A stretch of 56,127 bases of DNA, the filler included, from Platydemus manokwari (Eukaryota), in the NCBI GenBank assembly GCA_037951405.1. It is 5 parts of 5 records of this genome, joined end to end, with 100 filler letters (N's around TTAATTAATTAA, not from the genome) between each part and the next. Parts side by side here need not be neighbours in the genome. Positions count along the whole stretch, not along the records: positions 11,601 to 23,027 come from JBBMOY010683319.1; 4 more parts are not named here. The stretch is one strand, 5' to 3'. Both the position numbers and the translations under genes were made by a program. Shown here piece after piece: positions 1-56,127 of the stretch (position 1 is its first letter; each line of letters begins with the position of its first letter). A model generated the notes under the pieces. The model saw only the letters and a list, made by a program, of their open reading frames with translations. It was not told the DNA's origin and did not search any database.

Positions 1-82
1 AAGTAGTTTTTAAAAAATTTTGATTTAAAGTTCAATATATAAAAATCGGACATTTCATATGGGACAACCTAATATTAGCAAC

Positions 83-3000
83 CTATCTCATGAAAGGGCA
101 ACTCATTTTCGAATATCTTATAGCAATTGTTATTTGTTTTTCGTCAACGTTTTCTGTATCACTCCATGAAATTAATTTTGAATATTGAAAAGATATTCTT
201 GTATTTTTGTATTTAATTTTGTGATAATGAATAAATATCTCAATGAAATATTATAAATAAACTTAACGTTTTTACTAATTTCGATAAAAATAACGCTTAC
301 TTTATCATTAGATTTGTTCTCCTCGACTCCTATTTGAATAAGATCGTATTGTAAATCTATAAAAGCATAAAAAATATATGAATCGAAAATTAATAAAAAT
401 GACTTATTAATCCAACTAGAGTTTCACATGAAACATTATATTTCACGAAACCAATATTAATTTTTTCGAATTCTCCTCTGTGTATTTTCATACATTTTGT
501 TGAATAATTCCCATTGGATATCTATTTCCATCAAATCAATGTTCATGATATTCAATTAATATTTCAATAACCTGGATATATATTTGTGAATTATTGTAAA
601 GGATTGACAATGTGTTGATTTCATATTTAATAATTTTGTGTAAAGAATTGATTTCGGTCCTTTGTGATTGATTGCCTATCGAGAGAATAAACACATTCGA
701 TCCAAACATATAAATCGATAATACGGATTTATCTCTGCAGACAAATTATTTGAAGCAATGAATTAAATTATTAAAATTCATACTTAAACATTATTTCTGT
801 AAGACAGTAGTTTTTAATGCTATTCAATTTCCATGCCAACTGAAAATTGATAAATTTGCCTATTGGGCCCCGTTTAAGTACTGAATGATTGTGTATTGAA
901 TATGGGCTGAAATCTGAAATTACATTATCAGAGAATGATGATAACATTAGTCTGTGATATGAAAACCATTCTCAAACATTCGATATAAAATTATCGAATA
1001 TGTAAAAAAATAAGAAATAAATAAGTATTAAATAAACGAAACAGAAAAATCAACAACTATTAGAAAAGAAAGAAATGTGAAATATAAATATGGATTAGTT
1101 TTATCATCTTTATTAAATTCAATAATAGCTCAATTTTTGATCAGAATTACTTGTTATTATAAAGTAGCACCAATATTTGTATCAACATTGATTAATTTTA
1201 TGAATAATTATAATTATAACAAATATAATAATTTCGAAATACTTTTTTGACTGTTGTTTTGATTTATTGAACTCGATAACAAACATCGGAATTCATTAGT
1301 TGAGCTTGATGAAGTACAATATTTGATACCACGCGTGTTTTCATGAAAAGATTCATCACAGAAAGATGAAAAATAATTTACAGTTTTTTTCAATGAAATC
1401 AATTTATGAGAGATGTAAAGTTTATCAACACATCCAATCATTTTATTGGTGAATATTTTATGAGACTTAATTGTAATTTTAGATAGATCAATATCAGCAA
1501 TATATATGAATGTCTTCTGGCCATATGAAGAAAAATTTGATGTTTTTAATATTTCGTCAATTGCATCTGAAAGATTTTAATCCATAAACATTAGTAAGAC
1601 AATATTAATAATATTAAATGTGAGGAAATTTTAAAGTAATTAAGAATAATTTAAAATAATAATTTTAATGAAAATATCAATTACAATTTAAAATAATTTA
1701 ATAATAAATTTCAAAATAAAAATATTTTTTTGAAATTATTAATAAATTATTAATAAATCGTTTATGTAATTATGAAATAATTTAAATATTTTTATCTATA
1801 CTTTATTAAGACTGATAACTAAATCTCTTTAGAAAATGAATTTAAATTTTTTTCAAAATTGTTTTATTTGTTGGCTTTAAATAAAAGTTAAGAAAATCGT
1901 AAAAATGACTTCATTTGTTGAACCATCCATTTTAAGAGACCACACACATGGATGTGATCTTAAGCAGGCGATGATATCGAACAGTTTATTAAAAGCTGTA
2001 ATTTTGATATTTTCAAAACAACCAAAAATCGATGAGAAATATGGTTGTAATTTCTTTATTAGATAAGAGTGTGATCGCTCATTACGAGGTAATTCCAGAT
2101 GAAATCAAGAGGTATGACCAAAGATTGCCAAATGTCTTTGTTTTCTTTGATAAAGTTGATCATATGACAGATGATATGATATGACATAAAACAAAGAAAG
2201 AATATGTAGTGGCATTCTTGGCAGTTCATTGTTCAGAGAATGTATAATTGGAGAGAGAAATAAAAACGAATGACATTGTTGAATTACTGGAAGACGAAGG
2301 CGGTAATAAAAACAAGATGAAGTGCGTGAAGTAAACAATGTGATAATTGGATAATTGGATTACCTAATGCAAATCCAATCATCAGCCAAATGTGCAGGTA
2401 AGGAGAATAGAGACCAGATATTCCTACAATAGTATCAAACCCAGTCATATAGCTTAAAACTGTAACAATGTTGTAGCCTGTTATACCTGCTGTAAATTGG
2501 GCCACAAAGCAGGAACTTGTTCAAATATAATCAGGTTTGAAAGATGTCAAAATATTGAAGACATCAGGAAAAAGAATGTTACACCAATCTAGAAAAACGT
2601 GGAGACTTAAGACAAGAACAGCAAGAATGCAGCCAATGGAGAAATGTCAGAGGTGTTGAAACGGGTAATTACAAAGAAGGAAACTTTAAAAGGTGAAGAC
2701 TCCTAATTACAGAAATTAAGAACAGGTGGTGAAAGAAAGTCGAATTGGAGAATGAAATCTGCGTTGAGTACTGAAAAGCCGAAGCTCTTACTTGAGGAGA
2801 GTGGCTCGGAGCAATGGACTAATCTATGACGTTGATCTTAATCAGGATACCTTGAGTATAAGCAGTCAAATTAGTATTTATAACATAAGTAAACCTTATA
2901 ATAATAAAATAATTAATAAATCAAGTACATTGTAAGAATAAAAAGATAGAAAGATTAAGTGTGATTCCACAAAAATAGATGGAATAACCCAAGAGAAGAT

Positions 3001-4797
3001 TATACTAGAAAGAACTAATGCAATTACGAACAAAAAGAAACGACAATAACAACACTTGAGAAATTAAGAGACCTAAAGACACTTTGCGTTTTTCAAATGA
3101 TAGTAACATGGATCTAATTGTTAAAATCACATCAAAAATAATATTTGCAACTAATAAACCGGTTTCTCAGCCATGTATACTTATTCGTATCCGAAAGAAC
3201 CTTCATTTAAGTATCACATGTTTCTGTTATTAAGCTCAATTAAATATTACCGATAATATAAAATATTTCAGATTTAATAATTTAGAATTACTAATAGTGT
3301 ATGTGTGGGATTTTCAGATATTTTTGAATGATTAATTTTAAATTTACAAAGAAGCTTGAAAATAGAGTATAATAAATTAGGATTATTTTTATATTTATGG
3401 AAAATAATTATAAATAAATTAATATCGCCTTTATAACTATTAATAGTTATATTTATTGTTTATACGTCGTCTCACCGCTGATTCATGCATTTATAATAAA
3501 TTCTCTATATTAGGAGCATTCAACAACATAAACAATCAACCAGGCATGTATCATCATTATATGATATTTGTAGCCGGTCATATTCATAACCATCACTCCT
3601 TGAAATTTTAGGAATTGCATTTTGTTCAAAAAGTTGATTAGTTTGTTTTAAAAATCATTTAGATTTAATTTTATTATTTTGAAGAGGGCATTGATATTTA
3701 TTAAATAGAGAATACAAAGCACTCATCATTAATTTATGCTATTGTCAGGTGTCATTTGTTTAGAATACTGGTATATTTATATAAAAGATATACTGGAATG
3801 AAACTTAAATGTACTAACAACTTTTATTCACGGATAAATAGTAAGTGATTCCGGATATTGGAGAAATATTCGTTGTTTCATATCCAACTTAGTCGTATTT
3901 CTGAAATTCTGGTTTCGATGAATAATTACTGTAGGCCGCTAATATCTTATAAGATAAGCATTGAAAACAAATTGAAAATTGACGATTAATTTGAAAATTG
4001 TATTGAATCAAATTATTTAAACAATTTAGTTTATTTTAATTTAAAATCAAAATAAAAAATCTTGTGTTTTAATTCATTTTAAAATCCTCAAAATCATAAA
4101 ACTAGTTTTATTGATGTTCGACCACTTTCTATAATAATAATTTACTAAACATTTTAATTTCAGTAGCTTTTCTAACTATCGTGAATAGATTTTCATTATG
4201 GCACATATACAAATAGAGTTCAGTGTATTACTTAAATTAGAGTTTGATATAATTAAGTTTTTTAATAATTATATTGTTTAATATAAATGTCAAATTACTT
4301 TTTTTAAATATACCATGAGATGAATCAAACACAGTTTTTGTTCCAGAGCAATCAATAATAAATTCCGATTTTTTCAATATCATATTTAATTTCACATATC
4401 CTTTCATACAACCACCAAAACTACCTACAAGCTATAAAATAAATAATCATTCAATTATATTATCAATAACTTACACATTTGATTCATCTTTTTTGACAGT
4501 ATATATTTATTCGTGTATATCACAAACATTTTTGTATTATTTCGACCCTCTTTGATCTGGATGAGAATTTGAGCATTCTTTGTATCGACGATGTACAGAA
4601 TAATTCCTGATGCATCATTAATTAACAATGTTAAATCGATGTGGAAGTCTTTATTGATTACACTATTGATTTCATGGTGAATGATATGAGTTGTGAATAA
4701 TAATAAATTATTTAACAAAGCTAAATATTCTGAATAAACATTAAACCAAAATTATAACAGAATTACTTATTGAAAAAAACAAAATTAGCTTCACCAT
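83..4797 (-). CDS. Secreted protein with two laminin-G-like (LamG/TSPN) domains, ~444 aa, 9 exons: 4797-4767, 4720-4475, 4424-4314, 1566-1243, 913-784, 734-572, 521-404, 356-301, 238-83
   Basis: All exons have GT..AG boundaries with compatible phases (total 1335 nt = 445 codons, open throughout), and most introns are 46-62 bp. The N-terminus MVKLILFFSITLLNNLLLFTT is hydrophobic. LamG-like strands: DFHIDLTLLINDASGIILYIV..ILIQIKEG, VKLNMILKKSEFIIDC, FIYIADI..KMIGCVDKLYISHKLISL; second unit LSIYMFGSNVFILSIG..NTLSILYNNSQIYIQ. The last exon uses an uncommon GAG acceptor and is the least certain. Confidence 0.72.
2100..2760 (+). mobile_element. Degenerate Gypsy-type gag fragment with tandem zinc knuckles, inside intron 3 of the LamG gene
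   Basis: Near 2477-2520 it translates as CYTCCKLGHKAGTC (CX2CX4HX4C), followed by a decayed second knuckle (ERCQ..HQEKECYTN). Purine-rich, with stops and frameshifts. Confidence 0.65.
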
Positions 4798-6039
4798 TTG
4801 TTTGTCATTACAAAACAATCTTTAGAATAAATAATCCCTATTTGAATCGCATTATATATAATATTGTTATGAATTCGATACTAATTTTATACTCGATTTA
4901 ATAAATAGATCCATAATGCTTGCATAAACATATCGATAAATTTCTATAAATTTGATTTATCTAATTAAAGGATATTATAGGTAAAGAGACCCCATATGTG
5001 ACTTTCGATATGGTCGATTAAAAAAGAGAAATGACAGAATTTTTATGTTGTTCAAGAAAGAAGGATGGTCGGTTATAAATGAGCAATGTAACCATGGAAA
5101 TGCTATGAACCCAAAAAAGACTATTTTTCAAATGGTGATCTACTTAAATAAAAATACATTAATTAAGGCAATTCAGAAAGATATATGAGTACAAGCAAAC
5201 GGTGTTTTAAAACTTCTAGATATTGAATTAACTTTGAATGCCAAATCTGAATAATGTAAGTCTGGCAGAGGTCAGATTTTGAATTGATATAAATAATTCA
5301 CCGACATAGTCAAGTATGCATAAAAGCTATCAAAATAAATCACTGATTAAATGCAAAAAGTAAATATGGACACAAAAATTCGAATAGGTGACGGAATAAA
5401 TCTGAAGAATGAATATATTAAAAAGTTAAGTTAATTTCGTGAAAGATACGTGAAAATAAATGGAATCATAAAATAACTCTCAATTTCAAGGTAAAAATAT
5501 TAGATCAGGCGATATCAAGAAATATACAGCCAGACGTTGCGTTACTCATTTGGGAATTTCTGAAGTGCAAATTTAAGATACACAAATTAATAAATAATTA
5601 AAGATAATTATATTTTTAATTAAAAATTTATTTATATAATTTTTATATAATAATTTATATAATAATAATATAATAAATGAGTTTAAATATTTGTGGATTG
5701 AAAAAATATATTTACTGGATTTTTTGTGATTGATATTCTAAATGAATTAGTTACCAATAATAGATATTATTTACAGATTTACGGTTGAATATCACTTTCG
5801 GATATTTTTAAGATTTATACTATATATAAAGACATATGATCATTTTGCCAATTACTCATAATTCCTCTTATTCAAGTCGAAATTCTTTATCTGCCAAAAT
5901 TAACTTAAAACTCTAAGATTATCAAATAAATAGCCTTACATTTTAATTTATTAATAATATTCACAATTGACTGACAATGTAGTAGAATTACAAGGAGACG
6001 AGAAAGTAGTAAGAATATTAATAATCAGTGAGTTAAAGC

Positions 6040-7450
6040 TTCTCTAGATTTCATATAATAAAATGCAACTGAGACCGAGTTTAACTATATAAATAGAGAA
6101 TAAAGAATTGGAATGCTTGTTAGACACTTGTGCCAGAGTAAATGCCATGGATAAGACTATATTGGAGACACTCAAACAAGTAGAAATAGAATATACAGGT
6201 GAAAGTTTACGATGCGCCAACAACAGTAGATTGGAGTTTGTTAGTAAAATATGAATAAAAGCAAGTTAAGAAGTCAGCCCAAGATGATATCAGTCATAAT
6301 AGTTAAGTAAATGAAACCGAAAATTATAGACGGAATAGAGTTTCAAGAAGAATTTCGATCAGAGTTACAAAAAAATTACCAGCACAAAGAAACCGAATTA
6401 AACACCTCCATTCGTGAGATTTATCAGCGAGATTTAGTTAAAGTATTACCGACGTAGATTTTTCCAAGAAAACCAAAGTATGTCTTGCGTTTGAAGGACA
6501 GATCTTGTTTATGGTAAATTTCAAAAGCGAAATGTAATGGTTCCATAACAGACCAATAGAAAATTGTTTGTAGAAAGATAGTAAATACATAGGATTGTAA
6601 CAAATGGGAGCCCCAGGAAATTTAGAAGAAAAGATAGAAAAGCCAATCAAGATATTAAGAGAAAACAAAGAGATGAGCAAGGAAATGAACGAGTCATTTT
6701 CGTACGGATTTCATTTCAAAAAGTTTTTGTAACACCATGAACAAATTTTAGCGAGATCCCGAGTACAGGAAAAATGAAGATTAGGATATTAACAATAATG
6801 ACAGAGAAAAAAAAGAATGGCAGATAAACAACAATGAAATAGAAATGATACAAAAGAGTGATAGATCGAACACGAAGTAGTAAGTTAATGCTCAACGGAG
6901 ATACAATAAAAACTAAAGAAAACAAAATTTGGTTACCAGGAGAAAAAGAAGAAAAATGATAGAACATACACAGAAATTGCTGTGTCACGCAGGGACGGAT
7001 AAAGTTACAAATTATATAAAAAATAGATTTGGTATGAAAGACATGGGAGGAAAAATAAAGAATTATTGAACGACAATTTCAAATGATTTGAAGAAAAGGA
7101 AAGACTAAGTACGAATTGGGCTTCGATATTATCAGAGATAGAATACGCGTTGAATGCGACAGTACAAAAAACTATTAAGGTCGGTCCATTAGAATTCATT
7201 TTCAGAAAAAAATAGCAAATAGTAGAATAGAAAAAGACGAGTTAAAGAAGAACATAGAATATAAACAACAACTAAACGTAAATTCAAAGAAGGCGATCAG
7301 ATACTAACAAAGAAAGAGATGATGACTAAAGATCAGGGAAGATATGAAGGCCCAAATAGAGTAATTAGGATGAATCATGAAAGAAGCTTCCGATTACAAA
7401 ATAGAAAAGGCGCAGTAATAACAAGGAATATTGAAAAAAACAAAACGGTT
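6040..7450 (+). mobile_element. Internally deleted, decayed Ty3/Gypsy pol (protease, integrase zinc finger, integrase core end, GPY/F C-terminus)
   Basis: Protease LECLLDTCARVNAM..SLRCANNSRL (~6105-6235); H..LLCHAG zinc-finger remnant (~6965-7000); NWASILSEIEYALNATVQKTIKVGPLEFIF (~7113-7203); RKFKEGDQIL..GRYEGPNRVI (~7277-7370). Confidence 0.8.
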
Positions 7451-7489
7451 AAAATAAAAATAAGGCACGGATTTCTATCAGAATATACT

Positions 7490-7700
7490 AACTCCGTAGA
7501 ATATGTAAAGAAAAATATTACAAAGAGAAAACCACAAGTAGTTATGGACTATAATGTCACCATGGAAGGCCTTGATAGAGTAGATAAACACCTTTCAAAT
7601 TATCCTGTTGCACTCCAAAGAGAGAAGAAGTATTATAAAAAAATGTCTTTCCATTTATTGGAGCAAACATTGTGATATTATTTTGTTTTGTTCACAAAAC
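7490..7700 (+). mobile_element. piggyBac transposase C-terminal catalytic fragment (PGBD4-like)
   Basis: KPQVVMDYNVTMEGLDRVDKHLSNYPVALQREKKYYKKMSFHLLE matches the piggyBac motif KPxxxxDYNxxMGGVDxxDQxxxxY..KKxYKKIFFHLLD. Confidence 0.85.
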
Positions 7701-9659
7701 AAGTGAGCTTTACGAGAATCTTAGATTTGAAGGAAGATTTCAATGTGGTTCATTTAATCACAATTAGTATACTTTTAAAACAGTGTTAAGTAATATGAGT
7801 ATTAATAATAAATATTTTTGAAGACTCACTTATTGTAGTTAATAAAAGCAAGAGAAGCCTTCATCGAAAAGAGTCAGTACCAGATATGATTGAGCGTTTA
7901 AAGGTATTTATTATAATTATTTGGCAGATACTTAATAGAAATTTTTAAAAATGTGTTCAATTTTATTTTTAATTCTAATTTTTAGTGTTTTTGAAAATGT
8001 ACTCATTTGGGGGCAATTTTTTATTTTTCTAAAATTTATCTGTAATAATTGCTGAGTATCTTCATCTTTCCTTTGTTTCTACTTTTGGTTGACTTATAAA
8101 CCTGTGTTTCTTGCATTGCTTTGAATATTTTTTAAAATTCCTAACTGTTTTTAATTGTTTTCGCAAAACTTTTGTGGGAGAAATAGCCACATGATTTCCA
8201 ATGCTGATACAAAACTGTGGTTCCAACTAGAAGTATTGAATGTTTGATTTGTGACTAAATAAATTATTGCCTAATATTTTGACAAACCTAAAGTAACCGA
8301 AATGGAATCGGTTATTATTTTTATCACTCATAGAATAGCCATGGAAGTTGTTATGTATGTAGATATGCATAATGTCAAATATGTAAGATGTTTTTAATAA
8401 AATGAATGGTTTCTTATTTATTAGTCTCCTTTTTTATTTTAAATTTCCGGTTTGGATATTATCTATTTCAATGAGAAATAAGGATGAAATTCTATTTTAA
8501 ATTCATAGTAAAATATAAGATCAAAAATGGATATCACTAAATGACAAAATATGTTTATTACGGCCACTGATGTGTCAATGTTGATAAATGAATTTTTGAG
8601 AATTCTTTATTAAAGTTGAAACTCATTTATCCTTGACGAGTAATGTTATGACCAAATTTTAACATTATTTTCGTAGATTAACTTTGCACTTTATCTAGCA
8701 GTAAATACAAGAAGACTAATTAATATGCTATAAATATATTGAATTAAGTTAATATCTTTAAGACTGACAGGCAAAAATGCTATTAATTTCTACCAGTTTT
8801 CATTATGATTTCAAAAATAATGAATAACTATCTTCGTGATTTTTTGAACACGGTAATTGGGCCTCCTATTTATAATTTTTGAAGCTACTTTAAATGAGAA
8901 TTTTTGGCACTTAATAAAATATCTTTGAGTACATTTTCATCTAATTATTTAACAGCTTCTTATTTCAAAATGTTCCTGAATCTTCCTTAAATCTGTAGCA
9001 ATAAATAAACATGGGATTTTTCACATTATTCTGTACAATCTAGACTAGTCGCGTCTAATATATAATTCGAATTCATTAAATACAAATATGGCATCGAATA
9101 AATTAAATGACTTACTGATTTATATTGTGAAATAAATTGATAAAAAAATTATTTAATCTTAAAAATTTAGGAATAAAAAAATAATTAAAAATGTTTAAAA
9201 TATGCAACTCAAAATATATATTATATAAAATGTCTTAGAGAAAATATAATTACTAAAAATTATTTAAAATTTAAACAAAATGGATTTGAATTGATATCAA
9301 AATGACCGTTTATTTTAATGAGAAGAATTCAAAGAAATCTAAGTAAACTTTACGGACATGAAATTGAAACCAAATATATGTATTTCGACACAAAATGGGA
9401 CAAAGTACAAATACACATCAGGAATACATATGATCACACATTTTAGATTTATTAAAATATTTCTAATAAGTAAATTTTTAAAACATTGTTTAATAATGTT
9501 TTGAAATAGTATTGATATTAGAACGAGTACATCCAAAGTTTTTGAAAAACAACAAAATCCAGTTAAAAAAATTCCATATCAAAAAAATTCGGATGGAAAG
9601 TGAAGTGGCCATTCAAACTCGATTACACTTATTATAATGATCTCATCAAAATAGCCATG

Positions 9660-11270
9660 AGGGTCGAATGAAGTTTACATTGATAGTGTGTCAACAAGTC
9701 ACATACGCCACAGAAACATATTATGAGTAAAATTCTACTCAAAAATTCTATAGACAAAACATAGAGAAAAGACACGCTAGTTTACTAGAATAAGCCGATC
9801 TTTAAAGGAACGATATTTACCTAATTATTCTACTTCCAGACGTATTTTTACGTTATGTGGTAAAATTTTGGTTTAAATCTATCTACATTTCAAATTAGTT
9901 TGATGAAATCTGGAGTTGAAATGGATAATTTCAAAGAGCATTGATGTACAAAAACAAAGAGAATCAGAAAAAAGATTTTAAAAACAATGAGAAACAGAGT
10001 AGTTATTATTTTATTTATTATATAGTGATGAAAATTTAGATGATGAAGCATATTTATTGAATTACAAATGTATTGCTGTGAAAACAAATAAAATTAATGT
10101 TGAGTTTTATAATGAACAAAGCATTATTAATGAAAACGTAGAATATGAACTAGTCAATTTTCATAAAAATGAAACTGTGAAATTCAAGATGCAGTATTTA
10201 ATATACGGGTCAATCAAGGTAATCGTATTTTTAATAATAATTAAAATTTGACAAATGTTTTTTATAAAATATGGAAAATAAAGAAAAAAATAAGTAAAGT
10301 AAAGAATCCAACGAAATTAAATTAACCAATAATTAAAATTGAATATATTTAATAATTCAAAAATACATTAAAAATATTAAGAAGTTGAATGATATCCTTT
10401 GGAGTAAATCAATACTTTTTATAATGAAAATTATTAACTTTAACGAATTTAGAACTTTAATTGCGTATGATTTCTCAAAAAACGGTGGTAAAAATTTATT
10501 CATTAATGAATATAACATAATGCCTAGAAGCATATCCGATGAAAATCTCTTAAAGCGATAATGAGTATTATTTTTTATACCAGAAATCGAATTTTTCTGA
10601 AGGAAAATTATACATTGTATTTTTGTGGAAAATCTACTCATACATCATTGAAGAAGGCTGTTAGAAATAGACTTCGACAATTGCGAAACAGCTTTACAAA
10701 TTGTAAAATTAAAAATAGACCCAAAATCAGACTGTCTGCAAAAAGAGGCTACATCACGAGAAAATTCATTGTGGCTAGAGGATCTACAGAAGACGATGAA
10801 GAATGTAAAGGAGCACCATATCAATTCCCCTGACAAATTATTGACAAAGTAGTAGTGATGGAAGAATTTTCAATAGAAATATGACAATGAGAAGACGTAT
10901 TTGATAAATATATTGAACAAATGGAAACTCATCCATTCTGCAAACTAAAATAACAAAAATTACCAAAATAGTGACTTAGTATTAGTTCATCACAAGATTA
11001 TACTTTGGCATTTCTAAGGGAAAGTGATTTAATGAAAGTTAAGAGTGATTATTAACAATATGATTCTCATCTAAAGACAAGATCAAGGTCATCAAATCCA
11101 ACTTTGACTGAAGATGGCATGTGCTTTATCAGAAAAGGCACAGTAACAAAGTGTGGTAAATTAGTGTATCACAATACTATAAAGGAATATATGTTTCTAA
11201 ACCGAAAAATACATCGGAATAGAGTGGCGATGGCGGTAACAAACTTAAGAGTCGTCACATATGCTGATTA
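9660..11270 (+). mobile_element. Highly decayed Ty1/Copia-like pol relic
   Basis: Remnants in Copia order: VYIDSVSTSHI (protease, ~9673), KEATSRENSLWLE (pre-RT, ~10743), EECKGAPYQ (RT PY motif, ~10798), GMCFIRKG..HNTIKEYM (RNase H STxEAEY-like, ~11116-11193). Each motif is weak individually. Confidence 0.4.
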
Positions 11271-11500
11271 CTGAAAATGGAATATTTGGTCTCTTTCTAG
11301 GTGAGGCCGCATATATATCTACAGAAAAATGAGACATGCATAAATGAATTCATTGAAACAATTTTATTGATAGTAGTCTATATTTTGTTTACATTTATTA
11401 GGTGTATTAGTATGATTCCGGCATTTTTTAAAAAACAAAAACATTTTTTAAAATATTTATTTAATGAAATTCAATCAAAATATTTTCCATTTGCAGATAT

Positions 11501-11600
11501 NNNNNNNNNNNNNNNNNNNNNNNNNNNNNNNNNNNNNNNNNNNNTTAATTAATTAANNNNNNNNNNNNNNNNNNNNNNNNNNNNNNNNNNNNNNNNNNNN
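11501..11600. other. Artificial contig-joining spacer (N run with TTAATTAATTAA)
   Basis: About 100 nt, with a central 12-mer that gives stops in all six frames. The same design recurs three more times. Confidence 0.95.
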
Positions 11601-11831
11601 ATTAAAAGAAGAGTGCGATTTGTCCATGTGGCATTAGCACAACCGGAATTCGCCAGTGGGCTTGTTCCGATAGCTGTTAACATACTGGATTATCAAGGGG
11701 AATTGACGTATTCCAACGTAATTACCCCCAGAGCACGGATTTTGGATTATCGAACGCCTCAACATGGCCTAATCGAAGAAACAGTTCAAGGAAGAAGAGA
11801 TTAACTATTGGTCAAAGAGGAAGTCAATAAA
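11601..11831 (+). pseudogene. Intronless DEDDh 3'-5' exonuclease fragment (REX4/ISG20-like), probably TE-borne
   Basis: VNILDYQGELTYSNVITPRARILDYRTPQHGL..D*LLVKEEV aligns by eye to the REX4/ISG20 segment VSIVNxxGxxxYDxYVKPxxxVTDYRTxVSGI..VxxEV. It has an internal stop and is truncated. Confidence 0.65.
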
Positions 11832-13419
11832 GAGAGGCGACAATTTTTAATAAATGCTTTAAATAACAAACAATTAAAGATAAACAAATAACGATAGTGA
11901 TCATAAGAATGAAATCATAAAATTTTAATAATAATGATAATAATAATAAAAATTATTATTATTATAACAATAATAATAGAATGAAATATTAAAAAATAAT
12001 AAATTAAATAATAATAATAGTACAAATTTTAAGAAAAATCAAGCATTAAAAAACAGCCTATAACAAGAAAATTAAATCATAATGAAATAAAATAGTATCA
12101 AAATCGTAATAAATGAATCGAAAAATAAGCTCTTATCTGATTTGAAAATCGAGTAGCAAGAATAAATCAGAAAAAATTGTTACATATTTTATGAGTGAAT
12201 AAAAATATTAACATCTTTTATTTCAGAAAAAGTAGGAAAAAAACAATAGGAAAAACATGAACTTAAAATAAAATGACGCCATTGCACAAGATAGGCACCA
12301 GTGAAAAAACACTACATAAAGGTTTAAGATTTTGAACACACATCAAGAAAATTCTAACTTAGAAGCGATAGTTGATTACCGAAGGTTTTACTGTCAATAG
12401 TGAATAAGAATCGATTGTTTGTAATCATAGCACTATCGTTCGTTAGTAATTAATCTTCATTTAATCCCATTAATTTGAGTGTTAGTCGGCTCCATTTGGT
12501 ATCTTCCGACATCTCTTGTGCGGATATTTCGCAGCAAACTACTTGAGTAGTGCGTTGCATAATTTGACAAATTTTTGTGTTATTTTTTACTGTTAAAATT
12601 TTTTCGTCCTTAAATAAATATTACTATTCAATCATTGATTTATTAATGTAATAATAACATCTCTACATATCGTAGCCAACTATTATCATTAATTCATCAA
12701 CTATTAATCTATTATTGTGTACATTCAGTAAAGCTCGCAATTGCTACAACGGGACAAGCAAAATCCTTGTTGTAACAATCAATAATATTAATAAGCTTAA
12801 CCTTTAGATATTTTCAGTAGATTTTACGTTAAATTCGTACTCATACGAATTACTAAAGCCCTCTAAGACCACTTTAAGCATTAAAACTAACTACCATTCA
12901 ACTTACTAATATTAACATTATCATTGTAAAACATGTTTTAGCGTCATATAATAGAAATGATAAATGCATTCGAAATTCGACTAACAGAGATCAACACAAT
13001 CGAATTGTAACACCAAATATCAGAATTTCAAAATTATTATAGAAAATTCATTAGTTACTATGGAAAGATCACGCCACATATGTACATTGCAATATCTGGA
13101 AATGTTAGAGGTTTACATGAAAATTTCCTGAAATTTATGGCAGCTTTGAATGAAGCACCCATTCTGGATTATCATGAGTAAACAGAAAATTTATTACGGA
13201 TTCAAATGCAAGATTTGTAGCAATTAGTTCACTGCAAAGTCAGAACACGGAAGACGGATAGGAAGTAGAAATAGTCGTAGCGATTGTTGAAGAGCCATGT
13301 AATGAGCTATTGTGCAACAAATTAAGAGCATTCAGTCATTCATGAATTCGTTATGCATTTCACATAATATCTGTATGTGAAAAAATTTGATGTAGGCTTT
13401 ATTGTTCTTAAATTCAACA

Positions 13420-14130
13420 ATAGAACCAATTATTTCTCAGATTCAAACGTATACAGTCAATCTATCGAAATACGACTTTGAACTAAAATTTAGAAAGGTG
13501 AAGAGTATAGTAACGCAAACGCAATATCTCGAATTGGCGAAACATAGGCTCTCAACGTCAAAGTAAACACTATTTAACCAAAACTAAGGCGACATTCGAG
13601 CATTATTGAAGAACATTCAACCGTAGATCTCCCTTAATTTGTGATTCAGCATTTGTTCAAGGCAAATTACAGGTATATAGTTAAATAACTCTTAAAGCTG
13701 AAGTTGGAAAAAGGCTAGCTGAAACTATAACTTGTGGAAGGAACGTGCGTAAGAAGGGTTAAGGCCTAATAAAGCACAAGATTGCGCCAAGCAGATTAAT
13801 CCAAAGGGCACTTAAACTAAAAGATCAGAATATGTATATGGTATATATGTCTGGAAAGTCAAACGCAAATCCAGATTCGTTATCACGAATACCAGGAAAT
13901 AAGGAGAAATCAGCATTAGAAATAAATGTAATAGAAGCTTTTGAAAATAATGTTAAAAACAACCAAAGAAGATAAAGAATTTAATAAAGACACAGGAAGA
14001 AAATAAGTAGCAGGATTTATGAAGGTATAATAATTTAATACCAGAAGGATATCAGATAACAATGGATGGAACCATAAATATCTTGATGGAGAATATTCAT
14101 TAATAGTAGTAGTACAAGAGATAAACGTGT
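13420..14130 (+). mobile_element. Two successive Gypsy RNase H C-terminal fragments
   Basis: SQIQTYTVNLSKYDFELKFRKG-EEYSNANAISRI (~13435-13536, frameshifted) and RLIQRALKLKDQN..MVYMSGKSNANPDSLSRIP (~13793-13894). Both resemble RWxxxLxxYxFxIxYxxGxxNxxADxLSR. Confidence 0.75.
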
Positions 14131-16240
14131 ACAGATAAAGGATTAAATCCTGACAAGTCACCACAGGATTGGTCCCAACCAATTAATGCAATTGACGAGG
14201 CATGTATGAGACATGATATTGCCCACGCATCCACAGATACTCGTGACAGAATAATTGCTGACTATGTGCTAACATCTGACCTTAAACAAATACCCAGTCA
14301 TTTGCTGAGTCAGAAAATGAAATTAATTAGAAAAATTATGATAGCTGTTTTCAAATTAAAAATTGAAACAGACATTATTCAAGAAATTTTAAAAAGATGA
14401 GAAAGTGGCACAGTAAAGGATCAGAATGGGTTAGTACTAGATTAGCATTTAAAATGATGATTAAAGATTCTAATTTAAATTTTAAAAATATTTTTAAAGA
14501 CTTCATTCCTAATCTTAATAACATTCAATCTAGACATCATGTAAATTTTTATTCTTCGATTCATAGTAGCAGAATGTCCTTAAATGAGATTAGACCTACG
14601 ATCTAAAATAGAATTTATCGATTAATTGTCAGAGGGATGAACAACATATTTCATAAAACAGGGCTTTCTAATTACCCTTGGCTTGTGAAAAATATTAAAA
14701 ACTATGCACAGCAAACAACGTTTTCACCCGGAAATATTGAAAGGCAGATATTACATGTAGCAAAAACATTTGCTAAAAGTGCTATGACTTCTGACGCAGG
14801 AGGTGCGGCTATTTTACTTTTTAGTACCATATTTAGAAATAATAAAAAGATGTGCGATTAATCAAACACATGATTTCCATAGCAGATTTTTATAATTATG
14901 AAAATAAAATCAAGGTAATTAAAGATTACTATGAAAACCTTATGTCTGACAAACCACTTTTACCTGCCACTGTTTCATGGTTAAAAATTTGAATTTCTTG
15001 GATACAAATGACATGTTAGCATACGAATTAAACCAGACCAGTCCAAATGCCCTGATGACAATAGAGGAAATGGTAAACAAAATATCACCAGGTCTTTATA
15101 ATTTTGAATACTACCTTAGCAGGATTAAATGGAATAACCATATTTACCAATCCTTACAAACATTGATAGGTGGAATGAGAGTAAAGAAAACACCTTACAA
15201 CCTACAGTTAGTACACGAAGAAGGATGGAAGATACCACGATATTGTACACCGGACATATAATATGTTCCTAAAGCTTTAAAGAAACCCGTAAAAATACCA
15301 GAGCCCCCAGCTCCAGTACTACAAAGACTACCACGCAATACAGGAGTCAAAATTCCAAAAACACCCGCACAAAGGCATCGGTTTCCCCACATGATCAAGT
15401 TAGGATTGAAAAGGCAATTACAAGATATCGTAAACAATGCCAAAAATTATTCGACTGAAGAAAAAAGGCTAATGTACCAAAATATTAGCACTATACCAAT
15501 CAAACCCAAATTGCAGGACAGCTTAGATTTTGCAAATGATGATTTTAAATATCGAGTGAAATATAATAATGCAATTATACCTGGTAAAATGATGATTGAT
15601 CTTAGAAGATTTGTTTGATAACGCCTACCGGGTTCTGAACAGAGCAGTTGATGAGCACCTGGTGCAAAATTTAAAAACTGTCAATGATTTGATTTCATTG
15701 GATAATGCGGGTATAAATACAATGCTAGAAATACAACCAAGCCATTCAAAAATGCAGGCCCTACTCCAGGCAATCAGATTAGAGAAGTAGGTCACATTCC
15801 GGATTCCGAACCCGGACACTCATTGACACTCTTTTACTGCTTGTGGATCTAATGCCATAAAGACAACTATGAATGATTATTGGTACAACTTCCCGTTAGA
15901 ATATCAATCTCCATTTACGATAGGTCGACATGAACATTATCAACAGATTAAGGGTTATCAGTGGTATAAACCAAAATCAATGAAGTTCAAAATTTTCGAT
16001 CTTCAAGCTATTGGGAAAACAGGCCCTGGCCAATTTAATGGTGTGCAGTCTCAAGCCGAGATTCTCGTTTACAGGCACAGTAATCATACGTTCAGCCCGT
16101 GTGCTGACTCTCCTCTTGGTGTGAAATCGTTTACGGATATATTATATAATGAAAGAAATCTTCACAGCGGGTATGACCGCGATGAAGTATTATCATTAAT
16201 AACTCCGATCAAATTGCTAAAAATTACTCAAGTAATATAA
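14131..16240 (+). pseudogene. Endogenous viral element: parvovirus-like VP1 capsid gene (N-terminal PLA2, long unique region, jelly-roll core), frameshifted and truncated
   Basis: From 14131: TDKGLNPDKSPQDWSQPINAIDEACMRHDIAHASTDTRDRIIADYVL, a viral PLA2 (HDxxY..AD motif with a Polinton/adintovirus-type NPDxxPxxWSxPIN insert). From ~15790: VTFRIPNPDTH*HSF..NDYWYNFPLEYQSPF..YQQIKGYQWYKPKSMKFKIFDLQ..AEILVYRHSNHTF, collinear with the parvovirus VP segment TWxLPxYNNHxY..TPWGYFDFNRF..WQRLINNxWGFRPKxxxFKIFNIQ..VQVFxDxxYxLP. The ORF-track pieces 14206-16240 join through stops and frameshifts. Confidence 0.75.
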
Positions 16241-19200
16241 AAAATGAAAAATAATAGATAAAGATGTTCTTTAGGACCAAGAGGAAAAAAGATAGACAGT
16301 AGGAAATGGTAAAATCCTATATCGATTCATTAGTTAATTACCATATTCACTATTTTATCTCCAGTCTGTATATCAAGTACATTAAAAATCAAATGTGGAA
16401 AAACAAGATGATTTATACATTTATAGTACTTTACAATAATGTCATAAATAAAATATAAAATATAATTATAGACAACTATAATATCAGTAATGTCGAAACA
16501 AGAGTGATGTAAAATACATCAGTTGAAATAATCACCATATGCAAATAAATTTCATTTAATGAAGCCATAATTTAGTAAGATAAAGAAAGAGGAAGAACAT
16601 CAAAGAAAACGTTGAAACTAGATAACAAACACGGAATATCAATAAAAGAATCAAGTAATAAATAAATCTTCCAACGATAAATAGAATGATAACTATTTTT
16701 GACAGATGAATAGTGACAACATAATATATGATAAACCAATTTCTAGCATTATCTTGAAATGTCATTAAATTTCTTTGACAAATAAACGTCATTGATTTGT
16801 TGGAATATAAAATATTTGAACAAAATATTTGGTACTGATTAGCCACATAACTTGGAATTAATAGTATCCCGATAGTTGAAAAGTAGTTTGGATAACAGAA
16901 ATTTTTTCGTATAGAGAAGTAGAAAATATTATTGGTTCGGATCTCATTTCAATGTATAAACTTAACAATTTAAATTATTGCGAAAATTGATACAGGTCTC
17001 TTGTCATCGACGAGTTATTTTAATATAGCATTTTAAAAAGAAATGTGAGTTTAAAGGATAAGTTCAATTTAACATTAAAAATTCCTTTAAAACTACTTGA
17101 ATTATCGAGAATAAATTTAATAGAAACACTTCTAATCTAAAGTAAATATAAAAACCAACTCTTGGGGAAAAAATCGATTAGGAAATTATTTTAAGTAAAC
17201 AATTTCCGATTCCAAAATTTAGTTAAGTAAATAATTCCCAAATGTAGCAATTTACGAATTAATTTGGTAGATTGTTGTTAAGAGCACCAATGAGTAGAGG
17301 AAATAGTATATAAACTGAGGGCAAAACGTTAATTTTAACTATCACAAGAAAAACCATAACAGATTATAATATTATATTTATTAATATTTGTTATAGATTC
17401 ACGAGTTCATAAGAGCAATAAAGATTCAAAATTGTCCACTTTAATACAGTAGATGTAGAGTAAAAGTATTTGTCGTTAATGTATCTGAGTGAAGTAGTAA
17501 TACGACCAGGAGATAATTCTGTGCCGGTATCGCAAATTTGTACCAAGAATTCATTCAATTATTGCATTATTTTTTATATAATAACTATAATTAAAATTTA
17601 TCTCAGATTTAATCAAAATAAGCACTTGACAATAGGTAAATCAATAGGAATTATATAAATATCGATGACTTTACTTGATTGTACTAATGGTGGAGTAGAG
17701 AAATAAACAAGTCTTAAAATAATTAATAATCGCATACTTTAAATGGTAGCTGAATAAATAATAGTAGATTCTTGTAAAATTATTAAATAAATATAGCAGC
17801 CAAATGAGAAAATATTTTAATGAACTTATTAAATAAACAATTTTAAAGGATAAAAAAATTGTTAGATAAAATTTCTATTTTTGACTTCCTACCTTTGAAA
17901 GTATAAGTAATCGTATTTTTCAGATTTAAACGGCCATTAATAGATGCCCTACAAGAAACATGTAAATAGTGACAGCTTAAATTGATGACTCTCCTGTAAG
18001 CATCAAACAAATGGAATGATAAAGCATAATAATTATTATAACTAAAAACTCTTCTAAACATCTTATACTTTGATTCTGATTGAGCACTTATATTACGAAA
18101 GCAGAAGTCAAGTGGTACAATGGTATTTTTTGGTATGTATGTGTTATGTTGTATTGTAAAGCTTTGATTTATTATTCATCCCTTTACTTTACATTAGAGG
18201 GCACATTGTGTATCACATGAAAACTTGTGATGAAGATAAGTGTTGAGAACCCGAACCGAAATCGAAACTATGAAACAAAAATAAAATAGAACCTCTAAAT
18301 AATCAACTGTCAATCAATAACTGAATTATAGTATTCTGATTCTCTATCAATCTAAATCCCCACTAGTCTAACAGATAATCCAATTCAATTCAAACAATTC
18401 CAATCAATGCTCCAATTCGATGCATTTCAATAAACAGACATATTAAATTACATTTTACTGAATTATTACAGTAATACTTGAATTAAACATTTAAATTATT
18501 ATATTCGTGCTTAAGTGGATATAAAAATTTTATGAATGTTAATTTGAATAACTATTTTCGTAACGTCAGCGGTTTAATTAATGTCACGTAAAGATTAACC
18601 AAGCTAATTGTACTAAATACTTTTACTATTTAGTTAAATTAGTGACTTCTGACTTTAAAAATATTTGAACATTTTTGCAACCCAATTTAGTGGCTCGTTT
18701 TTGTTCTTTTGATTGTTATTGTTTTCATACTTATTAAATAAACATTAATAAATTATAATCTGAGTTTCGGATCACTTTATAATACATCATATGATTATCG
18801 CATTTTGTATATTCAGAATTGACATTTCTGACAACAATTCATATACATATTTTTGCGACAACCAGTAATTTCCAATTTAATAATTTTAAAACCCTAACCA
18901 CTTGAATTTTACAACCGCCACAAGAGGTCCACGCTCTTCATAGTGTCTGTTTAAGCAATCCGTAGAACATATTTACAATACTTAAACAAATAAAGTTCAT
19001 TTGAAAACTGTTGACCAATCGGATTTTCAAGCAAAAAATTTAAAATAATTAAAGAAGCAAATTGTTAAATTTAAACCATATGAAACCATAATCTTTGGTA
19101 GACTTCAAATCCATGCCATTGTTAGAAGAAAAGAGCATAATAGTACGTTATTTACTCATTTTATTAATTCAAAGCTCTTATACTATCAAATAAACTTATT

Positions 19201-20819
19201 AAAGCCATAACAACAGTAATTAAACAATACTGAATTTAAATTTTCATAATTAATAAAGAAGAGAAGTAGAATAAGTAGAAGAAATTATTTTATTTAATTA
19301 CTGAGTATTTGAGAATATGGAAACTTATTTAAATCATGATTAAATTCCAATATTTTATACTTTAATTTATTTGCGTACATTTTTAGAATGGGTATTTGTG
19401 ATTCGTATTGTTTCTGATTGAGTGATGTCATGTGGGTCTTCACGTATTCTTGTTTTCAAATTTAAAAATGTTTTTCAAGGTTTCAATATAATTTTAAAGG
19501 TCAACTAGTTTCAAATTTCTAAATAACATCAATATAAATAACAGTCCTAATTAACATATACGTAATTATTTAATCCCCTATAGTATTTCCAATGATATCT
19601 GAATTAAATTTATGAAATTCAAAAAATTAAATTATCAGTCTTAAAAATAACAATAAAAATAATCATGAGTTATATTATAAGTTGTATTACAAATAATGTT
19701 TGCTTTTCAGTGGCTAAAACAGAATATCCACAAAAATAATTGTGATCTCATTAAATTTTAACTGATTTATTTTGTTAATTTGGTGTGTATTATATATTCT
19801 ACATAACCCCTATGTGTCCTTATAATACTATGCATTTAAATGAAAGTATAATATATACCGTTGCTAACCGTTTGAAAATCATTTCATTGCAAGAAAACTT
19901 TAGAAATATAATTTCAAAGTAGGTTTTATTTTTTTAATTTAATTTTTAGACTGATGAAACATGTTGTAGTGGCTTCTATATGTCACTATAGTCTTGGTTA
20001 GAATTGATACCAAGCCATAAAGTAAAATTTTAGCCATCCACCATAATTATTAAAAAAGAAAAATATATATATATATTCATTTCGTTGGAAATTTATGCAT
20101 AAATTTCTCAATGACTGTAGACATTGTTATGAATCAGGTAATGCTTCAGATTATCAGAAATCTTCTCTCGTAATACATATGCAAAATTTTCGAAATTAAG
20201 AATTTCTAATATTTTTTGCCAGATGATCAAAATTAATATTTAATATAAAACTCAGATGTAGAATCTCAATTTATCTTATAAAGTATTTTAGAAAATTCCT
20301 GTTTGCACCAACTTCTGGCCGAAATTTAAATTATTTATAGTTACATGATATACCACAGGTTCAAGGATCATTTGTCAATGAATATAAATAAGCTCTATCA
20401 GCTTTCAAATGCAAGTAATTTGTCATGATATTCTTATGCAAACACATTTGTTAAAACCAATGGAAAGGCTGTAAGAATCAATGTGCAGTCAATAAGAAGG
20501 CATTTTGATGTCTTTTGAAAGTAAGTATTTATATTTTTATTACTATGATTTATGAAGCTAGTTTTATTTTATTTATATTATTTACATAGAATATTTTACC
20601 TTATATTTATTTATTGATAATTCTGGAAGAACGAGCTGATAACATAATTTTTCTATTCATTCAAATTATGGTGATTCGTTATGCTTGTTTAACAAACCCA
20701 AACAAAAGCCTTAAACATCCATAACCAATATAAATGTTCATATTATTAAGTATACCTTTTTCTAACTAAATAAATACCAGATAAAAGCTTAACTATTTTT
20801 GTCACACAATTGTTCAAGC

Positions 20820-20990
20820 ATGAGGCCATTGCAAAAGTGAACAGTTATCAATCAAGAGTACATACTCTCATATTGTACAATAGAAGCATGTCATAAATTA
20901 GAATATATTAACATTGTCAATCGTATCCAGCTTTTCTGATCCTTTGGATGATTTCTTTGATGAAGTAGTAGTCTTTGGATATAGCTTTTA
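20820..20990 (-). mobile_element. Possible pogo/Tigger DDE_1 transposase remnant
   Basis: Minus-strand remnants KDQKSWI and VLLIDNCS resemble (Y)xxQKxAWM and LLLxDNxxxH. Very short and decayed. Confidence 0.3.
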
Positions 20991-21277
20991 GAACTAATAT
21001 TGCTTTAATTTTATACATACCAAATAATTTCTAATCAACAATGATAATATCTTTATTCAAAAATATTTTAAAATGTAAACATACTAAATCCTTAGTTATA
21101 TAGGTAATAATAATATTTAGAAAATATGTTTTGGGAAATTCAGAGAAAACACTAGATGTTAAAAATGAAAGAATTAATAAAATAATCTTAAACTATGAGC
21201 CCAAGCACGAAGAAAAAACAGAGATAAGACAGAAAAGAAAATAAGAATAGTTATAATTGAAGTAAAGGAAATAAACA

Positions 21278-21302
21278 TATATATATATATATATATATAT
21301 AT
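21278..21302. repeat. (TA)n microsatellite
   Basis: Read directly from the sequence. Confidence 0.9.
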
Positions 21303-23027
21303 TGTAAGTGTAAAAAATTATGGAATAAAAAGAAATTATATTTAAGGATAAAATAATAAAATAGCAATAAAATTTCTAAACTTGCTGCAAAATGAAGACT
21401 TACATTTTGAAGTTAAATGATATAATTAAAATAGACGATGTCATTTACAGCAATAAAATCAATTATTAAAATTCGGTGAGGATTTTTCATTGAAAATGGA
21501 TATAAATAGCGATGAGATTCTGATAGAAATCGGAAAATTTTACAAATCTAAATTTGAGAGTAATTGAAACTCGATTAATAAAAACAGTTGTAAAATAGTA
21601 ACTAGATCTATAATATTAATCAAAATTTTAAAACCTGTGAAAAAAACTGTTCGCAAACTTGCCTTAGAATATTGCTTTTAATTGTGTACTTAACTATGTT
21701 TGATTATGGATTATAAAATGTTGAAGAAGAAGGAAATATGTTGTACTTCCCTAAATAGTAAATCATGGAAGTTTAGATGATTAAGTTAATTATTATAGTA
21801 TGGTTTTAACGAGTGTGGGAAATAATAATGAACGCCAGTGTGAATGTCTTAATACCCTGTATAAATATGATTAAATAATAATTTTAATTCATTCGGTTAA
21901 TTAGAACAACTCAGAGACTTCTGATGTTCATATTTGACTGACAGGATAATCGAGTGTTAAACATTTAAAATTAATCAAACAAATCTTCCTTTCCATAGCA
22001 AATTAGCTCTTGTCATATAATACGGTGTTCACTAGAGCCGGCGATTTCAATAATATTTTTTTTTAATTTTTGGTAGATAAATGTATTAACCTTTATTTGT
22101 CTTTTAATTAATTCGAACTCTCAATAAATCAAAACCATCTATTGAAATGTGTTATAATTTTAAAATCACGAATTTAAATTCAAAAACATCATTTGATTAT
22201 TGATAATGAAACTACCGAACAAATAGCAAAAGAGCATAGAGATAGAATACATAAAGCAAATGTTATAACGTTAAGATTTAGAATAAGCGATAAGATAGTT
22301 CAATTAAAATAATTTATGTGATAGTTTACATTGTACCACACAAGCCAATTTAGAACAAAACAGAACCAGCAACCAATACAGTCTAAAAAATAATAGAAAT
22401 TTCAAATAACTATAAGCGAAAATTCCTATATAATATTCATATAAAGTATCAACTGTGATCAGAAAACCATCACAAACACCAAACAAGTTTTGTACTTATT
22501 TTTATTCGATACAATAAAAATCTTTCGATTTGTTATGCAACATTTGTAATGTCAATGACAAGGCTTAAAGAATAACCGTACATTCAATCATAATATATTT
22601 TGATGCATTTTGAAAATAAGCATATATATAGAATTATTTTATGCTTTAAACTCATTTTCTTATTTCATGGTAGATTTTTGCAATCTTATCTAAATTAATT
22701 TTGTTTTATTCTTTTGATTTAATTTTATAAAATTTTGCATGTTTGAGAATCTTTTATTTATCTTTGTGGTTTCGGAAAGAAATGTTGTGTTATAAAATAA
22801 ATTTTAGTTTTCAGCCAGAAATCTTTAAAAAATACTATAATAATACAATTATTTCTTTAGAATTGGATATATGAATTCCTTAATAAATTAAGACAATAAC
22901 CTGAATCAGATGACACTTCAGATTCCCAGAAATTTTTCTGGATCACGTAGAAAGAAATTGACTTACTTATTTTATAACTTGTCATAACTAAAGAAATTAA
23001 AATTATTGTGTCATAATATCTTGGTAT

Positions 23028-23127
23028 NNNNNNNNNNNNNNNNNNNNNNNNNNNNNNNNNNNNNNNNNNNNTTAATTAATTAANNNNNNNNNNNNNNNNN
23101 NNNNNNNNNNNNNNNNNNNNNNNNNNN
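23028..23127. other. Artificial contig-joining spacer
   Basis: N run with central TTAATTAATTAA. Confidence 0.95.
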
Positions 23128-23179
<52 letters not shown>

Positions 23180-23203
23180 GATAATAATAATAATAATAAT
23201 AAT
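23128..23203. repeat. (TAA)n microsatellite at contig start
   Basis: Read directly from the sequence. Confidence 0.95.
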
Positions 23204-26140
23204 ATATAACTATATTATAATTATAAATATATTCATGCGATTTATTTATTAATTATGAATTATTAAAACTTATTATAAAAAGTAATTTATTAATTACGTA
23301 ATTAATTTAATTTAATTACAAATCAATGATTTTTCTATTGGCACCATTCGAATTCCAAATCAATTAAATTTCCACATTGGCAATTTTATTTCTATAAAAA
23401 TGCAAAATACAACGCTAAAATTAAAATCAATAATTGAAGAACAATTACAAACTGCTAATTCAAAAGAAGTGCAATATCGTTCAACAGAAGGGAGAATGAG
23501 AAGTTAATTGAAAAAACAAAGTTTAGCCGACGTCAAAATTTTCAACAAAAAAACCTAACAGCTCAATATGGGACAACTTGTTCAGTATACATACATGAAT
23601 AATTGAAACCCTATTGATGATTCATTATCAAAACATGGGACATGTCAATGACTCTTTCTGACCTTCCAATGCAACAATATTATTCTCTCGTCATTATCAA
23701 AAACCATTGAACAACAAAAGAAATTTCAGGCTGATTTCTTTTGCTTTTTTTCTTTTGCTTTTTAAAGAAAAGGGAATTATTGATAAATTCGTTTGATGTT
23801 TCACAAAATTCCCATCGATAAGGCAATAAAAGAAAAACAAAGATCGATTACATACTTGAAAAGAAGAAATTCGATATTTTATCGATCATTGTCTTGGGGA
23901 ATTTTTTTTTTGAAAATACATTTACAACATCAAAGGCGACAGAGTAAAGAAAATGCAACCACAACAACAACGACGAGAACGACGACAATCAACAACAGCC
24001 ACAGAAAAGAGACGAGATAAAATTTGCTATTTTAATGAAGAAAACAAATATAAATATATATAAATATATATATAACCGTCTGGCATTATTCATTTATAAT
24101 CGGCAAAAATAAAACTCACTAATTAACCCGAACAAATCACACAGGTTGGTGATCGGTGAAATGATTGGAATTCCAATGGGTTCTCTTCATTCCACAATCA
24201 CTATTTACAACGAGAAAACAAAAACACTGGGGGAAAATTGTACGAAAGAGGCAACACCAAAAAAAAAACAATTCCTTTCAAGTTGAAACATGTGTCGTGT
24301 AACAGCGCATGAGACAATTGTTCGCTTTGAACGTGGCGTAGAAATGATAATTGATTGGCACATAAACTTGGAGACTCCGCCCATTTTCAATGTCATTTTC
24401 AAAACGAGCAAACAATTAACACCAGCGAATAATCCAATAATTTCAGGAAATCATTCCCACCGATACTCTTTGAATTCGTTGATTTTCCAATTGCTTTCAG
24501 AAGTCTTTCCGTTGAAAAACTGCTGCCTAAAATAACAAATGTGATTAATAAATCGCACCATATTTCCCCACTGTCCAAACGATTAGCTTTATTTCACGAG
24601 TTTTGTTGTTCAGGAATTATTCTGATCAGTTGACAAAATTGGAAAAATCGTTTTTTCTAAATATTAGCAAAATACGCGTTTAAATCATGATTTTGTGTTT
24701 GAAAACGTTTTTCTTGGGGATTTCGATTTTTTTTTCCTGAATTTAGAGTGTTTTCACTTGAAATAGAAGACATTTTTTGTTTAAATATCGTCTCAATGAT
24801 TTTGTTTATTCCATGGAATATGGAAATAAATCATGTGATTGAATATTGATTTATTCAATATTTTGTTATTCGATTGTTTTGTTTTAATTATAAGACCTAT
24901 TTATTTAAACAATTAAATAATTCGGAATTATTCACTTAAATAAAATTTCACTAAGGGAACTACCACCAGATAAAATAAATCGATTATTTTATTTATATTT
25001 TAAATATATTTTTAGTTTATTTTGATTGGATTAGCGGTCCGTAATTAGCATATCAATTCAAAAACTCTCTCATTGTCACGATTTTTCGTTTCTGTAACAC
25101 CGTATCTCTGCTTACTTCCCATTTTATTTTTCGAAGTTATTATTTTATATATAAATTATGACGACATTATGATTGAACCTTTGGCAATTTCAATAGGCAA
25201 TTCACCGTAACACCAATTTCTATTCATCGGTATATCGGAGAATAATATAAATAGCTCAACTTTGGATTGAAATAAATGGCCAGTTCATTTATCTTGATTA
25301 TCACTCATCACTTGATAGTGATGCGATTGAATTTGGGTTCAATTTTATCATAAGCCTTAAGAACTCCGTAGGTTTTATTAAATAGATTCTAAAATTTTAG
25401 TAAAGCCTTTATTGATTTGGATTAATAATATCTTAAGACTGTTCCAACCGAAACTTGGGACTCAAAAAGACCTAAGTTCAATTGGTGTTGCTTTTGTTAG
25501 GGATCACCACACAAGCTCTGATTAATTTACTAATTAATGTAAAAACAATAAAACGGATTCCATACCAAGTTAATTAAAATAAGTTGATTCAATAAAATCA
25601 ATTTCCGAAAATCAATTATAAAAATAAAATCATAACAGAAATTGCTAAATATAGCTGAATCAATAAATTAATCATTCAAATTACTAAAATGGAAATTGCA
25701 TTGTTTTACAAAAATTTGATCACTTTGTTTAGTAATTAAAAGGTACACGATTCGAATAATTAATCATCGGGACAAAGCAGTATATGTGCGCGACAATTCA
25801 GTAAATAAAAGTACATAAAACAATTGTGATAAGAAATCTTACATATTAATTTCCGCTACGAGAAGAACAATTTCACATTTAAAAGCTACATTTAATCACC
25901 AATATTATGATGACGGGTCAAAAGCAAGTTCCTATCGAAAGATCACTCATTTGAAATAGAAAATCGGTTTTTATTTCAGATTCCCCACAGTAAAGTTTTG
26001 TAAAAACCCTTTCGGAATTTTCTAATTTTTTTCAAAATCTTCGTTTTATTTCCATTTGTTTTGATAAGTGCTGTCATTTCGAACGACATTCCGTTGACAG
26101 TCTCATATCAGTTAGGTACTCAATTGTTACTAATCATTAC

Positions 26141-26511
26141 TGTGAGAATATCAAATTGAATGTCGAGTCTTCTACAGTTCGTTTTCGATGCGTTCTTTTA
26201 AATAGTAGCGGCTTACATGGCAACCACGCATCTGGATTCGATTCTGAGAAGATTGATGATTGTAAATTCAGGAAAAAAAGTAGAAAGATGTGATACTATA
26301 TAGAGAATATATAAAGAATATAAAAAGATGTATATTATATATAAAGAAGATATAGAGAAGATATAGAGAAGCCATAAAAGATAAAAGAATAAGAGAGCTT
26401 TACTTAGATGAATATTACGAATATTCGATACAATGTCAATCAAGAATACAATGAAAATCAAAGATTTTAAAAGAGGGGGATATGAGAATATCAAATTGAT
26501 ATCGGCTTACA
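26141..26511 (+). mobile_element. TRIM (miniature non-autonomous LTR retrotransposon), copy 1, 371 bp
   Basis: 5' LTR 26141-26217 (TGTGAG...CTTACA); PBS TGGCAACCACGC 26218-26229; purine-rich tandem interior; PPT AAAAGAGGGGGA 26469-26480; shortened 3' LTR 26481-26511; perfect 5-bp TSD ATTAC on both sides. Confidence 0.85.
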
Positions 26512-54383: not shown

Positions 54384-54514
54384 CTATCCAAGTAACCCTT
54401 TGTAAACATTAAGTGGTATCTGATTTTCTTTTGGTAGTGACATTGGCAGTGGTTTACCAAAGAAATGAGCATAGGTTCGCTTGTTTTGGATTCCCCACAT
54501 TTTGTATCTCACAT
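54384..54514 (-). CDS. Candidate terminal exon of an unknown gene (xVRYKMWGIQNKRTYAHFFGKPLPMSLPKENQIPLNVYKGLLG*)
   Basis: Pyrimidine-rich acceptor TTACTTTTAG, open frame to TAG, and GC content above the flanks. No family recognised. Confidence 0.4.
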
Positions 54515-54595
54515 CTAAAAGTAACATTGAAACAAGTAAATCAATAATTATAGAACTCATAATCAATAAATTATATCAAACACAAATATATTGAT

Positions 54596-55372
54596 TATTA
54601 GCAGCTATCATTTTCTAAACACGTATCGATAACTAACTGAAAGATTAAGACACCAAAAATCTATTTAAATGCGAATATTTAAATAAATAAATTTAATTTT
54701 ATAAAATATTTGAATGAAAATTTAATTCGTTGAAAATATCTCACATCCCCATTTCTCTAAAACCTTTGTTTTTTTAATTTTTTCTATATCAAGTACTCTA
54801 CACATTCCATTACACGGAAACTCTAATTCTCCTATCCTTTAATATCTTCATCTTCATTTCTATTACATATTCTTTTACGTCTTCTTTTATATCTTCTTTT
54901 ATATCTTCTTTATATCTTTACTTATATCTTCTTTCATATCCCCCATTTATCTCATCTGTAACTTCTTTATGTGCTCCTTATATCTTCTTTTATATCTCAT
55001 TTATATATTCTTTCATATCTTCTTTCGTATCTTCTTTCATATCCCTTTTTATCTCTTCTATAACTTCTTTATGTTCTCCTTATATCTTCTTTATTTGTTC
55101 TCAATATAATCTCGGTATATAATATAATCTCAATATAATCTCTTTCTTCTTTTCTATATTTTTCAGTCGTTGATCATTTCAGAATCCGATCCAGATACGT
55201 GGCGGCCATATTAGCCGCTACCATTTTATTAAACATGCATCGATAACGAACCGGAAAATCAAGACACCAAAAATCTATTTAAATGTGAATATTTAAACAA
55301 ATTAATTTAATTTTATATAAAATAAGAATTAAATTTGAATTAAAAGTTTAATTCCATTAAAAATATCTCACA
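54596..55372 (-). mobile_element. TRIM, copy 2, 777 bp, complete
   Basis: 5' LTR 55372-55209; PBS TGGCCGCCACGT (55208-55197); interior of ~12-bp tandem units (plus strand TTTTATATCTTC); PPT AGAGAAATGGGGA (54758-54746); 3' LTR 54745-54596; perfect TSD TTGAT at 54591-54595 and 55373-55377. Confidence 0.9.
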
Positions 55373-56127
55373 TTGATCAATTAGATTGGTTTTAAAGTAT
55401 TAAGTTTTGCTTTCAATATTTATAAATATCCACGAGAATATGATTCGAGAAAAGGTAGATTTTCGTCAATTAAAACAACAAAATAAATATTAATTATTTT
55501 TAACTTTGGCAATAATTTACCCTAACGTTACCTGTTGAACACTGCCATCAGATCAATATGAGAACGTTAATTAATTTCTTTAAAATCATCAATAGATTTT
55601 CAGTGTATTTCTCAAATTTCTATCAATCAAATTTTGAATTTTCGATTGAAGTAGAAATCCAATAAAATTGAAAAAGACAATTTTAATAAAATTTATAATT
55701 AGAAGTGCGAGCTCTCTGTCATTGGTGATTGAATTTATAATTAATGTTAGCTTGGATATTGGTGGATATCTTGGCTAGTTCAAATAATTAAAATGAATTA
55801 ATTCATTAAAACAACAATTTATATTTTTAATTTAAACATAATTTTTCATTCGATAATAATCCATCTCCCTAAAATAGGATTTGATATTATTTTTAAATAA
55901 AATAAAATTAAATTTAATAATAAAATGATCGATATTAAATTATATTAAATTCAAAATAAAATTAAATTCTAAGTTCATTAATTTTAAATTGATTTTTAAA
56001 TTATTTGATTGATCTATTATAAAAATTTGTAAAAGTGAAAATATAATTAAAAACATTAAAATTAAAAGATCAATAATTCAAATATTTTTTATAACTAAGT
56101 TATCAATAAATAATATACAAATCGATA

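What the first reader, a model, noticed from the sequence alone, without database searches (positions are those of the whole stretch)
14131..16240. Chimeric viral capsid fossil: Polinton/adintovirus-type PLA2 joined through a ~500-aa unknown region to a parvovirus-like jelly-roll core
Seen: seven short plus-strand ORFs join through stops and frameshifts into what looks like one reading frame of ~700 codons. It starts with LNPDKSPQDWSQPINAIDEACMRHDIAHA..RIIAD and ends with YWYNFPLEY..YKPKSMKFKIFDLQ..EILVYRHSNHTF. Established: parvovirus VP1 carries an N-terminal PLA2 (HDxxY) for endosomal escape, while the NPDxxPxxWSxPIN insert is typical, as I recall, of Polinton/adintovirus PLA2X rather than parvoviral VP1u. 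Inference: this is an endogenised capsid gene of an undescribed invertebrate virus lineage mixing Polinton and parvovirus modules (bidna-like). Its VP1-unique region is unusually long, and its core motif looks closer to Parvovirinae than to insect densoviruses.
Basis: partly seen in the sequence, partly recalled or inferred. Interest (0 to 1): 0.88.

Follow-up and report, generated by a model that had tools for sequence, protein, structure and literature searches.

The report
Planarian-type virus fossil with Polinton lipase
A broken 2.1-kb stretch in an animal genome carries a Polinton-type membrane-breaching enzyme gene at one end and part of a shell-protein gene related to an unclassified planarian virus element at the other; it is likely the remnant of one undescribed small DNA virus, but whether the two parts were ever one protein is not shown.

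Summary
14125-16240 (+) is decayed coding DNA: 8 breaks in ~704 codons against 26 expected. No second copy at 80% identity or more appears in the one run that holds it. The 5' end is a Polinton/adintovirus-type PLA2X, not an ordinary parvovirus VP1u. The 3' end (15827-16141) matches a small unannotated protein family that includes ORF1L of the planarian virus-like element PEVE. An intact family member folds, at low confidence, like parvovirus capsids, and the core motif is nearest Parvovirinae. So the lineage is not wholly undescribed. The single fused ORF is unproven: intact relatives start their capsid at its own Met, PEVE has no PLA2, and the PLA2 frame stops near where its homologues stop. 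The middle ~450 codons have no detectable relative. No NS1, Polinton core gene or terminal repeat lies in the window, so 'bidna-like' has no support. Best reading: a dead fossil of the structural genes of a PEVE-related virus that had taken up a Polinton lipase.

The parts
14125..14400 (+). 5'-truncated phospholipase A2-like gene of the Polinton/adintovirus PLA2X type (insert before the first helix, HD dyad at 14212, trailing helices); Tyr of HDxxY and calcium loop missing
   Evidence: Pfam PF08398 E=0.0025, below cutoff; Atlas 25 of 30 hits in PF08398 clusters; tblastn of the Polinton L008 protein: 41% over 80 aa, E=3e-13
14367..14992 (+). Middle coding region, first part (three open stretches); basic, with one moderately hydrophobic segment near 14.78-14.83 kb; no relative found
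   Evidence: stop-poor; composition; no significant hit
14950..15790 (+). Middle coding region, second part: Pro/Lys-rich stretch (10 Pro in 40 aa) and predicted helices; no relative found
   Evidence: single-sequence model of 14950-15615 has pLDDT 34, mostly helical, no Foldseek match at E<=0.001; Atlas uninformative
15827..16240 (+). N-terminal third of a PEVE-family, parvovirus-like single jelly-roll capsid gene; 3' two thirds absent
   Evidence: representatives search E=3e-7 and 3e-5 to P0005, P0006; family profile vs six frames of the window E=1.2e-13, positions 31-137 of 427; hhalign to Parvovirinae cluster E=1.8e-4, 0 of 60 shuffles as high
13650..14050 (+). Flanking multi-copy host repeat next to the fossil; looks like an LTR-retrotransposon pol remnant (recalled motif, unconfirmed); borders approximate
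   Evidence: summed contig depth 186 at 13652-13895 against about 13-16 over most of the fossil; no Pfam or PDB support

Best explanation
This is a broken stretch of coding DNA with a Polinton-type PLA2X at the 5' end and a PEVE-family, predicted parvovirus-like capsid fragment at the 3' end; it is likely the integrated remnant of the structural-gene cassette of one small DNA virus, likely arranged as separate or overlapping genes rather than one frame. In the live virus the capsid protein would have built a parvovirus-type shell from its own start codon. PLA2X would have ridden in the particle as a minor component that breaches the endosome, as inferred from parvovirus VP1u and proposed for adintoviruses. 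The basic, helical middle region would be a minor virion protein, in the position that PEVE's 626-aa ORF holds. The lipase was likely taken from a co-infecting Polinton-like virus. The piece likely entered the germline once, next to a host repeat, lost both ends and decayed; it is predicted to be non-functional.
Confidence: 0.5

Rival explanations
1. One reading: one VP1-like open frame, PLA2X fused through about 500 residues to the jelly roll, with the major capsid protein made from an internal Met; all 8 breaks are mutations.
For: Same strand, same order as parvovirus VP1 (PLA2 first); unbroken coding signal; the number of frame switches (4) fits the number of stops (4) for neutral decay; the overlaps at 14.36-14.40, 14.85 and 14.95-14.99 kb each hold a run of five or more A, though 16 such runs lie in the stretch.
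Against: Spacing twice the longest of 30 Parvovirinae; relatives' capsids are 428-447 aa proteins with their own start; Polinton PLA2X homologues are mostly small separate genes.
Confidence: 0.28
2. Two unrelated remnants side by side: a Polinton piece (PLA2X plus part of the middle) and a PEVE-like capsid piece, joined in the host genome or by a retrotransposon.
For: PLA2X is so far seen only in Polinton-like or virophage-like contigs here; PEVE lacks it; the window is rich in repeats and gaps.
Against: No non-coding gap, strand change or repeat between the parts; in L008 and L009 PLA2X is followed by integrase, and neither that nor any other of their ORFs hits the middle.
Confidence: 0.18
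3. The capsid resemblance is chance or the region is an ordinary densovirus fossil.
For: No Pfam or PDB sequence hit for the core alone; first word-based search empty.
Against: Database-wide E=3e-7, profile E=1.2e-13; densovirus clusters score at shuffle level, 11.5-15.8 against a shuffle median of 14.9.
Confidence: 0.04

Closest known systems
[quoted passage not shown]
   Same: Capsid-type gene is homologous (ORF1L; 31% over 45 aa by tblastn, family profile E=1.2e-13); in PEVE too a long basic, Pro-rich ORF precedes it on the same strand. Integrated PIVE is reported from Schmidtea mediterranea (PMC3198968, passages).
   Different: PEVE has no PLA2 in either segment, has 243-nt terminal inverted repeats and replicase-type ORFs; none of these is here, and the middle region is not detectably related.
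Polinton/adintovirus PLA2X (Starrett et al. 2021, PMC8502044)
   Same: Insert and trailing helices match; 41% to the L008 protein.
   Different: No double jelly-roll capsid, ATPase or integrase nearby; the neighbour is a single jelly-roll capsid; N-terminal DUF5679 domain and calcium loop are missing.
Parvovirinae VP1 (AAV, B19, tetra- and copiparvovirus-like cluster; genus labels recalled)
   Same: PLA2 upstream of a jelly roll; helix A / strand D motif matches (hhalign E=1.8e-4); family fold hits AAV, B19, PARV4.
   Different: PLA2 is of another subtype; spacing 586 against 184-288 codons; no NS1 or hairpins in the window.
Bidnaviridae / bidnaparvoviruses
   Same: Precedent for a parvovirus-derived virus that took a Polinton gene (PolB) (PMC8502044, PMC9896142, passages).
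   Different: The Polinton module here is the lipase; no PolB or NS1 is seen.

Membership tests
Parvoviridae | Single jelly-roll capsid of parvovirus type | tested here: met
   By family: core in the P0005-P0009 family; P0007 model (pLDDT 30) hits parvovirus capsids first in three searches; direct motif match. Only a third of the gene survives.
Parvoviridae | NS1 with HUH and SF3 helicase domains | tested here: not met
   Profile of 38 NS1-type ORFs finds nothing in six frames of the 56-kb window (best E=0.74). The fossil is a fragment, so this does not speak for the source virus; it is not filed as a member.
Parvoviridae | PLA2 as in-frame N-terminal extension of VP1 | tested here: inconclusive
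   8 breaks; junctions cannot be told from mutations; spacing atypical.
Parvoviridae | Terminal hairpins | tested here: not met
   No inverted repeat over 26 nt, and none hairpin-like at the ends, in 13900-17000; both ends are truncated.
Polinton/adintovirus | PLA2X gene | tested here: met
   the pX-like C-terminal domain was not tested
Polinton/adintovirus | Double jelly-roll capsid, packaging ATPase, rve integrase | tested here: not met
   525 locus ORFs, including these genes of L008 and L009, gave 12 tblastn hits at E<=0.05; none came from these genes.
Bidnaviridae | Protein-primed PolB together with NS1 | tested here: inconclusive
   No NS1; no labelled PolB query was held (the long L008/L009 ORFs got no PolB label), and no window ORF of 100 aa or more hit a polymerase B family.
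PEVE/PIVE-like elements | ORF1L-type capsid protein | tested here: met
PEVE/PIVE-like elements | Replicase/helicase ORFs and long terminal inverted repeats | tested here: not met
   PEVE ORFs other than ORF1L give no significant hit in the window; no such repeats.
Endogenous viral element | Decayed viral coding DNA joined to host DNA | tested here: met
   One 4906-nt contig covers 12768-17673 unchanged, at the depth of its neighbours; animal EFHC2 exons at 34.0-34.6 kb.

The most novel reading that the evidence does not exclude
An undescribed group of small invertebrate DNA viruses, kin to the planarian element PEVE, builds a Parvovirinae-like shell and enters cells with a Polinton-derived PLA2X fused to the capsid through a 500-residue extension: a second, independent Polinton-parvovirus chimera beside the bidnaviruses, this time in the entry module.
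Probability: 0.28. Interest if true: 0.78.

Novelty: new variant of a known kind. Interest (0 to 1): 0.55.

Why it matters
Polinton-to-parvovirus gene flow is known for the polymerase (bidnaviruses). A Polinton-type lipase next to a parvovirus-type capsid would show exchange of the entry module too, and bears on the proposed link between parvovirus origins and adintovirus genes (PMC8502044). The work also gives PEVE, still unclassified in NCBI taxonomy, a predicted parvovirus-type capsid whose motif is nearest vertebrate-type parvoviruses and whose gene is divided over two segments. The fossil itself is a single dead fragment, so it points to a virus group to look for and does not prove one.

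Tried and rejected
No genome held for the window, so no search for diverged copies below 80% identity. No RNA holder listed; not evidence on expression. Word-based searches for longer proteins were empty for the core (57 candidates) and PLA2 (41 candidates); weak evidence. P0004 is a repeat-inflated lectin hit: dropped. L002 is a chance DNA-pattern match: dropped. L006 and L007 matched the DNA pattern but no open frame held the motif: dropped; L005 duplicates L003. Both metagenome scans found no capsid relative (34 and 128 stretches); viral scans found only the two PEVE segments. Middle region: nothing in Pfam, Atlas, BFVD or 2207 locus ORFs. A weak match of 14367-14453 to the capsid family's C-terminal tail (E=0.012 pairwise; 0.83) is treated as chance. 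Frame 15706-15849 as capsid N-terminus: no support. PPV_E1_DBD at 17846-18175 (E=0.079) and weak NS1 hits at 32.9-33.6 kb (E 0.003-0.012 among 525 queries) were not confirmed by profiles. LTR-retrotransposon identity of the flank not confirmed. GC-by-codon-position was too noisy to fix frames. The original PEVE paper is not held. Supplements of the bioRxiv preprint 2024.03.25.586562 were closed; its genome maps could hold a PLA2X-bearing parvovirus. No Atlas result exists for the capsid core. Earlier scan notes: nothing relevant.

Full report
Setting. The window is AT-rich (18-36% GC) animal DNA with assembly gaps, transposon remnants and EFHC2 exons whose best PDB match is entry 8snb (recalled as sea urchin). 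No whole genome is held. One run, X1, holds the stretch and may be its source. The host phylum was not determined; a flatworm is a guess from the viral relatives.

Observation. The shortest reading path through 14125-16237 has 4 frame switches and 4 stops. Shuffles need 26.1 +/- 2.6 breaks (0 of 300 as low), 0 of 198 other stretches of the window are as low, and the minus strand needs 21. The middle alone needs 5 against 17.0. So the whole stretch is decayed plus-strand coding DNA. One contig covers 12768-17673 with no difference; of 14 contigs laid on 14060-16420, one spans it and the 7 others shown are pieces of about 40 nt (6 not shown), so no second copy at 80% identity or more is seen.

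The 5' module. Pfam gives PF08398 below cutoff (E=0.0025) and 25 of 30 Atlas hits are PF08398 clusters. I fetched two PLA2 sets from IMG/VR by motif: 7 insert-type matches, of which 5 hold the motif in an open frame (4 distinct), and 79 standard-type loci. Among 78 distinct domains the window protein scores E=5e-17 to 8e-10 with the four insert-type ones and at best 6e-5 with the 74 others; the part after the HD motif, which played no role in selection, hits only L008 (E=1.3e-4). L008 and L009 encode a double jelly-roll capsid, an A32 ATPase and an rve integrase, and L003 a virophage-type capsid. In a tree of 79 rows the window sequence sits with these four and one standard-type row (94/89), outside the parvovirus clades, on a long branch with a long-branch warning. 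This is the PLA2X of Starrett et al. (PMC8502044, passages read; one supplement searched). This copy lacks the calcium loop and the Tyr of HDxxY.

PEVE as a guide. Its large segment (L001) has 243-nt terminal inverted repeats, a Rep/helicase-like ORF on the other strand, a 626-aa basic Pro-rich ORF, and then the capsid-type gene with a stop just upstream. The small segment (L089) holds the C-terminal half of that capsid and a helicase-type ORF. Neither has HDxxY in any frame or a PLA2X profile hit. PEVE and its integrated relative PIVE are described in PMC3198968 (passages and supplement hits); the original paper is not held.

One gene or several? For several: relatives' capsids are 428-447 aa with their own Met; the window has an in-frame ATG 25 codons before the match; the PLA2 frame ends close to where homologues end, its stop overlapping an ATG; fusion needs 586 codons from HD to the conserved Pro against 184-288 in 30 of 30 Parvovirinae. 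For one: the order is that of VP1, and four stops make four mutational frame switches plausible. None of this decides. I put one virus with separate genes at 0.5, one fused frame at 0.28, two unrelated remnants at 0.18.

Middle and surroundings. The middle has no relative; it is basic, with a Pro-rich stretch and predicted helices, like PEVE's upstream ORF in make-up only. No NS1 (profile of 38), no Polinton core gene and no terminal repeat lies in the window. A multi-copy repeat abuts the 5' end; its LTR-retrotransposon look is recalled, not confirmed.

Mechanism. Shown: sequence families, order, strand, decay. Predicted: the jelly-roll fold. Inferred: one source virus, PLA2X as an entry lipase in the particle (by analogy; PMC8502044, PMC11903649, passages), capture from a Polinton-like virus, single integration, no present function.

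Print. Eight full-text searches and passages of PMC8502044, bioRxiv 2024.03.25.586562 (also as PMC11071296), PMC3198968, PMC5013282, PMC9896142, PMC11903649 and PMC6186406 showed no PLA2X beside a parvovirus-type capsid and no capsid assignment for PEVE ORF1L. Other listed papers were seen as listings only. Figures, the closed preprint supplements, Repbase and subscription journals were not seen and could hold either.

Verdict. A real viral fossil with an unusual pairing of two known modules; new variant of a known kind; interest 0.55.

Noticed in passing
L001:4572-5493 and L089:230-739 (PEVE large and small segments): The predicted capsid gene is divided over the two segments (profile 1-278 and 279-426). 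The metagenomic P0008 stops at the same residue as PEVE ORF1L, while P0006 and P0007 are whole, so the split may be a natural feature of a sublineage.
   Followed up: partly
L001:2530-4410: 626-aa PEVE ORF with Pro/Arg-rich start, Gly-rich hydrophobic segment and weak coiled-coil hits; a candidate minor virion protein.
   Followed up: no
window 13650-14100 (+): Multi-copy repeat with a motif recalled from LTR-retrotransposon RNase H and integrase starts, same strand as the fossil and directly abutting it.
   Followed up: partly
window 14382-14399 and 14835-14852: Two of the frame-switch zones share an 18-nt motif at 89% identity; probably chance in AT-rich DNA.
   Followed up: no
window 34000-34603 (+), 46568-47518 (-), 7265-7675 (+), 50835-51200 (-): EFHC2 (DM10) exons, an ankyrin-repeat ORF, a DDE_Tnp_1_7 transposase remnant and a reverse-transcriptase remnant.
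   Followed up: no
L026, L041, L047, L051, L064, L071, L073, L077, L079, L084, L086: PLA2 motif deep inside long ORFs of up to 2080 aa, unlike parvovirus layout; possibly RNA-virus polyproteins.
   Followed up: no
L003:4368-6296: Insert-type PLA2 at the C-terminus of a 643-aa ORF in a virophage-like contig: this lipase subtype does occur fused to long proteins.
   Followed up: no
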